From positions 337-64,336 of the forward strand of contig JAVEXO010000012.1 of assembly GCA_034003955.1 (NCBI GenBank): a stretch of DNA of 64,000 nucleotides, in the 5' to 3' direction. The notes under the pieces were generated by a model. It searched no databases. It was not told where the DNA came from and saw only the letters and a list, made by a program, of their open reading frames with translations. The DNA comes from Spirochaetia bacterium. Lineage in GTDB: Bacteria; Spirochaetota; Spirochaetia; Treponematales; UBA12059. Shown here piece by piece: positions 1 to 64,000 of this stretch. Positions within the stretch are counted from its first letter, which is position 1; each line of letters starts with the position of its first letter. The position numbers and the translations under genes were made by a program.

Positions 1-830
1 TTACAGGCCAGAGCCCTGTTAAGATAGTCGTAGGCCGTGATACGCATACCCGGGCCCCCGCCCATGTTGTATGCCCGTCGCCAGAACTCTGAATCGGGCG
101 CCACATCCAGGCACTTAACCAGGCCGAAGCCCGCGTCGCGGCTTGTCACATTTTCCATGCACGAGGCAAGGGGCATGTGGAACATGATGGGATCCATGAG
201 GCTCATGTAGTCGGCATAGTCTATGGGCATGATGTATGTCATGCGGAGGCTTACCCAGTGCTTGATGCTTGACTCGAGCACGGCTCGTTCACCCGCTATC
301 TTGGTGGCGGCGTAGAAATCGTAGATTGAAGGCTTTAGTGGATCGCCAATGCGGCCCCAGTGTAGGGGCGGCATGCGGTCTCCTGTTTCGGCCACCGTAC
401 CGGTATAGGCCAACAGTATGTTGTCGATTCCGTTTGGTTCTTCCTCTATGGCCTTGACGATGTGGCGGATGCCTTCTGTATTGACCAGCCGTGCCTGTTC
501 TGGATGATAGTCGGCCTGGGGAGATATGAAGGCCATCGCATCGAGGACGGCGTCCACGCCTGCTATAGTCGCCTTGACATCATCGTACGAGCCAGCGTCT
601 CCCCATTGTATTGAAAGACCTGTGCCACTGGCCCGTCCGGGGCCTTTTGAGTCAGGAATCCCTGCCGCCCTGGCATAGGGAGCAAACAGCCTCCTGTTCT
701 TTTTTGACGGGCGTAGGAGGAGCACGATGTCAAACTCGGCGCGGCGTTCCCACAATGACTTGAAGGCCTCGAAACCCATGGTGCCGGAGCCGCCGAACAG
801 GGCGACTATGCGCTTGTGTGTAGCGCTCAT
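1..830 (-). CDS. NAD(P)-binding Rossmann-fold oxidoreductase (SDR/epimerase-like); C-terminus lies beyond the window edge
   Basis: An open minus-strand frame runs from ATG at 830-828 to the window edge. It is absent from the ORF track because it has no stop. The N-terminus MSATHKRIVALFGGSGTMGFEAF carries a GxxGxxG motif. ATGA start/stop overlap with the upstream gene at 827-830. Confidence 0.6.
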   Translation of the reverse strand, partial: MSATHKRIVALFGGSGTMGFEAFKSLWERRAEFDIVLLLRPSKKNRRLFAPYARAAGIPDSKGPGRASGTGLSIQWGDAGSYDDVKATIAGVDAVLDAMAFISPQADYHPEQARLVNTEGIRHIVKAIEEEPNGIDNILLAYTGTVAETGDRMPPLHWGRIGDPLKPSIYDFYAATKIAGERAVLESSIKHWVSLRMTYIMPIDYADYMSLMDPIMFHMPLASCMENVTSRDAGFGLVKCLDVAPDSEFWRRAYNMGGGPGMRITAYDYLNRALAC

Positions 831-1822
831 GTTGTGGCTCTCCGTTCAGGGCTGATGCATGCGGCGACCGTCTTGCGGATTGCGGCTCTGACGTCGTCGT
901 GGCCGTATCCTAGCGCCTGCATGGCGGGTTCTGGATCGATATAGGCGTCCCTGTACATGATCTCGGCCAAGGCTATGAGGTCAAGGCCGCCTTCCTTGCC
1001 ATGCCGTGCATGATCCATCGCTATGCTTAAGTTTCCAAGTTTATAAAGAATTTTTGGTATATGGATGACCCTGGCCTTTTGCCCCATCGCATCCAGTAAA
1101 AGGGGGATGAACTCTGACCAGGGCATGTTCACTCCGCCTATAGGATAGGATGTCCCGCCGACTCCACGTTCAAGGGCTCCTGCTGCGGCAGCGGCCACCT
1201 GCTCCACGGTAACCATGGCAGTTCCACCGTGCTTCTGTGGATACATGACCGTCTTACCCATGCCAGAAAGGATGTCTAGTAGGAAAGTCCACAGGGGTAT
1301 CCGCCCGGGCATGGTGCCGAAGATATAGGGTAGTTCAAGAACGACCGTTTCCATGCCGTGACCAGACTCGGCGAGTACCGCAGAGCGCTGTTCGTCTCGG
1401 CTTCTAATGTAGCAGTGCTTCTCTGTGAGCTTCAGTTCCGGCCAGAGCCTGTCGCAGTAAGTAAAGTAGGAGCCATAGACGACTATCTTCTTGACGCCGG
1501 CACTCCGCGCAAGGTGGACAAGCCTCATGCATTGGTCGACATTGGCCTCCCTGAACTTGGGGTAGGCTGGTTTGTCGACAAAGACCCTGTCGTCGAGCCC
1601 CGCGGCGTACATGAAGCCTTCCTTGCCTTCAAGCATTGCCATGATGTCCGTGTCCGATAGCTCGAATACATTGCCTAGGTGACATGGCACAGAATCGGGC
1701 AAGAGCTCCTTTTGAGGCATGGGTGGTAGAGCGATGGTAGAGACTGTGTGCCCCCGCTCGAGTAATGTGCGTATTGTGTAGTACCCTAAGAATCCAGTAC
1801 CCCCGACCATGAACGTGTTCAT
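827..1822 (-). CDS. NAD-dependent epimerase/dehydratase family protein
   Basis: 331-aa ORF. N-terminal MNTFMVGGTGFLGYYTIRTLLERGH is the GxxGxxG Rossmann motif of extended SDRs. Its stop overlaps the start of the next gene. Confidence 0.8.
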   Translation of the reverse strand: MNTFMVGGTGFLGYYTIRTLLERGHTVSTIALPPMPQKELLPDSVPCHLGNVFELSDTDIMAMLEGKEGFMYAAGLDDRVFVDKPAYPKFREANVDQCMRLVHLARSAGVKKIVVYGSYFTYCDRLWPELKLTEKHCYIRSRDEQRSAVLAESGHGMETVVLELPYIFGTMPGRIPLWTFLLDILSGMGKTVMYPQKHGGTAMVTVEQVAAAAAGALERGVGGTSYPIGGVNMPWSEFIPLLLDAMGQKARVIHIPKILYKLGNLSIAMDHARHGKEGGLDLIALAEIMYRDAYIDPEPAMQALGYGHDDVRAAIRKTVAACISPERRATT

Positions 1823-1975
1823 AGTACCCCCGCTTGGAGCTAGTAGTGATGAACCTCTGTTATAGGGCTCATGTATCTATAATCGCAAAACAATCATAGG
1901 GCCGTATCTGCGGGTGAGCAAGCACTCGTTTGGACCATCTTGCTGGCTCATTGCAATAATCGTATATTCTAGACC

Positions 1976-2674
1976 ATGAGCGATAGGCAGAAGCGACTAG
2001 TATCAATAATCGCATTTCCGGCTCTCTTGGGTACACTGGGCATCCTTGCATACATCTTTCGAGCAGACTTATTCGGGCTCTTCAGGTCTGCCGAGTCAAT
2101 ACGCGCATGGATAGCCGCCAGGGGATCCTTGGCTCCTCTGGCTTTCATTGGCCTTCAAATTCTGCAGGTAATAGTATTTGTGATTCCAGGCGAGGTCGTC
2201 CAGGTGGCTGGAGGATTTGCGTTTGGCCTCTGGCTGGGCACGCTCTGGTCGGTACTTGGCATACTTGCAGGCTCGCTCGTCAATTTTATGGTAGGGCGGC
2301 TCTTGGGCCGTCCCTTTGCCTTGGCTGTTCTGGGGAAAGATAAGATGGATAAAATAGAGGCGGCGACTAAGGGCGGCAGGGTAAGCGCAGGCTTTCTTCT
2401 GCTTTTTACCATACCCGGTATTCCAAAGGACGCGCTTACCTATGCGGCCGGCGCCAGCAGCCTGGGCTTTGGTACGTTCATAGCGGTTTCTACTCTAGGC
2501 CGCTTGCCAGGCATTGTAGGCAGCTCATTCATGGGTTCAGCCGTCTTTGACAAGGACTACATGCTTGTTATAGTCATATTGTCAATCGCCCTGGCCTTGT
2601 TGTTTATGGGCTTGTTCTTTCGCCAGCGTCTGCATAGCCTCGTAGAGCGAATACTGTCTAGGCGCGAGCGTTAG
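1976..2674 (+). CDS. TVP38/TMEM64 (DedA-related, SNARE-associated) membrane protein
   Basis: 232-aa multi-TM ORF with the family-typical segment VIPGEVVQVAGGFAFGLWLGTLWSVLGILAGSLVNFMVGRLLGRPF. Confidence 0.8.
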   Translation: MSDRQKRLVSIIAFPALLGTLGILAYIFRADLFGLFRSAESIRAWIAARGSLAPLAFIGLQILQVIVFVIPGEVVQVAGGFAFGLWLGTLWSVLGILAGSLVNFMVGRLLGRPFALAVLGKDKMDKIEAATKGGRVSAGFLLLFTIPGIPKDALTYAAGASSLGFGTFIAVSTLGRLPGIVGSSFMGSAVFDKDYMLVIVILSIALALLFMGLFFRQRLHSLVERILSRRER

Positions 2675-3818
2675 AAGCGATAGCCCGCTGTAGCCACCTG
2701 GTCTCGGCACCATCCACTATTTTGGTCTTCTTCCAGGGTAGAGAGGATTTCTGTCCCGGCTCTGAGCCGATGAGGCTACCGAATTCCTCCCTGTCTACGA
2801 CGAAGCACATGTCCCACTTAGCAAAACGCTTTGAGAACGCTCCGAGTGATGCATACAGGGCATCAGCCTCCGCCGGAGTTCCTAGTCGCTTGCCATAGGG
2901 AGGATCGGTGATTATGAAGCCTTTATCGGCGAAGGGTGCCGCTTCCTCGGCCTTGGCCTTGAAGAAACGGATCCTGTCGCCTACCTTTGCTAGGCCGGCG
3001 TTGGCAAGTGCCGAGTCAAGGACTGCCTGGCTGAGGTCAGAACCGGCTATAAGCACATCCCTGTCAAGATTGACGGCCGCTCTGGCCTTTTCCTTGGCTG
3101 CGGCTATAGCCATGGATCCACCATCAGGCATCATCTCCCAGGAGAAATTGCGGCCTAAGCCTGGTGCTATGTCGAAGGCATACAAGGCTGCCTCTATTGG
3201 TATGGTGCCTGAACCACAGAAGGGATCGTACAAGGCGAAGGATCGTCTCCAGCCCGACATGAAGAGTACGGCCGCCGCCAGGCTTTCCTTGAGCGGTGCC
3301 TCGGTTGGGTACTTGCGGTAGCCGCGTCTGGAAAGTGCTTCGCCACAGAGATCCAGCTCGACGGTGGCTATATTCTTGTCTATGCGAACCCGGGTAAGAA
3401 CGGTGTTTCCAGATTCTGGCATGCGGTTGACACCGTATTTTGAACAGAGGCGGTCGTAGGCCGCTTTTTGCCCTACAGACTGTATGGAACTCTGGGAGTC
3501 GAGTGTAGAATGAAGTGAGCGGGCCTTCTCTATGACGAGTCGATCATGAGGGCCAATCCAGCGTTCCCAGGGAATGGAGGCAAAGCCTTCAAATAACTGA
3601 TCAAAGTCTCCTGCCGGGAACATGCCAGCCTCAAGGAAGACACGGTCTACGGTGCGTAGGCCAACGAGGGCCTTACCCAGGCCCGCCGAGTCTGTCTCAA
3701 AGCCTACTCTTCCGGCTGAGCGGGCACCGGGGACGAGGCCTAGACGCTCCAGTTCGGCGGCTACCACCTTTTCTATGCCTACGGCGCATGAAGCCGAAAC
3801 TTTCATCGTTGTTTTCAT
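2658..3818 (-). CDS. THUMP-domain class I SAM-dependent RNA methyltransferase (RlmL/UPF0020-like)
   Basis: SAM fold with a DPPYG(K) catalytic motif (IITDPPYGKRLG) and GSGT(I) SAM loop, plus an N-terminal THUMP-like region. Start moved to MKTTMKV (3818). The 29 upstream codons in the track ORF look like read-through. Confidence 0.8.
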   Translation of the reverse strand: MKTTMKVSASCAVGIEKVVAAELERLGLVPGARSAGRVGFETDSAGLGKALVGLRTVDRVFLEAGMFPAGDFDQLFEGFASIPWERWIGPHDRLVIEKARSLHSTLDSQSSIQSVGQKAAYDRLCSKYGVNRMPESGNTVLTRVRIDKNIATVELDLCGEALSRRGYRKYPTEAPLKESLAAAVLFMSGWRRSFALYDPFCGSGTIPIEAALYAFDIAPGLGRNFSWEMMPDGGSMAIAAAKEKARAAVNLDRDVLIAGSDLSQAVLDSALANAGLAKVGDRIRFFKAKAEEAAPFADKGFIITDPPYGKRLGTPAEADALYASLGAFSKRFAKWDMCFVVDREEFGSLIGSEPGQKSSLPWKKTKIVDGAETRWLQRAIASNARA

Positions 3819-3898
3819 GCTTGCAGTATGCGTCGGAGGGTCGTCTCGGTGCAAGGTCTGGTGACTAGAAGGAAGGCTAAAAATACCCCTACGTCCGC

Positions 3899-3927
3899 TT
3901 GACACTCCCTCCCCATCTCGCTAAAAT
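3899..3927 (+). promoter_or_regulatory. sigma-70-type promoter for tRNA-Ala
   Basis: TTGACA (3899-3904), 17-nt spacer, TAAAAT (3922-3927). The tRNA 5' end is 13 nt downstream. Confidence 0.65.
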
Positions 3928-3939
3928 GCCACTCGCCTT

Positions 3940-4012
<73 letters not shown>

Positions 4013-4015
4013 CAT

Positions 4016-4059
4016 AGCAAAACAAAAGGACCGCCAGTAGGCGGTCCTTTTGTTTTGCT
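4016..4059. terminator. Perfect 20-bp hairpin (bidirectional intrinsic-terminator-like) after tRNA-Ala
   Basis: AGCAAAACAAAAGGACCGCC-AGTA-GGCGGTCCTTTTGTTTTGCT. A/T runs lie on both sides. Confidence 0.75.
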
Positions 4060-4454
4060 AACCAGAATGGAGTGAGGGGAATTGAACGGTACGAGCGCGC
4101 GCCGAGAGGCGCGAAAAGGCGCCAGGGATGGCGCCGAAAGCGAGTACCGCGGGCTGGAGGCTCGAGCCACGGGGGCGAGAGTCGGAAGCCAATTCCCTCG
4201 CCGGTATCCCCCGGCGAGTTTAGAACAAGCCTTATACCAGTTCGCCAGTAGGCGGTCCTTTTGTTTTGCTAACCAGAATGGAGTGAGGGGAATTGAACGG
4301 TACGAGCGCGCGCCGAGAGGCGCGAAAAGGCGCCAGGGATGGCGCCGAAAGCGAGTACCGCGGGCTGGAGGCTCGAGCCACGAGGGCGAGAGTCGGAAGC
4401 CAATTCCCTCGCCGGTATCCCCCGGCGAGCTTAGCACAGGCCTATAGTCGCCTA
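4033..4454. repeat. Tandem direct repeat, 2 x 211 bp, near-identical
   Basis: Copy 1 is 4033-4243 and copy 2 is 4244-4454, with only a few substitutions (for example ccacgGgggcg versus ccacgAgggcg). A partial third unit at about 4455-4480 has the hairpin loop inverted (GCCAGTAGGC versus GCCTACTGGC). Confidence 0.9.
4068..4218. ncRNA. Candidate structured RNA element, copy 1 (copy 2 at 4279-4429); class unknown
   Basis: Nested helices read off the sequence. P1: GAGGGGAATTG (4074-4084) with CAATTCCCTC (4190-4199). P2: GGTACGAGC (4088-4096) with GCGAGTACC (4140-4148), containing tandem G-A mismatches. Hairpin CGCGCC-GAGA-GGCGCG (4098-4113, GNRA loop). Hairpin GGCGCC-AGGGAT-GGCGCC (4118-4135). 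Hairpin CTCGCCGG-TATCCC-CCGGCGAG (4197-4218). Strand not determined. Confidence 0.35.
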
Positions 4455-4543
4455 CTGGCGGTCTTTTTTATTTGCTAATCCTGCAAGGAGTGTCGCACGA
4501 GTGCTTGCAGGGGAAATGAAGGGTTTATTCAGATATTGTTTGT

Positions 4544-5563
4544 TTGATTAAATCAAGTAATTCATTACACTTATATATAGAGGTATTTTGCTTGAAAGAT
4601 GATTACCATACCATTCTAGAGCTTGTGAACTCGTACAAGTCTATGCCGCTTGTGTATTCAGGATGTCAGCAGGTTCTATCCTCACGCATGCCGGCCGACA
4701 ACATGTATGTTAGTATCGCCGAGAAGGATGGGTTTCGTTTTCCCTTCTTCCTGGATAATTTTGAGCCCGAAGATCCCTTGTTGCTCTATCCCAAGGAGGG
4801 TTTAACCGCCTACGTGATGGACACAAAGGAAAAATACTGGATGTCTCAGGATCCAGAACCGCCTGTAAGGTATAGGGCCGTTGGGCCTTCTCCCCAGGAT
4901 TGGCTGGGCGTGCCGCTGATATCTCGCAATGGAGAGGCTATAGGAGTTCTAGGCGTCCAGACTTACGAGCCGGGAATGCTGTATACCCATGCAAACCTGG
5001 AGTTTCTTGAGTACACAGCCGATGCTCTTTCTCTGGCCATCCAGCTGTCCAGTCAGGACAGGGAAATAGCCATTCGCCGTATCGCAGCCTTGGTGGATGA
5101 AACGGTCGATATTGATGATCTGTACGCCAGTATCCATGAAATCATGCGGAGCGTCATACCGGCTTCAAAAAAGAACATCATCATTGCCAGGGTAGACGAA
5201 GAGGCGGGGCTATTCCGTCCCGTATACTGGAAGGATGAAAAAGACGATTTCGATGCCATGATCTGGCCGCTTGATCGTGGTTTTAGTGGGCATATTTATC
5301 GGGTGTCTCGATCTTCTTACATTCATGAGACTGGCACAACGCCTATGCCATCTGACGTCACCCCAATAGGCTGTCCCCCGTCTCATTGGCTAGGATCTCC
5401 ACTCTTTAGTGGCAATACTATCATAGGCATCGTCGTCATTCAGTCGTATGATCCTAACGAGATAATTACCAAGGAAGATGAGTACGCGCTCAAGGGTATA
5501 TGCCCATATATTGCGACAGCCATAGGGCAGACCGAGCTCTTTAGTCAGATGCTCAGACCTTAA
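4544..5563 (+). CDS. Tandem GAF-domain protein with no recognisable output domain
   Basis: Two GAF-like cores: WLGVPLISRNGEAIGVLGVQTYEP and WLGSPLFSGNTIIGIVVIQSYDP. The start is uncertain: TTG at 4544, TTG at 4592 (preceded by AGAGG) or ATG at 4643. Confidence 0.65.
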   Translation: MIKSSNSLHLYIEVFCLKDDYHTILELVNSYKSMPLVYSGCQQVLSSRMPADNMYVSIAEKDGFRFPFFLDNFEPEDPLLLYPKEGLTAYVMDTKEKYWMSQDPEPPVRYRAVGPSPQDWLGVPLISRNGEAIGVLGVQTYEPGMLYTHANLEFLEYTADALSLAIQLSSQDREIAIRRIAALVDETVDIDDLYASIHEIMRSVIPASKKNIIIARVDEEAGLFRPVYWKDEKDDFDAMIWPLDRGFSGHIYRVSRSSYIHETGTTPMPSDVTPIGCPPSHWLGSPLFSGNTIIGIVVIQSYDPNEIITKEDEYALKGICPYIATAIGQTELFSQMLRP

Positions 5564-5580
5564 GGTGTTTAGAGCTTTGT

Positions 5581-5609
5581 TTGCACAGTAAAGGTTCTTG
5601 TACTATACT
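5581..5609 (+). promoter_or_regulatory. sigma-70-type promoter upstream of the 552-aa orphan gene
   Basis: TTGCAC, 17-nt spacer, TATACT, about 55 nt upstream of ATG 5665. Confidence 0.5.
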
Positions 5610-5664
5610 CATGGTGACCAGTGAGTCCTAAGGAGAATCAAAAACCAATACTGGACGGTGCTAG

Positions 5665-7323
5665 ATGTCTGATGAGATAGATCCTGAGATTGCGGCCCTT
5701 CTGGGTGGCGACATAGAAACATATTCGTCAAAGCCTTCATCCCGTGCGGCAACGAACAGCCCTAGCTTTGAGGCCCTGTTCGGTGGCATGAGTGTTTCCG
5801 GAGATCTGGAAACCAAGGGTGAATTTGAGGTGGACCTTTCAAAGAAGGCATTCGAGCCGGTAGCCAATTTTGAGGCCGACCCACCCAACGTATTTTTTGA
5901 AGATGCTCAGTACTACCAGAAGGCCTTGGCTGGAGAGGGAGAACTATCCCAGCGTTTCCACGAGCTTTTAAAGAAGTATTTACAGGCTACCGACCCCAAG
6001 GATAGGGGCATGTATAGGCAGCAAGTCCTGACGGCCTACTGGCACATGGTTTCAAAAATGGTTCCACGGGTAGTAGCCAATGTGCCAGTCGTCCCTAAGC
6101 AGCTCATGGTTAGATTCGGGCTTGCCCTTCCAACGATGATATCGGCAGAGCAGCGCTCTCTATTTTCAAGGGTAATCTACAAGAAAGTAGGCACTGATCC
6201 GGTTTATTATTTAGACGAGTGGCTTAGGTGCGTGACCCTGGGGCAGGTAAACCCCAGTAGCACCGACGAGGTTGGCAGCGCCAAGAATGATGAGCGTACG
6301 CGGTTTAATACCCTCCTTGAGAAGGCTATGGGCAAGAGAGATACCGCAGAGGCATTGCTCAAGGCAAAATCAGAAGAGCGTAAGTCTCTGGAGGGCTCGC
6401 TCCGCGACAGGATAGACATTGTCTGCGAGCATGGTGGTTTGCCTGGATTCTACCAGGTGCCGGCTCCATACACAGAGAGCCAGAAGAAGACGATAGCGGA
6501 GCTTTCTGACATTTTGAGAAAGCTTAATGCCGCCGATAAGGAGCTGGTAACAAGTGTAGAGGCCTTCGAGGACGCTAGCAAGGACGTTCAGACAATCAAG
6601 GAAAAGGTTGGTGCCCTTGGAGAAGATACCAAGGCCAACCTGCAGGCCCTGTCACAGGAATTTGATACCACAAGGCAGATGCTCAAGATGTGTGTTGGGC
6701 GGCAGGGGAATCATTTTCCTCTCGTTACAAAGGAGTATTTTCATCTTAACCTCCGCGAGATGGGCACAAGGGAAAATGTTATTGACACCTTGGCATGGCT
6801 TGAGAGCATAGATTGCCAGGCCTACTGCCGACCCTATAAGAGTACGCTTAACCGTATAGAGCCATTCGTCATCCTGCTACCAAGCTACGGCGATCAGGGT
6901 GTTTGCTGGGAGCCATTCGATAAATTCAACAGGCACACGAGTCGTTCCAGGATAGCCATACCCATGTATCCAAAAAACTTGAAGGTAGCCATAGCAGTAG
7001 CCGTGGCTGACATGCGTTGGCAGGCGGCCAAGGAAAAGGCATCGTATTATTGGATGGAAGAGGGCATTACAGGCCAATACTATCAATGGTTCGTCAAGCA
7101 GAAGCTCAAGGGAGACGTAAAGGAGTTCTTCATCCAGGACTACATTACCTGGATAATGAAGGAAAGCGATGGCATCCAGAAGCTCGACAAGGATGTCCGT
7201 GGTATATTCTGGCGTCTTATGCCCTTTTCTCAGCCTATAAAGGATAAGTTGCGCGACAGGAGCTATGTCTACCAGGAACTATACCAGCGTGACGTAAATA
7301 AAACGCTGTCTGACGGGTATTAG
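5665..7323 (+). CDS. Hypothetical protein, 552 aa (acidic/disordered N-terminus, central coiled-coil-like region, Trp/Tyr-rich C-terminal domain)
   Basis: Long uninterrupted ORF with coding-like composition. I recognise no family motif. Confidence 0.7.
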   Translation: MSDEIDPEIAALLGGDIETYSSKPSSRAATNSPSFEALFGGMSVSGDLETKGEFEVDLSKKAFEPVANFEADPPNVFFEDAQYYQKALAGEGELSQRFHELLKKYLQATDPKDRGMYRQQVLTAYWHMVSKMVPRVVANVPVVPKQLMVRFGLALPTMISAEQRSLFSRVIYKKVGTDPVYYLDEWLRCVTLGQVNPSSTDEVGSAKNDERTRFNTLLEKAMGKRDTAEALLKAKSEERKSLEGSLRDRIDIVCEHGGLPGFYQVPAPYTESQKKTIAELSDILRKLNAADKELVTSVEAFEDASKDVQTIKEKVGALGEDTKANLQALSQEFDTTRQMLKMCVGRQGNHFPLVTKEYFHLNLREMGTRENVIDTLAWLESIDCQAYCRPYKSTLNRIEPFVILLPSYGDQGVCWEPFDKFNRHTSRSRIAIPMYPKNLKVAIAVAVADMRWQAAKEKASYYWMEEGITGQYYQWFVKQKLKGDVKEFFIQDYITWIMKESDGIQKLDKDVRGIFWRLMPFSQPIKDKLRDRSYVYQELYQRDVNKTLSDGY

Positions 7324-7334
7324 TAGTGCTCTTG

Positions 7335-8252
7335 TTAGACCGGTGGTCGAGGGCGTCTGCTTAGACCCTGGCGTCTTCCTTTTTTCCCCTTTGCTAGACT
7401 AGTCGTATATACGCCCCCTATGGCTATGAGCCCTCCCATCATCTGGATGAGGCTCAGTCGTTCTCCCAGTATGACGAATGATGAGGCTACAGAAACGACC
7501 GGTATGAGGTTAATAAATACACTGGAGACACCGGGCCCAAGGGAATCCAGGCTTATTATATAGAATAGGTAGCCTATGGCCGAGCAGAATATACCTAGGT
7601 ATAGCACGTTGGCAACAATCAGGGCAGACATGGCGGACCACGCTATATGCTCGAAGAAGGCGAAGGGCAAGAAGCCCAAGGCACCGAATGCACTCTGCCA
7701 AAATGTTATTTCCAGGCTGTCGTATTTTGCCAGGAGTGGTTTTGTCAAGAATACGTATCCCACCCATGACATGGCCGCCATGCCCATGAATAGGTATCCT
7801 AGGGGTGCCGGGCTCAGTCTGAGTGATTCTATCACTATGAGGGATACGCCTATGGCGGAAAGGCCTGCCCCTCCATATTGAGCCGCGGATATTTTCCCCC
7901 TCATGAATACCCGCTCAGTTATCATGGTAAGTACTGGTATTGTTCCAACAATGATGGAAGCCTCGGAGGCCGAGAGGAGAAGGATGCCGTTATTCTCGCC
8001 CATAAAATACAGGGTTACACCGACCAAGCCTGACCCGGCCATCAGTGGCAGGTCCTTGAGCGTTAGAAGGAAAGGCTTGCGCCTAGCGATGAATACGATG
8101 AATAGCACAATGCTAGCCACTATGAAACGAAACAATCCCAGGCTCATGGGTGGGACGACGGTTACGGCCGTCTTGATGCTGAGGAACGACATGCCCCAGA
8201 TGAAGGCAGTAGCCGTTGCCAGGATTATTGCTGTTTTTTTGCTTGTAGCCAT
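7335..8252 (-). CDS. EamA/DMT-family transporter
   Basis: 305 aa and about 10 TM segments in a duplicated EamA arrangement (N-terminal AIILATATAFIWGMSFLSIK). Confidence 0.85.
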   Translation of the reverse strand: MATSKKTAIILATATAFIWGMSFLSIKTAVTVVPPMSLGLFRFIVASIVLFIVFIARRKPFLLTLKDLPLMAGSGLVGVTLYFMGENNGILLLSASEASIIVGTIPVLTMITERVFMRGKISAAQYGGAGLSAIGVSLIVIESLRLSPAPLGYLFMGMAAMSWVGYVFLTKPLLAKYDSLEITFWQSAFGALGFLPFAFFEHIAWSAMSALIVANVLYLGIFCSAIGYLFYIISLDSLGPGVSSVFINLIPVVSVASSFVILGERLSLIQMMGGLIAIGGVYTTSLAKGKKGRRQGLSRRPRPPV

Positions 8253-8265
8253 ATAGTCGCGTCTC

Positions 8266-9234
8266 CTAGAAAGGTATGGATGCGTTTCCCTGCCATGCCT
8301 CTAAGGCACTGTGGAAACCACCCGCTACACTAAAAAGTTGATTGAGGCTCTCATAGTTGCCTGATAGGAAGGAAGCGCTCAGTGTGCACAGTGTCTGTCT
8401 GCCATAGGTTTTTAGTATCCAGACGGTGAATGCGTTGCAGGAGGAGTAGAATTCTGCAGATTTCTGAGGCATGTCATAGGTGGCCATGATGATCTCGGCC
8501 TCTCGCTTGAGTATATCAGAGTCAGGATCGGTATAGTGGCGTGTCGAGACGGTGGCAAAATCAGACCAAGCCTTATCAATGCTGCCTCCGTTCAGTACGG
8601 AAAGTGAATACATATCGCTGGCGAGCAGGGCGAATACCTCGTCTATGAATCTGAAGGCGAATCGTATGTCAGGATCGAATGATCCGTCATTACTGAATAT
8701 AATCGCCACCGAAGCAGGTGCGTTTACCGCCGCTATCGCATGGGTGTATGCGTGCAAGACAGATTTATGCCATTGCTCATCGGCGTTGACGAATACGTAT
8801 GAGCCATCCTGAGCCGTGACTGAGCTACTTACGAGCTCGTTGGCGTAGAAGTTGGTGCTGATCGATCTAAACAGGGTAAAATCGGATGATGGTCTATTCC
8901 GTAGGCGTTTCTTGACGAGTGGATCGTTGGCGCTTATGACGCCATAGTGTCTTTCTGCCATGAAATAAGCCGCCGGTCCCTTGTTTGGCCTAGTCTGTAT
9001 AAGGCCGGCTTTCAAGAGGAATCCAAGCGTGGCTGTGTCTATGTCTTTGACAATATCATCCCGTAGGTTCTTGCCTATGTACTTGTCTAAGAAAACAGGA
9101 GTCTCATCGATACGAGTCTCTATGAAGCGGCTCTGAACTCCGGGCGATGCAAGCATGACTATGGATAGTATCAGTGCTGAGCCTAGGCAGAGAATTATCA
9201 GCTTTTTAACAGTATCTATGAGTCTTGAATTCAC
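8266..9234 (-). CDS. Hypothetical membrane-anchored/secreted protein
   Basis: Start re-set to GTG 9234 (GAGG 8 nt upstream), giving MNSRLIDTVKKLIILCLGSALILSIVMLASP as signal/anchor. The longer track ORF (to 9483) would overlap the divergent gene. Confidence 0.55.
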   Translation of the reverse strand: MNSRLIDTVKKLIILCLGSALILSIVMLASPGVQSRFIETRIDETPVFLDKYIGKNLRDDIVKDIDTATLGFLLKAGLIQTRPNKGPAAYFMAERHYGVISANDPLVKKRLRNRPSSDFTLFRSISTNFYANELVSSSVTAQDGSYVFVNADEQWHKSVLHAYTHAIAAVNAPASVAIIFSNDGSFDPDIRFAFRFIDEVFALLASDMYSLSVLNGGSIDKAWSDFATVSTRHYTDPDSDILKREAEIIMATYDMPQKSAEFYSSCNAFTVWILKTYGRQTLCTLSASFLSGNYESLNQLFSVAGGFHSALEAWQGNASIPF

Positions 9235-9398
9235 CTTATAACCTCGCGGCGGAATAGTAGCCCTTGGCGCTCTGGATGCGCAAGAGTAGGCTAAGCGATA
9301 GCCTATCCGGATTTGACCATTATGCGTAATACTTGCATAATGGGCGGTCTCCGGAGTAGCGAAAGCTTCCGTGCTGCATGGAGAAAAAGGAGAACTGT

Positions 9399-10736
9399 AT
9401 GAATGATACCAAGAAACGATTGGCGTCCCTAGGCGTCGCCGTCCCTGAGGTGTATTTGCCCTCGGCAGGGACCGATTATGCAAAGTGGGCGGTTGTGGCT
9501 TGCGACCAGTATTCCAGCGAACGGGAATACTGGGATGAGGTAGCTACCCTCGTAGGGCAAGCTCCTAGCACGCTCAATCTTATATTCCCCGAGTGTTTCC
9601 TTGAAGATGACGACAAGGCCAGAAGGGTAGAGAGGATCAGGGCGGCTATGAAGTCGTACCTCGATGCCAAGGTGATGTCTCCCAGGGAGCCTGGATTCGT
9701 GCTTCTGGAGAGGATTACGCCGTTTGAGAAGCATCCCCGTAAGGGGCTCCTCATATCGGTAGACCTGGAGGCCTACCAGTACGGCAAGGGTGTGACGAGT
9801 AAGATTCGTCCTACAGAAGGCACCATCGTCGAGCGCCTGCCTCCTCGTATGGACATACGCCGCGGCGCCGCCCTCGAAGTGCCGCATATAATGCTCTTGA
9901 TAGACGATCCTGAGCGTAGTGTCATAGAACCGCTCTATGCCAAGTTTGAAACACTGCCTAAGCTTTATGACTTCAAGCTGATGAAGGACGCAGGCCATGT
10001 CCGTGGCGCCCATGTCACCGAAGAGAGCGATATAGCCGCAATTGCGACCGCACTAGAGGCCATAGCCGATAAGAAGGCTTATGAGGCCAAGTATGGCTCG
10101 CCTGACGTGCTTCTCTTTGCGGTGGGCGACGGTAACCATTCCCTGGCGACAGCCAAGGCTATTTGGGAGGAGACTAGGAAGGCCGGTGCTGCTGATCCGA
10201 CAATCATGGATCATCCGGCTCGCTACGCCCTTGTAGAACTAGTCAATATCTACGACGAAGGCCTGCCCTTCCATCCCATACATCGCGTGTTGTTCAAGGT
10301 TGACGAGAAGGTTCTTCTGTCGGAGCTGGAATCCGCCGGGGCAGTGATTGAGAAGATGAGCTGGAAGGATGCCGTGGCCAGGACGGATGAGGATGCGCCT
10401 GGGGAGCATCGCTTTGCCATCATATCTCAGGGGGGTGCAGCATTGATACGGTTCTCCCATCCCAAGGCCAACCTTGCGGCGGGTACCATCCAGGAGATAC
10501 TGGACGCCCACCTCAAGTCACACCCTGCCACCGTCATAGATTACATCCATGGCACCGATAGCCTGGAAGCCTTGGCCAAGAAGAGCGGCAACCTGGGTCT
10601 GTATCTGCCGCCTATAGACAAGTCAAGCTTCTTTGGCACGGTCATACGCGATGGTGCTATGCCGCGCAAGACATTCTCCATGGGTGAGGCTCCCGAGAAA
10701 CGCTTCTATATTGAGTCAAGGAAGATAATCCGCTAG
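9399..10736 (+). CDS. DUF1015-family protein
   Basis: About 445 aa. Recalled family hallmarks: WAVVACDQYSS and FAVGDGNHSLATAKAIWEE. AAGGAG lies 6 nt upstream of ATG 9399. Confidence 0.65.
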   Translation: MNDTKKRLASLGVAVPEVYLPSAGTDYAKWAVVACDQYSSEREYWDEVATLVGQAPSTLNLIFPECFLEDDDKARRVERIRAAMKSYLDAKVMSPREPGFVLLERITPFEKHPRKGLLISVDLEAYQYGKGVTSKIRPTEGTIVERLPPRMDIRRGAALEVPHIMLLIDDPERSVIEPLYAKFETLPKLYDFKLMKDAGHVRGAHVTEESDIAAIATALEAIADKKAYEAKYGSPDVLLFAVGDGNHSLATAKAIWEETRKAGAADPTIMDHPARYALVELVNIYDEGLPFHPIHRVLFKVDEKVLLSELESAGAVIEKMSWKDAVARTDEDAPGEHRFAIISQGGAALIRFSHPKANLAAGTIQEILDAHLKSHPATVIDYIHGTDSLEALAKKSGNLGLYLPPIDKSSFFGTVIRDGAMPRKTFSMGEAPEKRFYIESRKIIR

Positions 10737-10760
10737 ATATTTTTTTATGCCCAGGTTTTT

Positions 10761-10795
10761 AGGGAGGCGCTTGCGCCTCCCTGTTTTTATTTTTT
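10761..10795. terminator. Bidirectional intrinsic terminator between convergent genes
   Basis: AGGGAGGCG-CTTG-CGCCTCCCT followed by GTTTTTATTTTTT, with a T-run also upstream. Confidence 0.7.
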
Positions 10796-12406
10796 AAGGA
10801 GGCTAGCGAGCCAGGTTTGGCATGCTGGATCTCCAAGCTGGGCATCCAGGGTAGCCTTGAGGGCAGTATCTTCCTTGCCCAGGAGGAACACGACGTCGAG
10901 GGTGGTGGCAGACTCGAAGCACGGGACGATGTTGTCTGAGAAGTAGTGTTTTGTCAGGTATCGGCCTACCATGCTTTCTGTAAGGGCGCAGTCGGCCTTA
11001 TCCCATATAACGGCGGCAAAGGCTTCTATGTCGTTATCGGCCATGACGAGCCGGCAGGCATAGCCCGCGAGACAGTCAGCCGCATAGGAGCCTTTCTGGA
11101 CGGCGACACGCTTTCCGCGTATGTCATCGAACGAGCGGAGGCTAGAGGCGGCTGATCCCCTTGAGAAGACGGTAGGTCGGAAGGTGGCGAAGGGCAGGGA
11201 TGCTATGACGGGTTTGTTTGCCAGAAACACGTTAGGCCAGCCAACATTGGCTACGATGCGGACTCTGCCGGCTATGAGATCTTCCAATGCGTCTGCGAAC
11301 TGTAGCGGCCTGAACTCGGGGACTAAACCAGCTTCTGAGAATATATGCTTTACAGCGTCTATGGCGATACCCGCTGACTGGCCCTCATGGATGTATACCC
11401 ATGGCGGATACCCTGCGTCATGGGCAATGGCTATGGTATCAAGGCAGGCTTCGCTACTGAAGTTTGTAGAGAGCTCGATGCCTAGTTCGCTCATGGCAGA
11501 CTTTAATGACCGGGAGCTTCCCTGGACGGCTATGACCGAGGACTTCTGCCTCTCTATGTTGCTGTGAATCAAGACTGAATTTTCTGTCAATAATCTGGCA
11601 GATTCAGAAAGCTCATCCATGGATGCCGCTATGTCGCCCGAGCTCTTGGTCTGCGATAAAAGCGAGTCTCTAATGTCTTTCATGTTAGAAGCGGCTCCGG
11701 CTATTCCCGTGGAGCTGAGAGATAGGTCGGTCCTGGACTCGTCTATGCGTTTGCTTAGTTCTGTCTTGCGCTCGTCAATAGAAGCAAGCCCACCGGTAGC
11801 CTCGTCCATGCCGGTTCTCAGTTCTTTCAAGAGACCGGCTGCAATTTCTGTTAGGTCTTTGCTCTTGGCCGCCAGTGATTTTACTTCATTGGCAACAACC
11901 TTGAAACCTTTGCCATGGGCTCCTGCCCTGGCGGCCTCTATGGCGGCGTTGAGTGACAGAAGGTTAGTAAGCTCAGATATTTCTTCTATCGAACGGAGTG
12001 CGCTATCTATTTTATCTATACTGTCGGCTACGCGCCTGAATACGCCTACGAAGACAGAAAATCTTGAATCCATGGCGCCTAGAGCCTGAAATCCGGTTTC
12101 TATTGAATTTAGGGCTCTCAGGGCCGCTGAATCAGCCGCCCCGAGGCGCTCATCGATGACGCCCGCCGCCTCGGCTATGTCTTCTATACTACCCTTCAAG
12201 AAGCCAAGGCCCGAGTCTATGCTACGTATGGCTTCAAGGTTGGCAGCGTTTACGTCCAGGCTTGCCTCGAAGAAGTCGGTGGTTAAGTCAGACTCCATCG
12301 ATAGCGACCATATATGATCGGCAAGCTTTCTATAGCGTTCACGCAATACTGCGTTCATGGACATAAGCCTCTCGCCTGAATAAGGTGTAGGTGTTTTTTG
12401 TTCCAT
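10787..12406 (-). CDS. Cytoplasmic methyl-accepting chemotaxis protein with a C-terminal periplasmic-binding-protein type 2 (SBP_bac_3-like) domain
   Basis: Highly conserved MCP signalling hairpin [37 protein letters not shown] in the N-terminal half. No TM or HAMP segments. The C-terminal approx. 230 aa resemble amino-acid-binding proteins ([24 protein letters not shown]). Start chosen at MEQKT (GGAGG 5 nt upstream). Confidence 0.8.
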
Positions 12407-12513
12407 CCCGGCCTCCATGTGTACCATTACTCCGCTTAAACAGTGCATTGCGCTACCTGTTTCCTTATTGTAGCACTAATAAATATACCTTAGAAGCTTT
12501 TTAACCAAGGAAG

Positions 12514-12542
12514 AAAAAAACCGCCTGGAAAAGGCGGTTTTT
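12514..12542 (-). terminator. Intrinsic terminator of the opp operon
   Basis: AAACCGCC-loop-GGCGGTTT hairpin followed by a T7 run on the minus strand, 22 nt after the oppF stop. Confidence 0.75.
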
Positions 12543-12563
12543 ATAATCATATCTTACAGTAGC

Positions 12564-13577
12564 TTATTCAGGGTCATGGTACAGATAGCAGGCTACCTGA
12601 TGGCCAGAACCGGCATCCTTGAGCTTTGGAACGCTCTGGGCACACTTGTCCATTCTCTTGGAGCAGCGATCGTAGAAGTAGCATCCGGTCCTGAGTTTGT
12701 CTGGTGAGGGTACGTCTCCGGTGAGGATGATGCGCTGTCGCTTGCGTTCCACCTTGGGGTCTGGAATTGGCGCTGCGGAGAGCAGAGCCTGGGTATAGGG
12801 GTGGAGCGGCTTCTTGTATAGTTCTGCCGAATCAGACAACTCGACTATGACGCCGAGATACATGACTGCTATCTTGTTGGAGATATACTGGATGACAGCA
12901 AGGTCATGGGCAATGAACAGGTAGGTTAGGCCAAATTCTTCCTGCAGATCTTTAAAGAGGTTGAGAATCTGGGACTGGATCGACACGTCGAGAGCCGATA
13001 CCGGCTCATCGCAGAGCAAGAGATCCGGTTTGAGGGCCAGGGCCCGGGCGATGCCGATACGCTGCCGCTGGCCGCCGGAGAACTCATGCGGATAGCGGTT
13101 TTTAAAGAAGCGAGAGAGGCCAACGCGTTCCATAAGTTGCTCTACACGCTCGTCTATCTCTGTCTTGGACAGGCTTAGAAGCTTGGCCTTTGTAAAGATA
13201 CGCATAGACTCCGAGATGATGTCCCGGGTGGTCATGCGGGGGTTAAGCGAGGCGTAGGGATCCTGGAATACTATCTGCATGTCCTTGCGAGCCTTCATCA
13301 CCTCGGCCGGGCTGGCTTTGGTAAGATCTTTTCCCTTTAATAGGACGGTGCCGGTAGTGGGCTTGTACAGCTGGGCTATGGCGCGAAGCGTTGTAGACTT
13401 ACCACAGCCTGACTCACCTACCAGGCCGAGCGTCTCGCCCTTCTTGATTGAAAGATCTACGCCGTCTACGGCATAGATGAAGCCCTTCTTCTTTGTCCAC
13501 ATCGAGCCCGTGTTATACGGGAAGTGCATCTTGAGGTTTGTAACCTCAAGCAGGTTTTCATTGGTATTGGCGGACAT
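12564..13577 (-). CDS. oppF: Oligopeptide ABC transporter ATP-binding protein
   Basis: Walker A GESGCGKST, signature FSGGQRQR, C-terminal oligopeptide-type extension. Last gene of the oppABCDF order. Confidence 0.9.
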   Translation of the reverse strand: MSANTNENLLEVTNLKMHFPYNTGSMWTKKKGFIYAVDGVDLSIKKGETLGLVGESGCGKSTTLRAIAQLYKPTTGTVLLKGKDLTKASPAEVMKARKDMQIVFQDPYASLNPRMTTRDIISESMRIFTKAKLLSLSKTEIDERVEQLMERVGLSRFFKNRYPHEFSGGQRQRIGIARALALKPDLLLCDEPVSALDVSIQSQILNLFKDLQEEFGLTYLFIAHDLAVIQYISNKIAVMYLGVIVELSDSAELYKKPLHPYTQALLSAAPIPDPKVERKRQRIILTGDVPSPDKLRTGCYFYDRCSKRMDKCAQSVPKLKDAGSGHQVACYLYHDPE

Positions 13578-14561
13578 CTATTTCCCCTCCCCATACAGCC
13601 AGCATGCTACGTTCCGTTTTGGACCGAGTTCGGCCACCTTCGGGTACTTTGTCTTGCAAATATCCATCGCACGCTCGCAGCGTGGGAAGAACGGGCAGCA
13701 ATCGGGCAGGTCTATGACGTTTGGTGGCTGTCCTGGTATGGAGTACAAGCGTTGTTTAGTAACCCGGTCAAGACGAGGCACGCTCTTTATGAGGCCCTGT
13801 GTATATGGGTGTTTGGGATCGGCGAATATGTTATCTGCCGATCCACGCTCTACGATTCGTCCGGCGTACATGACGCATATATGGTCGCACATGCCGGCTA
13901 CTACACCCAAGGAGTGGGTGATGAGTATGACGGCCGTGCGCAGTCGTGCCGAAAGTTCCTTGATGAGTTCCAGGATCTGAGCCTGGATGGTGACATCCAG
14001 GGCCGTCGTCGGTTCATCGGCTATGAGGATTTCCGGTTCGCAGGACAGGGCCATGGCTATCATCACGCGCTGGCGCATACCACCAGAGAACTGGTGGGGA
14101 TACTGGTCTATGCGTTTCTCTGGAGCGGGAATTCCGGCCAGGTTGAGCATCTCTATGGCCTTCTCCTTGGCGGCCTTCTTGTCCAGGCCCTGGTGGAGCA
14201 TGAGTGTCTCCACCATCTGGGTGCTGATGCGGAGGAAGGGGTTGAGGCAGGTCATAGGGTCCTGGAATATCATGGATATCTTGTTGCCACGCAGCTTTCT
14301 GACCTCTTCATCGCTCATCTTGAAGATGTCCTTGCCGTTGAACAGGACCTCTCCGCCGGCGATCTTCCCCGGTGGGCTCGGTATGAGTTTCATGATGGCC
14401 AGGTTGGATACGCTCTTTCCAGAGCCAGACTCACCCACGATACCGAGGGTTTCGCCTTTGCTGACTTCGAAGCTCACGCCATCTACGGCCTTAAGGAGCC
14501 CCTCGTCAAGTTTGAAGTATGCCTTCAGGTCTTTGACCTGGAGTATGACGTCATCGGTCAT
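13578..14561 (-). CDS. oppD: Oligopeptide ABC transporter ATP-binding protein
   Basis: Walker A GESGSGKSV, signature FSGGMRQR, C-terminal Cys-containing extension. Confidence 0.9.
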   Translation of the reverse strand: MTDDVILQVKDLKAYFKLDEGLLKAVDGVSFEVSKGETLGIVGESGSGKSVSNLAIMKLIPSPPGKIAGGEVLFNGKDIFKMSDEEVRKLRGNKISMIFQDPMTCLNPFLRISTQMVETLMLHQGLDKKAAKEKAIEMLNLAGIPAPEKRIDQYPHQFSGGMRQRVMIAMALSCEPEILIADEPTTALDVTIQAQILELIKELSARLRTAVILITHSLGVVAGMCDHICVMYAGRIVERGSADNIFADPKHPYTQGLIKSVPRLDRVTKQRLYSIPGQPPNVIDLPDCCPFFPRCERAMDICKTKYPKVAELGPKRNVACWLYGEGK

Positions 14562-14573
14562 TCGATGGTCTCC

Positions 14574-15659
14574 TTATGATCTATTCTTGCTCTGAGGATC
14601 AAGAGCATCACGCAGTCCGTCTCCCAAGAAGTTTATGGCAAAGAGGAAGACGGTCATGGATATGGCCGGCACCAGGAGGCGCCATGGATAGAGCTGCATG
14701 CCCTGTACGCCTTCACTGACGAGCGTGCCCCAAGAGGCCATGGGTGCCGAGATGCCGAGACCCAGGAATGACAGGAAGCTCTCACTCATGATGAAGCTAG
14801 GGAACTGGAGGGTTGCGTAGATGATTATGATGCCAAGTGAGTTGGGTAGGAGGTGCTTGAAGATGATGCGACCCGAGCCGGCTCCCATCGACTTGGCAGC
14901 CTCGACGAATTCAGAGTTCTTGAGGCTTATAACCTGACCGCGGACGACACGCGATATTGTTAGCCAGGATATCATGGCTATGGCCAGGAACAGCACGAAG
15001 ATGCTGTTGGAACCAGTGGGTAGCATAGACATGATGATGATTACAAGGAGCATGTAGGGTAGGCTGTACATCAGGTCTACGAAGCGGCCTATGAGGTTAT
15101 CGAGCCAACCACCTATATAACCGCCGAGTGAACCCAGGAGTATGCCTATGAAGGCGGCGGTAATAGTTCCTATGAGGCCGATCATTATAGATATCTGACC
15201 GCCATAGATGGTGCGCGCCAGCATGTCACGTCCAAGGTAGTCGGTGCCAAAGATGTAGACACGTTTATGGATAGGGTCTGTGTCTATCTCGCCTTTGAGC
15301 TGTATTATCTCAGCCTGTATCCGCTCAAGGTCCTGCTTGAGGTCGGGTCTGCCGCTTTTAAGAATAGCGGTATTGAGTTCTACGACTCTCTTGTCAAGCT
15401 CAGAGAGGGCAACGACTCCTGCCGGTCTTGTGGAAGGCGGGAGGTTGATATGGAGCATCTCCTGCTCTGTGTAGCTCTTGAAAGGCAGCAGGGCTGCTCC
15501 GAAGGTTACTACGAGATAGATGCTTACTATCCACATGCCCAGTACTGCCATTTTGTTGCGCTTCAGGCGCTTCCAGGCGTCTGCCCAGAGCGAGACCGGT
15601 TTGACGTATTGGTTGAATTCATTGACGACTTTGTCGTTTGTCTTTTGGATTGACGGCAT
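14574..15659 (-). CDS. oppC: Oligopeptide ABC transporter permease
   Basis: BPD_transp_1-type permease with an OppC-type N-terminal extension. Operon position supports the call. Confidence 0.85.
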   Translation of the reverse strand: MPSIQKTNDKVVNEFNQYVKPVSLWADAWKRLKRNKMAVLGMWIVSIYLVVTFGAALLPFKSYTEQEMLHINLPPSTRPAGVVALSELDKRVVELNTAILKSGRPDLKQDLERIQAEIIQLKGEIDTDPIHKRVYIFGTDYLGRDMLARTIYGGQISIMIGLIGTITAAFIGILLGSLGGYIGGWLDNLIGRFVDLMYSLPYMLLVIIIMSMLPTGSNSIFVLFLAIAMISWLTISRVVRGQVISLKNSEFVEAAKSMGAGSGRIIFKHLLPNSLGIIIIYATLQFPSFIMSESFLSFLGLGISAPMASWGTLVSEGVQGMQLYPWRLLVPAISMTVFLFAINFLGDGLRDALDPQSKNRS

Positions 15660-15668
15660 GTCGGCTCC

Positions 15669-16598
15669 TTATTTATAGGAGATGCGGGGGTCGAGGAGGC
15701 CGTACAGGATATCCACGACGAAGTTGGCGGTGATGAGGATTATCGAATACACGATAACGTCACCCATGATGACCGTATAGTCGCGGTTGAGCGCAGACTG
15801 TACGAATATTCGTCCTATACCCGGTATTACGAAGATCTGCTCTACGACTACAGAACCGGTAATGATGCCGGAGAAGGCCGGACCCAGATAGGTTACGACT
15901 GGAAGCATGGCTCCTTTAAGCACATGCTTGCGTATGACGACACCTTCCTTAAGACCCTTGGCTCTGGCTGTCCTGACATAATCAGAGCGCAGCACCTCTA
16001 TGAGAGAGCCTCGAGACATGCGTGCTATGTATGCAAAGTATGGCAGCATCAGGGTGGCGACAGGCATGATCAACGTGAGGGCACCGGCTCGGCTGTTTAT
16101 CCAGCCAGAGGTAGGGAGCCACTTGAGGGTAAGTGCAAAGACAAGCATCAGTATGGGGCCTATTACGAACAGCGGTATAGAAATACCCAAGACGGCAACC
16201 GACATGGCCGCGTAGTCCTGCCACTTGTTCTGCTTTAGAGCCGACATGATGCCTACCGACGTACCAAGCATAAGGGCGACCGCCAATGCTATGGTTCCTA
16301 GCATTATGGATACGGGGAATGCATTACCAATCAGGTCGTTGACTGTCTGGTCCTTGTAGCGATACGAAGGGCCAAGATCGAATTTGAGTACGTTGCCGAG
16401 GTATCGGAAGTACTGGTTCAAGAGAGGCTCATCCATGTGGTACTTGTGCATGATGTTAGCCATGATCTCCGGCGGAAGTTTCTTCTCGCTGGAGAACGGC
16501 CCGCCTGGGGCAAGCCTGATAAGAAAGAAGCTGAACGTCACGATGATAAACAACGTTGGGATGACGCTCAAGAATCTGCGGACGATGAATCTCGACAT
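15669..16598 (-). CDS. oppB: Oligopeptide ABC transporter permease
   Basis: N-terminus MSRFIVRRFLSVIPTLFIIVTFSFFLIRLAPGGPF is typical of OppB/DppB. Confidence 0.9.
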   Translation of the reverse strand: MSRFIVRRFLSVIPTLFIIVTFSFFLIRLAPGGPFSSEKKLPPEIMANIMHKYHMDEPLLNQYFRYLGNVLKFDLGPSYRYKDQTVNDLIGNAFPVSIMLGTIALAVALMLGTSVGIMSALKQNKWQDYAAMSVAVLGISIPLFVIGPILMLVFALTLKWLPTSGWINSRAGALTLIMPVATLMLPYFAYIARMSRGSLIEVLRSDYVRTARAKGLKEGVVIRKHVLKGAMLPVVTYLGPAFSGIITGSVVVEQIFVIPGIGRIFVQSALNRDYTVIMGDVIVYSIILITANFVVDILYGLLDPRISYK

Positions 16599-16791
16599 CG
16601 TTGCCTCGCTTATTAAGGGTACGGGCCTACCTTAGGAAGAGTAGATCCCCTCGTGGTGAAGCATCCCGGAGGACGGCCACGAGTTTGAAAGTATATACCT
16701 GAAGACTGATTTGCGCTATAGGAAACACTCTCAGGATTGTAAAAATGAAACAACATTTTGATTTGTAAAATAAAAATTTATGATGGTGCCT

Positions 16792-16819
16792 AAAAAAGCC
16801 CGGCGCAAAAGCGCCGGGC
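16792..16819 (-). terminator. Hairpin plus T-run between oppA and oppB (attenuator/partial terminator)
   Basis: On the minus strand, GCCCGGCGC-TTTT-GCGCCGGGC is followed by TTTTTT, 17 nt after the oppA stop. Confidence 0.7.
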
Positions 16820-16835
16820 CAGAAGCTTACGCTTA

Positions 16836-18416
16836 CTACTTAAGCTTGATGCCCTTCCAGGGATGGGTACCAAGAGGATTGGCAAACCAGCCATCCCACT
16901 TGTTAATATCAATCATATCCTGCTCCACATAGTGGTAGAAGGGGATGACTGCCTGATCCTTGGTGATCAGGAAGGATTCGGCCTGCTGCAGTACTGCCAT
17001 GCGCTCAGGGCCGGCCTTCATCGTGGCGGCCTTCTTTACGAGGGCGTCATACTCCGGATTGGCGTACAGACCATCGTTGTTGCCTGAACCTATGATAAAC
17101 ATATCGAGGAAGGTGTTGGGGTCGAGGTAGTCGCCTACCCAGCCGGCGCGCGCGATATCAAAATCGTGGGCGTTTGAGCGGGTGTCGAGGAAGGTCTTCC
17201 ATTCCTGGTTGACCAGGGTTACTTCGATGCCAAGGTTCTTCTTCCAGTTCTCCTGCACCCACTCGGCGATCTTCTTGTGACCGTCGCTGGTGTTATAGAT
17301 GATAGGAGTCTTGGGGAAGCCCTTGCCGTCAGGATAACCGGCTTCTGCCAGAAGCTTGCGGGCTTCTTCAACATTAAACATAGGGCCCTTGGCAGGCGTA
17401 TAGCCGGCCATGGTGGGAACCATAGAGGTGGTGGCGAGCTGTCCGCCCTTTGTTACCTTGTCTACCAGTTCCTGCATGTTGAGACCCATCGTCAGAGCCC
17501 TGCGGACGCGGAGGTCTGTGAAGGGGGCGCGGGTCATGTTGAAGACGTAGTAGTAGGTGGCGACCTGGGGTGCAACCTGATAGTCCGGGCGGAGCTTGAT
17601 CTCGTCGATCAAGTCGAGGGGAATACCATGGGCCCAGTCAATTTCGCCGGCCTTGAACTTGTTGTAGGCGGTTAGGTTGTCGTCGATAGGCAGGAATGTC
17701 ACCCTTGAAAGATGTACGTTCTTGGGATCCCAGTACTTGGCGTTGGGAACGACTGACAAAGACTCCTGGGGCTTCCAGGACTCCAAGGTGAAGGGACCGT
17801 TTCCTACGAAATTCTCTACCTTGATCCAGTCATCGCCCTTGGCGTTGATCACGTGCATCGGAAGAATGGCGAAGGAGTAGTGGGACATCATGTCCACGGC
17901 GTAGGGCATCGGGCCGAGGAGATCACACTGGAAGGTGTAATCGTCAAGCGCGCGAATCTGTACGGCTTCCTTGCCGGCCTTGCCACCGTTGAATTCATCG
18001 GCACCCTTTATAACCATGCCAACCATGTATGCATACTCAGAGGCGGTGGCGGGATCGAGGGTACGAATCCAGCTGTCGACCACGGTCTGCGCGGTGATCT
18101 TGGTGCCGTCTGACCAGGTGGTCTTGCGGAGCTTGTAGGTGATCTGCTTTCCGTCTTCACTGATTGTCCAGCTCTCGGCTACGCCGGGGACGGCGAGTGA
18201 GGTCTTGGGGTCAGATCCTACGAGACCTTCGAACAAGGCCATGTAAATTTTGTGCTCGGGAACGCCCTGGATCTTTGAGGGATCGAGCGTCTGGGGCTCT
18301 GCGCCGTTGTTCATTATGAACTCGACGCCCTTTGCGGCACCTGCTTTGCCGCCGCAGGAGACGGCGAGAGTCAACGCTAAGGCGATGATCATCAGGCCTG
18401 AGAGTACACGTTTCAT
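16836..18416 (-). CDS. oppA: Peptide ABC transporter substrate-binding lipoprotein (family 5 SBP)
   Basis: 526 aa. Signal peptide with lipobox LAVSC. SBP_bac_5-like body. First gene of the opp operon. Confidence 0.9.
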   Translation of the reverse strand: MKRVLSGLMIIALALTLAVSCGGKAGAAKGVEFIMNNGAEPQTLDPSKIQGVPEHKIYMALFEGLVGSDPKTSLAVPGVAESWTISEDGKQITYKLRKTTWSDGTKITAQTVVDSWIRTLDPATASEYAYMVGMVIKGADEFNGGKAGKEAVQIRALDDYTFQCDLLGPMPYAVDMMSHYSFAILPMHVINAKGDDWIKVENFVGNGPFTLESWKPQESLSVVPNAKYWDPKNVHLSRVTFLPIDDNLTAYNKFKAGEIDWAHGIPLDLIDEIKLRPDYQVAPQVATYYYVFNMTRAPFTDLRVRRALTMGLNMQELVDKVTKGGQLATTSMVPTMAGYTPAKGPMFNVEEARKLLAEAGYPDGKGFPKTPIIYNTSDGHKKIAEWVQENWKKNLGIEVTLVNQEWKTFLDTRSNAHDFDIARAGWVGDYLDPNTFLDMFIIGSGNNDGLYANPEYDALVKKAATMKAGPERMAVLQQAESFLITKDQAVIPFYHYVEQDMIDINKWDGWFANPLGTHPWKGIKLK

Positions 18417-18447
18417 GGTTCCTCCTTAAATGGAACTTTGTGTGAGC

Positions 18448-18476
18448 ATTGTATGCTCCAGATTCCAAGAAAGCAA
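18448..18476 (-). promoter_or_regulatory. sigma-70-type promoter of oppA
   Basis: On the minus strand, TTGCTT, 17 nt, TACAAT, about 30 nt upstream of the AAGGAGG RBS. Confidence 0.55.
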
Positions 18477-18541
18477 GTATTGATTTCTTTTTAGCGTGAC
18501 TCGATGGGGATATAAACCGGTTTAATGTTTCTATATGTAAT

Positions 18542-18579
18542 AAAAAGAGACGATCCGCCTGGTATGGCGAATCGTCTCT
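18542..18579 (-). terminator. Intrinsic terminator of hsp20
   Basis: GAGACGAT...ATCGTCTC stem with an inner CGCC/GGCG extension, followed on the minus strand by TTTTT. Confidence 0.7.
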
Positions 18580-18606
18580 CTTGTATGCGGACACGTGCAG
18601 GGAGGC

Positions 18607-19050
18607 TTATCCGCGGGTAATTGCTACGGTCTTTTCCCTTGCTTCAGGGCGCTTTGGAAGAATGACGGACAGGAGACCGTCTTTGAAAGTAGCCTTGATG
18701 CCGTCCAGGTCTACATCGCGGGGCATGCTGAATGAACGGCGGAAGGTTCTTACCCCACGCTCACGGATGAGCCAGACTTTCTCGCCATTGGCCTTCTTTT
18801 CCTCTTCCTTGGAGGAAGCAATGGTCAGGATTCTGTCATTGACCTTGATGTCTACATCCTTCTCTGCAAAACCAGGTAGCTCTGCTTCTAGTATGTAGTG
18901 CTCCTTCTCATCGCGGATATCTACCACTGGATACCCCATGGTGGCTGCGCTACTCGGATAGTCCCTGTCAAAGAAGCTGTCTATCATCTTGTCCCAATCG
19001 CCCAAGGCAGACAGAACCGAGTTAGGGTTGTAGGTGATTACGCTCTTCAT
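18607..19050 (-). CDS. Small heat-shock protein (Hsp20/alpha-crystallin family)
   Basis: Alpha-crystallin core (YPVVDIRDEKEHYILEAELPGFAEKDVDIKV ... FRRSFSMPRDVDLDGIKATFKDGLLSVILPK). Start at MKSVITY, preceded by AGGAGG. The upstream part of the track ORF is 5' UTR. Confidence 0.9.
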   Translation of the reverse strand: MKSVITYNPNSVLSALGDWDKMIDSFFDRDYPSSAATMGYPVVDIRDEKEHYILEAELPGFAEKDVDIKVNDRILTIASSKEEEKKANGEKVWLIRERGVRTFRRSFSMPRDVDLDGIKATFKDGLLSVILPKRPEAREKTVAITRG

Positions 19051-19135
19051 TATAAACCTCCTAGTAAAGGTGTGATATAAAATCTTGGCGCGGCGCTGTG
19101 TGCCTACGGCCAATCGACGCGTCCACTTATATATA

Positions 19136-19151
19136 TGCAGATACCGTGCCA
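19136..19151 (-). promoter_or_regulatory. sigma-54 (-24/-12) promoter upstream of hsp20
   Basis: The minus strand reads TGGCACG-GTAT-CTGCA against the consensus TGGCACG-N4-TTGCW. GG and GC are correctly spaced. It lies about 86 nt upstream of ATG 19050. Confidence 0.6.
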
Positions 19152-19453
19152 AGTACCTGATTTGTGCCATAAGGACAATGCTGCGCTAAATTAGTGTTAC
19201 GAAGCTTGTGGATACTCAAGCGAAAGGCCTACTTTTCCCTGTTATTCTTACAAACCTGGCTTGTAGTGCCTTTTTGTGTGCGTTAATGCTGGGTCAGATT
19301 GTCATCACTAAGGTTCGTAACACGAGAGTAGGCTTGATTGTTGCTGTGGTCGGTATGAGAGTGTGTTATAATGAAACATTTGGGTGGTCGTAATGATACG
19401 CGTGGGTGTATAAAAAAGAAACACAATATGGTATCTTGTCGCGTTACTGTTCC

Positions 19454-19855
19454 TCAGGAGCGCTGATTCTGTGATTTTCTTATATACAGGGGCACCGAGG
19501 CCCGTTCCTGACCGTCTATAGACAGGATTAAACGCCAGGAGCCTTCCTTCTCTATGCGCAGGTTTGAGACGTTAAGGGCCAGATTGGCACAGGCCGAGTC
19601 TCCACCTATGCCGTTGACGTTCATCGCTCCATCGAGAGCAGGAGCCAGTCTGTCACCAGAGGCATCTACGAGTTCCATCCTCACTACATGAGAGCCAAGT
19701 TCGTATACCTGGAAGCGAATACGGGCCGCGACACACATGAGGGGATGCACCGAGGGGAACTCACGCACGGTTATGGCGTCGAAACACCCGATGATGTTGA
19801 GCTTACCCATCACGTCCTGGGCAAAGTCGCACAAGGCCAGAATTTCTACCTGCAT
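19454..19855 (-). CDS. Hypothetical protein, 133 aa
   Basis: Start re-set to MQVEILALCDFAQD. The longer track ORF overlaps the divergent HD gene. No motif recognised. Confidence 0.5.
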   Translation of the reverse strand: MQVEILALCDFAQDVMGKLNIIGCFDAITVREFPSVHPLMCVAARIRFQVYELGSHVVRMELVDASGDRLAPALDGAMNVNGIGGDSACANLALNVSNLRIEKEGSWRLILSIDGQERASVPLYIRKSQNQRS

Positions 19856-19907
19856 ATCCTTTGTATAACGACTTGCGGCCGTATCCGCAAGCGGGTATCG
19901 TAGGTTC

Positions 19908-20570
19908 ATGCACAAAGAGGATGCCATATTACTGGAAACCAGGGCTTTCGCCGAGGCGAGCCACAAGGGTACAGCCCCCTGCCATGATTTTTCACATGTA
20001 CAGCGAGTCTTGGCCACGGCCATGCGTCTTGCCGCAGAGGAAGGCGCCGATGCCTTCATCGTGGAGGTGGCCAGCCTGCTCCATGACATAGGCAGGGGCT
20101 TGGAGGCGCGCTCAGGACCCGAACCGGACAGGCACGAAGAGTTGTCTGTAGAGCTGGCCAGACCATTCCTCTATTCGCAAGGACTTGCGTCAGACACCGT
20201 GAACCGCATACTCGACGCCATACTGGAACACCGCCACAGGCGTGGTAGATCTCCTGGTAGCCTTGAGGCGCGATGCCTCTACGATGCCGACAAGCTAGAC
20301 TCCCTGGGAGCCGTAGGGGTGGCTCGCGCCTACCTGTGGCTGGGAGAACATGGTCGATCTGTCTACTATTCGGCAGAGAGCTGGGCCGGAGTCGATCCTG
20401 CCAACAACGCCACGGAAAATGACTCGTTCCAGCGCGAATGGGAAATAAAGCTGTGCCGGCTCAAGGATGGGATGTACACGGAGAGTGGACGCGCCATGGC
20501 CGCTCGTCGCCATGCCCGCATGGAGCGCTTCCTTCTTGACATGAGCCTGGAGGTAGCGGGCAAGGCTTAA
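19908..20570 (+). CDS. HD-domain metal-dependent phosphohydrolase
   Basis: H...HD motif (HDFSHVQRV ... SLLHDIGR) and a downstream D (YDADKLD). Confidence 0.8.
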   Translation: MHKEDAILLETRAFAEASHKGTAPCHDFSHVQRVLATAMRLAAEEGADAFIVEVASLLHDIGRGLEARSGPEPDRHEELSVELARPFLYSQGLASDTVNRILDAILEHRHRRGRSPGSLEARCLYDADKLDSLGAVGVARAYLWLGEHGRSVYYSAESWAGVDPANNATENDSFQREWEIKLCRLKDGMYTESGRAMAARRHARMERFLLDMSLEVAGKA

Positions 20571-20582
20571 GGCAGGATGACG

Positions 20583-21029
20583 CTAGTTGATGACGCGGAA
20601 CTCGGAGAAGTACAACTCGTCTATCCGCCCAAGCGACAACAGTGCGTTGAGGGTATCGCGCAGGCCTGCCTTGACTGCGGCCTCTCCCGATGGATGCAGC
20701 TCGGAGGCACGTTTGCCCGACAGAAACGAGCCGGCCGCTTCTCTGAGGTCTCCTCGCTTGCGGGAAAGCTCCTCGCTGAACTGACGGTCTGAGGCATCGT
20801 ATGGAAAGGCAATGTCGACGACTATGACGGCAGGCACATCGTCGGCCGACTTGGCCCGTATGCGCCCCAGGCCATCGAACACGCCGTTGTCTGAGGCGGC
20901 AAGAGGCACCGTGGCTCGGGCCAGCTTCCTGGTCCTGGATTCGGTAATGCCCGCATAGGCGGTTCCGGCTATGATGACGATTAAGAGTACCGCCCCTACA
21001 GCTATCAGTATCCGTTCCAGCCTAGTCAT
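20583..21029 (-). CDS. fliL: Flagellar basal-body-associated protein FliL-like
   Basis: Single N-terminal TM (ILIAVGAVLLIVIIAGTAYAG). FliL-like C-terminal region ending LYFSEFRVIN. GGAGGG RBS before ATG 21029. Confidence 0.6.
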   Translation of the reverse strand: MTRLERILIAVGAVLLIVIIAGTAYAGITESRTRKLARATVPLAASDNGVFDGLGRIRAKSADDVPAVIVVDIAFPYDASDRQFSEELSRKRGDLREAAGSFLSGKRASELHPSGEAAVKAGLRDTLNALLSLGRIDELYFSEFRVIN

Positions 21030-21153
21030 TGCGCCCTCCGATACCATCGGCTCCTCCGCAGCGCCGTATCGAGTCTGCCAGGGCGACGCCTATGGCAGCC
21101 AGTATAGCGCCGATGACGAAAAAAGCCGAGAGGGGGTGCGGCAAGCGTCATAA

Positions 21154-21187
21154 ACAAACGGCAGCAGGATTCCCCGCTGCCGTTTGT
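21154..21187 (-). terminator. 12-bp stem hairpin downstream of the PEGA gene
   Basis: ACAAACGGCAGC-loop-GCTGCCGTTTGT. The T-tract on the minus strand is weak. Confidence 0.45.
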
Positions 21188-21221
21188 CAAGTTCAAACCG
21201 ACACCTTGTGCTTATACGTGC

Positions 21222-22172
21222 CTATTGCTTGAGGTTGAGCCCCATGAACGGTTCTATGGTGTACATTCCGCCGGCCTGGATATCGTAGAAACCCTCTACC
21301 TGCAGACCACCTGAAGCGATCTTTATGAGGTGCCTACCAGGGGCTAGTTGTATCATCTGGCCCTTCACCTGGTTGCCATCTATCCAGATGCCAATCTGGT
21401 TCCAGTGGTTTCCACCCAGGCTCGTATTGATACTGGCCGCCGGCAACACGACAGAGACCGTGCCCATCGCTGGCTGGAGGGTCACGTTTATGCTCTTGGG
21501 ACCCGTGAAGGTGAAGCTCTCTACATAGGACACGAAGCCAGGCGCCTGTACCGTAACGGTGTATGTTCCGGGAGACAGCTGGCTGTTGAAGGGGGCGTTG
21601 CCTGCCATGGAGCCATTGAGCAGGACCTGTGCGCCCTTGACGTTTGTAGCGTTGACAGACAAGAGGAAGGTGGCGCTCTGGAGGCTTACGTCGATGCTCT
21701 TAGCGCCTGTAAGCGTGAAACTCTCGTTATAGCCCAGGAAGCCAGGAGCCTGCACCGTAATGGTGTATGTTCCTGGGCTTAGCTGGGTTGCGAAAGGCGT
21801 ATTGCCTATTGACTTGCCGTTTATAAGAACCTGTGCGCCCTTTACGTTGTTTGCGTTTACAGACAGCTGGAAGGTTGCGGGGCTCATGGTAATAGGCAGG
21901 TTCATGGTGCCAGATACCGAGACCGTGGTTGAGAAGTCAACATAGCCCTTGGCACGGGTCATGACCGTGTGGTTGCCAGCACTTACCGTGGCCACATTGC
22001 CTTTTATCCGGCCGCCGTCTATAAAAATTTCGGCGTTGGAGGGGTTTACGCTTATTGTAAGCTGAAAGGCGGTGGGGGCGGATGACTTCTTGCCTCCACT
22101 TGCCGATGATTGGGCGAATACCGAGCCGCCCATAAAAAGCGCGACGATCAGTATGGCAATAAATTTCTTCAT
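21222..22172 (-). CDS. Secreted PEGA-domain repeat protein
   Basis: Signal peptide MKKFIAILIVALFMGGSVFA. At least three PEGA-like modules (GAQVLINGKSIGNTPF...SPGTYTITVQAPGF). Confidence 0.8.
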   Translation of the reverse strand: MKKFIAILIVALFMGGSVFAQSSASGGKKSSAPTAFQLTISVNPSNAEIFIDGGRIKGNVATVSAGNHTVMTRAKGYVDFSTTVSVSGTMNLPITMSPATFQLSVNANNVKGAQVLINGKSIGNTPFATQLSPGTYTITVQAPGFLGYNESFTLTGAKSIDVSLQSATFLLSVNATNVKGAQVLLNGSMAGNAPFNSQLSPGTYTVTVQAPGFVSYVESFTFTGPKSINVTLQPAMGTVSVVLPAASINTSLGGNHWNQIGIWIDGNQVKGQMIQLAPGRHLIKIASGGLQVEGFYDIQAGGMYTIEPFMGLNLKQ

Positions 22173-22214
22173 GGTAGCTCCTTAAAAAGACTAGACGCAC
22201 TGTCTCCTACGAAT

Positions 22215-22239
22215 AAACAGGCGGCCAGGCCGCCTGTTT
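22215..22239 (-). terminator. Intrinsic terminator after the frameshifted lipoprotein gene
   Basis: AAACAGGCGGC-CAG-GCCGCCTGTTT, followed by TTTATT on the minus strand. Confidence 0.6.
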
Positions 22240-22262
22240 ATAACAATCGATTACAGAAAAGA

Positions 22263-23290
22263 TTACTTGGAGCCGGATATGACGAAGGTTGTATCACTGG
22301 GGATGCCACCCAAAGACCTTATGGCAGCACCATTGTTTTCAACCAGCCTATAGTCGGGCATGAATACCATGTAGTATACGCTCCCATCAGAGTTGTTGAA
22401 CAATTGGACTCGGAACAGGCTTATTGTCTTCTGGGGCATGTTGGATGGCAGGGTGAAGATACCCTTGATTGCACTGCCCTGGGTGATGACCACCCGTACA
22501 TTCTGGTTATCAAGGGTAGGGTTAAGGGGGGCATCCAGGTAGTATTCTCCTGAGCCCATCCAGTTATAGTTTCCTGTTGTTAAGACTGATCCAATGAATG
22601 GTGAAGTGGATTGAATGAAGGTAGGGGACCCACCTGAAGGATCGCAACTTTGGCTGCCAAGGAGGGTAATAGTCTCGGGGCCACCACCGTCCTCATCGTC
22701 TACATCGAGGTATGCAAAATCACCGGTGCCTTTTGGATTATCATAGAAGACATGAGCCCTGCCGGCAGGGAGGTCGGCATAGGCATTTGGAGCTGTCCAT
22801 GCTGTAGCAGGCATTGTTACATTGTCGAATTCGATCGGGTAGGTGAAGTGCGCGTCAAAATCTTGATTGTTCTCCGCCCAGGTAAGGAAGATGGAAACGG
22901 CATTGGGATCGCTACCCTTGCTTGTCGTAACACCGAACAGCTTGCCGAGGTCCTTGCTCCAGCCGGCCACGGTCGCCTCGAAGGGTATGAACACGTATCC
23001 GCTGCGTGCAGCGCTTACTGTATACGTGCCATAGGGTACCTGGTCGTCAAAGACGACGCTTCCACTAGAGCTGCTTGTTGTAGTAAAGGCTGTTGTCGAA
23101 CCGTCTTCCGTGATAATGGGTGTCAGGGTGTCAGGGTGACGGTGGCGTTGGGTATGCCCGTGCCCGTGCGTGCGTCAACGACGGTCATGGTTGGTGATAT
23201 CATCCATAAAAGTACGTCTACACACGAACTAAGGCCGAGTATCGCGAAGGCCATCAATGCTACGGTGTAAACTCTAGATGACTTGTTCAT
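22263..23290 (-). pseudogene. Lipoprotein with an N-terminal carboxypeptidase-regulatory-like (Ig-like) domain, interrupted by a +8 frameshift
   Basis: ATG 23290 (AAGGAGG RBS) gives MNKSSRVYTVALMAFAILGLSSC (lipobox) ...ATVTLTP, then TGA at 23125-23123. The 243-aa ORF 22263-22994 is in another frame. Deleting one copy of the 8-bp tandem unit at 23118-23133 joins both frames into one 339-aa ORF (checked by coordinate arithmetic). Confidence 0.75.
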
Positions 23291-23569
23291 GGGTCCTCCT
23301 TAAAACAGTTGCAGAGACAGGGCTGCAAGACGTGCTACCTGTCCTCATAATTCACGAAGACAAGTATACCGACAAATACTACAGAAAACACAATCACCAG
23401 GCGATTAGTTGCACTACTAAAAAATCCAGCGATTATGACGAGTCTAGGTGCAATCGAGCGACCCGTTATTAGAGTCTTTTCTGTGCTGCCGCCAGCGGAT
23501 TGCTGGCTGTATACCGCTCCTTTCAAGGCTATAACAACTTCGAGCGCAACTACGTTACTTTTACCTTAC

Positions 23570-23598
23570 TTGACGATTCTGGCTTATAGGCCTATAAA
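23570..23598 (+). promoter_or_regulatory. sigma-70-type promoter of the lysine-fermentation operon
   Basis: TTGACG, 17 nt, TATAAA. Predicts an approx. 165-nt leader before kdd. Confidence 0.6.
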
Positions 23599-23645
23599 GG
23601 ATAGTCATCAAAAACCATTCTGAAAAGGCTCATTCAATAGAATAA

Positions 23646-23750
23646 ACGAGGAGAATAAGAGAATACGAGGCAAGAAAGAGGGGATTTGAAGGATAATTCC
23701 GTAAAAAGCCTTCTCTTTTAAGTCTCTTTATCTCTTGTACTCTTTGTTAT
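23646..23750 (+). repeat. Purine-arm/pyrimidine-arm element in the kdd leader (family member 1)
   Basis: GA-rich arm ACGAGGAGAATAAGAGAATACGAGGCAAGAAAGAGGGG (23646-23685) and CT-rich arm CCTTCTCTTTTAAGTCTCTTTATCTCTTGTACTCTTTGTT (23709-23750). The arms are imperfect reverse complements and end 12 nt before the SD GAGGAGG. Confidence 0.7.
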
Positions 23751-23772
23751 TATTATTTCACGAGGAGGTACT

Positions 23773-24813
23773 ATGGCTAAAGGATGCAAGTACGGCACCC
23801 ACCGCGTCATCGAACCGGTGGGAGCCATGCCACAGACGGCGCAGCGCCTGGACAATGACATGTCTAAGGTCTACGACAACGAGATTCTGTTGGACGTGAT
23901 CGCGCTCAACGTCGATTCTGCCAGCTTCACCCAGATAGAGGAAGAAGCGGGGCACGATGTAGACAAGATTGGCAAGAAGATCATGGAGATCGTGGGTGCC
24001 AGGGGCAAGCAGCAGAATCCGGTAACCGGCTCTGGCGGCATGTTCATAGGCAAGGTGGTCAGGATAGGATCGGACCTCAAGGACAGAGACCTCAAGGTGG
24101 GCGACAAGATTGCCAGCCTCGTGTCCCTCTCTCTTACCCCCCTCAAGATCAACAAGATAGTAAAGGTGATGCCAGAGGTTGACCGCGTGCTCATAGACGG
24201 GCAGGCCATACTCTTTGAATCAGGCATCTATGCCAAGCTGCCAGACGACATGGACGAGGGTCTTGCACTCGCCGCCCTCGATGTGGCCGGAGCACCCGCG
24301 CAGACAGCCAAGCTTGTAAAGCCAGGCGACAGCGTGCTTATTCTGGGTGCCGGTGGTAAATCAGGGCTCATGTGCTGCTACGAGGCGATGAAGAGGGTAG
24401 GTCCCACAGGCCGCGTCATAGCCAACATCCGTAGCGAGAAGTACGTAAAGCCACTCACAGAGATGCATCTGTGCCATGAGATAGTGTTTGCCGACGCCGG
24501 CAAGCCCGTCGACATGCTCAATGCGGTGCTCAAGGCCAACAACGGTAAGGAAGTGGACATAGTCATAAACTGCGTCAACATCCAGGGTACCGAGATGTCG
24601 AGCATCCTGCCTGTGCGTGATAACGGCATAGTCTATTTCTTCAGCATGGCTACCAGTTTTACCCGCGCCGCATTAGGAGCCGAAGGTATTGGCAAGGACG
24701 TGCTCATGATTATAGGCAACGGCTATACCAAGGACCACGCCGAGATAACCCTGTGGGAGCTCAGAGAGAACGCTCAGCTTCGCAAGTACTTTGAAGAGCA
24801 GTACGTAAAGTAA
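23773..24813 (+). CDS. kdd: L-erythro-3,5-diaminohexanoate dehydrogenase
   Basis: 346 aa. N-terminus MAKGCKYGTHRVIEPVGAMPQTAQRLDN and a GAGGKSG nucleotide loop, as I recall for Kdd. Context with kce/kamA/kamDE. Confidence 0.85.
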   Translation: MAKGCKYGTHRVIEPVGAMPQTAQRLDNDMSKVYDNEILLDVIALNVDSASFTQIEEEAGHDVDKIGKKIMEIVGARGKQQNPVTGSGGMFIGKVVRIGSDLKDRDLKVGDKIASLVSLSLTPLKINKIVKVMPEVDRVLIDGQAILFESGIYAKLPDDMDEGLALAALDVAGAPAQTAKLVKPGDSVLILGAGGKSGLMCCYEAMKRVGPTGRVIANIRSEKYVKPLTEMHLCHEIVFADAGKPVDMLNAVLKANNGKEVDIVINCVNIQGTEMSSILPVRDNGIVYFFSMATSFTRAALGAEGIGKDVLMIIGNGYTKDHAEITLWELRENAQLRKYFEEQYVK

Positions 24814-24851
24814 CAAGACATCGTGTAGAGTTGGGAGAGTAGCGAGGCGAT

Positions 24852-25248
24852 GGGAGGACGGCAAGCCGGGTTGCGCAAGCGCGCGATTGGCCGGCGGGGG
24901 CAGTCCGTCTCCCGGTAATTATGCGGCGTTCTGCCGGTAAGGATCAGGCCTACGCATACAAAACGTGAGAAGACGGTTAGCCGTCTCTCGCCCCGGGGGC
25001 TCCCCGTCCCCGGCGCGGCGAGCGTAAACGGCGTAGGATATGCCTGCGACGAGTTGACGCTTGCCGGAACGTATCGGCAGCCACCCCATAAGGGGTTGGA
25101 GGATGGACGAGACCATCCATACCGATCTTATGTTTTCCATTGTTTCTGTTTGTTTTGATTGTTGACCGAGGAACGAAGACTGGGGCGACAGGGTTTTAAA
25201 GGTTACGTTGAGTGGCACTCTGCGTGTCCCTTAAAACCCTGTCGCCCC
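24852..25248 (+). other. Non-coding, highly structured GC-rich spacer between kdd and kce (candidate cis-regulatory or processed RNA)
   Basis: No ORF of 60 aa or more on the operon strand. Helices: GGGAGGACGG/CCGTCTCCC (24852-24913); CAGGCCTACGC/GCGTAGG..GCCTG (24945-25046) enclosing GAGAAGACGG-TTAG-CCGTCTCTC and CTCGCC...GGCGAG; CCACCCC-ATAA-GGGGTTGG (25081-25099); GGATGG-ACGAGA-CCATCC (25101-25118); perfect 18-bp stem 25182-25199/25231-25248. Confidence 0.4.
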
Positions 25249-25287
25249 GCCATCGATCGTTACCTACCTACTTTAAGGAGGGCATAC

Positions 25288-26115
25288 ATGGCTCTTGACG
25301 GCAAGATAGTGATAACATGCGCGTGTACCGGCGCAGAGACGACGGTAGCCCAGAACCCGGCGCTTCCAATAACCCCTGATCAGGTGGCCAGGACGGCGGA
25401 AGAGTGCAGGGCTGCGGGTGCCGCCATCCTGCATCTGCATGTGAGGGACGATAAGGGCATGGCTACCCAGAGCGTAGCCAGGTTCAAGGAGGCCATAGAG
25501 GCCATCCGCAAGAAGACAGATATCGTCATTGAGATAACAACAGGTGGAGCCGTCGGCGACACGGCAGAGGAACGCCTGCGTCCAGTCAAGGAACTGCAGC
25601 CAGAGATGGCATCGCTCGACTGTGGCACCGTTAACTTCGGTGACGAGTACATAGTCAACGATCTGCCAACGATGCGGGCATTTGCAGCAGAGTTCAAGCG
25701 GCTCAAGGTTAGGGCCACGCTTGAATGTTTTGACCTGGGACATGTCTACGCAAGCCATTACCTCCTAAAGGAAGGCCTCATAGAGGCTCCATTACACTAT
25801 GGCTTCGTACTCAATGTGCCTGGTGCCGTACCGTACAGCGTCGAGAACCTGTCGGCCTTCATCAAGGCCATACCTGCTGGAGCCGATTTTACCGTGATGG
25901 GCATAGGCCGCTCGTCGCTTCCTGCCCAGTTTGGGGCCATAGCCAACTCTGGGTGGATTCGCGTTGGCTTTGAGGACAACGTATTCTTTAGCAAGGGAGT
26001 GCTTGCCAAGAGCAACGCCGAGTTAGTAGAGCGGGCCGTGCGCATATCCCACGAAGCCGGCTTAAAACCAGCCACGCCCGATGATGTCCGAAGCTACCTG
26101 AGACTAAGAGGCTGA
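25288..26115 (+). CDS. kce: 3-keto-5-aminohexanoate cleavage enzyme (BKACE/DUF849 family)
   Basis: Start at MALDGKIVITCACTGAETT (AAGGAGG RBS). TIM-barrel BKACE hallmarks (ILHLHVRD, EITTGG). Operon context. Confidence 0.85.
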   Translation: MALDGKIVITCACTGAETTVAQNPALPITPDQVARTAEECRAAGAAILHLHVRDDKGMATQSVARFKEAIEAIRKKTDIVIEITTGGAVGDTAEERLRPVKELQPEMASLDCGTVNFGDEYIVNDLPTMRAFAAEFKRLKVRATLECFDLGHVYASHYLLKEGLIEAPLHYGFVLNVPGAVPYSVENLSAFIKAIPAGADFTVMGIGRSSLPAQFGAIANSGWIRVGFEDNVFFSKGVLAKSNAELVERAVRISHEAGLKPATPDDVRSYLRLRG

Positions 26116-26372
26116 TAGAGGAAGACTTAAGGAAGAGGATAAGAGAAGAAGAGTAAAGAAAGAGGGAAGAGGGAGATGAGGAGCAGTGATTATGATCTGC
26201 TCTGTCCGGGCTCTTGTCCTCTTGTTCTCTTTGTCGATTTATTAGATGAGGTTTGGTTTAGGAAGACTGATGTAGATGTAGAAATTAGAGTTAAGAGTTC
26301 ATCAAGAGAAGGCCTGCTGAGAGATTCCTCTCGTTCCTTTCTCTTGTCCTCTTATTCTCTTTGTTAATCTTT
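26114..26372 (+). repeat. Intercistronic purine-arm/pyrimidine-arm element, copy A (two modules)
   Basis: GA arm 26114-26185 (GATAGAGGAAGACTTAAGGAAGAGGATAAGAG...), CT arm 26197-26236 (CTGCTCTGTCCGGGCTCTTGTCCTCTTGTTCTCTTTGTCG), second GA part 26236-26328, second CT arm 26329-26372. Long identical blocks are shared with copy B. Confidence 0.85.
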
Positions 26373-26387
26373 TATAGGAGGCTTACT

Positions 26388-27683
26388 ATGCATACTTATC
26401 CGTCTTACGATTACAAGCGCATTCCGCTGTATAAAGATGTGACGCCCGAGCAGTGGAACGACTGGCACTGGCAGATGAAGAACAACATCAAGGACGTAGA
26501 GACGCTGGCAAAGGTCGTCCCTCTGACACAGAAGGACAAGGACGGCGTGATAGAGGTGCTCAAGGTGTTCCGCATGGCCATAACGCCATACTACGCCTCG
26601 CTGATAGACCCGGAGAATCCAGGCTGCCCGGTCAGGCTTCAGGCTGTCCCGCGCCTGCCTGAGACGCATTTCGACGAGAGCGACCAGGACGATCCGCTTC
26701 ATGAAGACTCAGACAGCCCGGTTCCAGGCCTTACACACCGCTACCCAGACAGGGTGCTGCTCTTGGTCACCCATATATGCTCCATGAACTGCCGTCACTG
26801 TACACGCAGGCGCATCGTTGGTGAAGAAGACGCCAACATGAACGAAGAGTATATTGACGCCGCCATAGAGTATATAAAGAAGACACCAATAGTCAGGGAC
26901 GTGCTCATATCCGGTGGAGACCCCCTTGTACTGTCAGATGAGAAGCTAGAGAGCATCATAAAGAAGATACGTGCCATACCACACGTGGAGATAATCCGCA
27001 TAGGAACGCGCACGCCAGTGGTCATGCCCCAGCGTATAACAGACAAGCTTGTTACCATGCTCAAGCAGTACCACCCCATCTATGTCAACACGCACTTCAA
27101 CCATCCCAAGGAGATTACAGCCGAGTCTCGCGAGGCTTGCCGCAAGCTAGCCGACGCTGGCATACCACTTGGAAACCAGAGCGTGCTCCTGCGCGATGTA
27201 AACGATTGCCCGGTTCTTATGAAGAAGCTCGTGCAGAAGCTACTGACCATACGCGTAAAGCCGTACTACATCTACCAGTGTGACCTGTCACTTGGCATCA
27301 GCCACTTCCGCACTACCGTCTCCAAGGGCATAGAGATAATAGAGAACCTGCGTGGCCACACCTCTGGCATGGCAGTACCCACATTCGTCATAGACGCGCC
27401 GGGAGGCGGCGGCAAGACGCCAGTGATGCCAGACTACATGATATCAAGTAACGACAAGCGTGTGATACTGCGCAACTATGAGGGCGTTATCACCACATAC
27501 GATGAACCTACCGGTTATCACGAGGACTGTGGCAAATGCCGTATATGCTTCGACGAACCTCAGCTCAACGCCACCTGTGGCGTAGCAAGGCTTCTATCTG
27601 GTGACGAGAAGACCCTGGAACCAAAAAACCTGGTCAGAGCCGCCCGTGGCACCAACGCCTTCTCCCCAAGAAAGAAGAAGTAA
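26388..27683 (+). CDS. kamA: L-lysine 2,3-aminomutase (radical SAM, PLP)
   Basis: CxxxCxxC cluster motif CSMNCRHCTRR and conserved KamA blocks (ITPYYASLIDPENP, LISGGDPL). Start at MHTYPSYDY after AGGAGG. Confidence 0.95.
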   Translation: MHTYPSYDYKRIPLYKDVTPEQWNDWHWQMKNNIKDVETLAKVVPLTQKDKDGVIEVLKVFRMAITPYYASLIDPENPGCPVRLQAVPRLPETHFDESDQDDPLHEDSDSPVPGLTHRYPDRVLLLVTHICSMNCRHCTRRRIVGEEDANMNEEYIDAAIEYIKKTPIVRDVLISGGDPLVLSDEKLESIIKKIRAIPHVEIIRIGTRTPVVMPQRITDKLVTMLKQYHPIYVNTHFNHPKEITAESREACRKLADAGIPLGNQSVLLRDVNDCPVLMKKLVQKLLTIRVKPYYIYQCDLSLGISHFRTTVSKGIEIIENLRGHTSGMAVPTFVIDAPGGGGKTPVMPDYMISSNDKRVILRNYEGVITTYDEPTGYHEDCGKCRICFDEPQLNATCGVARLLSGDEKTLEPKNLVRAARGTNAFSPRKKK

Positions 27684-27699
27684 TACTAGTAAAGATAAC

Positions 27700-28296
27700 G
27701 AACAGGAGAGGGCTGATAGAGGAAGACTAAGGAAGAGGATTAGGGACAGTGTTTTGTATTGCTCTGTCCGGGCTCTTGTCCTCTTGTTCTCTTTGTTGAT
27801 TTATTGGAAGAAGCTTAGTTTAGGAAGATTAACGAAGAGGGTGGAAAGAGTGGAGAGGGATAGTTTGAGCGATCGAATAATTGGATGCGCTATCGCCGTA
27901 CACCGAGAACTTGGACCCGGGCTCTTAGAGTCTATATACGAGGAAGCTTTATGTCTGGAATTATCGGACAATGGGTTATCCTATAATAGGCAGCTAGAAC
28001 TTCCTGTTTCCTATAAAGGGATATGCCTTAATGGTTCTTTCAGGATCGATATGCTGGTAGAAGGATCTATCGTACTCGAGCTCAAATGCGTCGAGGCTCT
28101 CTTGCCGGTACACAAGGCTCAGTTGCGTTCTTGTTTACTCTTGGGTGGCTGGAATACTGGTCTGCTTCTTAATTTCAAAACCGCCATCCTCAAGAACGGT
28201 ATATACAGGATATCTATATGATGCACATGGCTCATCTTAAGTTATTTTTAGTGATTCCCTCTTTCTCGGCTCTTATTCTCTTATTCTCTTTGTTCA
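27700..28296 (+). repeat. Intercistronic purine-arm/pyrimidine-arm element, copy B, split by an inserted ORF
   Basis: 27716-27745 matches 26113-26143. 27760-27825 matches 26197-26262 (TGCTCTGTCCGGGCTCTTGTCCTCTTGTTCTCTTTGT-GATTTATT...TTTAGGAAGA). The terminal CT arm 28255-28296 matches 26323-26368. The GxxExxY ORF lies between them. Confidence 0.85.
27841..28221 (+). CDS. GxxExxY-family protein (PD-(D/E)XK nuclease-like fold)
   Basis: Diagnostic motif GPGLLESIYEEAL and family-typical length of about 125 aa (SDRIIGCAIAVHRELGPGLLESIYEEALCLEL...). Start is ambiguous: GTG 27841, GTG 27850 or TTG 27865. The upstream part of track ORF 27601 is the C-terminus of kamA plus repeat read-through. Confidence 0.75.
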   Translation: MERVERDSLSDRIIGCAIAVHRELGPGLLESIYEEALCLELSDNGLSYNRQLELPVSYKGICLNGSFRIDMLVEGSIVLELKCVEALLPVHKAQLRSCLLLGGWNTGLLLNFKTAILKNGIYRISI

Positions 28297-28317
28297 TCCC
28301 TGCTAAAAGGCTTTGCT

Positions 28318-29217
28318 ATGTTGGATAGTGCTGCTGATTTCCTGGGCAGGGTTACGTTTGTGACAGGCCCGGAGAAGCACTGCGGAAAGACAACATTCAT
28401 GAATCGAGCCGCACAGCTTGCCAGACGTGGAGCCAGGATGGCGGGTCTTGGTGGCCCGGCCCTCCTCACGGTTGGGTACGATGGAGAGGCTCGTGACTTC
28501 TTGTCCGGGGCAAGAAAGCCTGCCGTTCCCGTGTCGCCAGGCGATATAGTCGTCACGACGGAACGTTTCGCCCGGTCCTGTTTGCCAGAGATACTCGATG
28601 TACTGCCTGGCTCGGGTGCCATGGGGCGGCTCTGCATAGCCCGCGCGCACAGGTCTGCCACCGTGGCTCTGGTGGGGCCGGAAGGGAATTCACTGGTGGC
28701 GTGGGCCATCAAGAGGATAGTCAAGGAAGGTTTAAGCGGCACCGTGCTTGTAGACGGGGCCATAAACAGGATAACGCAGGCCGCGTCTCTTCATGGGTCA
28801 CGCTTCGTCTATGCACTGAGGGTAGACGGCGCTAACCTGGAACGTTCATTGGCGCGGGTCAGGCGCATGGCCACACTTGTCGGTCTGCCGCTTGCCTCTG
28901 ACATTGGGGTGGAAGGCAAGCCCGAACCGTATAGACTGCAGGATGCCCTGACCGCCGAAAGCGTGGCACGTCTACCCAAAAATGCCCGCGTCGTTGTGGT
29001 AGATGACTTTACAAAAATATTCCTCAGTGACTCGGAGCTGGCATCCTTTATGAGCGAGAAAGAACTGTATGTCGAGCGGAGCATCGATTTTGGCGGATTC
29101 GTCGTCATGTGTCGTGGTGTAAAGGATGAAGAATTCGAAAAGCGGCTAGATGATGTCGGTATCGCGGCAATGGTGGCCTACAATCCGTACGAGGCAAGAG
29201 CGGAGGGTGTAGCGTGA
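28318..29217 (+). CDS. P-loop-like protein of the lysine-fermentation cluster (possible aminomutase reactivase component)
   Basis: 299 aa. N-terminal Walker-A-like FVTGPEKHCGKTTF. GTGA overlap with the next gene. I recognise no other family. Confidence 0.55.
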   Translation: MLDSAADFLGRVTFVTGPEKHCGKTTFMNRAAQLARRGARMAGLGGPALLTVGYDGEARDFLSGARKPAVPVSPGDIVVTTERFARSCLPEILDVLPGSGAMGRLCIARAHRSATVALVGPEGNSLVAWAIKRIVKEGLSGTVLVDGAINRITQAASLHGSRFVYALRVDGANLERSLARVRRMATLVGLPLASDIGVEGKPEPYRLQDALTAESVARLPKNARVVVVDDFTKIFLSDSELASFMSEKELYVERSIDFGGFVVMCRGVKDEEFEKRLDDVGIAAMVAYNPYEARAEGVA

Positions 29218-30896
29218 GTCATACACGAGCTGGTGCAGAGGCCTGGGATTTTGCAGGCCTGGACGATTTCTGGAAAAGCTATGAGCCGCTGACGCCCTGG
29301 GGCAAGGACGAGGCACAGGCCAGGACGGTACTGTCTGATAGGAAGCTCATAGAGACTCGGTACGACGACATAGAGGCGGCCATGTCTTTCATGAGGCAGA
29401 AGGCCGATGAGGCATCGGTTCTTGACCGTGTTAGTTATCATCTACGGCGTATGCCGCGCCTGAGCCTTGAAGCAAAAACGTCATATGAGCTGCTGGAGTT
29501 GTTTCAGATAAAGAAATTCATGGCTAACTACAGAGGCCTTGTATCGGTTCTGGGCGAGGATGTTGCCGGGCGATTCGGTCTTGCACGATTGGCCCCGGGT
29601 TCGGCTTCATCTGTCCTGGCTGGCGAGCTGGACCGGGGAGGCTCAGACCCCGAGACGTTCTATCTGGCAGACGTGTATGACCAGGGCCTGGCCGAAGCCA
29701 GAGCCGGTGTCGTGGCAGCCGATGCCGTCGTGGCAAACGAGCGTATAAAATCCGAGGCTGAGGCCAGGCTATCGTTTGGAGTCAGCTTCGATGGCAGGGA
29801 GTTTATAGTCGTTCCAAAGGCTACGGCACGCACGATGATGAGCGCCTGCGGCTCTGCAGCGCTCGGCTTTGCCGTCGAGCCATACGATAATGAACGCTAC
29901 ATAGTGCGTATCCTACCCACGTCATCGGCTCTGGACGCGATGTCGGAGCGGGAGCGCTGGCTTGGGCTAGAGCGGGTGGCAGAGGCCAGGGTCCTGATGC
30001 GCATATCGGCTCTTGCCTCCGATGCCATGCCTGAGTTGAGGCTTGCGGTAGCCGCTACGACACGTTGGGACAGGGCCAGGGCTGGAGCAGATCTGGCCAT
30101 TACACAGGACATGTGTAGGCCTATGCTTGCATCAGGCTCAATGAGCTTGGTACAGGCTCGCTACATTCCATGTGCCGATGAGTGTGAGAGGATGGGGCTG
30201 ACGTATGCGCCACTTACTGCAGATTTTTCGGCTGGAGCGGTCGTGCTGTTCGGCTCCAACATGGGCGGCAAGACCGTCGTCTTAAAGAGCCTTCTCTTCT
30301 TTCAGTTGCTGGCCCAGGTTGGCCTCTTCGTGCCTGCCCTGCGTTTCGAGACGCGGGTGTACGAGCGCATACAGTACGTAGGTGAGCTGTCGGGAGAACG
30401 GTTCGCGGGGCTGTCTGGCTTTGGGCTGGAGTTGTGGCGACTGATAGCTACCAGGGCCTCCGGCTGTGTCGGGGGCACACTGGTGGCATTCGACGAGTTG
30501 GCCCGCACGACAGGATCGCATGAGGCGTCGGCCTTGCTATCCGCCGTGGTCGAGGCGTATTCTGGTCCTGAGTCATTGCGTACGGGTGACAGGGCGTTTT
30601 TTGCGACCCATTTCCATGGCGTGGCCAGGGTGCCAGGAGCCGAATACAGAAGGATGAAGGGCCTGGACAGACAGGCGGCTACGGCTGCCTTGGACACTAT
30701 TTCCGGTGACGCATCCTTGGCTGGCGCGGCACTTGCAGAAAGGCTGGCTGGAATAAACAGATACATGCGCTACGAAATCGTCGATGACGATGGCTCTAGT
30801 GCAGAGAGCGACGCGCTCGCCATAGCGTCATTCCTGGGGCTTGATTCTAGAATAATAGAACGAGCTCGATTCTACCTAACGAAGGATGGAGTATGA
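29214..30896 (+). CDS. MutS-domain-V (MutS2-like) ATPase without a mismatch-recognition domain
   Basis: Walker A FGSNMGGKTVVLKSL, Walker B LVAFDELARTTG, MutS-type spacing. ATGA overlap with kamD. Confidence 0.75.
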   Translation: MSHTRAGAEAWDFAGLDDFWKSYEPLTPWGKDEAQARTVLSDRKLIETRYDDIEAAMSFMRQKADEASVLDRVSYHLRRMPRLSLEAKTSYELLELFQIKKFMANYRGLVSVLGEDVAGRFGLARLAPGSASSVLAGELDRGGSDPETFYLADVYDQGLAEARAGVVAADAVVANERIKSEAEARLSFGVSFDGREFIVVPKATARTMMSACGSAALGFAVEPYDNERYIVRILPTSSALDAMSERERWLGLERVAEARVLMRISALASDAMPELRLAVAATTRWDRARAGADLAITQDMCRPMLASGSMSLVQARYIPCADECERMGLTYAPLTADFSAGAVVLFGSNMGGKTVVLKSLLFFQLLAQVGLFVPALRFETRVYERIQYVGELSGERFAGLSGFGLELWRLIATRASGCVGGTLVAFDELARTTGSHEASALLSAVVEAYSGPESLRTGDRAFFATHFHGVARVPGAEYRRMKGLDRQAATAALDTISGDASLAGAALAERLAGINRYMRYEIVDDDGSSAESDALAIASFLGLDSRIIERARFYLTKDGV

Positions 30897-32464
30897 ATAA
30901 CAAGCTTAATTTGCCGGCAGATCGCGTCGCGTACGCTAGAACCCTGGCCGAACGTATAAGCGAACCGGTTCAGGATTTTATAGATGGGCATAGCTCGGTT
31001 ACGGTGGAGCGAGCCACCCTGAGGCTGGCAGGAGCCGATGGGGCCAATAGCGTCGGGGTTCCTGTGCCAAACCTTGTTGTAGACAGGATACGCGCCTCCG
31101 ATCCGGTCGCCTTGGAGGATGGTGCAACAGTACGCTATGTCAATGCTCTCTTAAAGTTTGGAGGCAGTGTACAGGCGCTCAATGACAAGATAGCCGAAGG
31201 CTTCGACGTGATGAGCATCCCCTTGGGCGACCGCAAGAGCATAGAAGCAAAGGCCTCTGAGCTGGTCGACGGGAGCATAAGGCGAATAAAGGACAACCGT
31301 GCCTTCCGCGAGGGCAAGCTAGAGGAATGGAAGGGCAGAAACAATAGCCCTCTTCTGTATCTAATTGTAGCTACAGGAAATATTTACGAAGACGTCAACC
31401 AGGCCACGGCGGCTGCCGAGCAGGGGGCAGACGTCATAGCCGTCATACGGACTACGGCTCAGAGCCTTCTTGATTACGTGCCATACGGGGCGACAACCGA
31501 GGGCTTTGGCGGGACATACGCCACGCAGGAGAATTTCCGCATCATGCGGGCCGCCCTCGACGTGGTAGGTGAGAAGCAGCAACGCTACATACGTCTGACA
31601 AATTACGCCTCGGGGCTCTGCATGCCAGAGATTGCAGCCATGGGTGCGCTTGAACGCCTGGACATGATGCTCAACGACTCAATGTACGGCATACTCTTCC
31701 GCGACATCAACATGTACCGTACCTTCGTAGACCAGAAGTTCAGCCGCATGATAAACGCCTGCGCCGGCATCATGATAAACACCGGTGAAGACAACTACCT
31801 GACGACGAGTGACGGCTTTGAGAAGGCCTATACCGTGCTTGCGAGCCAGCTTTTAAACGAGCGCTTCGCCTTCCACGCGGGACTAGAGGCCAAGTTCCAG
31901 GGGCTTGGTCATGCCTTCGAGATGGATCCTACCATAAAGAACGGTTTCCTCTTCGAGCTTGCACAGGCTCAGATGGCCCGTGAAATATTCCCGGATCATC
32001 CGCTCAAGTACATGCCGCCTACCAAGTACAGCTCTGGAGACATCTTCAAGGGCGTGGCTATGAACACCCTGTTCAACTTCGTCTCAAAGGCGACCAATCA
32101 GGGTGTACATCTCCTTGGTATGCTCACCGAGGCCATTCACACGCCGTTCATGATGGATCGTTTCCTGGCCGTGGATAATGCCCGTTATGTGATGAACAAC
32201 ATGGACGGTTTCTATGAAGACATAGAGTTCAAGAAAGACGGCATCGTCGTTTCAAGGGCTCATCAGGTGCTCAGGGAGACAATAGATTTTATGGAGGAAG
32301 TGGAGAAAGTAGGGATGTTCGACTCCATAGAACGGGGGCTTTTTGCCGAGGTAAAACGACCCAAGGACGGTGGCAAGGGCTTTGAGGGTCTCGTCAAGAA
32401 GGGCCCGGCCTATTATAACCCATTTGAGTCGGGCCTGAAGCGCTCACTCGGGCTCTCACGATAA
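30893..32464 (+). CDS. kamD: Beta-lysine (D-lysine) 5,6-aminomutase alpha subunit
   Basis: 523-aa TIM-barrel subunit. Conserved order with kamE directly downstream. Confidence 0.85.
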   Translation: MNNKLNLPADRVAYARTLAERISEPVQDFIDGHSSVTVERATLRLAGADGANSVGVPVPNLVVDRIRASDPVALEDGATVRYVNALLKFGGSVQALNDKIAEGFDVMSIPLGDRKSIEAKASELVDGSIRRIKDNRAFREGKLEEWKGRNNSPLLYLIVATGNIYEDVNQATAAAEQGADVIAVIRTTAQSLLDYVPYGATTEGFGGTYATQENFRIMRAALDVVGEKQQRYIRLTNYASGLCMPEIAAMGALERLDMMLNDSMYGILFRDINMYRTFVDQKFSRMINACAGIMINTGEDNYLTTSDGFEKAYTVLASQLLNERFAFHAGLEAKFQGLGHAFEMDPTIKNGFLFELAQAQMAREIFPDHPLKYMPPTKYSSGDIFKGVAMNTLFNFVSKATNQGVHLLGMLTEAIHTPFMMDRFLAVDNARYVMNNMDGFYEDIEFKKDGIVVSRAHQVLRETIDFMEEVEKVGMFDSIERGLFAEVKRPKDGGKGFEGLVKKGPAYYNPFESGLKRSLGLSR

Positions 32465-32475
32465 GGAAGGACGAT

Positions 32476-33207
32476 ATGAAGGTAGTAAGGCCATACGGCG
32501 ATACCATGGACGACGGCAAGGTGCAGTTGTCCTTTACGCTTCCGGTTCCTGATGGAGCCAAGGGCAGGGAAGCCGCGCGCAAGCTCGTACTCTCCTGGGG
32601 TTTCAAGGAATGTGAAGTCGTGCATTCCACGGCTCTGTCAGCCGAGTATTCTATGTATGTGGCGTATGGAAAGACAGAATCATCGATAGATTACGATTCT
32701 GTCGTGGCCGACGAGGCTTCTGCCGAGGCGTCCATGGATATGGACGCTGTCAACGAGTACATACGGCAGAACATAGGCCGCAAGGTTGTCCTCGTTGGCG
32801 CCTGTACGGGATTCGACGCTCATACGGTTGGCATAGATGCCATAATCAACATGAAGGGCTTTAATCACCACTACGGTCTTGAGCGATATCCGGAGATGGA
32901 GACGTACAACCTCGGTGCACAGGTGCCCAACGAGAGGCTCATAGAGTTTGCCATCAAGGTCAAGGCTGATGCCATACTCATAAGCCAGGTCGTTACACAG
33001 AAGGATACCCACATCCACAACCTTACTGAGTTTATAGAACTCCTCGAGGCTAAGGGTCTCCGTGATAAATTCATCTGTGTTGCCGGTGGCCCGCGCATCG
33101 GCAATAAGCTGGCCGTGGAGCTGGGCTACGACGTTGGCTTCGGCCGCGGCGCGTACGCCGACGATGTAGCCACCTATATCGTAAAGAAGATGGCCGAGAA
33201 AAATTAG
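32476..33207 (+). CDS. kamE: Beta-lysine 5,6-aminomutase beta subunit (B12- and PLP-binding)
   Basis: Cobalamin-binding DxHxxG motif (FDAHTVGIDAI) in a Rossmann-like domain. 243 aa. Confidence 0.85.
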   Translation: MKVVRPYGDTMDDGKVQLSFTLPVPDGAKGREAARKLVLSWGFKECEVVHSTALSAEYSMYVAYGKTESSIDYDSVVADEASAEASMDMDAVNEYIRQNIGRKVVLVGACTGFDAHTVGIDAIINMKGFNHHYGLERYPEMETYNLGAQVPNERLIEFAIKVKADAILISQVVTQKDTHIHNLTEFIELLEAKGLRDKFICVAGGPRIGNKLAVELGYDVGFGRGAYADDVATYIVKKMAEKN

Positions 33208-33319
33208 AAGCATTAAAACCGCTTTCTGTGTGCCTGGATAAAAAACATTGCGCTTTTAGCGTTTTGGGTGCAATCTGGATGCACAAAGTTAGGTTCCATC
33301 ATTAAGGAGGCATCTGATC

Positions 33320-34963
33320 ATGGAACAATTACACTTCGGCTTACTTTCAATCTTGCCGCCCCTCTTGACGATTGTATTAGCAGTCGTCACGAAGGACGTC
33401 ATCGTCTCACTGTTCGTTGGCATATTGTCCGGTACGCTTATAGCGGCCGGAGGTAATCCGTATTACGCACTGGTTCGCCTGTCTGACCTGTTGGCAGATA
33501 CGCTTGCCGACGGTTGGAACATCCGTATCATGATGTTCACCGTTCTTCTTGGCCTTCTGGTAGGCATGTTGTCCAGGACAGGCGCCGCATACTCGCTTGG
33601 CGACTGGGCCTCGAAGCGGATCAAGACAAAGACCGGCGCCCTGCTCTTTACCTGGGTGTTTGGCCTCCTTATCTTCTTTGACGACTACTTCAATTCCCTG
33701 ACGATCGGCACCTGTATGAGGCCGCTCTGTGACGCCAAGAAGATATCGCGCGCCAAGTTGGCCTATATCCTCGATTCCACGGCGGCACCGGTGGCTATCA
33801 TGGCACCTATATCTACCTGGGTCGTCTATGTCATAGGCACCTACAAGGATATACCCGAATTCCAGTCCCTTGGCCTGGGTGAAATGTCGTTCTTTGTAAG
33901 AACCATTCCTTACAACCTCTACGCCATCTTTGCTGTGCTCATGGTGCTCTTCATAACGCTGACACACAAGGATTTCGGACCGATGGCTCGTTCCGAGGCG
34001 CGTGCCCAGAAGGGTCTTGGCCTCTATGACGAGGAAAAATTCGGCGCCGTTTCCAGCCAGGTAGAGTCAAAGGCAATGACCAATAACGCCAAGCCATTTG
34101 ACTTTCTCATTCCTATAGCCGCCCTCATCGTCATGGCCCTTTTCTTCTTCCCTATGACCACCTGGATGAACGCCATAGATGGAGAAGAGATAACCAGCAT
34201 CGGCCAGGCAATGGCCGCTATTCCGTTTGGCACGGCATTCAATGACACCGATTCATCGATGGCACTGATGTATGCCGCCGTCTTTGCCAACGTGTTCGCC
34301 TACATTTACTATGTAGCCCGCAAGCTCCTCAACATCAAGAATGCCGCAGACGCCTTGATGGATGGCTTCCGAGCCATGGTGCCGGCTGTGATGATTCTGA
34401 CCCTGGCTTGGTCAATCGGTACCATCATCAAGTCTGACCGCCCTGACGGTGGTGTAGGACTCGCCGCGTATGTCTCAGAGATAGTGATCAATGGCAACTT
34501 CCCCATGTGGCTCTTGCCATTAGTCGTCTATATCTTCTCTTGCCTTATTTCCTTTGCGGCCGGCACGAGCTGGGGCACCATGGGTATCATGATCCCCATA
34601 GCCGTTCCCGTTATGATACAGCTGGCACGTAATGGTGGCCTCGATCCTAACCAGGTCATCAACGCTACGGCGCTGACTATTGGAGCGGTCATGGGAGGCT
34701 CTGTATTCGGGGATCATTGTTCTCCAATATCGGATACGACGGTTCTGTCGTCTACCGGTGCTGCCGTTCCTCACCTTGAACACGTTGCCACCCAGCTTCC
34801 GTATGCGGTGTTTGTAGCCTTCTGCGTAATGGTAGGCACCATAGTTTCGGGCTTGACCTGGAACCCCATACCCGGCCTCATTGCTACTGCTATATTATTT
34901 GTGGCTGGCACTTTCCTGTTGTCTAAAACCTTTGGTGAAAATAAATACGATCTTAGTAAGTAA
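33320..34963 (+). CDS. NhaC-family Na+/H+ antiporter-like transporter (candidate lysine or product transporter)
   Basis: 547 aa and about 12 TM. N-terminus FGLLSILPPLLTIVLAVVTKDVIVSLFVGI is typical of the NhaC family. Confidence 0.75.
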   Translation: MEQLHFGLLSILPPLLTIVLAVVTKDVIVSLFVGILSGTLIAAGGNPYYALVRLSDLLADTLADGWNIRIMMFTVLLGLLVGMLSRTGAAYSLGDWASKRIKTKTGALLFTWVFGLLIFFDDYFNSLTIGTCMRPLCDAKKISRAKLAYILDSTAAPVAIMAPISTWVVYVIGTYKDIPEFQSLGLGEMSFFVRTIPYNLYAIFAVLMVLFITLTHKDFGPMARSEARAQKGLGLYDEEKFGAVSSQVESKAMTNNAKPFDFLIPIAALIVMALFFFPMTTWMNAIDGEEITSIGQAMAAIPFGTAFNDTDSSMALMYAAVFANVFAYIYYVARKLLNIKNAADALMDGFRAMVPAVMILTLAWSIGTIIKSDRPDGGVGLAAYVSEIVINGNFPMWLLPLVVYIFSCLISFAAGTSWGTMGIMIPIAVPVMIQLARNGGLDPNQVINATALTIGAVMGGSVFGDHCSPISDTTVLSSTGAAVPHLEHVATQLPYAVFVAFCVMVGTIVSGLTWNPIPGLIATAILFVAGTFLLSKTFGENKYDLSK

Positions 34964-34984
34964 CTAAACTTCGTGTTTGCAAAG

Positions 34985-35017
34985 CGGCCTGTCGCCTGTG
35001 CGGCGGGCCGTTTTTTT
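34985..35017 (+). terminator. Intrinsic terminator after the transporter gene
   Basis: CGGCCTGTC...GGCGGGCCG stem (with G-U pairs) followed by T7. Confidence 0.65.
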
Positions 35018-35079
35018 GGTGCTAACACGTGCTAGCGGGCTTACAGTTTGGCCCGTCGATTCTTAGGGGGAGGTCTTTT

Positions 35080-35754
35080 GTGATTAAGAAACCTGTAATA
35101 AGTGCCGCAGAGGCCGCGGCCAAGGTCAAGACAGGGGATGTGGTTCAGCTTGGTGGTTTCCTGGGCTGTGGATGCCCGGACGGCATCGTCAAGGCCCTCG
35201 TCGATGCCGGCACGCATGGCCTGACGCTCGTAGCCAACGATACCGGCATATACAACGAGGCCAAGGGCATATCCAATGGCCCCGCGCCGCTAGTCAAAGC
35301 CAAGGCTGTAAAAACAATCATCGTGTCGCATATAGGCACCAATCCAGAGGCTCAGAGGCAGATGAATACCGGAGAATCAGAGGTGCTGCTCGTACCACAG
35401 GGCACCCTTGCCGAACGCATAAGAGCGGCTGGCAATGGGCTTGGAGGCGTTCTGACTCCAACCGGTGTAGGCACAGAGGTGGAGGATGGCAAACAGAAGA
35501 TAAGACTCAAGGGCAAGGATTACCTCCTTGAAGAAGCCCTGCCTGGTAACGTAGCGCTTATAAAGGCAAAGAAGGCCGACAAGGCCGGCAATCTCGTCTT
35601 TGCCAAGACGGCCCGTAACTTCAATCCCCTGATGGCCACTGCCTGTGAGCTTGTCATAGTCGAGGCAGAGGAGATAGTCGAAATAGGAGCCATAGACCCG
35701 GATCAGGTCCATACGGCGAGCATCTTTGTCGACTTCATTGTACAGGCCGAGTAG
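35080..35754 (+). CDS. atoD: 3-oxoacid/acetoacetate CoA-transferase subunit A
   Basis: GTG start after GGGGGAGG. VIKKPVISAAEAAAKVKTGDVVQLGGF and the SHIGTN block are typical of the family. Confidence 0.85.
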   Translation: MIKKPVISAAEAAAKVKTGDVVQLGGFLGCGCPDGIVKALVDAGTHGLTLVANDTGIYNEAKGISNGPAPLVKAKAVKTIIVSHIGTNPEAQRQMNTGESEVLLVPQGTLAERIRAAGNGLGGVLTPTGVGTEVEDGKQKIRLKGKDYLLEEALPGNVALIKAKKADKAGNLVFAKTARNFNPLMATACELVIVEAEEIVEIGAIDPDQVHTASIFVDFIVQAE

Positions 35755-35766
35755 GGGGTAGCGGAC

Positions 35767-36429
35767 ATGATTGAATACGTAGAAAACAAGGAAATAATTG
35801 CGCGCAGGATAGCGCGCTTCTTCTCATCAGGCGATGTCGTCAACCTGGGCATAGGTCTTCCCACTATGGTTGGAAACTTCGTGCCGGAAGATGTTACCGT
35901 CATACTGCAGTCAGAGAACGGCCTTATGGGGCTAGGACCGGCCCCTGAAAAGGGCAAGGAAGACAAGGATCTGACCAACGCCGGTGGCATGCCGGTAACA
36001 ATACTGGAAGGCGGGTGCTTCTTTGACTCGGCCACCAGTTTTGGCATCATTCGCGGTGGTCATGTAGACTACACGGTGCTCGGTGTTCTTGAGGTAGACC
36101 AGGAAGGCAATCTGGCCAATTACACGATACCAGGCAAGATGGTTCCAGGCATGGGAGGCGCCATGGACCTGGTCGCCGGCTCCAAGAAGGTCATAACGGC
36201 TACCACCCACCTTGAAAAGACGGGTGGCTCCAAGCTTAAACGGCGTTGCTCCCTGCCGCTGACCGCAGCCGCAGAGGTGGACATTGTTGTCACCGATGTT
36301 GGCTACTTTACCGTCAAGGGTGGGAAGTTCCATCTACAGGAGTACTTTGCGCCGTATACCCCTGAATGGATAGTAGAGCATACCGATGCCGATATAGTAC
36401 TTGAGAAGGATTGCAAGGAGTTTAGGTAA
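35767..36429 (+). CDS. atoA: 3-oxoacid/acetoacetate CoA-transferase subunit B
   Basis: Catalytic glutamate motif context ILQSENGLMG, and GMGGAMDL. Confidence 0.85.
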   Translation: MIEYVENKEIIARRIARFFSSGDVVNLGIGLPTMVGNFVPEDVTVILQSENGLMGLGPAPEKGKEDKDLTNAGGMPVTILEGGCFFDSATSFGIIRGGHVDYTVLGVLEVDQEGNLANYTIPGKMVPGMGGAMDLVAGSKKVITATTHLEKTGGSKLKRRCSLPLTAAAEVDIVVTDVGYFTVKGGKFHLQEYFAPYTPEWIVEHTDADIVLEKDCKEFR

Positions 36430-36452
36430 AAGGCGCCTCTTATGCAAAAGAG

Positions 36453-36479
36453 GGCCCGCTCCCCAACAGGGGGCGGGCC
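36453..36479 (-). terminator. Hairpin between convergent atoA and pepT
   Basis: GGCCCGC(T)CCCC-AACA-GGGGGCGGGCC. The minus strand follows with CTCTTTTGC. Confidence 0.55.
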
Positions 36480-36503
36480 TTGCCATGGGTGTGCCTGTTA
36501 GTT

Positions 36504-37760
36504 CTACCTGGCCCAGAGTTTGATCAGCTCAAGTGTTGTGTCTACGCCAAGGACCATCTCCGAGGCACTGGCCCACTCGAAACGGCCATGGAAGTTGTGC
36601 ATGCCGGCGAAGATGTTAGGCGTTGGAATGCCCATTTCTGTCAGGCGGGCACCATCGGTGCCGCCTCGTATTGGCTTGGAGAATGGCTCGGCTCCGGCCA
36701 TGCCCGCGGCCTCATACAGGAGCTCTATGACCTTGGGATTCTCGTCGAGCTTCTTCTTCATGTTGAGGTACTGTTTGCGGAAGCTCAAGGCTACCTTGCC
36801 GCCGGGGAACTGAGCCTCTACGGTGGCCGCTATGCTCTTGAGTGTCTCCTGCCTGCGTGCCATGCCCTCGTCTGTAAAGTCGCGGAGGAGTACGTCGACG
36901 TTGGAAGATTCAAGCCCACCGTGTATCTCATGGGCATAATAGTAGCCATACCAGGCGTCGGTGGCTTCGGGGCTCTCACTGCGTGGCAGCATTGATACGA
37001 AGCTTGCGGCCATGGCGACGGCATTGGCCATCACGCCGCGTGCATAGCCAGGATGTGACGATTTACCCGTAATGACGGCCTTGGCCTCGTAGGCGTTGAA
37101 ACACTCTGTCTCAAGCTCGCCTCCGCGTCCACCATCGAAGGTGTAGCAGGCATCCATCTTTACCTTGCCGAGCGGGAAGCCGTCCATGCCCTTGCCCGTC
37201 TCCTCGTCAGGAGAGAAGATGATACAGAGCGGGCCATGGTGTAGATTGGGATTCTTCATGACGGCGGCCATGGCCGTCATCACTATCGCAATGCCGCTCT
37301 TGTCATCGGCGCCCAGGAGGGTCGTGCCGTCGGTGACTATGATGGTGTCTCCGACATAGTCATTGAGCTGGGCAAACTCGGCAGGATCCAGGATCCAGCC
37401 TGGTGAAAGCTCCACCGCCTTGCCGTCATAGTTTGTGATTACCCGTGGTTTTACGTTGGCGCCAGAGACCTCGCTTGATGTGTCCAGGTGGGCCATCAGC
37501 CCTATCGTAGGCTTCTGTTCGTAGCCGGGGCTTGCCGGTACATGGGCTATGACGAAGCACTGCTCGTCAAGCGTCACATCCGCTATGCCCAGGCCCTTGA
37601 GCTCGGAGAGGAGGATCCGTGCTAGATCCCATTGCGAGGGGGTGGAAGGGATGACATTCACGTGTCTGTCGCTTGTCGTCTCTATCTTGGCGTAGCGGAC
37701 AAGCCGCTCTATGGTTTCGTCTGTATGGGGTCTCGCCAGTATGGCTGCGTAGTCTTTCAT
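36504..37760 (-). CDS. pepT: Peptidase T (tripeptide aminopeptidase, M20B)
   Basis: 418 aa. ERLVRYAKIETTSD N-terminus and M20 metal ligands (MAHLDT, GADDKSG). Confidence 0.85.
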   Translation of the reverse strand: MKDYAAILARPHTDETIERLVRYAKIETTSDRHVNVIPSTPSQWDLARILLSELKGLGIADVTLDEQCFVIAHVPASPGYEQKPTIGLMAHLDTSSEVSGANVKPRVITNYDGKAVELSPGWILDPAEFAQLNDYVGDTIIVTDGTTLLGADDKSGIAIVMTAMAAVMKNPNLHHGPLCIIFSPDEETGKGMDGFPLGKVKMDACYTFDGGRGGELETECFNAYEAKAVITGKSSHPGYARGVMANAVAMAASFVSMLPRSESPEATDAWYGYYYAHEIHGGLESSNVDVLLRDFTDEGMARRQETLKSIAATVEAQFPGGKVALSFRKQYLNMKKKLDENPKVIELLYEAAGMAGAEPFSKPIRGGTDGARLTEMGIPTPNIFAGMHNFHGRFEWASASEMVLGVDTTLELIKLWAR

Positions 37761-37826
37761 GGCTACGGAGTATGAGCCTGGGGGAGAAGATTTTCAAGAC
37801 TCTATACTGTTTCTTCTAGTAGATGG

Positions 37827-40232
37827 TCATACGGGCGATCGTTGCTGGCAAGGAGCCAGGAGCTGATCGGCTAGCCCCTGGCTCCTGAAGGCTGTGGCTA
37901 TCTGGGTAAGAGCCTCAAGATGTATCTGGGGGCCGGATTGGTAGGGAGAGACTATGGCAATGAGTATCCTGACCGGTGATGACAGGGCCACCAGAGGCCA
38001 GCCTGATGGCCTGGCGCCTATGGCAAGGGTAGGGAGGCTGACTCCCCTGGCATGGGCATGGAGCAGGAGGACTCCTTCTGACAGCTCTATGGGCGTCTTG
38101 CGGGCTATACTTGAGAACAGTGAGGCTAGTCTGCCTGAGGCGACGCGATCGTCGTTCATGATCGCGTCGGTTAGTTTTCGTATGGCGTCTACGAGTGCCT
38201 CCTCACGCATGTCTGTCAGTATTCTCCCCGAGTCGAAGGCCGAGGCTATGATTGGCGGCATCCTCTGCCTGGCCGAAACCGCATCGAAGCGCTCTGTGCT
38301 TGTCACGGGCTCCCCATCGCCGTCTGCCGTCTCGCTGACAAGGCCGGCTTCTATATGCTGTGTTGCGGGTTTAGGAAGGAACCAGAGGATTATTGTTGAG
38401 TCGGAGAAGGCAGTGTCCAGCACGACAGGCAGACGCTCGTGGCCAGGGTTCCATGTGCTGTCTCCGGGACGAGAGGAGAATACAACGAAGGATGTGCTTG
38501 CACTGACCCGGCCTGTAAGAGCCGAGGGCACATCTCTCCACGTCTGTACCGATGTGACCGACCGTTCCTCTAGCATGCCATCGCTAGCCTCCACTAGGGC
38601 CGAGGCAGTACCCCCAATCATGAAGGCTTCCATGGCTCCTATGGGTCGACCCCATGCCCTCGCGCTTGCCTCCAAGGCTGTCTTGAAGCCTGTAGATGTC
38701 TCGACTCCTGCCACGGCCATCGCTATGAGGCGCCTGGATGTCCTGAATGCTTCTGCCCTCTGTATGGCTACGACCGCTCCGGGGAAGGCTACGAGGAGGC
38801 CCTCGAGTGCCGAATTGATCTCACCTTCGACGAGTGGCATGCCTTCGCCAAGGCCTATCAGCACGGCGTCGGCATGGCGTTCCAGGGCGGCTCGGGCGAG
38901 GCCGTCGGGGACGCTGGCCGATACAATGACGCTGGGGAGCACCCTGATGTCGGCTGATGTTCCGGTAGCAACGCAGCGGACCAAGGCTTCTTCTGCCTCC
39001 GTAGTGCTGACACCAGAGCCCCGCTTGATTGAGGCCACGCAGACGGCCCTAATTGGATCTGCCCTTGCCCCAAGAGAGGCGGCAAAGGACAGTACGCCGT
39101 AGGTGGCTCCCTTGGTCGAGACGCCAACGAGGGCCTTGATGGGTGTCGATGCTTGTCCAGCGCCCGGCATGTCTCTGGAGCCTCGCTTGAGCGGAATGGC
39201 TATAAGGTAGGCCAGTGCCACTCCGGCCATCAGTGCGTCGCCTGCCAGACCGGTCTTCCTGGCCACGAGCAGGGCCGCGAAGGCAAGGGCCTGGTTGGGA
39301 AGGTAACTCGTCCGCTTGCCCGCAATGAGGCTTTGAAGAAAGGCGCTAAGTAGCATAGAGCCGCCTATGATGCCTATGGCGAGGGCATTGGCTGATGCTA
39401 GCTTTAGATTCATGCCGTATCCGGCTATGAAGGCAAGGCTGTAGTATGCCTCGCCTGTTGCCAGTTTCCAGAGCCCTGAAGCCTTCCGCACGTCGCTTCT
39501 GGAGGTTCCATCATCGAAGTTGGCCCGGACCAGAGCCAGGCTCAGGCCGGCGGCAAGCCCTGCGGCTGGCCAGGGTAGACCAAGTGCCTTAAGCGACCAG
39601 GCGAGGCCAAGAGCGAGGGCTGGAAAAGCCAATGCTATAAATGAGACCAGGCCAGGGCTTGTCTTGCCAAATCCAGCGGCCATGGCAAGAATGGCTGCTA
39701 GTATGGTCGTAGCCAGGGCGGCGCCTGCCGCTCCAGTGCTTAATGTGGAGGCCAGGGCAAGAGCCAGGCCAGAGGCCAGCAATCCTGGGCCACTCATGCG
39801 ACCCAGCCAGATGGCTGCAGCCAGGATGGCGGCCACCCTGATGATGTCAGAGTGTTCAGATCCGTTGACGATGCCAAAACCTATGGCAAGGGATAAGCCC
39901 GTCGCCAGCGGCACTAATCCCGCTAGCACGCAACGCCAGCGTCTGTGCAAATTCTGTTCGAGTACAGCGAGATTTTGCGATAGTCTAACGCTGTAGCCGG
40001 CTGCCATCATGGCAACCATGCTCACAGCATCGGCGGCAATCCAATAGAGGCCAGTCGGTGCATGGTTTGTAGCGACAAGGGAGTAGAAAGTCGCTGAAGC
40101 GGCGCCCAGAATGACGAGCAGACCGGTAGCACTACCTGATAAGCGCTTTTCTACCAAGACGGCTATGGCCCTGGAGGCGAGGAAGGCCAGAAGCGGCACC
40201 AAGAGTGACTGATACTCTAATTGGGCTAGCAT
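37827..40232 (-). CDS. Large polytopic membrane protein with cytoplasmic Usp-like modules and a C-terminal PTS-EIIA type-2-like domain
   Basis: 801 aa. The Ala/Gly/Leu-rich N-terminal approx. 400 aa has at least 10 TM segments. The C-terminal approx. 140 aa resemble PTS_EIIA_2 (EGVLLLHAHARGV...VRILIAIVSP...HLEALTQIA). Confidence 0.6.
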   Translation of the reverse strand: MLAQLEYQSLLVPLLAFLASRAIAVLVEKRLSGSATGLLVILGAASATFYSLVATNHAPTGLYWIAADAVSMVAMMAAGYSVRLSQNLAVLEQNLHRRWRCVLAGLVPLATGLSLAIGFGIVNGSEHSDIIRVAAILAAAIWLGRMSGPGLLASGLALALASTLSTGAAGAALATTILAAILAMAAGFGKTSPGLVSFIALAFPALALGLAWSLKALGLPWPAAGLAAGLSLALVRANFDDGTSRSDVRKASGLWKLATGEAYYSLAFIAGYGMNLKLASANALAIGIIGGSMLLSAFLQSLIAGKRTSYLPNQALAFAALLVARKTGLAGDALMAGVALAYLIAIPLKRGSRDMPGAGQASTPIKALVGVSTKGATYGVLSFAASLGARADPIRAVCVASIKRGSGVSTTEAEEALVRCVATGTSADIRVLPSVIVSASVPDGLARAALERHADAVLIGLGEGMPLVEGEINSALEGLLVAFPGAVVAIQRAEAFRTSRRLIAMAVAGVETSTGFKTALEASARAWGRPIGAMEAFMIGGTASALVEASDGMLEERSVTSVQTWRDVPSALTGRVSASTSFVVFSSRPGDSTWNPGHERLPVVLDTAFSDSTIILWFLPKPATQHIEAGLVSETADGDGEPVTSTERFDAVSARQRMPPIIASAFDSGRILTDMREEALVDAIRKLTDAIMNDDRVASGRLASLFSSIARKTPIELSEGVLLLHAHARGVSLPTLAIGARPSGWPLVALSSPVRILIAIVSPYQSGPQIHLEALTQIATAFRSQGLADQLLAPCQQRSPV

Positions 40233-40341
40233 GTTGGTGTTTTAAAAATAGACGAGCAGGCGCTCGCGCGCAAGGCCGTGCCTGACACAAAAGATGGTGT
40301 TTCAAGGGGCATGCCGAGGAGCGTCCATGCTGGTGGCAGGC

Positions 40342-41283
40342 TTAGAACTCTCCCAGCATGACCACTTCAGTCTCAAGCTCAATGTCGTAGGCCAAGCGCG
40401 CCGCCGTCTTGGCCTCCCCTATGAGGGCTAGCATGTCGGCTGCGCTCGCACGGCCTGCGTTTACGAAGATGTTGGCATGCTTGAGGCTTACCATGGCATC
40501 ACCCACACGCCTGCCGCGGAAACCCAGTTCGTCGAGTATGCGTCCAGTCGGTCTACCAAAATCATGATTGTTCTTAAAGAGGCTGCCGGCGCATGGTAGA
40601 TCGAAATGACCCTTCTTGGCTCTGTCGGCCTCAAGCTCTGCCATCCTTGCGGTAATCTCCCTGGGTTCACCTGGTGTAAGTTCAAGGCTGGCTCCCGTGA
40701 CAATTGCTCCGTACAGATTGCCTCCAGGCATGAACGGCGTGCGCTTGTATGACCACTGCCCGCGTTCTATGCCCAAGGATGATGGGAGCCACGTTCCTGC
40801 TTGAAGGTAGTCTACGCGCGTAAGGAGGTCGGCGAACTCCTTTTCGTAGCAGCGGGCGTTCATATACACCGTCCCGCCTAGCGATCCCGGCAGACCCGCG
40901 GCAAATTCCAGGCCACTCAGGCCATGCTGCAAGGCCAGGCTCACCAGGTCGACGACGGGCAGGCCAGCATCCGCGTATAGGGTGCTGCCTGCTTCATTGT
41001 CTGTCAAGAGCCGCGAGGTTCGCAAAAGTTCTGTAGAGACGACAATGCCACGTACTCCCTGGTCGGCAACCAGGAGGTTGGCGCCTCCTCCCACGACTGC
41101 TATGGGTATGCCCTCGGCATGGGCTGCAGTTAGCAAGGTCGACAAGGCTACCGTAGATCGCGGCCTGACGAAGGCGTCGGCCGGGCCGCCTATCCTGAAT
41201 GTCGTGTGAGCCGACATTGGCTCGTCGAATGCAATAAGCGCGTCTATATTGCTTTTATCGATGAATTTACGTAGTGTGTTCAT
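40342..41283 (-). CDS. murB: UDP-N-acetylenolpyruvoylglucosamine reductase
   Basis: FAD-binding N-terminus (TTFRIGGPADAFVRP; VVGGGANLLV) and MurB C-terminal domain. Confidence 0.9.
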   Translation of the reverse strand: MNTLRKFIDKSNIDALIAFDEPMSAHTTFRIGGPADAFVRPRSTVALSTLLTAAHAEGIPIAVVGGGANLLVADQGVRGIVVSTELLRTSRLLTDNEAGSTLYADAGLPVVDLVSLALQHGLSGLEFAAGLPGSLGGTVYMNARCYEKEFADLLTRVDYLQAGTWLPSSLGIERGQWSYKRTPFMPGGNLYGAIVTGASLELTPGEPREITARMAELEADRAKKGHFDLPCAGSLFKNNHDFGRPTGRILDELGFRGRRVGDAMVSLKHANIFVNAGRASAADMLALIGEAKTAARLAYDIELETEVVMLGEF

Positions 41284-41334
41284 ACTCGATCCATGCTATA
41301 GCAACTTGGACGAATTGTTAATATGGAGGTTGGC

Positions 41335-42834
41335 ATGGCTTTACGATTATATAACACGCTAGGACGCTCGCTACAGCCCTTCGAACCATTGAAGCCGGGC
41401 TCGGTGGGTTTCTACGGATGCGGACCTACCGTATATAACTTCGCGCACATTGGCAATCTCAGGGCCTATGTCGTAGACGACGTGATAGCCCGTTCTCTTC
41501 GTTACTTAGGCTATGACGTGACGCATGTGATGAATATCACCGATGTGGGCCACCTGTCCGGTGACGACGACTCCGGTGAAGACAAGATGGTGAAGTCGGC
41601 CGTCGAGCGCGGCAAGAGCGTGCTCGAGGTGGCCCGATACTACACCGATGCCTTCTTTGCCGACAGCAGCGCGCTCAATATTCAGCGTCCCAGTGTCGTC
41701 TGCAAGGCAACCGACCATATCGACGACATGATAGCGCTCATAAAGCGTATAGAAGTCAATGGCTTTACCTACGCCTCTGGTGGCAATCTGTACTTCGATG
41801 TATCAAAGTTCCCCAGCTACGGTGATCTTGCCATGCTCAGGATGGATGAGCAGCAGTCTGGAGCCCGTATAGAGATAGACGCCAACAAGCGCAACCCACA
41901 GGACTTCGTGCTGTGGTTTACCAAGAGCAAGTTCGAGGATCAGGCTCTCCAGTGGGATAGCCCCTGGGGTAGAGGCTACCCCGGTTGGCACGTCGAGTGC
42001 TCCGCCATGAGCATGAAGTACCTTGGTGACAGCTTCGATATCCATGCCGGCGGTATAGACCACATCCCCGTGCATCATACAAACGAGATTGCCCAGAGCG
42101 AGGCCGCCACAGGAAAGAAGTGGGTCAAGTACTGGCTGCACAACGAGTTCCTTATAATGGGAGCAGGCAAGATGAGTAAGAGCAAGGGCGGATTTCTGAC
42201 GCTCAAGACGCTCGTCGATGCCGGATACGACCCTCTTGACTTTCGCTTCTTTCTCCTTGGTGGGCATTACCGTTCCCAGCTCCAGTTCTCCTACGACGCC
42301 CTCGACTCGGCCAGGGCATCCCGAGCCTCGCTTGTCGAGCGCGTCCTGGCCCTCCGCGAGAAGGTGCCCGCAGGCACGCCTCAAGGCACGCCTCAAGGCG
42401 GCTCCGGGCCGACTTTAGTCTCTGCACTCTGCGCCCCTGCCGCGTCCAGGCTCAAGGCCTTCCGCGAGGCCATAGAGGATGACTTTTCAACACCGCGAGC
42501 CATGGCCGAGCTGTGGGGTGTGCTCAAGGAGCAGGGAGTTCCCGCGGCAGACGCCTTAGGCGCAGCCTTTGATATGGACAGGGTGCTTGGCCTGGGATTG
42601 TCTGACCTCGTTCGGGCTCAGGCGGCTCCTGTAGACCCCGAGCTGGCTAGCGAGGTGGCCTCGCTCATAGCCCAGAGGCTGGCAGCCAAGAACGACAAGG
42701 ACTTTGCCACGGCTGACGGTATTAGAAATGGGCTCAAGGCGCGTGGCATCGTTCTGGAGGATGGGCCATCGGGTACGACATGGAAGATGGGCCCTGAATC
42801 TACCGTGTCGCAGGTAAAAAAGCCTACGGCGTAA
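41335..42834 (+). CDS. cysS: Cysteine--tRNA ligase
   Basis: HIGN (HIGNLRAY) and KMSKS motifs, and MALRLYNTLGRS N-terminus. Confidence 0.95.
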   Translation: MALRLYNTLGRSLQPFEPLKPGSVGFYGCGPTVYNFAHIGNLRAYVVDDVIARSLRYLGYDVTHVMNITDVGHLSGDDDSGEDKMVKSAVERGKSVLEVARYYTDAFFADSSALNIQRPSVVCKATDHIDDMIALIKRIEVNGFTYASGGNLYFDVSKFPSYGDLAMLRMDEQQSGARIEIDANKRNPQDFVLWFTKSKFEDQALQWDSPWGRGYPGWHVECSAMSMKYLGDSFDIHAGGIDHIPVHHTNEIAQSEAATGKKWVKYWLHNEFLIMGAGKMSKSKGGFLTLKTLVDAGYDPLDFRFFLLGGHYRSQLQFSYDALDSARASRASLVERVLALREKVPAGTPQGTPQGGSGPTLVSALCAPAASRLKAFREAIEDDFSTPRAMAELWGVLKEQGVPAADALGAAFDMDRVLGLGLSDLVRAQAAPVDPELASEVASLIAQRLAAKNDKDFATADGIRNGLKARGIVLEDGPSGTTWKMGPESTVSQVKKPTA

Positions 42835-42851
42835 CGGACGGGGGACGAGGA

Positions 42852-43391
42852 TTGTTTAACAACAGTAGTGGCGCCGACGATCCGGCGTTCAAGGCTTTGT
42901 ACGACGAGACATTCACGATGCTCTGGAGGGTAGCCCGCAGGATAACCAATTCCGACGAAGCCGCCGAGGACGTCGTGCATGACTCGTATATAAAGGTCGT
43001 GGAACGCTGGAGCATGTTCCCAACAAGGAATGATGCCAAGTACTGGCTCATCCGCGTCGTCAAGAACAACGCGCTCAACTGGATAAAAAGAAAAGGACGC
43101 GAGCAGAAGGTGTACCAGCGCTACCTCAAGGAATTGGATGATACATCGGAATCACCCGAAGACCAGGCCTTGAAGGCCGAGGCAAGCGACAGTATGCGTC
43201 GAAATCTTGATAGGCTGCCTGAAAAATTCAGGATGGTACTGGTGCTCAAGGAGTATGGACTGCTCAACTACAAGGAAATAGGGCGTGTCATGGGAATAGC
43301 AGAAGGTAACGTCAAGATTAGAGTATTCAGGGCTCGAGAAGCCCTGGCTGCAATGATGCGGGAGGATGGTAACGATGTGTCCCGACCGTGA
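42852..43391 (+). CDS. ECF-type RNA polymerase sigma factor
   Basis: Region 2 (AEDVVHDSYIKVVERW) and region 4 (YKEIGRVMGIAEGNVKIRVFRAREAL). TTG start inferred. Confidence 0.85.
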   Translation: MFNNSSGADDPAFKALYDETFTMLWRVARRITNSDEAAEDVVHDSYIKVVERWSMFPTRNDAKYWLIRVVKNNALNWIKRKGREQKVYQRYLKELDDTSESPEDQALKAEASDSMRRNLDRLPEKFRMVLVLKEYGLLNYKEIGRVMGIAEGNVKIRVFRAREALAAMMREDGNDVSRP

Positions 43392-43959
43392 GCTTTTATC
43401 CGCATGGGTTGATGGTGAGATACCATCACCGTGGAGCGATAGCATTGATCGCCATGTAGCTGCGTGTTCATCATGCACAACCGTCGTGGCCGCCATGCGG
43501 GAGACGCAAACGCTGTTCTCATCCGATAGAGCCTCCATGGATGAGGCTTCTTTAGTCGCCAAGAGTAGAATCCAGAATCGCCTGGTATCGACACTCCCCA
43601 CAGGGCAGTCTATACGCTCGGCACTGAGCAGATCAGGATCGAGAGCGCTCTGGTCGCATAAATTCATGGTGCCTCTTCCTGCCATAGCCGCCGCCGCCTT
43701 GGTCCTGGCCGTCCTGGGCTTCTCTCTGGCCGTCAGCGGCCGGCGCAATGCAGAGCTCGAGGTGGCAGTACGCAGGGCCTTCGAGGCGACTCCGGTGGCG
43801 ACATCGGGCATGGGCATAGAGTCTATAATAGAGTTTGTTTCGAGTCAGAATGCTCCGGTCAGCATCAATATAAACCTTCCTGCGGAGGCCTTCGCCGGTT
43901 CCGCAGGGGAACCCTTCATTGTTCGTGAGGCTGACTATAAGCCGGGGAGTCGCAAGTGA
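43375..43959 (+). CDS. Anti-sigma factor (zf-HC2-like N-terminus, single TM)
   Basis: CPDRELLSAWVDGE...HVAACSSC motif and a TM at VPLPAIAAAALVLAVLGFSLAV. Overlaps the end of the sigma gene. Confidence 0.7.
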   Translation: MCPDRELLSAWVDGEIPSPWSDSIDRHVAACSSCTTVVAAMRETQTLFSSDRASMDEASLVAKSRIQNRLVSTLPTGQSIRSALSRSGSRALWSHKFMVPLPAIAAAALVLAVLGFSLAVSGRRNAELEVAVRRAFEATPVATSGMGIESIIEFVSSQNAPVSININLPAEAFAGSAGEPFIVREADYKPGSRK

Positions 43960-44522
43960 GGCATAGTCTGCTTGCAGGCACGGCTTTGCTAGCCACCATG
44001 CTGGCGGCCGTATCCTCCTGGGCTCAACAGCCTGCGCAAGGCTTGGAGTCCGGATCCTTGTCATCGATTCCCTCTGCCCTGCTTGGTGACGCCCTGAGCG
44101 TCTCCATATTGGCGTCTTTGGGTAAGCCCGCAGAGGCTCCCAGCTGGGAAGCCCGGGATGTTAAATACACCATCCCCGGCACGCCGGTGTCTATAAAGAT
44201 GGTAGGCGCAGAGGCCGTCATAGTCATCACCCTGACCCCATACAAGAACGCTGGCGGAGGCTTGCTACTCGTAGCACAGGGGCAGGTGTGGTACAAGGAT
44301 GGTGACGCGGGGCTCAGTTACAGGACGACGGTAGATACGTTGATGGTAGGTTTCGGCGAGCGTGTGCTCTTCTATCCCTTCGGAGCCAATCCTGAGCTCG
44401 GCTCCCCCTTGCGCGTAGAACTCATACTGTCAAAGTATTCAGCCGACGAGCTGGGGCCAGATGCCTCTAAGGTACCGACAGAGGCTGGGCCGCCATCCGT
44501 CAAGGAAAAAACCAAGCCATGA
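43956..44522 (+). CDS. Secreted hypothetical protein
   Basis: GTG start overlapping the previous stop (GTGA). Signal peptide MRHSLLAGTALLATMLAAVSSWA. Confidence 0.6.
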   Translation: MRHSLLAGTALLATMLAAVSSWAQQPAQGLESGSLSSIPSALLGDALSVSILASLGKPAEAPSWEARDVKYTIPGTPVSIKMVGAEAVIVITLTPYKNAGGGLLLVAQGQVWYKDGDAGLSYRTTVDTLMVGFGERVLFYPFGANPELGSPLRVELILSKYSADELGPDASKVPTEAGPPSVKEKTKP

Positions 44523-46207
44523 GGGTCGGTTTATCGCCACCACACTCCAAAAGACGGGGCAGACGCCCGGTGGTTCTGTATGTGGTTTTGGCCTTGGTCG
44601 TAATAGCCGCAGCCATAGCCCTACCTATAGTGAGAGCCAGGGCAGGTCGGCCCCTTGTCATGTCCATAGAACCCTCTATTGGTGAGCCGGGAAGCCTGCT
44701 TCTTATAACAGGCAAACACTTCGGCTCGGAGCGTGGAGAGGGCAGAGTAGAGTTTGACAGGGCAGCCCCAACAACATCATCGTATCTTTCCTGGAGCGAC
44801 GAGAAGATAGAGTTGCGTATCCCCCTGTATGCCGAGTCTAACCTGGTACACGTGGTCACCGAACGCGGCCGTTCAAACGCCAAGATGTTCATGAGTCGTG
44901 CCCTCCTGCCAAGCGCGCCTGTAGGATCAAGCCTGAGGACACTCGGCCCATCGATAGAGTCATTGTCGTCTGATTCTGGGGTCATAGGAGCCCTTGTAAC
45001 CATCAAAGGGCTTAATTTTGGGGCAAACAGGGGCGATTCTTCGGTACTCTTTACCTGGATGGGTGAATCTGGCATACAGGTACAGAATGATGAATCAGGC
45101 AGAGGCTATGTGAGCCCCCAAGACTCCTCAGGCGAATATGAGAGCTGGTCAGACAAAGAAATACGAGTTAGAATACCGGACGGAGCCATAACAGGCGGCA
45201 TAGCGGTCAAGACGACCAAGGGCTCCAGCCCCGTACGCTACTTTCAGGTGCTCAATGCCCCCGGTACCAAGATATATGGTGGCCGAAGGACCTATGCACT
45301 CTCCTCCTTCGTTACTATTTCGCGGGTACAGCAGACTGGTCCCAACTCCCTCTATGTATGGATGCCTTTTCCGGCAGAGACACCATCGCAGCGTGGGGTC
45401 AAGGCTCTTGGGAGGTCTACAGAGCCACTCTTGCCCGATTATCATGGCTTGTCCGCATACCGGCTCGTCGATCTTGTGGCCGATAAGCTGACGACGGTGG
45501 AACAGGATCATCTAGTACAGGTATACGGAGTACAGACGGACGTCAAGGTCGACAAGATACAGGCTCCCCCGGCTCCTGCTCCGCGTCTATACACCACAAT
45601 GGTGCAGGCCGATACCCTCGTTCCCTCCGACGATCCAGCGATTGTAGCCTTGGCCAAGAAGGCGGCGGGTCGTGAGAAGAATCATTACAAGATAGCCCAG
45701 GCTTCCCTTGTCACCCTGGCATCGTCTGTCAGCTATGATGCCGGCTCTGTCTCTGACTCAGCGGCCAAGGCACTGAGTGGAGGCAAGGTAGATGCATGGG
45801 ACATGGCCATCATATACGCCGCCATGCTCAGGGCGTCAGGTATACCCGCATTGCCGGTAGCCGGAGTGCTCGTAGACGATTCACGCCGCGCCTGGCGTCA
45901 TGTCTGGGCGGAATTCTATATCTATGGCTTTGGCTGGATACCGGTAGATCCAGTCCTGGCTACGGGCGGAGACATAGGCCAGTTTAAACCGGCCTTCGAT
46001 GACAGGTCTCGGTACTTTGGCAATCTTGACGACAGACACATTGCCTTCTCGCGTGGTCTTACAATCGTTGACAGGATAAGCCCTGATGGCAGAACCGTTG
46101 CAGCCTCAAGACGCTACTCCTTCCAGAACATCTTCGAGGAGGCGACTGGGGCAATAGCTGCGTACACGTCTTTCTGGAGCGATGTGGAGATTACCGGCGT
46201 GTATTAG
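44519..46207 (+). CDS. Membrane-anchored protein with two IPT/TIG-like domains and a C-terminal transglutaminase-like core
   Basis: N-terminal TM. Two GxxLxIxGxxFG repeats (GSLLLITGKHFG, GALVTIKGLNFG). The C-terminus AAMLRASGIPALPVAG...RHVWAEFYIYGFGWIPVDP matches the transglutaminase-core pattern. Confidence 0.7.
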   Translation: MRVGLSPPHSKRRGRRPVVLYVVLALVVIAAAIALPIVRARAGRPLVMSIEPSIGEPGSLLLITGKHFGSERGEGRVEFDRAAPTTSSYLSWSDEKIELRIPLYAESNLVHVVTERGRSNAKMFMSRALLPSAPVGSSLRTLGPSIESLSSDSGVIGALVTIKGLNFGANRGDSSVLFTWMGESGIQVQNDESGRGYVSPQDSSGEYESWSDKEIRVRIPDGAITGGIAVKTTKGSSPVRYFQVLNAPGTKIYGGRRTYALSSFVTISRVQQTGPNSLYVWMPFPAETPSQRGVKALGRSTEPLLPDYHGLSAYRLVDLVADKLTTVEQDHLVQVYGVQTDVKVDKIQAPPAPAPRLYTTMVQADTLVPSDDPAIVALAKKAAGREKNHYKIAQASLVTLASSVSYDAGSVSDSAAKALSGGKVDAWDMAIIYAAMLRASGIPALPVAGVLVDDSRRAWRHVWAEFYIYGFGWIPVDPVLATGGDIGQFKPAFDDRSRYFGNLDDRHIAFSRGLTIVDRISPDGRTVAASRRYSFQNIFEEATGAIAAYTSFWSDVEITGVY

Positions 46208-46272
46208 TCTAAGGATCCTTTCGCATATCGCTCTTGCGTGCTATGCTTAAGACGTGCTTCAAGGAGGTAGTC

Positions 46273-47565
46273 ATGTCATACATGGAGAAGGCAGATCCAG
46301 AACTTTTCAAGGCCATGGGGCTTGAGGAGAGTCGTCAGCGTAACAATCTTGAACTGATTGCCAGCGAGAATTACGCTTCCCATGCCGTCATGGAGGCCGC
46401 TGGATCGGTTCTGACCAATAAATATGCAGAAGGCTATCCGGCCAAGCGATATTACGGTGGCTGCGAGTTTGTAGACGTCGCCGAAAACCTGGCTCGAGAC
46501 AGGGCCAAGGAGCTGTTTGGTGCGGAATTCGTCAACGTTCAGCCCCACTCTGGCTCACAGGCTAACATGGCCGTGTATTTCGCTGCACTCAAGCCTGGTG
46601 ACACCCTTCTTGGCATGGATCTGGCTCACGGTGGGCACCTGACCCACGGGGCCCCTGTTTCTTTCTCTGGCAAGCTGTATAACGTCGTCCGTTACGGCGT
46701 CCAGCGCGAGACAGAGACGATAGACTACGATGCATTGGAGAAGCTGGCCCGCGAGAACAAGCCCAAGATGATAGTGGCCGGTGCCAGTGCCTATCCCAGG
46801 GTCATAGATTTCCAGCGTTTCAGGAAGATAGCCGATGATGTTGGCGCCTTGTTCCTGGTAGACATGGCCCACATAGCCGGCCTTGTAGCCGCTGGAGCCC
46901 ACCCCAGTCCCATCCAGATAGCAGACTTTACGACTACTACGACGCACAAGACCCTGCGTGGCCCGCGCGGTGGCGCCATATTCATAGGCAAGGACAAGGA
47001 AAACACCATAGGCGTGACCACACCCAAGGGTGATCGCGTGAAGATGTGGTCTGAACTCATAGACGGATCTATTTTCCCTGGCATACAGGGCGGACCGCTC
47101 TGCCATATAATCGCCGCCAAGGCCGTAGCCTTCAAGGAGGCCCTGACTCCGGCGTACAAGGCCTACATACAGCAGGTCGTGGTCAATGCCAAGGTTCTGG
47201 CACAGGCCCTGGCAGACGGAGGAGCACGTATCGTTTCTGGCGGTACCGATAACCACCTGATGCTCGTAGATCTGACCCCTCTGGGTATCAGCGGCAAGGA
47301 AGCCGAGAAATGGCTTGACGAGGCGGGCATAACCGTCAACAAGAACGGCATCCCCTTCGACCAGAAAAGCCCATTCATAACATCAGGCATACGAATAGGA
47401 ACACCAGCCGTTACGACCCGCGGCATGAAAGAGCCAGAGATGGCTCAGATTTCTGGTTTCATCATGGATGTGCTCCGCTCCAAGGGTGAACCCGCCGTGA
47501 CATCACGGGTGAGGGCAGAGGTTCAAAAACTGACTGGACGATTCGGCCTCATGGCCGATCTGTAA
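46273..47565 (+). CDS. glyA: Serine hydroxymethyltransferase
   Basis: PLP-lysine motif [14 protein letters not shown]. Start at [12 protein letters not shown] after AAGGAGG. Confidence 0.95.
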
Positions 47566-47620
47566 CTTCAATGTAACGTAGGTTTCCCTGGAGTATGCCA
47601 TCTTTGTGGTGCTACATAGA

Positions 47621-47649
47621 TTGACAACCTCCGGGGGCGTACCTATACT
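47621..47649 (+). promoter_or_regulatory. sigma-70-type promoter
   Basis: TTGACA, 17 nt, TATACT, 37 nt upstream of ATG 47686. Confidence 0.6.
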
Positions 47650-47685
47650 TCTATCGAGCTTTCCGACGGGAGAAATGGTATAGGC

Positions 47686-48918
47686 ATGGATAATCCGCTC
47701 CAGCTGACTTTCGTCAATTTTAAAAGAGACTCATACATAATTGTAGAAGGTAAGCAGAATGCCGACCGTTTCTTCATCATAAAGGCCGGTAAGGTTCGTA
47801 TATCCAAGGAGATAGAGGTCGTCGAAGAAGAAGGCGGCAACATCTATTCTCCCGGTGATTTCTTCGGTGTCGTATCAACCATGTCAAGCCACAGCCATAT
47901 AGAAACGGCTCAGGCGCTTACCGATGTAACGCTTATAAGCGTCCAGCGTGAGCAGTACGGCATGCTGATAGAGAAGAACACTCCCGTCGCCATGAAGATT
48001 ATCATGGGTTTTTCAAAGCGCATGCGCTTCCTGGACGAGGCCTTGACCCGTATAACCCTCAAGAAGAGCGCCGACATAGACCCATCGCATCTGTACAAGG
48101 TGGCCGAGTGCTACGCAAGACAGAGCCAGTTCAACCAGGCCTACTACGCCTACTATCAGTACCTCAAGTTCTGCCCCAATGGCCAGCATGCCTCTGTCGT
48201 CAAGGAGCGCCTGGCCAAGATAAAGCCATATTCCAAGGCCGTGTATCTTGAAGGCTCCACAGAGGAATTCAATCGCTACTATCCTAAGGACACCATGGTG
48301 TTCTCTGAGGGCATGCCCGGTAGTGAGCTGTATATAATCCAGAAGGGCTCCGTCAAGATAACAAAGATAGTAGACAACACCGAGGTGCTCCTGGCCGTTC
48401 TCAAGGCCGGCGACATATTCGGCGAGATGGCCCTTCTTGAGAACAAGCCCCGTTCTGCAAGTGCCATTGCCTACGAAGACGCCTATCTTCTAGCCGTAAA
48501 CAAACAGAATTTTGAGCGCATGGTTCAGGCACAGCCCCAGATAGTAACAAGGTTGACACAGTTGCTGGCAGAGCGTATTTGGTTTATATATAAGCAATTG
48601 GCAAACACGCTTATATCTGATCCATTAGGCAGAATGTATGATGCATTGCATATACAGCTTGAGAAGAACCGTGTCCCCATAAAGAACGGCGCGACCCATG
48701 CCTTTGATTTTGGCCCTAAGGAACTGGTCAACATGGTAGGACTGCCTATCAACGAAGGCAACATAGTCGTACAACAGCTTCTTTCAAACAAGCTGTTCCG
48801 CCTGATAGACAACAAGATTGTTGTCCAGGACATGAGCGAGATTGTCAAACAGGCCGAGTACTATCGCAAGATGCAGAAGATAGAGAAGTCCCGTAAAGAG
48901 GCCCAGGCGGCCCGTTGA
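47686..48918 (+). CDS. Protein with two cyclic-nucleotide-binding (CAP_ED) domains
   Basis: Two cNMP-binding cores (FFIIKAGKVRISKE...GDFFGV; LYIIQKGSVKITK...GDIFGEMALLENKPRSASA). Confidence 0.8.
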   Translation: MDNPLQLTFVNFKRDSYIIVEGKQNADRFFIIKAGKVRISKEIEVVEEEGGNIYSPGDFFGVVSTMSSHSHIETAQALTDVTLISVQREQYGMLIEKNTPVAMKIIMGFSKRMRFLDEALTRITLKKSADIDPSHLYKVAECYARQSQFNQAYYAYYQYLKFCPNGQHASVVKERLAKIKPYSKAVYLEGSTEEFNRYYPKDTMVFSEGMPGSELYIIQKGSVKITKIVDNTEVLLAVLKAGDIFGEMALLENKPRSASAIAYEDAYLLAVNKQNFERMVQAQPQIVTRLTQLLAERIWFIYKQLANTLISDPLGRMYDALHIQLEKNRVPIKNGATHAFDFGPKELVNMVGLPINEGNIVVQQLLSNKLFRLIDNKIVVQDMSEIVKQAEYYRKMQKIEKSRKEAQAAR

Positions 48919-49904
48919 CCCCCGAATCTTGCCATGACGCCATAACACAAAGCTTCGTAACACTGGGCTTGCCTGCTTTTTCTATAGTTGGTCGAGCCGT
49001 GATCGATGACATCGCCAGTATAGCCGATCCTGAGGCTCTCAGACGCTACGGTTTCCGTGATTCGGCCGGAGCCGTCGTCGTTGTCTTTCCATACGATCCC
49101 AGGCCAGATGTCCAGCCTTCTTCCCTCGATGCTCTTAACAGTGAGGCAGCTAAAGGCCCTCCGCCGTATATACGAGTAGGCGCCTTCGCCGCCTGGAACC
49201 ATTATGCGGCTCTATCGCGCCTTCTACAGAAGGCCGGACGCATGCTGGCCGCATCTTCCGGGTTGGCACCTTCAGGCTTCAGGGTCATAGTCAATTCCCG
49301 CCTCCCTGAGAAACCCCTGGCCCTGGCCGCCGGGCTTGGCTTCATAGGCCGATCGAGCCTGCTTGTGAGCCATGCGTATGGGCCTGCATGCCTCATCGCT
49401 GCCTTGCTGCTGCCGGCGGAGTATGAGCTTGGGGTCAATGGTGGCCTTGGGGTCAACAACGACATTGCTGGCGGTGGCTGTGGTACTTGCCGTGCCTGCC
49501 TGGAGGCTTGCCCGACAGGAGCCATACTGCCCGATCATGGTGTGGAGCTTGAACGCTGTATACAGTACTGGACGACGAAGCCAGGCATGCCTCCAGCCGT
49601 GGTGAGAGCCGCCTGGGCTGATCGTCTCTATGGTTGCGATGCCTGTGTGGCCGCCTGCCCGCACTCGGCTCGCGCCACCGTGCTGGGTCCTGACGGCACG
49701 AGCCCGGTGTCGCGAGCGCGAGCCCTGATGCTTAGGTCAGAACAACGTCCGGGATCTTTTGTATCGGCTTCCTTCATCTTCGCCGCGAGCGATGAACAAC
49801 TACGCTTGTTTTTTAAGAAAACAGCACTAGGGCTATCCTGGGTAGGCTTGGAAGAAGTACGCAGGAACGCAGAGTTGGCAAGTCCCTCCCATAGTTTGAC
49901 GTGA
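48915..49904 (+). CDS. queG: Epoxyqueuosine reductase-like 4Fe-4S protein
   Basis: Two ferredoxin-type clusters (CGTCRACLEACP; CDACVAACP) in a QueG-like arrangement. Shorter than canonical QueG. Confidence 0.6.
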   Translation: MTPESCHDAITQSFVTLGLPAFSIVGRAVIDDIASIADPEALRRYGFRDSAGAVVVVFPYDPRPDVQPSSLDALNSEAAKGPPPYIRVGAFAAWNHYAALSRLLQKAGRMLAASSGLAPSGFRVIVNSRLPEKPLALAAGLGFIGRSSLLVSHAYGPACLIAALLLPAEYELGVNGGLGVNNDIAGGGCGTCRACLEACPTGAILPDHGVELERCIQYWTTKPGMPPAVVRAAWADRLYGCDACVAACPHSARATVLGPDGTSPVSRARALMLRSEQRPGSFVSASFIFAASDEQLRLFFKKTALGLSWVGLEEVRRNAELASPSHSLT

Positions 49905-49951
49905 GGCCTTTTGGGTAGTACAGTTGACAGTGAAGACAGGAGAGATACACG

Positions 49952-50464
49952 ATGCAAGAAAGCCCCGTCAATCAATACTTAAGTTTCACACTCAAGGATG
50001 AGCTCTATGCTATTTCCATAGCCATGGTTCGCGAGGTGCTGGAATATACCAAGATAACAAGGCTCCCTAAAACGGCTAATTTCATGAAAGGTATCATCAA
50101 CCTGCGGGGCCAAGGCGTTCCCGTCATAGACTTAGCGATTAAATTCGGCATGGAAGAGACGGCCATAGACAAGGACACGGCTATCATAGTCATGGACGTG
50201 GAAACTGATGACGGTATCGTCATAGTAGGAGTACTCGCCGATACCGTTCATGAAGTCATTGATTTGCCTGCTAGCAAGGTGGAGCCGGCACCGCGCTTCG
50301 GTACCAGCCTGGCTGCAGATTTTATTCAGGGAGTTGGTACCTTGGATGATGGCTTCGTCATCATACTTGATATAGGTCATATCTTTAGCAGTGACGAAGT
50401 ATTTATGCTCAAGACAGGGGCCGTAGAAGGCAGCGCAAAGCAAAAACAGGAGCGTGATGTATGA
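49952..50464 (+). CDS. cheW: Chemotaxis coupling protein CheW
   Basis: 170 aa. QYLSFTLKDELYAISIAMVREV...INLRGQGVPVIDL is a typical CheW domain. Confidence 0.9.
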   Translation: MQESPVNQYLSFTLKDELYAISIAMVREVLEYTKITRLPKTANFMKGIINLRGQGVPVIDLAIKFGMEETAIDKDTAIIVMDVETDDGIVIVGVLADTVHEVIDLPASKVEPAPRFGTSLAADFIQGVGTLDDGFVIILDIGHIFSSDEVFMLKTGAVEGSAKQKQERDV

Positions 50465-50640
50465 AGAATGTTGATATGAAGCTTTCGGGCACAATCTTGA
50501 CAATAACTGTCGATATTGCCAAGGAGTTTGGCTTGTCAAGCTCGGGAAAGAGCAAAATAATTGCCTCTACCGAGGGCAATGTGTCTATTCCCGACAAGGA
50601 AGAGATCAAGATAGGCCTCAATATCTATCGCAAGCCCTGA
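50461..50640 (+). CDS. Small hypothetical protein, 59 aa (below the ORF-track cutoff)
   Basis: ATG 50461 overlaps the cheW stop (GTATGA). Translation is MKNVDMKLSGTILTITVDIAKEFGLSSSGKSKIIASTEGNVSIPDKEEIKIGLNIYRKP with TGA at 50638-50640. Composition is coding-like. Confidence 0.5.
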   Translation: MKNVDMKLSGTILTITVDIAKEFGLSSSGKSKIIASTEGNVSIPDKEEIKIGLNIYRKP

Positions 50641-50723
50641 TTCCGGGAATGACCCGAGCCTTGGCGTAAGCCGAGACTTGGCATTGCCCAAGCGCTCATG
50701 CAAGGCGTACTATACTAACAACC

Positions 50724-51920
50724 ATGAACCCACTCGATATTTACGTAAACAAAGCAGTACCATTCAAATTCAAGGGTGTCGACCTGTCATTCGACCTGTC
50801 GCATGCCCTGTTCAGCTCCTTTGATATAGACGCAGGATCCCGCCTCCTCTTGAAGGCGATAGCCCAGAATGTTGAACAAGCCAGCGTAGGCTCAATAGTC
50901 GACATAGGTTCTGGCGTGGGAGTGCTCGGCATAGCCTGTGCAAAGGCCTATCCGGACTCGAGCCTGCTTATGCGAGACCGCGACGCCCTGGCATCTGCCT
51001 TTAGCGAGCGGAACGCCAGACGCAACAGGATTGCCTCGGTATCAATCGATACGCGCCTGTTCCTGGAAGGCATAGAGGCGGAACGCTATGACCTTGTGCT
51101 GTGCAACGTGCCGGCCAAGGCCGGTCCTCCCGTGCTTGACCGCTTCCTTAAAGATATCCCTGGCATCCTCACCGAGCGCGGCACAGGCGCCATCGTCGTC
51201 GTTGAGACAATAGCCGAAGCCGCCTTAGCATCGCTGCGCGCATCAGGCGCTGAGATCTACCGCACGGAGCGCGGGCCGGGTCATAGTGCCTTCCTCTTCA
51301 GGCGTGGCAGCGCCGCGGCCGTTGAGCCAGGAGCGTTCTGGGGCGTCATGGAACGTTCTGAGCAGAGACTGCGCGCCGGCAAGATATTGTATCGACTCAA
51401 AGGATATTGGGGACTCCAGGAATTCGATACACCCTCGTTCTCAAGCGAATTGTCGATGAACATGGCAGAGAACGCCATGGCCGGTCTCCACACCAGGAGG
51501 GTCGCCCTTATCAACCCCGGGGTCGGGCGTGTAGCCTGTTACATTGGAGCACGCGCCAGAGGCGCGACGATAGACCTGTGCGGACGCGACTCGCTATCGC
51601 TCGCCGTAAGCGCCAGGAACCTGGCGCTTAACGCCAAGGCTGATACACCGGCGGGCGAGTCATACTCTTTCGCATCCAAGCTTCCTGACAGTGCCTACGA
51701 CCTCCTGGTCGAGACAGTCGATCCTATTCCCCGCGTCGATACACTAGACGATTCATGGGCCTCGGCTCTCAGGATCTTGAAGCGGGGGGGCTCCTACATA
51801 GCCACCATGCCATCTGCCGTCATGGACCGCTTCGAGAAACGAAAGCCAAAGGGAATGGTCAAGATATCGGGAAAAAAGAAGAAGGGCTTTGCCTGTGCCT
51901 CCTGGCGCCTTGAAGCTTGA
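50724..51920 (+). CDS. Class I SAM-dependent methyltransferase (RsmC/RlmG-like small-domain family)
   Basis: SAM motif I VDIGSGVGVLGI and motif IV-like LCNVPAK. Apparent two-lobe architecture. Confidence 0.65.
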   Translation: MNPLDIYVNKAVPFKFKGVDLSFDLSHALFSSFDIDAGSRLLLKAIAQNVEQASVGSIVDIGSGVGVLGIACAKAYPDSSLLMRDRDALASAFSERNARRNRIASVSIDTRLFLEGIEAERYDLVLCNVPAKAGPPVLDRFLKDIPGILTERGTGAIVVVETIAEAALASLRASGAEIYRTERGPGHSAFLFRRGSAAAVEPGAFWGVMERSEQRLRAGKILYRLKGYWGLQEFDTPSFSSELSMNMAENAMAGLHTRRVALINPGVGRVACYIGARARGATIDLCGRDSLSLAVSARNLALNAKADTPAGESYSFASKLPDSAYDLLVETVDPIPRVDTLDDSWASALRILKRGGSYIATMPSAVMDRFEKRKPKGMVKISGKKKKGFACASWRLEA

Positions 51921-51939
51921 GGGCCATTCTAGTCGGCTA

Positions 51940-51987
51940 GCCTGATTGCAGGCTCGCCTGATTACAGGCTCGCCTGATTACAGGCGG
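51940..51987. repeat. Tandem 16-bp palindromic array (3 units)
   Basis: GCCTGATTGCAGGCTC GCCTGATTACAGGCTC GCCTGATTACAGGCGG. It consists of alternating inverted repeats CAGGC-TC-GCCTG and GCCTG-ATTA-CAGGC. Confidence 0.9.
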
Positions 51988-52092
51988 CCATTTTAACTTG
52001 TGCAGTGACCGTTTTAGGTATAGAACTGTTGCCTGTGGAGTAGCCATTATCAAAAGATGCCGCTCCGAGCACATACAAGGAGAGCTCACGAT

Positions 52093-53904
52093 ATGAACAT
52101 CGATAGCATACGGCACCCCAGGCTTAGAGAATGGATAGACGAGCAGGTTGCAATGTGCATGCCAGACGACGTCTACGTCTGTGATGGTGGACAGGAAGAA
52201 GCCGACAGGCTGGCCGAGCGTATGCTACGCTCAGGGAGCTTCAAGCAACTCGACAAGAAACCAAACTCTTTTTATGTACGCAGCGACCCCGGTGACGTGG
52301 CCAGGGTGGAGAACAATACATTCATCTGCTCACGTTTCCGAGAGGAGGCCGGCCCCACCAATAACTGGCGTGACCCCGAGGAGATGAAGGGTGAACTCAG
52401 GCAGCGCTTCTTTGGATGCATGCGCGGCCGCACCATGTATGTCATACCATTCTCAATGGGGCCCATAGGTGGCCCGCTCTCGCAGATTGGCATAGAGCTT
52501 ACAGACAGCCTCTATGTCGTGCTCAACATGCGTATCATGACGAGGATGGGTACGGCAGTCTTAGCGGAACTTGACAGGGACAAGCCATTCGTAAAATGCC
52601 TTCATTCTGTGGGCTATCCCTTGACCCTAGGCCGCCGCGAACTGGCATGGCCCTGCGATTCAAACAACAAGTATATTGTCCATTTTCCCGAAGAACGATC
52701 CATCTGGTCCTATGGTTCGGGCTACGGTGGCAATGCCCTTCTAGGCAAGAAGTGCTATGCCCTGAGGATAGCCAGCGTCATGGCCCGCGATCAGGGCTGG
52801 CTGGCTGAACACATGCTCATCCTGGGGTTAACAAATCCAGAAGGACAGAAGAAATACATCGTGGCGGCATTCCCCTCTGCCTGTGGCAAGACTAACCTGG
52901 CCATGCTTGTGCCCAGCATCCCCGGCTGGAAGGTTGAGACGGTTGGAGACGACATAGCATGGCTTCGATGGGGCAAGGATGGTAGGCTCTACGCCATCAA
53001 TCCAGAGGCCGGCTTCTTCGGTGTTGCTCCTGGCACCAGCATGAAGTCTAACCCCAATGCCATGTTGTCTGCTCAGAAGAACAGCATTTTTACAAACGTA
53101 GCATTAACCCCCGACGGCGATGTGTGGTGGGAGGGCATTGGTACGCCACCACCGGAGGGACTCATAGACTGGCTCGGCGAAAGCTATGATCCGTCAAACG
53201 ACAAACCGGCCGCTCATCCTAACAGCCGTTTTACGGCTCCGGCCAGTCAGTGCCCTGTGATAGACCCAGAATGGGAGAACCCCGAGGGTGTGCCTATAAG
53301 TGCCATCCTGTTTGGTGGCCGCCGCGTCGGCACGGTTCCCTTGGTGCACGAGGCATTGGATTGGGAGCATGGCGTGTTCATGGGTTCTATAGTTTCTAGC
53401 GAGACGACCGCCGCCGCCGCAGGAGCCGTCGGCAAGTTGCGGCGCGACCCCTTTGCCATGCTGCCATTCTGCGGCTACAACATGGGAGATTACTTCCACC
53501 ATTGGCTTAGGATGGGAGAACGCTCGGGCGTGGTCCACCCACGGGTGTACTACGTCAACTGGTTCCGGAAGGGAGAGGACGGAGCCTTCCTCTGGCCAGG
53601 CTTTGGAGACAACGCGAGGGTCCTCAAGTGGATATTCGAGCGATGCGACGGCGTAGGCAAGGCCGTCGAAACGGCCATAGGCTATGTTCCTGCGCCAGGG
53701 GCCCTGGACATTGACGGCCTCGATATGACGCCAGAAGCCATGCAGGCTCTTCTGGCGGTACGTGAAGAGGAATGGCTGGCCGATATACCAGGGATCAGAG
53801 CCTTCTATGGCAGCTTTCATGACGGGTTTCCTGAACCATTACTGGCTCGTCTTGCCTGGCTTGAGCGCCGGCTTCAAGGTGGCGCCGCCGGCATCAAGGG
53901 CTAA
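52093..53904 (+). CDS. pckG: Phosphoenolpyruvate carboxykinase (GTP)
   Basis: GTP-PEPCK motifs ([12 protein letters not shown] kinase-1a; [14 protein letters not shown]). Start at [11 protein letters not shown] after AAGGAG. Confidence 0.95.
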
Positions 53905-53907
53905 GGT

Positions 53908-53979
53908 TGCCTGATCGAGCCCTGCAGGCTTGCAGGCTTGCAGGCTCGCCTGGTTACAGGCTCGCCTGGTTACAGGCGG
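53908..53979. repeat. Tandem 8-bp/16-bp palindromic array related to 51940-51987
   Basis: ...CTGCAGGCTT GCAGGCTT GCAGGCTC GCCTGGTTACAGGCTC GCCTGGTTACAGGCGG. The unit differs from the upstream array only by A to G. It overlaps the last codons of zur. Confidence 0.9.
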
Positions 53980-54337
53980 CACAGAGGCCAGAGAGGTACA
54001 TGGTATGGCGAGTGACCGACAGACCAAGATCGCTTTCGAACTCAGAGACGAGGCCGTCCATGCGGCATTCGCCCAGATCTATAAAGCGGTGGCATGACTC
54101 GCAATGGAACCAGTGTCGATGAGCCGAGTGGCAGGATGCGTAATAGCGTTCTATGCCATGCTCGGAACAGTAGAGCACGAATGATTCGGCAAGACCCGCC
54201 TCTTCCAGATGGTGGAGCGACCTATAGACAGTCGCCTGGTCGCAGCTTCCCTCTATGGCCTCCATGACGCCTGAGGCAGACAGCGGCTGTCCTGCCTGTA
54301 CCAGGACGTCCATGACGGCTGACCTGGCCTTTGTCAT
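53954..54337 (-). CDS. zur: Fur-family metalloregulator (Zur-like)
   Basis: 127 aa. Winged-helix N-terminus (VMDVLVQAGQPLSA...TVYRSLHHLEEAGL), HxH and CxxC pairs (HCESCH; CAAC). Last gene of the znu operon. Confidence 0.8.
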   Translation of the reverse strand: MTKARSAVMDVLVQAGQPLSASGVMEAIEGSCDQATVYRSLHHLEEAGLAESFVLYCSEHGIERYYASCHSAHRHWFHCESCHRFIDLGECRMDGLVSEFESDLGLSVTRHTMYLSGLCAACNQASL

Positions 54338-55185
54338 CGCCGTCGCCCCGCTCGTAGCGCGCTGACAGCCGATACCAATAGGAACAGGGCCCCTGAAATT
54401 ACGACGACGACCGCGCCGGCCGGCATATCGAGTGCCCAGCTGGCTACAAGGCCCAGGCTTATGAGTATGGCGGACAGGATGGCTCCACCGAGCATCATAG
54501 CCGCCAAATTCTTGGCTATGAAACCCGCGGTTCCAGAAGGCAGGGTCAGCATGGCTATGACCATCACGATGCCTACGAATGTCTGGAGCAATACCACGGC
54601 TACGGCTGTGACAGCCAGTGTTACCAGGAACACCGTCTCTGTTGGCACGCCCCTGACACGGGCGAACTCCTCATCGAAGGCGCTGGCCTCTATCTGGGGG
54701 TAGTAGCGCCAGGCCAGGAGTACGACGATGACGTCGAGGGCGGCGAGCATCACCAGGTCGATGGTCGACACAAGGAGGATGTTGCCAAACAGGTAGCTCA
54801 TAGGGTCTGCGTAGCCCGGCGTCTTGGCTATGAAGAGGACACCTATACTCATGCCTATGGCCCAGACAGCGTTGATTACGGTGTCCTCCCTCTGTTTTGC
54901 GCGCAGCGATACATAGCCTATGACGGCAGCGGCAAGCAGGGCAAAGATGAGGGCGCCTACTATGGGAGGAAGGCCGGGAACAAGGCCCTTGGCAGACAGG
55001 AACAAGGCCATGCCTATGCCTCCCAAAACGGCATGGGATATGGCTCCAGCCAGGCCTGCTATGCGCTTGACGGTGACGACGGCTCCGAGGGTGCCAAAAA
55101 GAACGGCAGACAAGAGGCCTGCTACCAGGGCGTTGCGAACGAAGGGCATGGTGGGGTCAAGGAGGGCGCTCAGGTAGGAACTCAT
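54334..55185 (-). CDS. znuB: Metal (Zn/Mn) ABC transporter permease (ABC-3 family)
   Basis: 283-aa polytopic protein of the ABC-3 family. 4-nt overlaps on both sides. Confidence 0.85.
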   Translation of the reverse strand: MSSYLSALLDPTMPFVRNALVAGLLSAVLFGTLGAVVTVKRIAGLAGAISHAVLGGIGMALFLSAKGLVPGLPPIVGALIFALLAAAVIGYVSLRAKQREDTVINAVWAIGMSIGVLFIAKTPGYADPMSYLFGNILLVSTIDLVMLAALDVIVVLLAWRYYPQIEASAFDEEFARVRGVPTETVFLVTLAVTAVAVVLLQTFVGIVMVIAMLTLPSGTAGFIAKNLAAMMLGGAILSAILISLGLVASWALDMPAGAVVVVISGALFLLVSAVSALRAGRRR

Positions 55186-55991
55186 GCGTCACCTTTCTGG
55201 CCGCAACAGGCATCGTCTGGCAGCTCGGTGTCATGGAGCACCTGGAGGGCGGCACCCCCGTATTGGTCGCTTGAGACATGCAAGGCGGGCTTGGCCTGGT
55301 GACGAATGACGCTTCGACCGTGCCCACGCTCGCCTACGCAGAAGACGGAGTCTGTCAGGGCCGTGACGAAGCCCGTATCGTGGGTCACCACGAGGATGGT
55401 CGTGTCGCCCTTGAGACCGCCGAGTGTCTTGAAGAGCCTCGCCTCGCTCTCGGCATCCATATTGGCCGTTGGTTCATCAAGCACGAGGATCTCTGGCTCG
55501 GCTGCAAGTGCCCTGGCCACGAGGACTCTCCTGCGTTGACCCCCTGAGAGGGCCGAGTATGGGCGTTCTGCTAGAGCCTCGACATCGGCCATCTCCAGAG
55601 CCCTTGAAACAGCCGTATCGTCGCGTGATCCGTAGCTTCTGGTCGATCCTAGAAGCCTGCCCATCCTGACGACCTCCCGCACCGATATTGGAAAGGCTGG
55701 GTCATAGGAGGCATGCTGAGGCACGTAGCCTATTGAACTTCTAGTCAGCTCGGGGGATCGCCCAAGAACGCTGACGCTGCCCGAGCTTGGTTTGATCAGG
55801 CCTAGAAGCAACTTCAAGACAGTGGTCTTGCCTGATCCGTTTGGCCCGACTATGGCAGCAAACTCGCCTGCGTGAATATGAAAGCGCGCTCCGTCGAGGA
55901 CCGCTAGGTCTCCGTATGAAAATGAAACATCGTCGAAACGTATGGCCACGGTTTTGATAGTAGTCGCTTTGGCCGATCTGGAGCCGCTCAC
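55182..55991 (-). CDS. znuC: Metal ABC transporter ATP-binding protein
   Basis: Walker A GPNGSGKTT, signature LSGGQRRR, Walker B ILVLDEP. Confidence 0.9.
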   Translation of the reverse strand: MSGSRSAKATTIKTVAIRFDDVSFSYGDLAVLDGARFHIHAGEFAAIVGPNGSGKTTVLKLLLGLIKPSSGSVSVLGRSPELTRSSIGYVPQHASYDPAFPISVREVVRMGRLLGSTRSYGSRDDTAVSRALEMADVEALAERPYSALSGGQRRRVLVARALAAEPEILVLDEPTANMDAESEARLFKTLGGLKGDTTILVVTHDTGFVTALTDSVFCVGERGHGRSVIRHQAKPALHVSSDQYGGAALQVLHDTELPDDACCGQKGDA

Positions 55992-56866
55992 CGTGACGCT
56001 CGCTTCAATGACGAACCTATGCGCCGTAGGTTATCAAGCCAGTCTCTTGCCAGGGGGTCTATGCTTATGACCGTTCCTCCTATGGCATCTGCTACGACCT
56101 TGGCCGCGCTGGCAGGGAATTGCGCCTGGACAAATATGACCTTGGCCCCATCCGCCCGAGCCTCGGCTATCAGGGCCGCTATTGTCTTCTGGGTAGGTTC
56201 CTTGCCACCTGTTTCTACTGCCTCCTGTCGTATGCCTAGATCGTCGAGCAGGTAGCCAAAGGCTGGGTGATAGACGAAGACAGGCTTGCCTTTAAGGGGG
56301 GCAAGCTCGGCTGACAGTTCATCATACACAGAGTCTATGTCGAGTATGAGTGATTCATACCGTGCCTCGAAGGTCGTCTTCCCGGCAGGATCGGCATTGG
56401 AAAGGGCCGCAAGCATGTTTGCGGCTATCGATTTAGAGGCCTGCCTTCCAAGCCAGACGTGGGGGTCGAGACCGGATTCTCCATGGTCGTCTCCATCAGG
56501 CCCTTCATCATGGCTATGGGCCTCGAGGCTTCTGTACCGTATTCCAAGTGTCGTATCGACTATAGGCAGGCTGGGGTAGAGAGCCGCTATTCTTGGCTTA
56601 AGAGCGTTCTCAAATTCTGAACCTATGGTGAACCACAGAGTGGCCTTGGACAAATCAGCCATCTGCCTGGGGCTGGGTTCATAGGCGTGAGGGCTTTGGC
56701 CTGCTCCAACAAGAACGAGCGGCTTGAAGCTATCGCCGGCGATTCGTTCTACGAAGTATGCCTGTGGCAGTATACTAACGACCGCAACCTTGGCAGGTGC
56801 TGCGTAAAGCGGAACAGAAAGGGTAGCTATAAGCACGGCGCTTGCGACTATGCTGCCTGGTTTCAT
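55988..56866 (-). CDS. znuA: Metal ABC transporter substrate-binding protein (ZnuA/TroA cluster 9) with a His/Asp-rich loop
   Basis: Signal peptide. Acidic/His loop HSHDEGPDGDDHGESGLDPHVW, typical of zinc-specific ZnuA. Confidence 0.85.
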   Translation of the reverse strand: MKPGSIVASAVLIATLSVPLYAAPAKVAVVSILPQAYFVERIAGDSFKPLVLVGAGQSPHAYEPSPRQMADLSKATLWFTIGSEFENALKPRIAALYPSLPIVDTTLGIRYRSLEAHSHDEGPDGDDHGESGLDPHVWLGRQASKSIAANMLAALSNADPAGKTTFEARYESLILDIDSVYDELSAELAPLKGKPVFVYHPAFGYLLDDLGIRQEAVETGGKEPTQKTIAALIAEARADGAKVIFVQAQFPASAAKVVADAIGGTVISIDPLARDWLDNLRRIGSSLKRASR

Positions 56867-56891
56867 GATATCTCCTTAAGTGATGCTATTC

Positions 56892-56912
56892 TTTTGCGAA
56901 TGATTCGCAAAA
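56892..56912. promoter_or_regulatory. Candidate Zur/Fur-type operator
   Basis: Perfect 10-1-10 palindrome TTTTGCGAAT-G-ATTCGCAAAA, 26 bp upstream of the znuA start codon. Confidence 0.6.
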
Positions 56913-57041
56913 AATACTGCAGACTGATGCTGTCGGCAAGTGCTAAAGAGCTATATTGTGTTCTTGTTTACGAGCCTGTCACGGTTTATACTCTGTCGCG
57001 GCGTACCAGCGCCAATATGAGCAACACGCCATGTTTGGAGG

Positions 57042-59120
<2,079 letters not shown>

Positions 59121-59124
59121 TACT

Positions 59125-59910
59125 ATGGCTGACGACAAGCGCCTGTATCTAGTCATGCATCCTAACCACGCGTTGATAGCGAGCCAGCTCGATCCCGCGC
59201 GGTTCGCCAAACACTATACCCAGGGTTCCACCCGGTATTTTGAAGGGCGGCTGATATTTGTGGAGATCGATCCTTCATTCCGTCATCCTTACTTTAAGAT
59301 AGATCAGGCCTTTGCTGATCTCAAACCGCACGAGGATGGCCGGCCTAAGGCTACCAAATTCATATCGAGCTACCGCACCTTTGAGCACATGGATTTTGAC
59401 GCCTTTGGCAAGTTGTACTATTGCAACTCGCTGGGTGATTTTGTGGAACACGAGTCGGCAGACTATGATCCCAAGATGCGGGGCGACGAGATGCGCATTG
59501 TACTCGAGGCCAACCCCATCAAGATGATGGTGCTCACTAAGTACAACTTCATAGACTACGCCAAGTTTATAACGGACCCTGATATGCCAAAGGGCGCTCC
59601 TGTCATGTTCTACTCCCAGCTGGAATTTAACGTCGACGACTTCCTCAAGGAGTTCCAGGATAATCCCTTCATTCGATGCTTCGTACCCGGTATCCATCCG
59701 GCCCGCCTGCGTGAGGCTATCTTCGAGGTGCGTGCCAAGCCAGGCAAGAACACCAAGGGTCTGTCACTGGACTGCCCGGTGGACCGCATTTCATACAAAT
59801 TCTTGAGGCACGGATTCATGTTTGCCTCTGCTAAACAGACAAAGTTCTATCCTCTCATGCCACTGGAAGAGGTAGAGCGCAAGCACTACAAATTCTGGAA
59901 AAATATGTAA
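59125..59910 (+). CDS. Hypothetical protein, 261 aa
   Basis: ORF starts 4 nt after the hppA stop. Composition is coding-like. No family recognised. Confidence 0.6.
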   Translation: MADDKRLYLVMHPNHALIASQLDPARFAKHYTQGSTRYFEGRLIFVEIDPSFRHPYFKIDQAFADLKPHEDGRPKATKFISSYRTFEHMDFDAFGKLYYCNSLGDFVEHESADYDPKMRGDEMRIVLEANPIKMMVLTKYNFIDYAKFITDPDMPKGAPVMFYSQLEFNVDDFLKEFQDNPFIRCFVPGIHPARLREAIFEVRAKPGKNTKGLSLDCPVDRISYKFLRHGFMFASAKQTKFYPLMPLEEVERKHYKFWKNM

Positions 59911-60065
59911 GGCAGTGAGCCCTACACACGCGCGCTACAGAGACGACGGGCCTGCAAGGCTAAACTTGCAGGTTATACGTTTCTATGGCGCGCGTTTTTT
60001 TTATGCCATGGCACCTTGTTACAGAATTTCATGCGTGCCGTGATTTTCTAGGAAAGTGAGCCACT

Positions 60066-61475
60066 ATGAAGCCCATCACAGACGCCGAATCTATATTCCG
60101 AGCGGCCGTAGCTAGGGTCGATCCTGTGCCGATGATACAGAAGGCACTGCGGATAGTCGTCGATTCACCGGGAAGCCATTCACCGGGACGACGCAGGCCA
60201 GAGCGGCTTGTGGTGCTTTCAGGCGTGAGCGATGAAACCAGCTACGATCTTAATGCCTATGACAGGATTTTTGTGACAGGCATGGGCAAGGCTTCCGCTC
60301 GCATGGCCTTAGGGCTGGAGAACGTCCTCGGTTCCAGGCTGTCGGGAGGCCTCGTCGCCGTCAAGGAAGGGCATGTAGAGAAGCTTGCGCGCGTCAGGCT
60401 CATTGAATCGAGCCACCCGGTACCCGATGGCAGGTCTGTAGTAGCGGCTCGCTCCATACTGGAGCTTGGTGCCTCACTGGGTACTACCCTGGGTGACAGA
60501 GACCTTGTCATAGTGCTTGTTTCTGGCGGCGGTTCGTCCCTCCTGTGCGCGCCTGCACCAGGCATAAGCCTCGAGGACAAGATTGCCGTGACGAGACTCC
60601 TCTTATCCTGCGGAGCGACGATTCATGAGATGAACTGCGTGAGGAAGCACCTGTCTGCCGTAAAAGGCGGCCAGCTGGCCGCGGCTCTCGCTCCTGCTAC
60701 GGTGCTGGCTCTCGTTCTGTCTGATGTGATAGGGGATGATCTTGATACCATAGCCTCGGGACCTACCGTGCCTGATTCAAGCAGCTTTGCCGATGCCTTA
60801 CACATAGTCAGGCGTTACGGCATAGAGGAAAAGCTACCTGTTTCAGTGGCTTCTCGCTTGCGTTCTGGCGCTGCCGGGGGGTCAGGATCCCCCAGCGAGA
60901 CGCCAAAACCGGGAGACCCTCTCTTTGAGAGGGTTAGAACCGTGCTTGTGGGCACCAACAGGCTTGCCTTGGAGGCGGCTAGAACCGAGGCTCAAGGTCT
61001 TGGCTACGACACACTGGTATTGAGTTCCCGTCTGACAGGAGAAGCCAGGGAGCTTGCATTGACATTCCTTGGAATAGGACAGGATATAGCGGCATCGGGT
61101 TTTCCTCTCAGGGCGCCAGCCTGTGTGATTGCAGGCGGAGAGACAACCGTTACCATCCGTGGTAAGGGGAGAGGAGGTCGTAACCAGGAGATGGCCTTGG
61201 CCTTCCTTGCGGCCTTGGGGCGTTCCGGCAAGGCTAGCGATCGCCTGACATTCCTGTCTGGAGGAACCGATGGCAACGATGGCCCTACCGATGCGGCTGG
61301 AGCCGTCGTACATGCCGGGCTGTATGAGTCAGCAAAGACCTTGGGTCTCGATATCGATGCCGCCCTCGATACCAACGATTCGTACACATACTTCAAGCAG
61401 GCAGGGGGCCTTCTTATGACAGGACCTACAAACACCAACGTGTGCGACGTGCAGGTGCTACTCGTCAATGATTAG
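60066..61475 (+). CDS. Glycerate 2-kinase / hydroxypyruvate-reductase-like protein (DUF4147 + MOFRL)
   Basis: 469 aa. VLVSGGGSSLL, LSDVIGDD and GGETTV blocks are typical of MOFRL-family glycerate kinases. Confidence 0.75.
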   Translation: MKPITDAESIFRAAVARVDPVPMIQKALRIVVDSPGSHSPGRRRPERLVVLSGVSDETSYDLNAYDRIFVTGMGKASARMALGLENVLGSRLSGGLVAVKEGHVEKLARVRLIESSHPVPDGRSVVAARSILELGASLGTTLGDRDLVIVLVSGGGSSLLCAPAPGISLEDKIAVTRLLLSCGATIHEMNCVRKHLSAVKGGQLAAALAPATVLALVLSDVIGDDLDTIASGPTVPDSSSFADALHIVRRYGIEEKLPVSVASRLRSGAAGGSGSPSETPKPGDPLFERVRTVLVGTNRLALEAARTEAQGLGYDTLVLSSRLTGEARELALTFLGIGQDIAASGFPLRAPACVIAGGETTVTIRGKGRGGRNQEMALAFLAALGRSGKASDRLTFLSGGTDGNDGPTDAAGAVVHAGLYESAKTLGLDIDAALDTNDSYTYFKQAGGLLMTGPTNTNVCDVQVLLVND

Positions 61476-61588
61476 TGTTACGAAGCTTGGTGATGCTTGC
61501 CTGGAGGAGTTTAAGATCGTATGATACTAAACAGGCGCGATGAACAGCGCTCTGGTATTTGCAACTAATAATAGTAATGGAGGTGTGT

Positions 61589-62086
61589 ATGCTTGATAAT
61601 GAGGTGCTCGCGGCTATAAAGAGCGGTATGAAGGGCGAACTTGATTCAATAACCGTCTACGAGGATGCCGCAGCGGCATCTGTGGGGGAGGTCAAGGACT
61701 TCTTTACGGAGCGAGCTGCCGCAGAAAAAGAACATTTTAATTACCTATTGGGGTATTACAAGACACATACGGTAAACCTGACGCCAGAGCGCAATGCCGC
61801 GGCTGAACTGGGTGGGTCATGGAAGTCTGCAATAATAAGCAAGCCCTTCCTCACTCAGATTGCATCATCTCGTCACCTGACGGCTGCCATATCGGCCGCG
61901 CTCCACCTGGAGTTAGATGCCGTCAAGCTCTATAGGGATTGGGCCACGCGTGCCAAGGCGCCCGAGCTTAAGAGCCTCCTGGAACGCTTAACGGTTTGGG
62001 AGCAACAGCATTACGATGATCTCTTGAGCATACAGGAAGAGCTTGAACAACATTACTTTGATATAAACAATTTTAAACCGTTCTAG
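61589..62086 (+). CDS. Ferritin-like (rubrerythrin-type four-helix-bundle) domain protein
   Basis: Start at MLDNEVL after GGAGG. Two E..H-like half-sites (AAEKEHF; WEQQHYDD). Confidence 0.6.
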   Translation: MLDNEVLAAIKSGMKGELDSITVYEDAAAASVGEVKDFFTERAAAEKEHFNYLLGYYKTHTVNLTPERNAAAELGGSWKSAIISKPFLTQIASSRHLTAAISAALHLELDAVKLYRDWATRAKAPELKSLLERLTVWEQQHYDDLLSIQEELEQHYFDINNFKPF

Positions 62087-62169
62087 ATGTCTATGGAGAG
62101 CCTGGCTGCCAGGCAAGGCTCTCCGTGCATAACCTTCCGTCTCAGTAGGCAAAGGCCTCTGTTATACTT

Positions 62170-63207
62170 TTACCAATAATTAAGCACGTCTTCAGCAAAA
62201 CCCAGGAATTTGTTTAGCTTGATCTTCTTCCCGTCGTCTAATACGACGGCTCCTGTAAATTCTCCAAAAACCTGATGCTGTACCGATTGTATGGGGCCCA
62301 TGGACGTGACCGAATTTCTGTCTACAAGCGGTTTAAAGTCCATCTCGAAGCGGCCGTCTGAACTTGAGAAACGCCAGGGCTGTGTATAGTCACTCTCGTC
62401 TAGATGAAAGCTAACCTCTGCCAGCTTGTGAATCTTTCCCCCGTAGAACAAGACGTTTTCACTGGCTGGTGTTCGGTCTGAGAAGCCATAGCCTATGTTC
62501 CATCCGAATGGAATGGAGCCTAGGTAGCCAGAGGCCGAGCCCCAGTACCAGCGATTCTTATAGGTCCAGCGACCACGGCCCCAGTCGAGTGCCCCAAAGT
62601 CACGGCCGGGGTCGAATTCATAGCGACTCTTGCCTATCGTGAAGCCACCCGAGGCCTGCATGCAGTTTATCTTACGGTTGTAATAGAAGGCCCGGCGGTT
62701 TTCTGCCCACGACGTGGCTATGTTCATGCTTTCAAGCTCTGGGCTCTGGGCCAGGATGATGGCGCCTTCAAGCCCCATTTCACCGGCGGCATTCTTGAGG
62801 CCAGGAGCCTTGAATGACAGGGTGCGGATACCACCGGCGTATACAAAAGCCATGGAGAGCCGCTTGTCTCCGAATGATACATGGCCTTCATCCGAGCCCG
62901 ATGGAAAACCTGTCTTTCCGAGCGGCAAGAGGCTCAGGGTATCTACCTGGTGCGAGCTTCCGTTTTTTAAGTCTATGAAACACAGGGCGAAGAGGCCTGC
63001 ATAGCCTAGGTCGCTCATGGTCAGGGTCAGGGCGAAGCGTCCCTTGTTAGACAGCACAGAGAAATAATCCCATTCCTTTATCCTCAGTGGGCTGGCTTTG
63101 ATGGCTGATCTGTCGTATCGCCAGTAGGGGTGTCGTGCCCAGCCTTCCTTGCTTATCTTGCCTGAGTCGTCGAGCAGGTCGATGGGAGATAGGATTTCTT
63201 TCTGCAT
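62170..63207 (-). CDS. DUF2804-family protein
   Basis: 345-aa soluble protein. N-terminal PYWRYDRSAIKASPLRIKEWDYFSV resembles what I recall of DUF2804. Confidence 0.5.
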   Translation of the reverse strand: MQKEILSPIDLLDDSGKISKEGWARHPYWRYDRSAIKASPLRIKEWDYFSVLSNKGRFALTLTMSDLGYAGLFALCFIDLKNGSSHQVDTLSLLPLGKTGFPSGSDEGHVSFGDKRLSMAFVYAGGIRTLSFKAPGLKNAAGEMGLEGAIILAQSPELESMNIATSWAENRRAFYYNRKINCMQASGGFTIGKSRYEFDPGRDFGALDWGRGRWTYKNRWYWGSASGYLGSIPFGWNIGYGFSDRTPASENVLFYGGKIHKLAEVSFHLDESDYTQPWRFSSSDGRFEMDFKPLVDRNSVTSMGPIQSVQHQVFGEFTGAVVLDDGKKIKLNKFLGFAEDVLNYW

Positions 63208-63365
63208 GCGTGCCTCCGCCGTCTATACGATACTATACGCTCTGAATCCACGCTTTGCCAGCTGTTAATGCTGGCGTACGATGCTACAGCTGGCATATAG
63301 TCAAGGAGCATTGCTAGACTGCGCTTAGTGCCGCCACATTGGATGAGCGCCGGCAAGGAGAGAAC

Positions 63366-63632
63366 ATGGCCGATACTGAGACTCTTGATCCCCTCCATGG
63401 CGTTACCCTGGCTACGATGCTGGAGCAGCTGGAGGAGAGGATGGGCTGGGACGGGCTTGCACTGAAGATACCTGTTAATTGTTTTCAGAGCGAACCTAGC
63501 CTCTCGTCGAGCCTTAAATTCCTGCGCCGCACGCCCTGGGCCAGGCAGAAGGTTGAACTTCTATACTTGTACACCTTTTACCCCAAGAAGGCTGGAGAGC
63601 TTGCCAAAAGAAGACGGGGTATTGACGTTTGA
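63366..63632 (+). CDS. VF530/DUF2132-family small DNA-binding-like protein
   Basis: LHGVTLATMLEQLEERMGWDGLALKIPVNCF...SSLKFLRRTPWARQKVE matches the DUF2132 pattern as recalled. Start at MADTETL. Confidence 0.6.
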   Translation: MADTETLDPLHGVTLATMLEQLEERMGWDGLALKIPVNCFQSEPSLSSSLKFLRRTPWARQKVELLYLYTFYPKKAGELAKRRRGIDV

Positions 63633-63743
63633 TTTTAATGTACGTCGTTAAAAGCCTGTGCTATTCTGTTATCCAACCATCGGGCAACGCCATGATGCGT
63701 ACATATCCCGGGATAGATGCATGAAAACTTTGAGGAGGCTACT

Positions 63744-64000
63744 ATGAAGAAGTCACTGGCGGTCCTGTTCGTATTGCTCGCTCTCGGAGCTAGCGTGTTT
63801 GCGGCTCCCAAGAGCAAGGTCAAGATTGCGCTGATCATAGAATCGACTATCGACGACAAGGGTTGGGGTCAGGCTATGAGTGATGCAATCCTGGATATTC
63901 AGAAAAAATACGGCTCCTCTCTCATCGAATACAACTATAGTGAGAAGATGAAGCCAGTGGATGCAGGATCTGCAGCAAGGCAGTACGCCTCACGTGGCTT
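63744..64000 (+). CDS. BMP-family (PnrA-like) ABC transporter substrate-binding protein; C-terminus lies beyond the window edge
   Basis: GAGGAGG RBS. Signal peptide MKKSLAVLFVLLALGASVFA. KIALIIESTIDDKGWGQA is typical of the BMP family. Confidence 0.7.
   Translation, partial: MKKSLAVLFVLLALGASVFAAPKSKVKIALIIESTIDDKGWGQAMSDAILDIQKKYGSSLIEYNYSEKMKPVDAGSAARQYASRG

What the first reader, a model, noticed from the sequence alone, without database searches (positions are those of the whole stretch)
23118..23139. 8-bp tandem duplication frameshifts a surface lipoprotein gene (pseudogene or slipped-strand switch)
Seen in sequence:
- The plus strand reads GGGTGTCA GGGTGTCA GGGTGA (23118-23139). In coding orientation this is CACCCTGA CACCCTGA CACCC.
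- The upstream frame starts at ATG 23290 with an AAGGAGG RBS and a lipobox signal peptide (AILGLSSC). It terminates in the repeat at TGA 23125-23123.
- The 243-aa ORF 22263-22994 continues in another frame.
- Coordinate arithmetic shows that removing exactly one 8-bp unit fuses them into a single 339-aa ORF. The junction region then reads as a carboxypeptidase-regulatory-like beta-sandwich (VVDARTGTGIPNATVTLTPIITEDGSTTAFTTTSSSSGSVVFDDQVPYGTYTVSAARSGYVF).

Inference: three explanations are possible:
- a recent inactivating duplication;
- a reversible slipped-strand ON/OFF switch of a surface protein, since the neighbouring gene is a PEGA-repeat secreted protein;
- a sequencing or assembly error.
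Basis: partly seen in the sequence, partly recalled or inferred. Interest (0 to 1): 0.55.

Follow-up and report, generated by a model that had tools for sequence, protein, structure and literature searches.

The report
8-bp duplication breaks a lipoprotein gene
In this uncultured spirochaete assembly, an exact 8-base tandem duplication between two short CACCC repeats frameshifts a lipoprotein gene that is intact in all close and distant relatives, so it is an ordinary recent knock-out mutation (or possibly an artefact) and not a built-in genetic switch.

Summary
On the coding (minus) strand, 23138-23118 reads CACCCTGA CACCCTGA CACCC. The reading frame that starts at ATG 23290 (with ribosome-binding site and lipobox) stops at TGA 23125-23123. 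Deleting one unit gives a 339-aa ORF.

- **One gene in relatives:** about 20 homologues (335-364 aa, Spirochaetota MAGs) align across the whole repaired ORF.
- **One unit in close strains:** three conspecific sequences (96.4-98.4% nt identity) all carry a single unit, CACCC-TGA-CACCC. Against the two clean assemblies, the 8 bp is the only indel in 1.7-3.7 kb.
- **Mechanism:** the anatomy is a textbook microhomology-mediated (replication-slippage) tandem duplication.
- **Not a designed tract:** the peptide VTLTPI is conserved across the family, but the CACCC microhomology exists only in this species, through synonymous codon choice. About 60 equally good microhomology pairs occur in the window.
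- **Recent event:** the window copy carries no other lesion.

The most likely explanation is a real, recent null allele that could revert by slippage. A dedicated slipped-strand ON/OFF switch is not supported. An assembly or sequencing artefact cannot be excluded without the reads.

The gene is an uncharacterised lipoprotein with a transthyretin-like domain and a strain-hypervariable beta-sandwich, paired with a PEGA protein gene. Interest is low.

The parts
23118..23138 (-). Perfect tandem repeat CACCCTGA x2.6 on the coding strand. One 8-bp unit is extra relative to conspecific strains. Which unit is 'new' cannot be determined.
   Evidence: Single-unit state in L001, L002 and L035. It is the only indel against L001 and L002.
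23123..23290 (-). 5' fragment of the disrupted gene: 55 codons with signal peptide and lipobox (LSS-C23), then the premature TGA at 23125-23123 created by the frameshift.
   Evidence: C23 is invariant in 20 homologues. Deposited as MDX9898159.1.
23295..23301 (-). Shine-Dalgarno-like AAGGAGG, 4 nt upstream of ATG 23290.
   Evidence: Read directly from the sequence.
22263..23122 (-). 3' part of the gene, now in a shifted frame. It is open from the repeat to TAA 22263-22265. It was annotated as a 243-aa ORF from GTG 22994 (MDX9898158.1), which lacks a signal peptide.
   Evidence: Aligns to residues 56-339 of full-length homologues.
22213..22241 (-). 13-bp GC-rich hairpin whose 3' arm runs into U-rich sequence, 22 nt after the stop codon. 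It is a probable intrinsic terminator, so the frameshift need not be polar on the PEGA gene.
   Evidence: RNA fold -26.8 kcal/mol, z = -4.0. The simple terminator scan did not list it.
21222..22172 (-). Downstream partner gene: a 316-aa secreted protein with three PEGA domains. The lipoprotein + PEGA pair is conserved in a 50%-identity orthologue that sits in a different neighbourhood.
   Evidence: Pfam PEGA E = 1.8e-33. Synteny in L037-L039 and L001/L035.

Best explanation
A single lipoprotein gene (339 aa when intact) has suffered a recent microhomology-mediated tandem duplication.

**How the duplication arose (anatomy shown, slippage inferred).** In the ancestral sequence, the codons for Thr-Leu-Thr-Pro (ACC CTG ACA CCC) happen to create two 5-bp direct repeats, CACCC, whose starts are 8 bp apart. 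Replication slippage between them copied the 8-bp unit CACCCTGA, leaving three CACCC arms.

**What it does to the gene (shown).** The +8 insertion shifts the frame and places TGA in frame at codon 56. Translation from the normal start therefore yields only the signal peptide plus about 32 residues. The remaining 284 codons are out of frame and lack any export signal, so the allele is null for the lipoprotein.

**Consequences (inferred).**
- A terminator-like hairpin after the gene suggests that the downstream PEGA partner gene is not affected by polarity.
- The duplicated allele contains two overlapping 13-bp direct repeats, so it can in principle revert by the reverse slippage. This reversibility is a generic property of such duplications, not an evolved switch.
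- The gene's C-terminal domain is a hot spot of strain-to-strain variation. Loss of this protein may therefore be tolerated or even favoured, for example to escape something that recognises it.
For: - **One gene in relatives:** 22 homologues were found, and those of 335-364 aa cover about 100% of the repaired ORF. In the 20-sequence alignment, L53 is invariant, and V51 and T54 are at least 90% conserved across the junction. Further intact orthologues were found in genomes and metagenomes.
- **Ancestral state:** L001 (97.2% nt identity over 3.7 kb), L002 (98.4% over 1.7 kb) and L035 (96.4% over 12.5 kb) all read GTCACCCTGACACCCATT, i.e. one unit. The 8 bp is the only indel against L001 and L002. 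The intact 339-aa proteins P0029 and P0030 sit in the same 90% cluster.
- **Recent event:** the window copy has no other stop or frameshift. The first 275 nt are identical to the strains, and pN/pS is 0.14-0.40.
- **Clean assembly:** long ORFs tile the window. The neighbouring genes are intact here but split in the noisy L035 assembly.
- **Mechanism class:** microhomology-mediated tandem duplications with 5-8-bp arms cause frameshifts and revert to exact wild type. They are also detected in E. coli, about 1/20 as often as in S. pombe (PMC8639346).
- **Gene identity:** lipobox. The AF2 model has pLDDT 79, with a transthyretin-like N-terminal domain and weak TerD-like matches for the C-terminal domain.
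Against: - No read-level data were available, so it is not shown that the two-unit allele exists in real molecules, nor at what frequency.
- The two-unit allele is seen in only one assembly. The 55-aa product occurs on a single contig in the 15-billion-protein collection.
- Attempts to find independent contigs carrying it failed.
- Loss of function is inferred from sequence only.
Confidence: 0.72

Rival explanations
1. Assembly, PCR or sequencing artefact: the organism really has one unit, and the extra 8 bp arose during library preparation or assembly.
For: - The two-unit allele appears in only one assembly.
- All other conspecific sequences have one unit.
- The window copy has no secondary decay, which is what an artefact would also look like.
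Against: - The window is otherwise free of frameshift noise.
- The change is an exact tandem duplication bounded by microhomology. That is the signature of polymerase slippage in vivo, not of homopolymer-type indel error.
- Inference: in a de Bruijn assembly, the one-unit allele has only a 5-nt internal repeat. This is far shorter than any k, so the graph cannot create the duplication without reads that contain it.
Confidence: 0.13
2. An evolved slipped-strand contingency locus: the 8-bp tract changes unit number at high frequency and switches the lipoprotein ON (1 or 4 units) or OFF (2 or 3 units) in the population.
For: - The unit length is not a multiple of 3, so copy number gates the frame.
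- Copy number differs between conspecific assemblies, 1 versus 2.
- The gene is a lipoprotein whose C-terminal domain is hypervariable among strains, the kind of gene that is often phase-variable.
- Short tandem duplications do revert readily (PMC8639346).
Against: - There are only 1.6 units in the common allele and 2.6 here. From general knowledge, contingency loci carry many units or long homopolymers.
- Three of four assemblies share the one-unit state, and no 3- or 4-unit alleles were seen.
- The repeat-prone DNA is absent from all other orthologues even though the peptide is conserved.
- Microhomology pairs of this quality are as common as chance predicts: 60 in the window against 51 +/- 7 expected.
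Confidence: 0.07
3. The frameshift is bypassed during expression by programmed -1 ribosomal frameshifting or transcriptional slippage, so a full-length protein with about 3 extra residues is still made.
For: A -1 shift before the TGA would restore the downstream frame (frame arithmetic). The stop follows a CCC codon.
Against: - There is no X XXY YYZ slippery heptamer in GTC ACC CTG ACA CCC TGA.
- A +1 shift at CCC-UGA gives the wrong frame.
- Close strains and all orthologues encode the protein in a single frame with no such site.
- There is no homopolymer that could support transcriptional slippage.
Confidence: 0.02
4. Two genuinely separate genes: a 55-aa lipopeptide and a 243-aa cytoplasmic protein.
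For: The depositors annotated two ORFs (MDX9898159.1 and MDX9898158.1).
Against: - No relative has this split at this position. All have one ORF.
- The 243-aa ORF starts in the middle of the transthyretin-like domain, with no Shine-Dalgarno sequence.
- The other split copy, in L035, breaks elsewhere and lies in an indel-noisy assembly.
Confidence: 0.01

Closest known systems
Microhomology-mediated tandem duplications (MTDs) / replication-slippage duplications (Dan et al., PNAS 2021, PMC8639346; also the classical lacI CTGG hot spot, Farabaugh et al. 1978, cited from memory)
   Same: A single-copy segment flanked by short GC-rich direct repeats (here 5-bp CACCC arms) is duplicated exactly in tandem, leaving three arms. 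It frameshifts and inactivates the gene. The product carries longer direct repeats and can collapse back to exact wild type.
   Different: This segment is very short: 8 bp, compared with 55-92 bp in the yeast alleles that were studied genetically. It is seen once, in a metagenome assembly. Neither its subclonal frequency nor its reversion has been measured.
Simple-sequence-repeat contingency loci (e.g. Neisseria opa CTCTT repeats, Haemophilus tetranucleotide repeats; general knowledge)
   Same: A repeat inside the 5' coding region of an envelope protein gene, just after the signal peptide, whose unit length is not divisible by 3. Copy number therefore sets ON or OFF.
   Different: Those loci carry many units, the tract is conserved across strains and species, and many length alleles coexist. 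Here there are 1.6 or 2.6 units, the tract is a codon-choice accident of a single species, and only two alleles are known.
Ordinary frameshift pseudogenes in MAGs and isolate genomes
   Same: A single lesion splits an otherwise conserved gene into two annotated 'hypothetical proteins'.
   Different: Nothing substantive. This one is unusually well resolved, because near-identical intact alleles are available for comparison.

Membership tests
Microhomology-mediated tandem duplication (slippage duplication) | The ancestral allele has a single-copy segment bounded by two short identical direct repeats. | tested here: met
   L001, L002 and L035 read CACCC-TGA-CACCC, i.e. 5-bp arms whose starts are 8 bp apart.
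Microhomology-mediated tandem duplication (slippage duplication) | The derived allele is an exact head-to-tail duplication of arm plus spacer, with no other change. | tested here: met
   The window reads CACCCTGA CACCCTGA CACCC. The single 8-bp insertion is the only indel against L001 and L002, and the flanks are identical.
Microhomology-mediated tandem duplication (slippage duplication) | Reverts to exact wild type at a frequency well above that of point mutation, and is present subclonally. | not testable with these tools
   Needs reads or culture. Only literature values for other organisms are available.
Slipped-strand phase-variable contingency locus | A tract of many tandem units (or a long homopolymer) that confers a high switching rate. 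| tested here: not met
   2.6 units here and 1.6 in relatives.
Slipped-strand phase-variable contingency locus | The repeat tract is maintained in orthologues or strains, with multiple length alleles. | tested here: not met
   The DNA microhomology is absent in nine other orthologue sequences despite the conserved peptide. Only 1-unit (three assemblies) and 2-unit (one assembly) alleles are known.
Slipped-strand phase-variable contingency locus | The unit length is not a multiple of three and lies in the coding region, so copy number gates translation. | tested here: met
   The unit is 8 bp. One unit is in frame; two or three units are out of frame.
Bacterial lipoprotein (Lgt/LspA substrate) | N-terminal signal peptide ending in a lipobox with an invariant Cys. 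| tested here: met
   MNKSSRVYTVALMAFAILGLSS-C23. C23 is invariant in 20 homologues, and the AF2 model has an N-terminal helix at residues 4-30. Lipidation and surface exposure themselves are not testable here.
CarboxypepD_reg / transthyretin-like beta-sandwich (PF13620) | Match to the family profile above the curated cut-off, or to its fold. | tested here: inconclusive
   Pfam E = 1.4e-7, 32.2 bits against a cut-off of 32.3, for residues 36-96. Foldseek matches the transthyretin-like domains of carboxypeptidase N and D at rmsd 3.4-4.2 A over 94-96 columns. This is fold-level support, a hair under the sequence threshold.
TerD-like / DUF2135-like beta-sandwich (C-terminal domain; a lead from memory) | Profile match or a convincing structural match. 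| tested here: inconclusive
   No Pfam family matches residues 99-339 even at E <= 10, and NCBIfam gives none. Foldseek hits 2qng and 2qz7 (TerD homologues) have target-normalised TM 0.54 and rmsd 5.8-8.1 A. This is a resemblance only.
Programmed -1 ribosomal frameshift site | A slippery heptamer X XXY YYZ before the stop, conserved in relatives. | tested here: not met
   The sequence is ACC CTG ACA CCC TGA. Relatives have a plain single frame.

The most novel reading that the evidence does not exclude
The two-unit allele is a real polymorphism that segregates and reverts in a natural population of an uncultured spirochaete. Microhomology-mediated duplication and collapse would then act as a low-grade ON/OFF toggle for a strain-hypervariable envelope lipoprotein, for example under phage or predator pressure. 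That would be an environmental example of MTD-type reversible gene inactivation in bacteria.
Probability: 0.1. Interest if true: 0.45.

Novelty: new member of a known kind. Interest (0 to 1): 0.15.

Why it matters
Its main use is as an annotation correction. The two deposited 'hypothetical proteins' (MDX9898159.1, 55 aa, and MDX9898158.1, 243 aa) are halves of one frameshifted gene. That gene belongs to an uncharacterised, Spirochaetota-centred lipoprotein family that travels with a PEGA-domain protein gene.

It is also a very clean natural example of a microhomology-mediated tandem duplication, with the ancestral allele preserved in sister strains. If read data showed both alleles coexisting, it would illustrate reversible gene inactivation in an environmental bacterium. 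As things stand, it is an ordinary mutation.

Tried and rejected
- **Metagenome pattern scan:** a variable-gap DNA pattern that would report the unit number in any JGI metagenome contig gave 0 hits. The pattern itself works on the window, so the species is simply absent from that collection.
- **Protein-guided scans:** scans of GTDB genomes and JGI metagenomes found only relatives at 60% identity or less, all intact, and no further conspecific copies.
- **Exact-product look-ups:** look-ups of the 55-aa and 243-aa fragments and of the neighbouring KDD protein found nothing, so the window's own sample could not be traced.
- **L036 (Logan SRR27460517):** found through the identical PEGA protein, it looked promising because the contig ends inside the gene. 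However, it starts with an Illumina adapter remnant and joins the window only at 23075, 43 nt past the repeat, so it says nothing about the site.
- **Second split copy in MASR2M48 (98 + 173 aa):** I considered it as evidence of recurrent inactivation and rejected that. The contig has 76 gap openings in 12.5 kb and many split genes, so it is indel noise.
- **DUF2135/YfaP-like C-terminal domain:** this idea came from memory. Pfam does not support it for this protein or for a Pseudomonas relative.
- **Frameshift bypass and two-gene readings:** both rejected (see the rival explanations).
- **Terminator scan:** the simple scan did not list the hairpin after the gene. It was found by folding.

Full report
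**Observation**

On the coding (minus) strand, the window reads ...GCC ACC GTC ACC CTG ACA CCC TGA CAC CCA TTA.... This contains CACCCTGA CACCCTGA CACCC. On the plus strand that is GGGTGTCA x2.6 at 23118-23138 (TRF: period 8, 2.6 copies, 100% matches).

The ORF list shows two pieces:
- A 55-codon ORF at 23290-23123 (MNKSSRVYTVALMAFAILGLSSCVDV...TVTLTP*), preceded by AAGGAGG at 23301-23295.
- A 243-codon ORF at 22994-22263, in another frame.

A script confirmed three points. The downstream frame is open from the repeat onward. Deleting one 8-bp unit gives a 1020-nt, 339-aa ORF. A third unit would also be out of frame.

A perfect period-8 run of this length never appeared in 300 Markov simulations of the window.

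**It is one gene**

A search with the repaired protein found 22 homologues beyond the window's own fragment. Those of 335-364 aa cover about 100% of the query at 36-66% identity, and nearly all come from Spirochaetota MAGs.

In the 20-sequence alignment, the junction peptide V-T-L-T-P-I is conserved: L53 is invariant, and V51 and T54 are at least 90% conserved. The lipobox Cys23 is invariant. Scans of GTDB genomes and JGI metagenomes returned further intact single-ORF orthologues and no conserved two-gene arrangement.

**Ancestral state in conspecific strains**

The window's fragments are MDX9898159.1 (55 aa) and MDX9898158.1 (243 aa), from 'Spirochaetia bacterium RBT62', on a 65,909-bp contig that is also held in IMG. 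Their 90% cluster also holds:
- Two intact 339-aa proteins from Logan assemblies (P0029, P0030).
- Two fragments from GCA_054684755.1 (MASR2M48).

I compared their DNA with the window:

| Locus | Source | Identity to window | Span |
|---|---|---|---|
| L001 | Logan SRR15311596 | 97.2% | 3.7 kb |
| L002 | Logan SRR25572339 | 98.4% | 1.7 kb |
| L035 | MASR2M48 | 96.4% | 12.5 kb |

All three read GTCACCCTGACACCCATT, which is one unit: two 5-bp CACCC arms separated by TGA. A global alignment shows that the 8-bp unit is the only indel between the window and L001 or L002.

L035 splits the gene elsewhere. However, it has 76 gap openings in 12.5 kb and many split neighbouring genes, so its breaks are assembly noise, not a second inactivation.

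**Mechanism**

The change from CACCC-TGA-CACCC to CACCC-TGA-CACCC-TGA-CACCC is the exact signature of a microhomology-mediated (replication-slippage) tandem duplication. Dan et al. (PMC8639346) describe such events. They have 5-8-bp arms, cause frameshift inactivation, revert to exact wild type at about 1e-4 (against about 8e-7 forward) in fission yeast, and also occur in E. coli, though at a lower rate.

The anatomy is shown here. Slippage as the cause, and reversibility, are inferred.

**Is it a designed switch?**

I extracted the DNA encoding the conserved peptide from ten distinct orthologue sequences. Only this species has the CACCC...CACCC pair, because it uses ACC CTG ACA CCC. The others use synonymous codons that remove the microhomology.

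Microhomology pairs of at least 5 bp at 8-bp spacing are as common as chance predicts: 60 in the window against 51 +/- 7 expected.

Three facts count against a contingency locus: the common allele has 1.6 units, only two length alleles are known, and the tract is not conserved. The 8-bp unit does gate the frame, so incidental toggling is possible.

**How recent, and how real?**

The repaired window gene has no other lesion. Its first 275 nt are identical to L001 and L002, and pN/pS against them is 0.14-0.40. The event is therefore recent, or it is not biological at all.

The window is otherwise cleanly tiled by long ORFs, and it shows no other indels against the two short-read assemblies.

I infer that a de Bruijn assembler cannot invent this duplication from one-unit reads, because the one-unit allele repeats only 5 nt. 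I could not reach any reads or any independent contig carrying two units. An artefact therefore keeps about 13% probability.

**What the gene is**

- **Family assignment:** Pfam gives a borderline CarboxypepD_reg hit at residues 36-96 (32.2 bits against a cut-off of 32.3). Nothing matches residues 99-339, and NCBIfam gives nothing.
- **Structure:** an AlphaFold model built from the alignment (pLDDT 79, pTM 0.77) shows an N-terminal helix, a transthyretin-like sandwich and a larger beta-sandwich. Foldseek matches the first domain to the transthyretin-like domains of carboxypeptidase N and D (rmsd 3.4-4.2 A). It matches the second domain only weakly to TerD homologues.
- **Gene context:** the gene is followed, after a strong terminator-like hairpin, by a three-PEGA-domain protein gene. 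This pair recurs in a 50%-identity orthologue that sits in a different neighbourhood, which suggests a two-gene module.
- **Strain variation:** among conspecific strains, nucleotide differences pile up in the C-terminal domain in patches, at 19-24 per 200 nt against 0-9 per 200 nt in the flanking sequence. This is typical of an exposed, diversifying or recombining envelope protein.

**Verdict**

The finding is correct and well resolved, but ordinary. It is a recent null allele of an uncharacterised lipoprotein gene, made by an 8-bp microhomology-mediated tandem duplication. It could revert in principle, it is not a dedicated phase-variation device, and a residual chance of artefact remains that only the reads can settle.

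Noticed in passing
window 23640-23765, 26105-26245, 26250-26375, 27700-27810, 28255-28300 (+ strand): The leaders and intergenic regions of the lysine-fermentation cluster carry a repeated element. The cluster comprises kdd 23773-24813, BKACE/kce 25159-26115, kamA 26361-27683 and the next gene at 28318. The element is a purine-rich arm (AAGAGGAAGA...) followed by the pyrimidine-rich arm CTCTTGTCCTCTTGTTCTCTTTGT, with 4 copies at up to 3 mismatches against 0 expected, and then U-rich sequence. These regions fold as long hairpins (kdd leader -42 kcal/mol, z = -4.9). Two copies are paralogous over about 110 nt. There is no Rfam hit at gathering threshold. It could be an attenuator or terminator system, or a repeated intergenic element.
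   Followed up: partly
window 51935-51985 and 53923-53977: Tandem arrays of a 16-bp unit lie immediately after the stop codons of two consecutive genes (50724-51920 and 52057-53904). They are GGCTCGCCTGATTACA x3.2, and CAGGCTCGCCTGGTTA x2.3 preceded by TGCAGGCT x3. The unit contains the small palindrome CAGGC-TC-GCCTG, so these could be tandem hairpins, a REP-like element or a terminator array.
   Followed up: no
window 4032-4443: A 211-bp unit is repeated twice in tandem at 98% identity, starting 19 nt after tRNA-Ala(GGC) at 3940-4013. Its content was not identified.
   Followed up: no
window 22263-23015 (gene nt 276-965), compared with L001 and L002: The C-terminal domain of the lipoprotein is a local diversity hot spot among conspecific strains. 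Differences cluster in patches (e.g. gene nt 514-523, 647-676, 703-719, 886-905) while the flanking genes are nearly identical. All 19 differences from L002 fall within gene nt 276-468, which suggests a recombination patch.
   Followed up: partly
L035 (GCA_054684755.1, BAAFUR010000035.1), whole locus: This public MAG contig has 76 gap openings in 12.5 kb relative to the window. Many of its genes are split (KDD 116+181 aa, PEGA 148+202 aa, SBP_bac_5 310+220 aa, and the lipoprotein 173+98 aa). It is an indel-noisy assembly, so its 'pseudogenes' should not be trusted.
   Followed up: yes
L036 1-24 (Logan SRR27460517 contig): The contig begins with an Illumina TruSeq adapter remnant (CCCTACACGACGCTCTTCCGATCT) fused to genomic sequence. 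The gene caller read this through as part of a 276-aa partial ORF.
   Followed up: yes
L037-L039 and window 21222-23290: The lipoprotein gene and the PEGA-repeat protein gene stay adjacent and co-oriented in a 50%-identity orthologue whose other neighbours are entirely different (MaoC/4HBT upstream, Fpg/MFS downstream). This points to a conserved two-gene module of unknown function.
   Followed up: partly

What the first reader, a model, noticed from the sequence alone, without database searches (positions are those of the whole stretch)
23640..28317. Family of purine-arm/pyrimidine-arm intercistronic elements inside the lysine-fermentation operon
Seen in sequence:
- Three gene starts (kdd 23773, kamA 26388, P-loop gene 28318) are each preceded by a very similar pyrimidine tract. 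The consensus is roughly CTCTT(G/A)T(C/T)CTCTT(A/G)TTCTCTTTGTT, ending 10-25 nt before the RBS.
- Each tract is itself preceded by a purine-rich tract that is its imperfect reverse complement, for example AACGAGGAGAATAAGAGAATACGAGGC at 23645 against the reverse complement of GGCTCTTATTCTCTTATTCTCTTTGTT at 28269.
- The kce-kamA spacer (26114-26372) and the kamA-downstream spacer (27700-28296) share long near-identical blocks: GATAGAGGAAGAC(T)TAAGGAAGAGGAT, and TGCTCTGTCCGGGCTCTTGTCCTCTTGTTCTCTTTGT.GATTTATT...TTTAGGAAGA. It is therefore one repeated approx. 250-bp element with two arm pairs.
- The purine arms are packed with GGA/AGGA motifs and SD-like GAGG runs. The pyrimidine arms are anti-SD-like.

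Inference: in the polycistronic mRNA these elements can form long imperfect hairpins (A-U, G-C, G-U). Possible roles:
- RNase III-type processing or stability elements that set differential expression;
- translational switches, in which the CU arm masks the SD and the GA arm acts as anti-anti-SD;
- multi-site targets for a GGA-binding regulator such as CsrA.

I know of no described regulatory element for kam/kdd/kce operons of this type.
Basis: partly seen in the sequence, partly recalled or inferred. Interest (0 to 1): 0.7.

Follow-up and report, generated by a model that had tools for sequence, protein, structure and literature searches.

The report
Dispersed hairpin repeats with GxxExxY cassette
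The repeated purine-arm/pyrimidine-arm sequences are real, but they are not a lysine-operon control system: they are copies of a hairpin-forming repeat that also sits in unrelated operons of related bacteria, and it belongs with a small nuclease gene (GxxExxY) of unknown function that is lodged between two genes of this operon.

Summary
Five hairpin units with a GA-rich 5' arm and a CU-rich 3' arm lie at 23.64-28.30 kb, and nowhere else in the 64 kb.

The arms are built from 8-nt units (AAGAGnnn / nnnCTCTT). Their ends read AAC(G/A)AAGAG...CTCTT(T/C)GTT.

It sits in the loop of the last hairpin.

The elements are not a conserved lysine-fermentation regulator:
- Eight related loci covering this operon have none. 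They include the four loci of one relative whose enzymes are 88-94% identical.
- Three related lineages share the GxxExxY cassette and one kce-kamA hairpin.
- One of those genomes carries the same hairpin in three unrelated gene spacers.
- The octamer motif is multi-copy in MAGs of several other phyla.
- GxxExxY genes from several phyla sit co-directionally between genes. At least seven of eleven lineages have octamer-repeat inverted arms on both sides.

Best reading: a REP/MITE-like dispersed hairpin repeat tied to a GxxExxY cassette. It is co-transcribed with the operon, and any processing or stability effect on the mRNA is inferred, not shown.

I found no published description of this gene-plus-arms unit. 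Interest is moderate.

The parts
23570..23598 (+). Promoter-like TTGACG-17 nt-TATAAA upstream of kdd. It places element A inside the 5' UTR.
   Evidence: Read. The same TTGACG...TATAAG is conserved upstream of kdd in L121 and L144. Calling it a promoter is an inference. The generic scan did not list it because its second hexamer ends in A.
23643..23752 (+). Hairpin element A. The 5' purine arm is about 23645-23685 and the 3' pyrimidine arm about 23708-23748. It is inserted in the kdd 5' UTR.
   Evidence: Fold -44.2 kcal/mol, z = -5.0, against -21.8 for the - strand. nhmmer E = 5e-23. Absent in L121 and L144; a CU arm is present at the same place in L141.
26116..26240 (+). Hairpin element B1 in the kce-kamA spacer. 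The main stem runs 26130-26234.
   Evidence: Fold -42.3 kcal/mol, z = -3.0. nhmmer E = 3e-26. An orthologous single hairpin is present in L141 and L144. The spacer is only 42 nt in L121 and 4 nt in L125.
26255..26372 (+). Hairpin element B2, a second unit in the kce-kamA spacer (stem about 26287-26360). It ends 8 nt before the kamA Shine-Dalgarno sequence.
   Evidence: nhmmer E = 2e-16. Fold no better than shuffles (z = -0.03). There is no counterpart in L141 or L144, so it is an extra copy in this lineage.
27712..27802 (+). Hairpin element C1, a copy of B1 with an internal deletion of most of the purine arm.
   Evidence: Alignment. Its 3' arm is identical to that of B1 but differs from the orthologous C1 of L139, although the flanks are identical and dS in the cassette gene is 0.012. 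This points to gene conversion between copies.
27823..27862 (+). 5' purine arm of cassette C2 (AACGAAGAGGGTGGAAAGAGTGGAGAGGGA). It overlaps the start of the GxxExxY gene.
   Evidence: Pairs with 28252-28298: -42.3 kcal/mol with the loop replaced by a linker, against -25.6 for the - strand. AACGAAGAG is conserved in L141 and L144.
27850..28221 (+). GxxExxY protein gene, a minimal PD-(D/E)XK nuclease, co-directional with the operon. It is the cargo in the loop of hairpin C2.
   Evidence: Pfam PF13366 1e-37, TIGR04256 7.5e-39. 100% identical to MDX9898163.1. dN/dS 0.08 against the L141 and L144 orthologues. Model pLDDT 95; best fold matches are Cas4 SSO0001 and lambda exonuclease.
28252..28298 (+). 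3' pyrimidine arm of cassette C2 (CCCTCTTTCTCGGCTCTTATTCTCTTATTCTCTTTGTT). It ends 21 nt before the kamB-like start codon.
   Evidence: The outer 24 nt are identical in the window, L141 and L144 except for one C/T, despite dS of 1.1-1.4 in the adjacent gene.

Best explanation
These are five copies of a dispersed, hairpin-forming intergenic repeat, comparable to REP or MITE elements.

**Anatomy.** Each arm is an array of three to five 8-nt units: AAGAGnnn on the 5' arm and nnnCTCTT on the 3' arm. The ends read AAC(G/A)AAGAG...CTCTT(T/C)GTT.

**Link to a gene.** The repeat belongs with a promoterless GxxExxY (PD-(D/E)XK nuclease) gene cassette inserted co-directionally between kamA and the kamB-like gene. 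The cassette gene sits in the loop of one hairpin. The other four units are ORF-less derivatives.

**History.** The cassette and one kce-kamA hairpin were present in the common ancestor of this lineage and two related ones. Further units were added later: the kdd 5' UTR copy, B2 and C1. Copies still exchange sequence by gene conversion.

**Effect on the operon (inferred, not shown).** The units lie in transcribed spacers, so they are part of the polycistronic mRNA. They should fold into 35-45-bp imperfect stems. Such stems would be expected to act as double-strand-specific RNase cleavage sites or as 3' exonuclease barriers. That would uncouple the stability of the kdd, kce, kamA, GxxExxY and kamB-E segments. 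This would be a by-product or an exaptation of a genome-wide element, not a lysine-specific switch.

**Spread (unknown).** My leading guess is that the GxxExxY nuclease acts on its own arms, as RAYT acts on REP.
For: **Shown**
- The family is real and restricted to five sites in the window.
- The last hairpin encloses an intact GxxExxY gene.
- Presence/absence at orthologous sites: L121-L124 (one relative; Kdd/Kce/KamA 94/88/92% identical) and L125-L128 have no hairpin at E <= 0.01 and short spacers. L139, L141/L142/L143 and L144 have the cassette and a kce-kamA hairpin. Only the window and L141 have the kdd-upstream copy. Only the window has B2.
- The same hairpin sits in other gene spacers of the MAG that holds L142 (L005, L089, L109) and between two long co-directional genes in another spirochaete (L048).
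- The octamer CU motif is multi-copy in MAGs named as Bacteroidota, Cloacimonadota and Nitrospinia, among others, and in one unnamed MAG. Loci per genome in a truncated scan: 14, 11, 8, 6 and 5. 102 of 205 matches have a purine partner arm upstream, against 27 downstream.
- The arms of one hairpin co-vary at the linker positions: 157 of 266 Watson-Crick pairs, against 111 +/- 7 with permuted partners.
- GxxExxY genes from 11 independent lineages sit co-directionally after another gene, for example fabD-X-fabG, radA-X and ade-X. At least 7 of them have octamer-repeat inverted arms on both sides. Flank duplex z-scores are -3.5 to -9.7 in six loci.
- Three independent GxxExxY loci carry CTCTT-type arms: the window clade, Ferruginibacter L004 and L136.
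- The cassette gene is under purifying selection (dN/dS 0.08).
- The window's C1 3' arm matches B1, while its near-identical relative L139 differs there. This indicates gene conversion.
- There is no Rfam family, and no promoter or terminator enrichment.

**From established knowledge.** REP, ERIC and Correia repeats in mRNAs alter transcript stability, and Correia elements are cut by RNase III (PMC2649163, PMC10969869).
Against: - All five window copies lie in the first 4.7 kb of one operon and none in the other 59 kb. I could not see the rest of this genome.
- All five have the same orientation. Their deviations from perfect complementarity are mostly G-U on the sense RNA: 13 G-U against 2 A-C in the window, and 36 against 15 in 16 hairpins. 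That fits selection on the RNA.
- The outer arm sequence is conserved over dS > 1. It is therefore constrained, not junk.
- No target-site duplication could be defined, no transposase is present, and no mobility mechanism is known.
- Most ORF-less hairpins in the fetched loci have no GxxExxY gene within 8 kb.
- A Bernardetia replicon with a GxxExxY cassette shows no second copy of its arm.
- Strand preference relative to flanking genes is mixed across the wider family. An RNA-level role cannot be generalised from that, but it is not excluded here.
Confidence: 0.7

Rival explanations
1. Dedicated riboregulators of the lysine-fermentation operon. The hairpins would set differential expression or switch translation by masking and unmasking Shine-Dalgarno sequences.
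For: - They sit in every long spacer of the 5' part of the operon, 8-21 nt before the next ribosome-binding site or start codon.
- Folding is strongly biased to the sense strand.
- The arms are conserved over dS > 1 in three lineages.
Against: - Absent from L121-L124 (one relative with 88-94% identical enzymes) and from L125-L128.
- The same hairpin lies in unrelated gene spacers.
- The kamA ribosome-binding site (AGGAGGCT) lies outside the element and is conserved in element-free L121.
Confidence: 0.07
2. An intervening-sequence-like processing cassette. The arms exist to form a long dsRNA stem around the GxxExxY ORF, so that RNase III (or the GxxExxY nuclease itself) cuts the cassette out of the polycistronic mRNA. 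The ORF-less units would be selected processing sites. In this reading the RNA function is primary, not incidental.
For: - The ORF lies in the loop of a long stem, as in ORF-bearing 23S rRNA intervening sequences (own knowledge of Leptospira and Salmonella IVS).
- G-U pairs outnumber A-C mismatches in the sense RNA.
- In all 11 lineages examined the gene immediately upstream of the cassette is co-directional with it, and the cassettes appear to lack promoters.
- The outer stem is conserved over dS > 1.
Against: - Across the wider family the more stable strand is the transcribed one in only about half of the co-directional cases.
- In L136 the hairpins next to the GxxExxY gene fold better on its antisense strand.
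- The best fold matches of the protein are DNA nucleases, Cas4 and lambda exonuclease.
- There are no cleavage data.
Confidence: 0.2
3. Multi-site binding platform for a GGA-binding regulator such as CsrA.
For: GGA and AGGA occur repeatedly in the purine arms.
Against: - The GGA motifs are part of the GAGGA repeat core and lie in predicted stems, not loops.
- Arm sequences in relatives and other phyla vary (AAGAG, CAGAGG, CGAAGG, GGGGAG) while keeping the 8-nt period and the inverted arrangement.
Confidence: 0.03
4. Integron-type attC recombination sites or cassettes.
For: - Promoterless, co-oriented small gene.
- Imperfect hairpins of about 90-125 nt.
- AAC...GTT near the hairpin ends.
Against: - The ORF lies inside the hairpin, not between hairpins.
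- The sequence flanking AAC/GTT does not fit RYYYAAC / GTTRRRY (read).
- None of the 20 genes from 18.6 to 41.3 kb that were run against Pfam is an integrase.
- Copies are scattered singly inside ordinary operons.
Confidence: 0.03

Closest known systems
REP/REPIN elements with their RAYT gene (PMC3116915, PMC3733652)
   Same: - Short hairpin-forming repeats dispersed in intergenic and intra-operonic spacers.
- A single-copy-type gene is itself flanked by the repeat in inverted orientation.
- ORF-less copies occur as singlets, doublets and tandem arrays.
- Within-genome homogenisation of copies.
   Different: - The associated gene is a 123-aa PD-(D/E)XK nuclease, not an IS200/IS605-like HUH tyrosine transposase.
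- The arms are 25-45 nt arrays of 8-nt purine or pyrimidine units, not 20-40-bp GTAG/CGTC-tagged palindromes.
- No catalytic link between the protein and the repeat has been shown.
Bacterial MITEs that act in mRNA: Correia/CREE of Neisseria and ERIC of enterobacteria (PMC2649163, PMC10969869)
   Same: - About 100-150-nt elements with terminal inverted repeats.
- Inserted in transcribed spacers and co-transcribed.
- Fold into long hairpins that RNase III or RNase E acts on.
- Presence/absence polymorphism between close relatives.
   Different: - No target-site duplication seen.
- No parent insertion sequence with a DDE transposase.
- Purine/pyrimidine-segregated arms with an 8-nt period.
- A nuclease gene is enclosed in some copies.
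ORF-bearing intervening sequences of 23S rRNA (Leptospira, Salmonella and others; own knowledge)
   Same: - A small ORF of unknown function enclosed by a long stem formed from inverted repeats.
- Embedded co-directionally in a highly transcribed unit.
- The stem is an RNase III substrate.
- Sporadic distribution.
   Different: - The host is an mRNA operon, not an rRNA.
- The cargo is GxxExxY, not the four-helix-bundle IVS protein.
- Excision has not been shown.
Intercistronic RNase III sites of phage T7 early mRNA (own knowledge)
   Same: Imperfect hairpins between cistrons of one transcript that could split it into separately stable mRNAs.
   Different: The T7 sites are unique, conserved parts of the phage genome. 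They are not members of a dispersed repeat, and they have no octamer repeat structure.

Membership tests
REP/REPIN-RAYT | Associated RAYT (IS200/IS605 TnpA-like, HUH Y1) gene flanked by the repeat | tested here: not met
   The flanked gene is PF13366/TIGR04256, a PD-(D/E)XK protein. Its fold is closest to Cas4 and lambda exonuclease.
REP/REPIN-RAYT | 20-40-bp palindrome with a GTAG or CGTC tag | tested here: not met
   The arms are 25-45 nt of 8-nt units, with ends AAC(G/A)AAGAG / CTCTT(T/C)GTT.
REP/REPIN-RAYT | Many dispersed extragenic copies in one genome | tested here: inconclusive
   There are five copies in the window, all in one operon. At least 4 loci occur in the related MAG CAZNCK01. 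The rest of the source genome was not available.
MITE | Terminal inverted repeats, small size, no transposase | tested here: met
   Units are 90-125 nt with inverted arms. Arm complementarity exceeds permuted partners.
MITE | Target-site duplication | tested here: inconclusive
   Filled and empty sites (window against L121, L144) are too diverged in the spacers to define the junctions. No direct repeat is evident.
MITE | Parent insertion sequence with the same ends and a transposase | tested here: not met
   The only ORF-bearing version carries GxxExxY. No transposase was found among the 20 genes from 18.6 to 41.3 kb that were run against Pfam.
MITE | Insertion polymorphism between relatives | tested here: met
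23S rRNA intervening sequence | Located in a 23S rRNA helix and removed by RNase III | tested here: not met
   Located between protein-coding genes. There is no rRNA in the window. Cleavage cannot be tested with these tools.
Integron attC cassette | R''/R' core sites RYYYAAC / GTTRRRY, ORF between attC sites, IntI nearby | tested here: not met
   The flanks of AAC/GTT do not fit the cores. The ORF is inside the hairpin. No integrase among the 20 genes from 18.6 to 41.3 kb that were run against Pfam.
Any Rfam cis-regulatory RNA | Match to a curated covariance model | tested here: not met
   There is no match at gathering score. At E <= 5 there are only chance-level hairpin matches.
GxxExxY / PDDEXK_3 protein family (the cargo gene) | HMM match above the curated cut-off and intact E...D...ExK residues | tested here: met
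   132.7 bits against a cut-off of 35. The invariant residues E27, D67, E77 and K79 are present.

The most novel reading that the evidence does not exclude
GxxExxY genes, together with their octamer-repeat inverted arms, form an undescribed cross-phylum class of "operon-hitchhiking" element.

A promoterless minimal PD-(D/E)XK nuclease would be enclosed by its own purine/pyrimidine arm pair and insert co-directionally between genes. It would spawn ORF-less hairpin derivatives, as RAYT does with REP, and be kept for long periods under purifying selection.

The nuclease would recognise the arm arrays or the hairpin, at the DNA or the RNA level.
Probability: 0.35. Interest if true: 0.8.

Novelty: new variant of a known kind. 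Interest (0 to 1): 0.55.

Why it matters
**For this operon.** It removes a tempting but wrong reading, a lysine-specific riboregulator. What remains is a testable one: three spacers of a 12.7-kb catabolic operon carry stable hairpins that should segment the mRNA.

**More broadly.**
- GxxExxY/PDDEXK_3 is a very large protein family: 19,116 clusters at 50% identity with E <= 0.001.
- It has no known function. The 2012 PD-(D/E)XK survey (PMC3424549) lists its function as unknown, and only three papers in the library mention the name.
- These genes sit inside hairpin-forming octamer-repeat arms, insert co-directionally into housekeeping operons, and share their arms with dispersed ORF-less hairpins. 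That gives the family a concrete genetic context and an obvious substrate to test.
- It may also define a second gene-plus-repeat partnership alongside RAYT-REP.

Tried and rejected
- **Rfam.** Nothing relevant at gathering score or at E <= 5.
- **Source contig.** An exact-protein look-up of Kdd to find the source contig found nothing on record. The source was identified through the GxxExxY protein instead.
- **Promoter/terminator scan.** No enrichment, so the hairpins are not intrinsic terminators.
- **Strict covariation test.** Requiring exact core motifs on both arms left too few hairpins (11) and gave no signal. It was replaced by a selection on core positions only.
- **Strand-preference test across the wider family.** Mixed result with noisy ORF calls. 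I do not claim a general RNA-strand bias.
- **Mononucleotide-shuffle control for arm pairing.** Uninformative for purine/pyrimidine-biased arms: the window and L141 score z of about -0.4 to -0.9. It was informative for mixed-composition arms.
- **ORF-less copies of the Bernardetia arm.** None found in its replicon.
- **Other cargo ORFs in long "loops".** The ORFs were ordinary genes or repeat debris.
- **CsrA and anti-SD models.** Considered, but not testable here.
- **Integron attC model.** Rejected on anatomy.

Full report

Yes. The pyrimidine tract CTCTTRTYCTCTTRTTCTCTTTGT, with up to 3 mismatches, occurs five times on the + strand, at 23724, 26211, 26341, 27773 and 28270. It occurs once as its reverse complement at 23646-23669. 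No match is expected by chance. Tandem Repeats Finder shows that both arm types are arrays of 8-nt units.

A profile built from 12 such hairpins finds nothing else in the 64 kb.

As sense-strand RNA the units fold far better than their complements:
- A: -44.2 against -21.8 kcal/mol, z = -5.0
- B1: -42.3 against -24.3 kcal/mol, z = -3.0
- C2 arms: -42.3 against -25.6 kcal/mol

B2 and C1 are not significantly better than shuffles.

**2.

The gene content is that of a lysine-fermentation operon:
- kdd 23773-24813
- kce 25288-26115
- kamA 26388-27683
- a KamB-like P-loop gene at 28318
- a MutS-like gene, kamD, kamE, a Na+/H+ antiporter-family gene and two CoA-transferase subunits, ending at 36429

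The 634-nt "spacer" after kamA is not a spacer. It holds a 123-codon GxxExxY / PDDEXK_3 gene at 27850-28221. The gene lies between a purine arm (27823-27862) and a pyrimidine arm (28252-28298). The last hairpin therefore has a gene in its loop.

The anatomy is:
- A, in the kdd 5' UTR, downstream of a conserved promoter-like TTGACG-17-TATAAA at 23570-23598
- B1 and B2, between kce and kamA
- C1 and C2 (with the ORF), between kamA and the kamB-like gene

**3. Comparison with related operons**

The organism is a spirochaete MAG. The best KamA hits are Spirochaetota, Rectinemataceae or Treponema, and the GxxExxY protein is 100% identical to MDX9898163.1 on a 65.9-kb contig.

One relative, sampled as loci L121-L124 (Kdd/Kce/KamA 94/88/92% identical), has a 42-nt kce-kamA spacer, a 6-nt kamA-kamB spacer and a short 5' UTR. 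More distant relatives (L125-L128) also have short spacers. The hairpin profile finds nothing in these eight loci.

Three other lineages do carry elements:
- L139/L140: GxxExxY 98% identical
- L141/L142/L143: 84% identical
- L144: 83% identical

Each has the GxxExxY gene at the same place with the same arm pair. L141/L142 and L144 also have one hairpin between kce and kamA; L139, L140 and L143 do not reach that spacer. L141 has a CU arm upstream of kdd and L144 does not. B2 has no counterpart in the lineages that cover the kce-kamA spacer, and C1 occurs only in the window and L139.

The elements therefore show insertion polymorphism among operons that are about 90% identical in their proteins. 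Their number has grown from 2 to 3 to 5.

The cassette gene has dN/dS of about 0.08 at dS 1.1-1.4. The outer 24 nt of its 3' arm are identical in all three lineages apart from one transition.

Between the window and L139 (dS 0.012) the only strongly divergent stretch is C1. In the window its 3' arm has become identical to that of B1. I read this as gene conversion between copies.

**4. Is it specific to this operon?**

No.

The MAG that holds L142 (CAZNCK01) has the same purine-arm/loop/CU-arm hairpin in three other gene spacers:
- L005 and L089, each between co-directional genes
- L109, after a 717-residue ORF

Another spirochaete has it between two long co-directional genes (L048).

The motif is multi-copy in Prevotellamassilia (14 loci), an unnamed MAG (11), a Nitrospinia MAG (8), Alloprevotella (6) and several Cloacimonadota MAGs. 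Of 205 matches, 102 have a complementary purine arm within 1.5 kb upstream, against 27 downstream.

Among 38 hairpins chosen only on the core positions, the linker positions of the two arms are Watson-Crick paired in 157 of 266 cases. With permuted partners the figure is 111 +/- 7. So the arms of one unit are true inverted repeats.

A metagenome scan found three more independent examples with the narrower window-type motif.

**5. The link to GxxExxY**

Ferruginibacter (L004) has four tandem 80-nt hairpins of this type directly upstream of a GxxExxY gene. They share even the tail CTCTTTGTCG(G/A)TTTAT with the window. L136 has a GxxExxY gene inside CTCTT-type arms.

GxxExxY genes sampled from plasmid records and metagenomes all lie co-directionally after another gene:
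- ade-X-mannose-1-P guanylyltransferase
- radA-X-FAD protein
- fabD-X-fabG
- radical SAM-X-Na+/H+ exchanger
- and others

Most are bracketed by a purine-rich octamer-repeat 5' arm and its pyrimidine complement 3':
- Bernardetia: ACACAGAG.. / ..CTCTGTGTT
- Bacteroides finegoldii: CACCACAGAGG.. / ..CCTCTGTGGTG
- an alphaproteobacterium: AACAGGAGGCGGGGAGACGGGGAGGA and its perfect complement
- a Tara contig: AACCACGAAGG.. / ..CCTTCGTGGTT

In six loci no shuffle reaches the observed flank duplex energy (z from -3.5 to -9.7).

The protein model is confident (pLDDT 95). It is a minimal PD-(D/E)XK core, closest to Cas4 SSO0001 and lambda exonuclease. The catalytic E, D and ExK residues are invariant in the family.

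The family is very large: 19,116 clusters at 50% identity with E <= 0.001. It is functionally uncharacterised.

**6. How it most likely works**

Shown:
- The units are members of a dispersed inverted-repeat family tied to a GxxExxY cassette.
- They are insertions in transcribed spacers.
- The cassette and its outer arms are under constraint.
- Copies recombine with one another.

Inferred:
- Being co-transcribed, the units fold in the mRNA.
- By analogy with REP, ERIC and Correia elements (PMC2649163, PMC10969869), they then serve as double-strand RNase targets or exonuclease barriers that uncouple the stability of operon segments.

The excess of G-U over A-C between arms (13 against 2 in the window, 36 against 15 overall) fits RNA-level tolerance or selection here. 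However, the copies are not independent, and the wider family shows no consistent strand bias relative to flanking genes.

How the units spread is unknown. An action of the GxxExxY nuclease on its own arms is the obvious hypothesis, but it is untested.

**7. Comparison with known systems**

The closest analogies are:
- REP/REPIN with RAYT (PMC3116915)
- mRNA-active MITEs
- ORF-bearing 23S rRNA intervening sequences

The element fails the defining tests of each:
- The gene is not a HUH transposase.
- There is no GTAG/CGTC tag.
- There is no target duplication and no parent insertion sequence.
- It is not in rRNA.

An integron attC reading fails on anatomy. No Rfam family matches.

A 2024 MITE review has no hit for Treponema, spirochaetes, Bacteroid- or purine (PMC10969869).

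**8. Verdict**

The operon-specific regulatory interpretation is not supported, although the hairpin-in-mRNA part stands.

The element is a new variant of a known kind, a dispersed hairpin repeat partnered with a gene. It has a potentially more interesting general story around GxxExxY cassettes.

Noticed in passing
window 24830-25140 (kdd-kce spacer); also L121:2133-2480, L141:1121-1440, L144:1199-1520, L125:1972-2306, L127:2543-2858: A conserved, GC-rich non-coding block of about 300 nt downstream of kdd. RNAalifold predicts 76 pairs, 19 of them with compensatory double changes in 6 sequences. It contains invariant stretches such as CCGG..GCTCCCCG..CCCGGCGCGGC. There is no Rfam match at E <= 5. 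In more distant relatives it precedes an aminotransferase gene instead of kce. It is a candidate undescribed structured RNA or leader of the lysine-fermentation operon.
   Followed up: partly
window 25182-25248: A hairpin with 33-nt arms (85% complementary) just upstream of the kce ribosome-binding site. L141 and L144 have a hairpin at the same position with an unrelated sequence. No U-tract follows, so it is not a typical terminator.
   Followed up: no
window 24814-25287 compared with L125:1972-3590 and L127:2543-4175: Outgroup operons carry an Aminotran_3 gene between kdd and kce. The window clade (window, L121, L141, L144) lacks it and keeps only the conserved non-coding block.
   Followed up: no
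window 51935-51985 and 53923-53977: A second, unrelated small repeat. It consists of tandem 16-nt units, each containing the mini-palindrome GCCTGRTTRCAGGC. There are five copies, against 0.2 expected. They lie directly after the stop codons of two consecutive + strand ORFs (ending 51920 and 53904).
   Followed up: partly
window 4032-4443: Two tandem copies of a 211-nt unit (98% identical) immediately downstream of the only tRNA gene in the window (3940-4012).
   Followed up: no
L090:1-1250 (Cloacimonadota MAG), and also L015, L041, L049: Cloacimonadota intergenic regions are packed with several different 8-10-nt tandem repeat types (CTCTTTTA, TTCTCTGC, CATCTCGC, CTCGACCT and others). L090 has an array with a 141-nt period of near-identical units carrying the CU motif. 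No credible ORFs lie in these stretches.
   Followed up: partly
Proteins P0244-P0258: Many of the best GxxExxY representatives are 260-295 aa with two GxxExxY domains. They are either tandem cassettes fused by gene callers or real tandem-domain proteins.
   Followed up: no
L139:1 (contig BAAFUR010000048.1 starts inside kamA): The 81-kb contig of the closest relative begins within kamA, just upstream of the hairpin and cassette region. This may be an assembly break caused by the repeats.
   Followed up: no
L149:1290-1900 (Prevotella nigrescens): Here the GxxExxY gene is bracketed by a direct repeat (GGATTTGGAAAGATTT before and after) rather than inverted arms. In Sphingomonas L147 (fabD-X-fabG) only the 5' octamer arm is present.
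   Followed up: no

What the first reader, a model, noticed from the sequence alone, without database searches (positions are those of the whole stretch)
24814..25287. 475-nt non-coding, densely structured spacer between kdd and kce
Seen in sequence:
- The kdd stop (24813) and the kce start (25288, strong AAGGAGG) are separated by 475 nt with no plausible ORF on the operon strand. The 99-aa minus-strand ORF has implausible composition.
- The GC content is locally higher, and nested helices can be read off directly: 24852-24913; a multi-branch domain closed by 24945-24955/25031-25046 that contains two GC-rich hairpins; two adjacent small hairpins at 25081-25118; and a perfect 18-bp stem (GGGGCGACAGGGTTTTAA/TTAAAACCCTGTCGCCCC, 25182-25248) ending about 25 nt before the kce RBS.
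- No T-tract follows any of these stems, so they are not simple terminators.
- The element is unrelated to the GA/CT elements in the other spacers of the same operon.

Inference: this is a candidate cis-acting RNA (riboswitch-like sensor, processing/stability domain or antiterminator target), an embedded sRNA, or a decayed remnant. The kal step gene is missing from the locus, but I could find no translatable trace of it here.
Basis: partly seen in the sequence, partly recalled or inferred. Interest (0 to 1): 0.6.

Follow-up and report, generated by a model that had tools for sequence, protein, structure and literature searches.

The report
New structured RNA in lysine-fermentation operon
The gap between two lysine-fermentation genes holds a previously undescribed, about 280-base folded RNA that is conserved in uncultured spirochaetes and probably works as a built-in regulator of the genes after it, though what it senses is unknown.

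Summary
The kdd-kce spacer (24814-25287) has no gene or pseudogene and folds far better than shuffled sequence.

It is composite:
- **Conserved RNA.** Positions 24846-25128 (+) form an RNA of about 283 nt with roughly ten helices and about 37 invariant bases. It occurs in 40 related loci (33 distinct sequences) from spirochaete genomes and metagenomes. It always lies on the operon strand, directly after kdd and before kat or kce.
- **Support for the fold.** Helices P1, P2, P4-P10 show compensatory changes (74-84% of cells paired, against 35-52% in slid controls). No Rfam 15 family matches.
- **Lineage-specific tail.** Positions 25127-25287 hold a pyrimidine-rich tract and a long hairpin (25182-25248). 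This tail exists only in relatives that lack kat. There the hairpin is kept through compensatory changes.

In relatives with kat (HemL-like 3-aminobutyryl-CoA aminotransferase), the RNA ends 14-27 nt before the kat start codon. The window's lineage therefore lost kat but kept its leader RNA. A rough Kdd tree suggests this happened at least four times.

Best reading: a new riboswitch-like cis-regulatory leader. The ligand and the read-out are unknown. The decayed-gene, repeat-element and terminator readings are rejected.

The parts
23773..24813 (+). kdd (L-erythro-3,5-diaminohexanoate dehydrogenase), the gene directly upstream of the RNA
   Evidence: NCBIfam NF052381, E = 1e-78. kdd lies immediately upstream of the RNA in every locus where that flank is present.
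24846..25128 (+). Conserved structured RNA: 5' domain, central domain and 3' three-way junction
   Evidence: About 76% DNA identity to L001-L005, and 90-100% identity in core blocks even in distant loci. 33 distinct sequences are aligned. About 37 columns are invariant. G-U pairs outnumber A-C mismatches 187 to 73, which favours the + strand. No Rfam match.
24852..24913 (+). 5' domain. P1 is 24852-24861/24905-24913 with G24857 bulged. P2 is 24865-24869/24891-24895. P2a is a hairpin at 24872-24876/24881-24885. Conserved junction strands are C-R-A (24862-24864) and GGGGGCAGU (24896-24904).
   Evidence: P1 pairs in 88% of cells and 6 of its 9 pairs show compensatory changes. P2 pairs in 100% and 86% of cells for its two segments. 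The whole domain is 84% paired, against 40-49% when partners are slid. G24896-G24900 are invariant.
24923..24937 (+). P3, a variable hairpin (about 24924-24927/24933-24936)
   Evidence: Predicted by RNAalifold with some compensatory changes, but 3-6 of 19 sequences break each pair. Weakly supported.
24967..24989 (+). P4 hairpin (24967-24976/24981-24989, A24971 bulged). The loop is UUAG here and a GNRA tetraloop in most relatives.
   Evidence: 7 of 9 pairs show compensatory changes. Only 65% of cells pair in the MAFFT alignment, because divergent members carry P4 stems of different length. Loops GAAA, GAGA, GCAA and GUAA are seen.
24993..25019 (+). P5 hairpin (24993-25000/25006-25013, loop UCCCC at 25001-25005) plus the invariant 3' stretch CGCGGC. 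This is the most conserved block of the RNA.
   Evidence: 100% of cells pair and 3 pairs show compensatory changes. The block is identical, or differs by 1-5 substitutions, in every member. It served as the 18-base search pattern.
25022..25060 (+). P10 (25022-25029/25053-25060) enclosing the P9 hairpin (25032-25037/25043-25048), with a conserved GACGA junction
   Evidence: In the model-fitted alignment, P10 pairs in 74% of cells with compensatory changes at 7 of 7 pairs. P9 pairs in 69% with changes at 4 of 4 pairs.
25073..25126 (+). 3' three-way junction. P6 is 25073-25077/25122-25126. P7 is 25081-25087/25092-25099. P8 is 25101-25106/25113-25118 with the near-invariant loop ACGAGA (25107-25112).
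   Evidence: P8 pairs in 96% of cells, P6 in 81% and P7 in 75%. The 3' half of the RNA (P6-P10) is 80% paired, against 35-48% when slid. It has 133 doubly changed cells, against 54.5 +/- 6 in shuffles. P6 covaries between AUCGG/CCGAU, GGUGG/CCACC and GGAGG/CCUCC.
25127..25181 (+). Pyrimidine-rich linker. It includes UAUGUUUUCC (25129-25138), a candidate anti-Shine-Dalgarno strand.
   Evidence: A U-rich tract with a UUUCC core follows the RNA in the window's own kat-less clade (window, L001, L003-L005, L081, L112, L113, L124, L195); L002 and more distant kat-less members (L010, L013, L039, L190) lack it. In folds of the tail alone, the kce SD pairs with this tract at P >= 0.45 in 11 of 15 loci. 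This is not seen when the whole spacer is folded with the supported helices enforced, so it is a hypothesis only.
25182..25248 (+). Long hairpin (33-nt arms, the outer 18 bp perfect), specific to kat-less lineages
   Evidence: arms unique in the window. Homologous hairpins sit at the same place in L001-L004, L081, L112, L113, L124 and L195, and 14 of 21 pairs keep pairing through changes on both sides. It is absent from kat-containing loci.
25275..26115 (+). Shine-Dalgarno sequence AAGGAGGG (25275-25282) and kce (25288-26115), the gene now downstream of the RNA
   Evidence: NCBIfam NF052387, E = 7e-108; sequence read.

Best explanation
**What it is.** Positions 24846-25128 encode, on the operon strand, a previously undescribed structured RNA of about 283 nt. 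It has a 5' hairpin domain (P1/P2), a central pair of hairpins (P4/P5) and a 3' domain (P9/P10 plus the three-way junction P6/P7/P8). Its stems covary and its junctions and loops are near-invariant.

**Origin.** It is the inherited 5' leader of kat, the HemL-like 3-aminobutyryl-CoA aminotransferase. In relatives kat sits between kdd and kce, 14-27 nt after the RNA. The window's lineage lost kat. The RNA was kept and now precedes kce, joined to it by a newer tail: a pyrimidine tract and a long, structurally conserved hairpin.

**Most likely mechanism (inferred, not shown).** The RNA acts in cis as a riboswitch-like sensor inside the lysine-fermentation transcript. A ligand or factor stabilises the fold. 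Its last helix (P6) lies next to the ribosome-binding region, so the fold sets how well the downstream gene is expressed: kat in the ancestral layout, kce here. In kat-less genomes the pyrimidine tract may pair with the kce Shine-Dalgarno sequence across the long hairpin.

**Shown versus inferred.**
- Shown: the structure, its conservation, its strand, its fixed genomic context and the absence of coding signal.
- Inferred: cis-regulation, the existence of a ligand and the translational read-out.
For: **Conservation.**
- DNA identity is about 76% over 300 nt to the nearest relatives.
- The core blocks are 90-100% identical in loci whose Kce is only 74-76% identical.

**Covariation.**
- 5' domain: 84% of cells paired, against 40-49% when slid.
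- Central domain: 79%, against 44-50%.
- 3' domain: 74% in the MAFFT alignment and 80% in the model-fitted alignment, against 35-52%. 23 of 29 pairs carry compensatory changes, and 0 of 500 shuffles reach the observed score.

**Strand.** G-U pairs outnumber A-C mismatches 187 to 73.

**Context.**
- All 19 genome loci and all 21 true metagenome hits have the RNA in the same orientation, after kdd and before kat or kce.
- The covariance model finds nothing elsewhere in 677 kb of related loci.

**Adjacency to the start site.** In kat-containing loci, 14-27 nt holding the SD separate P6 from the start codon. In L093 the RNA abuts kce with an 11-nt tail.

**Retention after kat loss.** The RNA was kept in at least four lineages on the Kdd tree. 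L151 is an intermediate, with kat cut to 39 codons.

**Tail.** The tail hairpin is conserved through compensatory changes.

**Not coding.**

**Not a known RNA family.**. Literature searches found no report of an RNA element in these operons.
Against: - No ligand, transcript end or expression data exist.
- The read-out is not established. SD sequestration by the pyrimidine tract appears only when the tail is folded alone. It disappears when the full spacer is folded with the supported helices enforced; SD pairing probability is then 0.05-0.36.
- SD and anti-SD are invariant, so covariation cannot test that pairing.
- About 280 nt is large for a riboswitch aptamer.
- The RNA lies inside an operon rather than at its 5' end.
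- The expression platform differs completely between kat-containing and kat-less loci. That also fits a function independent of the downstream gene, such as processing, stability or a stand-alone RNA.
- The model-fitted alignment leans towards the modelled structure.
Confidence: 0.5

Rival explanations
1. A constitutive processing or stability element. The folded RNA, and in kat-less genomes the long hairpin, act as an intercistronic RNase target or as a 5'/3' stabiliser. This uncouples the amount of kdd message from that of kat/kce/kam. No ligand is sensed.
For: The RNA lies inside the operon, not at its start. Its downstream tail is completely different in kat-containing and kat-less loci while the RNA itself is unchanged. 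The long, near-perfect hairpin of 20-35 bp is kept by compensatory change. By general knowledge, such a hairpin is the kind of duplex RNase III cuts or that blocks exonucleases.
Against: A simple stabiliser or cleavage site does not need ten helices and about 37 invariant unpaired or junction bases. Known intercistronic stabilisers are plain hairpins. The kat-containing loci have no long hairpin at all.
Confidence: 0.2
2. A stand-alone functional RNA carried in the operon transcript: a trans-acting small RNA, or a self-cleaving or otherwise catalytic RNA. Its function does not depend on the gene that follows.
For: Its size and complexity resemble large orphan structured RNAs and ribozymes. It was retained after kat was lost, with different downstream sequence each time. 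GNRA tetraloops cap P4 in most members. By general knowledge such loops are typical of RNAs with tertiary docking.
Against: It is strictly tied to one intergenic position in one operon (40 of 40 loci). No promoter-like or terminator-like site of its own was found. No known ribozyme family matches. In kat-containing loci it ends within 14-27 nt of a start codon, which is leader-like.
Confidence: 0.12
3. A protein-binding leader. An RNA-binding regulator, a pathway enzyme or a ribosomal factor binds the invariant loops (for example GGACGAGACC or GCUCCCCGU) and controls translation or antitermination of the downstream genes.
For: Invariant hairpin loops on covarying stems (P5, P8) are what protein-recognised hairpins look like. 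Two adjacent small hairpins (P7, P8) superficially recall ANTAR targets in the eut operon (resemblance from memory).
Against: No RNA-binding regulator gene is seen in the operon or its immediate neighbours. The ANTAR loop consensus is not met, and no terminator follows.
Confidence: 0.1
4. A decayed remnant of a lost gene (kat or kal), or of a mobile or repeat element, with no present function.
For: The spacer is long because kat was lost here. L151 shows a truncated kat. Other spirochaete loci carry GA/CT inverted-repeat elements or PDDEXK_3 cassettes in the same spacer.
Against: tblastn with Kat finds nothing in the spacer or the window. No six-frame translation matches any NCBIfam or Pfam family. 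The RNA is also present upstream of intact kat. The stems covary and no frame is conserved. No second copy exists in the window. The tail hairpin is maintained by compensatory change.
Confidence: 0.03

Closest known systems
Riboswitch leaders that control translation or transcription of metabolic genes, e.g. the lysine riboswitch (L-box, RF00168) and the cobalamin riboswitch (RF00174)
   Same: It is a cis-located, same-strand, multi-helix RNA with covarying stems and invariant junction and loop bases. It is tied to one pathway, and its last helix lies next to the ribosome-binding site of the next gene. The pathway uses lysine and B12, the ligands of these two classes.
   Different: No match to either covariance model on either strand, even at E <= 10. 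It lies inside the operon after kdd, not at the 5' end. It is larger (about 283 nt), its ligand is unknown and it is restricted to one group of spirochaetes.
Large orphan structured bacterial RNAs (OLE, GOLLD, ROOL, HEARO, raiA) and the glmS ribozyme
   Same: Size, number of helices, GNRA-capped helices and many invariant unpaired positions. These suggest a tertiary fold rather than a simple hairpin signal.
   Different: Those (except glmS) are stand-alone genes found in many contexts. This RNA occupies a single intergenic position in a single operon. None of their models matches.
ANTAR (EutV-type) two-hairpin antiterminator targets inside the ethanolamine-utilisation operon
   Same: A regulatory RNA placed between genes inside a B12-dependent catabolic operon, with two adjacent short hairpins (P7, P8).
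   Different: The P8 loop is ACGAGA (A, not G, at loop position 4). The P7 loop varies in length. No overlapping terminator exists, and the element is five times larger.
Intercistronic stabiliser or processing hairpins and REP/MITE palindromes
   Same: The 25182-25248 hairpin is a long near-perfect palindrome between two genes of an operon.
   Different: It is single-copy in the window. It is inherited at the same position and maintained by compensatory changes. The conserved 283-nt RNA upstream of it is not a palindrome.

Membership tests
Lysine riboswitch (Rfam RF00168) | Match to the family covariance model (five-helix junction with its conserved core) | tested here: not met
   cmscan found no hit at gathering score over the whole window, and none at E <= 10 in 24700-25400 on either strand. 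Nothing was found in 14 relatives at gathering score or in five relatives (four of them not among those 14) at E <= 1.
Cobalamin riboswitch (Rfam RF00174 and clan) | Match to the covariance model, including the B12-box core | tested here: not met
   Same searches. The GAGACC in the P8 loop resembles part of the B12 box only from memory.
T-box leader (Rfam RF00230) | Specifier stem plus T-box antiterminator or sequestrator sequence, detected by the model | tested here: not met
   No hit.
ANTAR target RNA | Two adjacent hairpins, each with a hexaloop carrying A at position 1 and G at position 4, the second overlapping a terminator | tested here: not met
   The P8 loop ACGAGA has A at position 4. 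The P7 loop is 4 nt here and variable in relatives. No terminator-like site is present.
Intrinsic terminator or attenuator | G+C-rich hairpin followed directly by a U tract | tested here: not met
   The terminator scan finds no site in 24814-25287. The U-rich tract starts after the branched P6 junction and precedes the long hairpin rather than following it.
Riboswitch (generic kind) | Conserved aptamer-like fold supported by covariation | tested here: met
Riboswitch (generic kind) | Constant position upstream of, and on the same strand as, genes of one pathway | tested here: met
   40 of 40 loci lie between kdd and kat/kce. There are no other hits in 677 kb.
Riboswitch (generic kind) | Expression platform with mutually exclusive pairings that hide or expose the SD or a terminator | tested here: inconclusive
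   SD pairs with the pyrimidine tract in tail-only folds but not in the constrained full-length fold. The P6 3' strand is CCUCC-like in many kat-containing members, but no covariation test is possible.
Riboswitch (generic kind) | Direct, selective ligand binding that changes the fold | not testable with these tools
   Needs in-line probing, ITC or reporter assays.
Pseudogene of kat or kal | Residual protein-level similarity in some reading frame | tested here: not met
   tblastn with Kat gives a best E of 0.34 on the spacer alone and 1.6 on the whole window. The ten longest six-frame translations match no NCBIfam or Pfam model, the Kal/Kce fusion model included.
REP, MITE or IS end | Multiple copies in the genome, or terminal inverted repeats shared with other insertions | tested here: not met
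   No second copy of any part of the spacer occurs in the 64-kb window. The rest of the genome could not be searched.

The most novel reading that the evidence does not exclude
This would be a new riboswitch class whose ligand is an intermediate or cofactor of anaerobic lysine fermentation, such as beta-lysine, 3,5-diaminohexanoate, 3-keto-5-aminohexanoate, 3-aminobutyryl-CoA or another CoA thioester. I know of no reported RNA sensor for this pathway (my own knowledge; literature searches found none). It has an unusually large three-domain aptamer placed inside the operon, so that the second half of the pathway is switched on only when the first half delivers substrate.
Probability: 0.3. Interest if true: 0.8.

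Novelty: new member of a known kind. Interest (0 to 1): 0.62.

Why it matters
- **A gap in known regulation.** Lysine fermentation to butyrate, acetate and ammonia is a major amino-acid sink in anaerobic digesters, sediments and guts. The literature searches made here found no RNA regulator described for it.
- **A concrete target.** A large, strongly conserved RNA wedged between kdd and kat/kce gives a testable handle on how these uncultured spirochaetes control the pathway.
- **Possible new ligand class.** If it binds a metabolite, it would add a ligand class to riboswitch biology, possibly a beta-amino acid or an acyl-CoA. It would also provide a natural sensor for that compound.
- **Evolution of a leader RNA.** The same RNA works in front of kat in some genomes. 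In others it works in front of kce, behind a newly evolved platform. This shows a leader RNA outliving the gene it first preceded.
- **A metabolic puzzle.** The operon in this window lacks both kal and kat.

Tried and rejected
1. **Known RNA families.** Rfam 15 was searched on both strands, at gathering and permissive thresholds, in the window and in 18 different relatives. Only spurious miRNA-type hits to the long palindrome and sub-threshold chance hits appeared.
2. **Decayed kat or kal.** Kat tblastn and six-frame profile scans gave nothing.
3. **Coding small ORF.** Open frames are common in this GC-rich sequence, but none is conserved relative to the invariant block.
4. **Repeat or mobile element.** There is no second copy in the window. 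The core pattern has no hit in viral contigs.
It pairs only at background level in relatives.
6. **RNAalifold's long-range pairing of GGC (block A) with GCGCG after P5.** The covarying positions are better explained by P1.
7. **A three-base-pair P4b (GCC/GGC) flanking P5.** Only 66% of cells pair and the register is inconsistent, so it is left open.
8. **A spacer-closing helix between the kdd stop region and the kce start region (translational coupling).** It is predicted for the window and L001. It is not above shuffled controls in 15 other loci.
9. **Divergent copies of the RNA in the other spirochaete or Holophagales kdd-kat spacers.** None was found. Those spacers hold GA/CT inverted repeats, other GC-rich sequence, or are short.
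10. **The first long-range pairing script** timed out and was rerun in reduced form.

Full report
**Setting.** The window carries a lysine-fermentation operon on the + strand:
- kdd, 23773-24813
- kce, 25288-26115
- kamA, 26361-27683
- a small PDDEXK_3/GxxExxY gene
- kamB, kamC, kamD and kamE, running to 33207
- an NhaC-type transporter
- the two subunits of a 3-oxoacid CoA-transferase

The nearest relatives are uncultured spirochaetes, labelled Treponemataceae or Rectinemataceae MAGs, with Kce 85-90% identical. kdd is the first gene of the operon. The gene before it runs the other way and starts at about 23290.

- The spacer is 474 nt and has no + strand ORF of 40 aa or more.
- It is locally GC-richer than its flanks.
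- It folds about six standard deviations better than dinucleotide shuffles, on either strand.
- The 18-bp perfect stem extends to 33-nt arms and is unique in the window.
- No terminator-like site lies in the spacer, and no promoter-like site was found on the + strand.

**What relatives show.** I fetched 80 loci encoding Kce relatives and measured the kdd-kce gap in each. The gaps fall into three classes:
- 20-100 nt
- 430-555 nt, the class of the window
- 1300-2260 nt

The long class holds a gene of 420-440 aa between kdd and kce. That gene is a class-III, HemL-like aminotransferase. By family and position it corresponds to Kat, the 3-aminobutyryl-CoA aminotransferase that replaces Kal in the variant lysine pathway (PMC3149608). 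I did not align it to the published Kat sequence, so this identification is an inference. The window has no kat or kal anywhere.

**A conserved RNA.** blastn of the spacer against these loci shows about 76% identity over positions 20-338 with L001-L005. A core block is 90-100% identical even in loci that contain kat, where it lies upstream of kat. Two signature blocks recur with compensatory stem changes:
- CCGGGGGCUCCCCGUCCCCGGCGCGGCG
- GGAUGGACGAGACCAUCC

An 18-base degenerate pattern from the first block was scanned over metagenome contigs and returned 120 stretches. Of these, 21 also carry the other blocks. All 21 lie between kdd and kat or kce, in the same orientation. The remaining stretches are chance matches in GC-rich DNA. 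The pattern has no hit in viral contigs. In total there are 33 distinct sequences.

**Structure.** The alignments give the model below, in window coordinates:

| Helix | 5' strand | 3' strand | Notes |
|---|---|---|---|
| P1 | 24852-61 | 24905-13 | |
| P2 | 24865-69 | 24891-95 | |
| P2a | 24872-76 | 24881-85 | hairpin |
| P3 | about 24924-27 | 24933-36 | weak |
| P4 | 24967-76 | 24981-89 | GNRA loop in most relatives |
| P5 | 24993-25000 | 25006-13 | |
| P10 | 25022-29 | 25053-60 | |
| P9 | 25032-37 | 25043-48 | |
| P6 | 25073-77 | 25122-26 | |
| P7 | 25081-87 | 25092-99 | |
| P8 | 25101-06 | 25113-18 | loop ACGAGA |

Pair counts for each part of the RNA:

| Part | Cells paired | Slid controls | Further measures |
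|---|---|---|---|
| 5' domain | 84% | 40-49% | 42 doubly changed cells, against 13.6 in shuffles |
| Central domain | 79% | 44-50% | P5 pairs in 100% of cells |
| 3' domain, MAFFT alignment | 74% | 37-52% | |
| 3' domain, model-fitted alignment | 80% | 35-48% | 23 of 29 pairs compensated; 0 of 500 shuffles reach the score |

The model-fitted alignment leans towards the model, but the plain MAFFT counts point the same way. The invariant bases sit in junctions and loops:
- GGCGAGCC
- GGGGGCAGU
- the UCCCC loop
- CGCGGCG
- GGACGAGACC

The G run at 24896-24900 and the C run in the P5 loop could pair as a pseudoknot. Both runs are invariant, so this cannot be tested by covariation.

G-U pairs outnumber A-C mismatches 187 to 73, which points to the + strand. 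Element lengths vary between 223 and 312 nt in steps that are not multiples of three. No reading frame anchored on the invariant block stays open across members.

**Not a known family.** Rfam 15 gives nothing for the window or for 18 different relatives, apart from spurious or sub-threshold hits. Literature searches found no RNA element reported for these operons.

**Two architectures.**
- In kat-containing loci, the 3' strand of P6 is followed by only 14-27 nt, holding the Shine-Dalgarno sequence and then the kat start codon.
- In the window's own kat-less clade, the same RNA is followed by a U-rich tract with a UUUCC core, then a very stable hairpin of 20-35 bp, then the kce ribosome-binding site. 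More distant kat-less members (L010, L013, L039, L190) have other tails.
- The hairpin sequences differ between lineages but are homologous. 14 of 21 pairs are maintained through changes on both sides.
- The tail has no sequence match beyond a 23-nt stretch in L004.
- In L093 the RNA abuts kce directly. In L151 kat is truncated to 39 codons.

A rough neighbour-joining tree of Kdd places kat-less, RNA-bearing loci in at least four separate positions among kat-bearing ones. It also shows the RNA only in spirochaete clades. The Holophagales and Acidobacteria loci lack it. Several spirochaete loci instead carry GA/CT inverted repeats or a PDDEXK_3 cassette in this spacer. So the 475-nt spacer is an old kat leader RNA that survived loss of kat, plus a younger tail.

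**How it probably works.**
- Shown: the fold, its strand, its conservation, its fixed place and its leader-like position next to a start site.
- Inferred: it is a cis-acting, riboswitch-like sensor.

Its complexity and invariant unpaired bases argue for a specific tertiary fold that binds something. Its retention in front of whichever gene follows argues that it controls the downstream part of the operon rather than kat alone. In many kat-containing members the P6 strands read GGAGG/CCUCC, just upstream of the real SD. This suggests competition for the SD.

In kat-less members, the tail folded alone pairs the SD with the pyrimidine tract in 11 of 15 loci. For the window, folding the whole spacer with the supported helices enforced leaves the SD mostly unpaired. 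The alternative long-range helix predicted in that fold is not conserved. The read-out is therefore open, and I put the riboswitch-like reading at about 0.5.

The rivals are as follows:
- a ligand-independent processing or stability element (0.2)
- a stand-alone or catalytic RNA (0.12)
- a protein-binding leader (0.1)
- a functionless remnant (0.03)

**Novelty and value.** This is a new RNA family of a known kind: a structured cis-leader and orphan riboswitch candidate. It is unusually large, sits inside a catabolic operon, and belongs to a pathway with no RNA regulator found in the literature searches made here. The most novel reading still open is a sensor for a lysine-fermentation intermediate or acyl-CoA.

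Noticed in passing
window 27850-28221; L006 2008-2448; L071 3554-3931; L021 3447-3914; L019 3504-3994: Small GxxExxY/PDDEXK_3 (PF13366) genes sit in different intergenic spacers of these operons: kamA-kamB in the window, kat-kce in L006, L071 and L021, and kdd-kce in L019. In L019 the gene is flanked by long GA-rich/CT-rich inverted repeats (CCACAGAGGCACAGAG... / ...CTCTGTGCCTCTGTGG). This looks like a mobile cassette.
   Followed up: partly
window 26127-26164 / 26330-26367 and about 23630-23760; L015, L017, L026, L027 kdd-kat spacers: GA-rich/CT-rich inverted repeats without a gene occupy other spacers of the operon. In the window the arms are 38 nt at 79% complementarity, and a GA-then-CT stretch lies upstream of kdd. 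In some relatives they occupy the kdd-kat spacer in place of the structured RNA. They may be MITE-like derivatives of the PDDEXK_3 cassette.
   Followed up: partly
whole window (1-64000): Neither kal nor kat is present in the window, although the rest of the lysine-fermentation set and a CoA-transferase are. How 3-aminobutyryl-CoA is handled in this organism is open. The gene may lie elsewhere in the genome.
   Followed up: partly
L151 1240-1356 and 1592 onward: kat is reduced to its first 39 codons and is followed directly by kce, while the sister locus L152 has kat matching through residue 130, where the contig ends. This is an apparent snapshot of kat loss, though an assembly artefact is not excluded.
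   Followed up: no
L093 (motif at 171, kce from about 312): Here the structured RNA abuts kce with only an 11-nt tail. kat is absent, and so are the pyrimidine tract and long hairpin found in the window's clade. This is a third architecture.
   Followed up: no
L011 3557-4000 and L168: These two kat-less loci keep the 5' and central domains of the RNA. They lack a recognisable P8/GGACGAGACC block, and the 3'-domain model does not hit them. They may carry a truncated or remodelled variant.
   Followed up: no
window 3940-4012: A tRNA gene is the only Rfam hit at gathering score in the 64-kb window.
   Followed up: no
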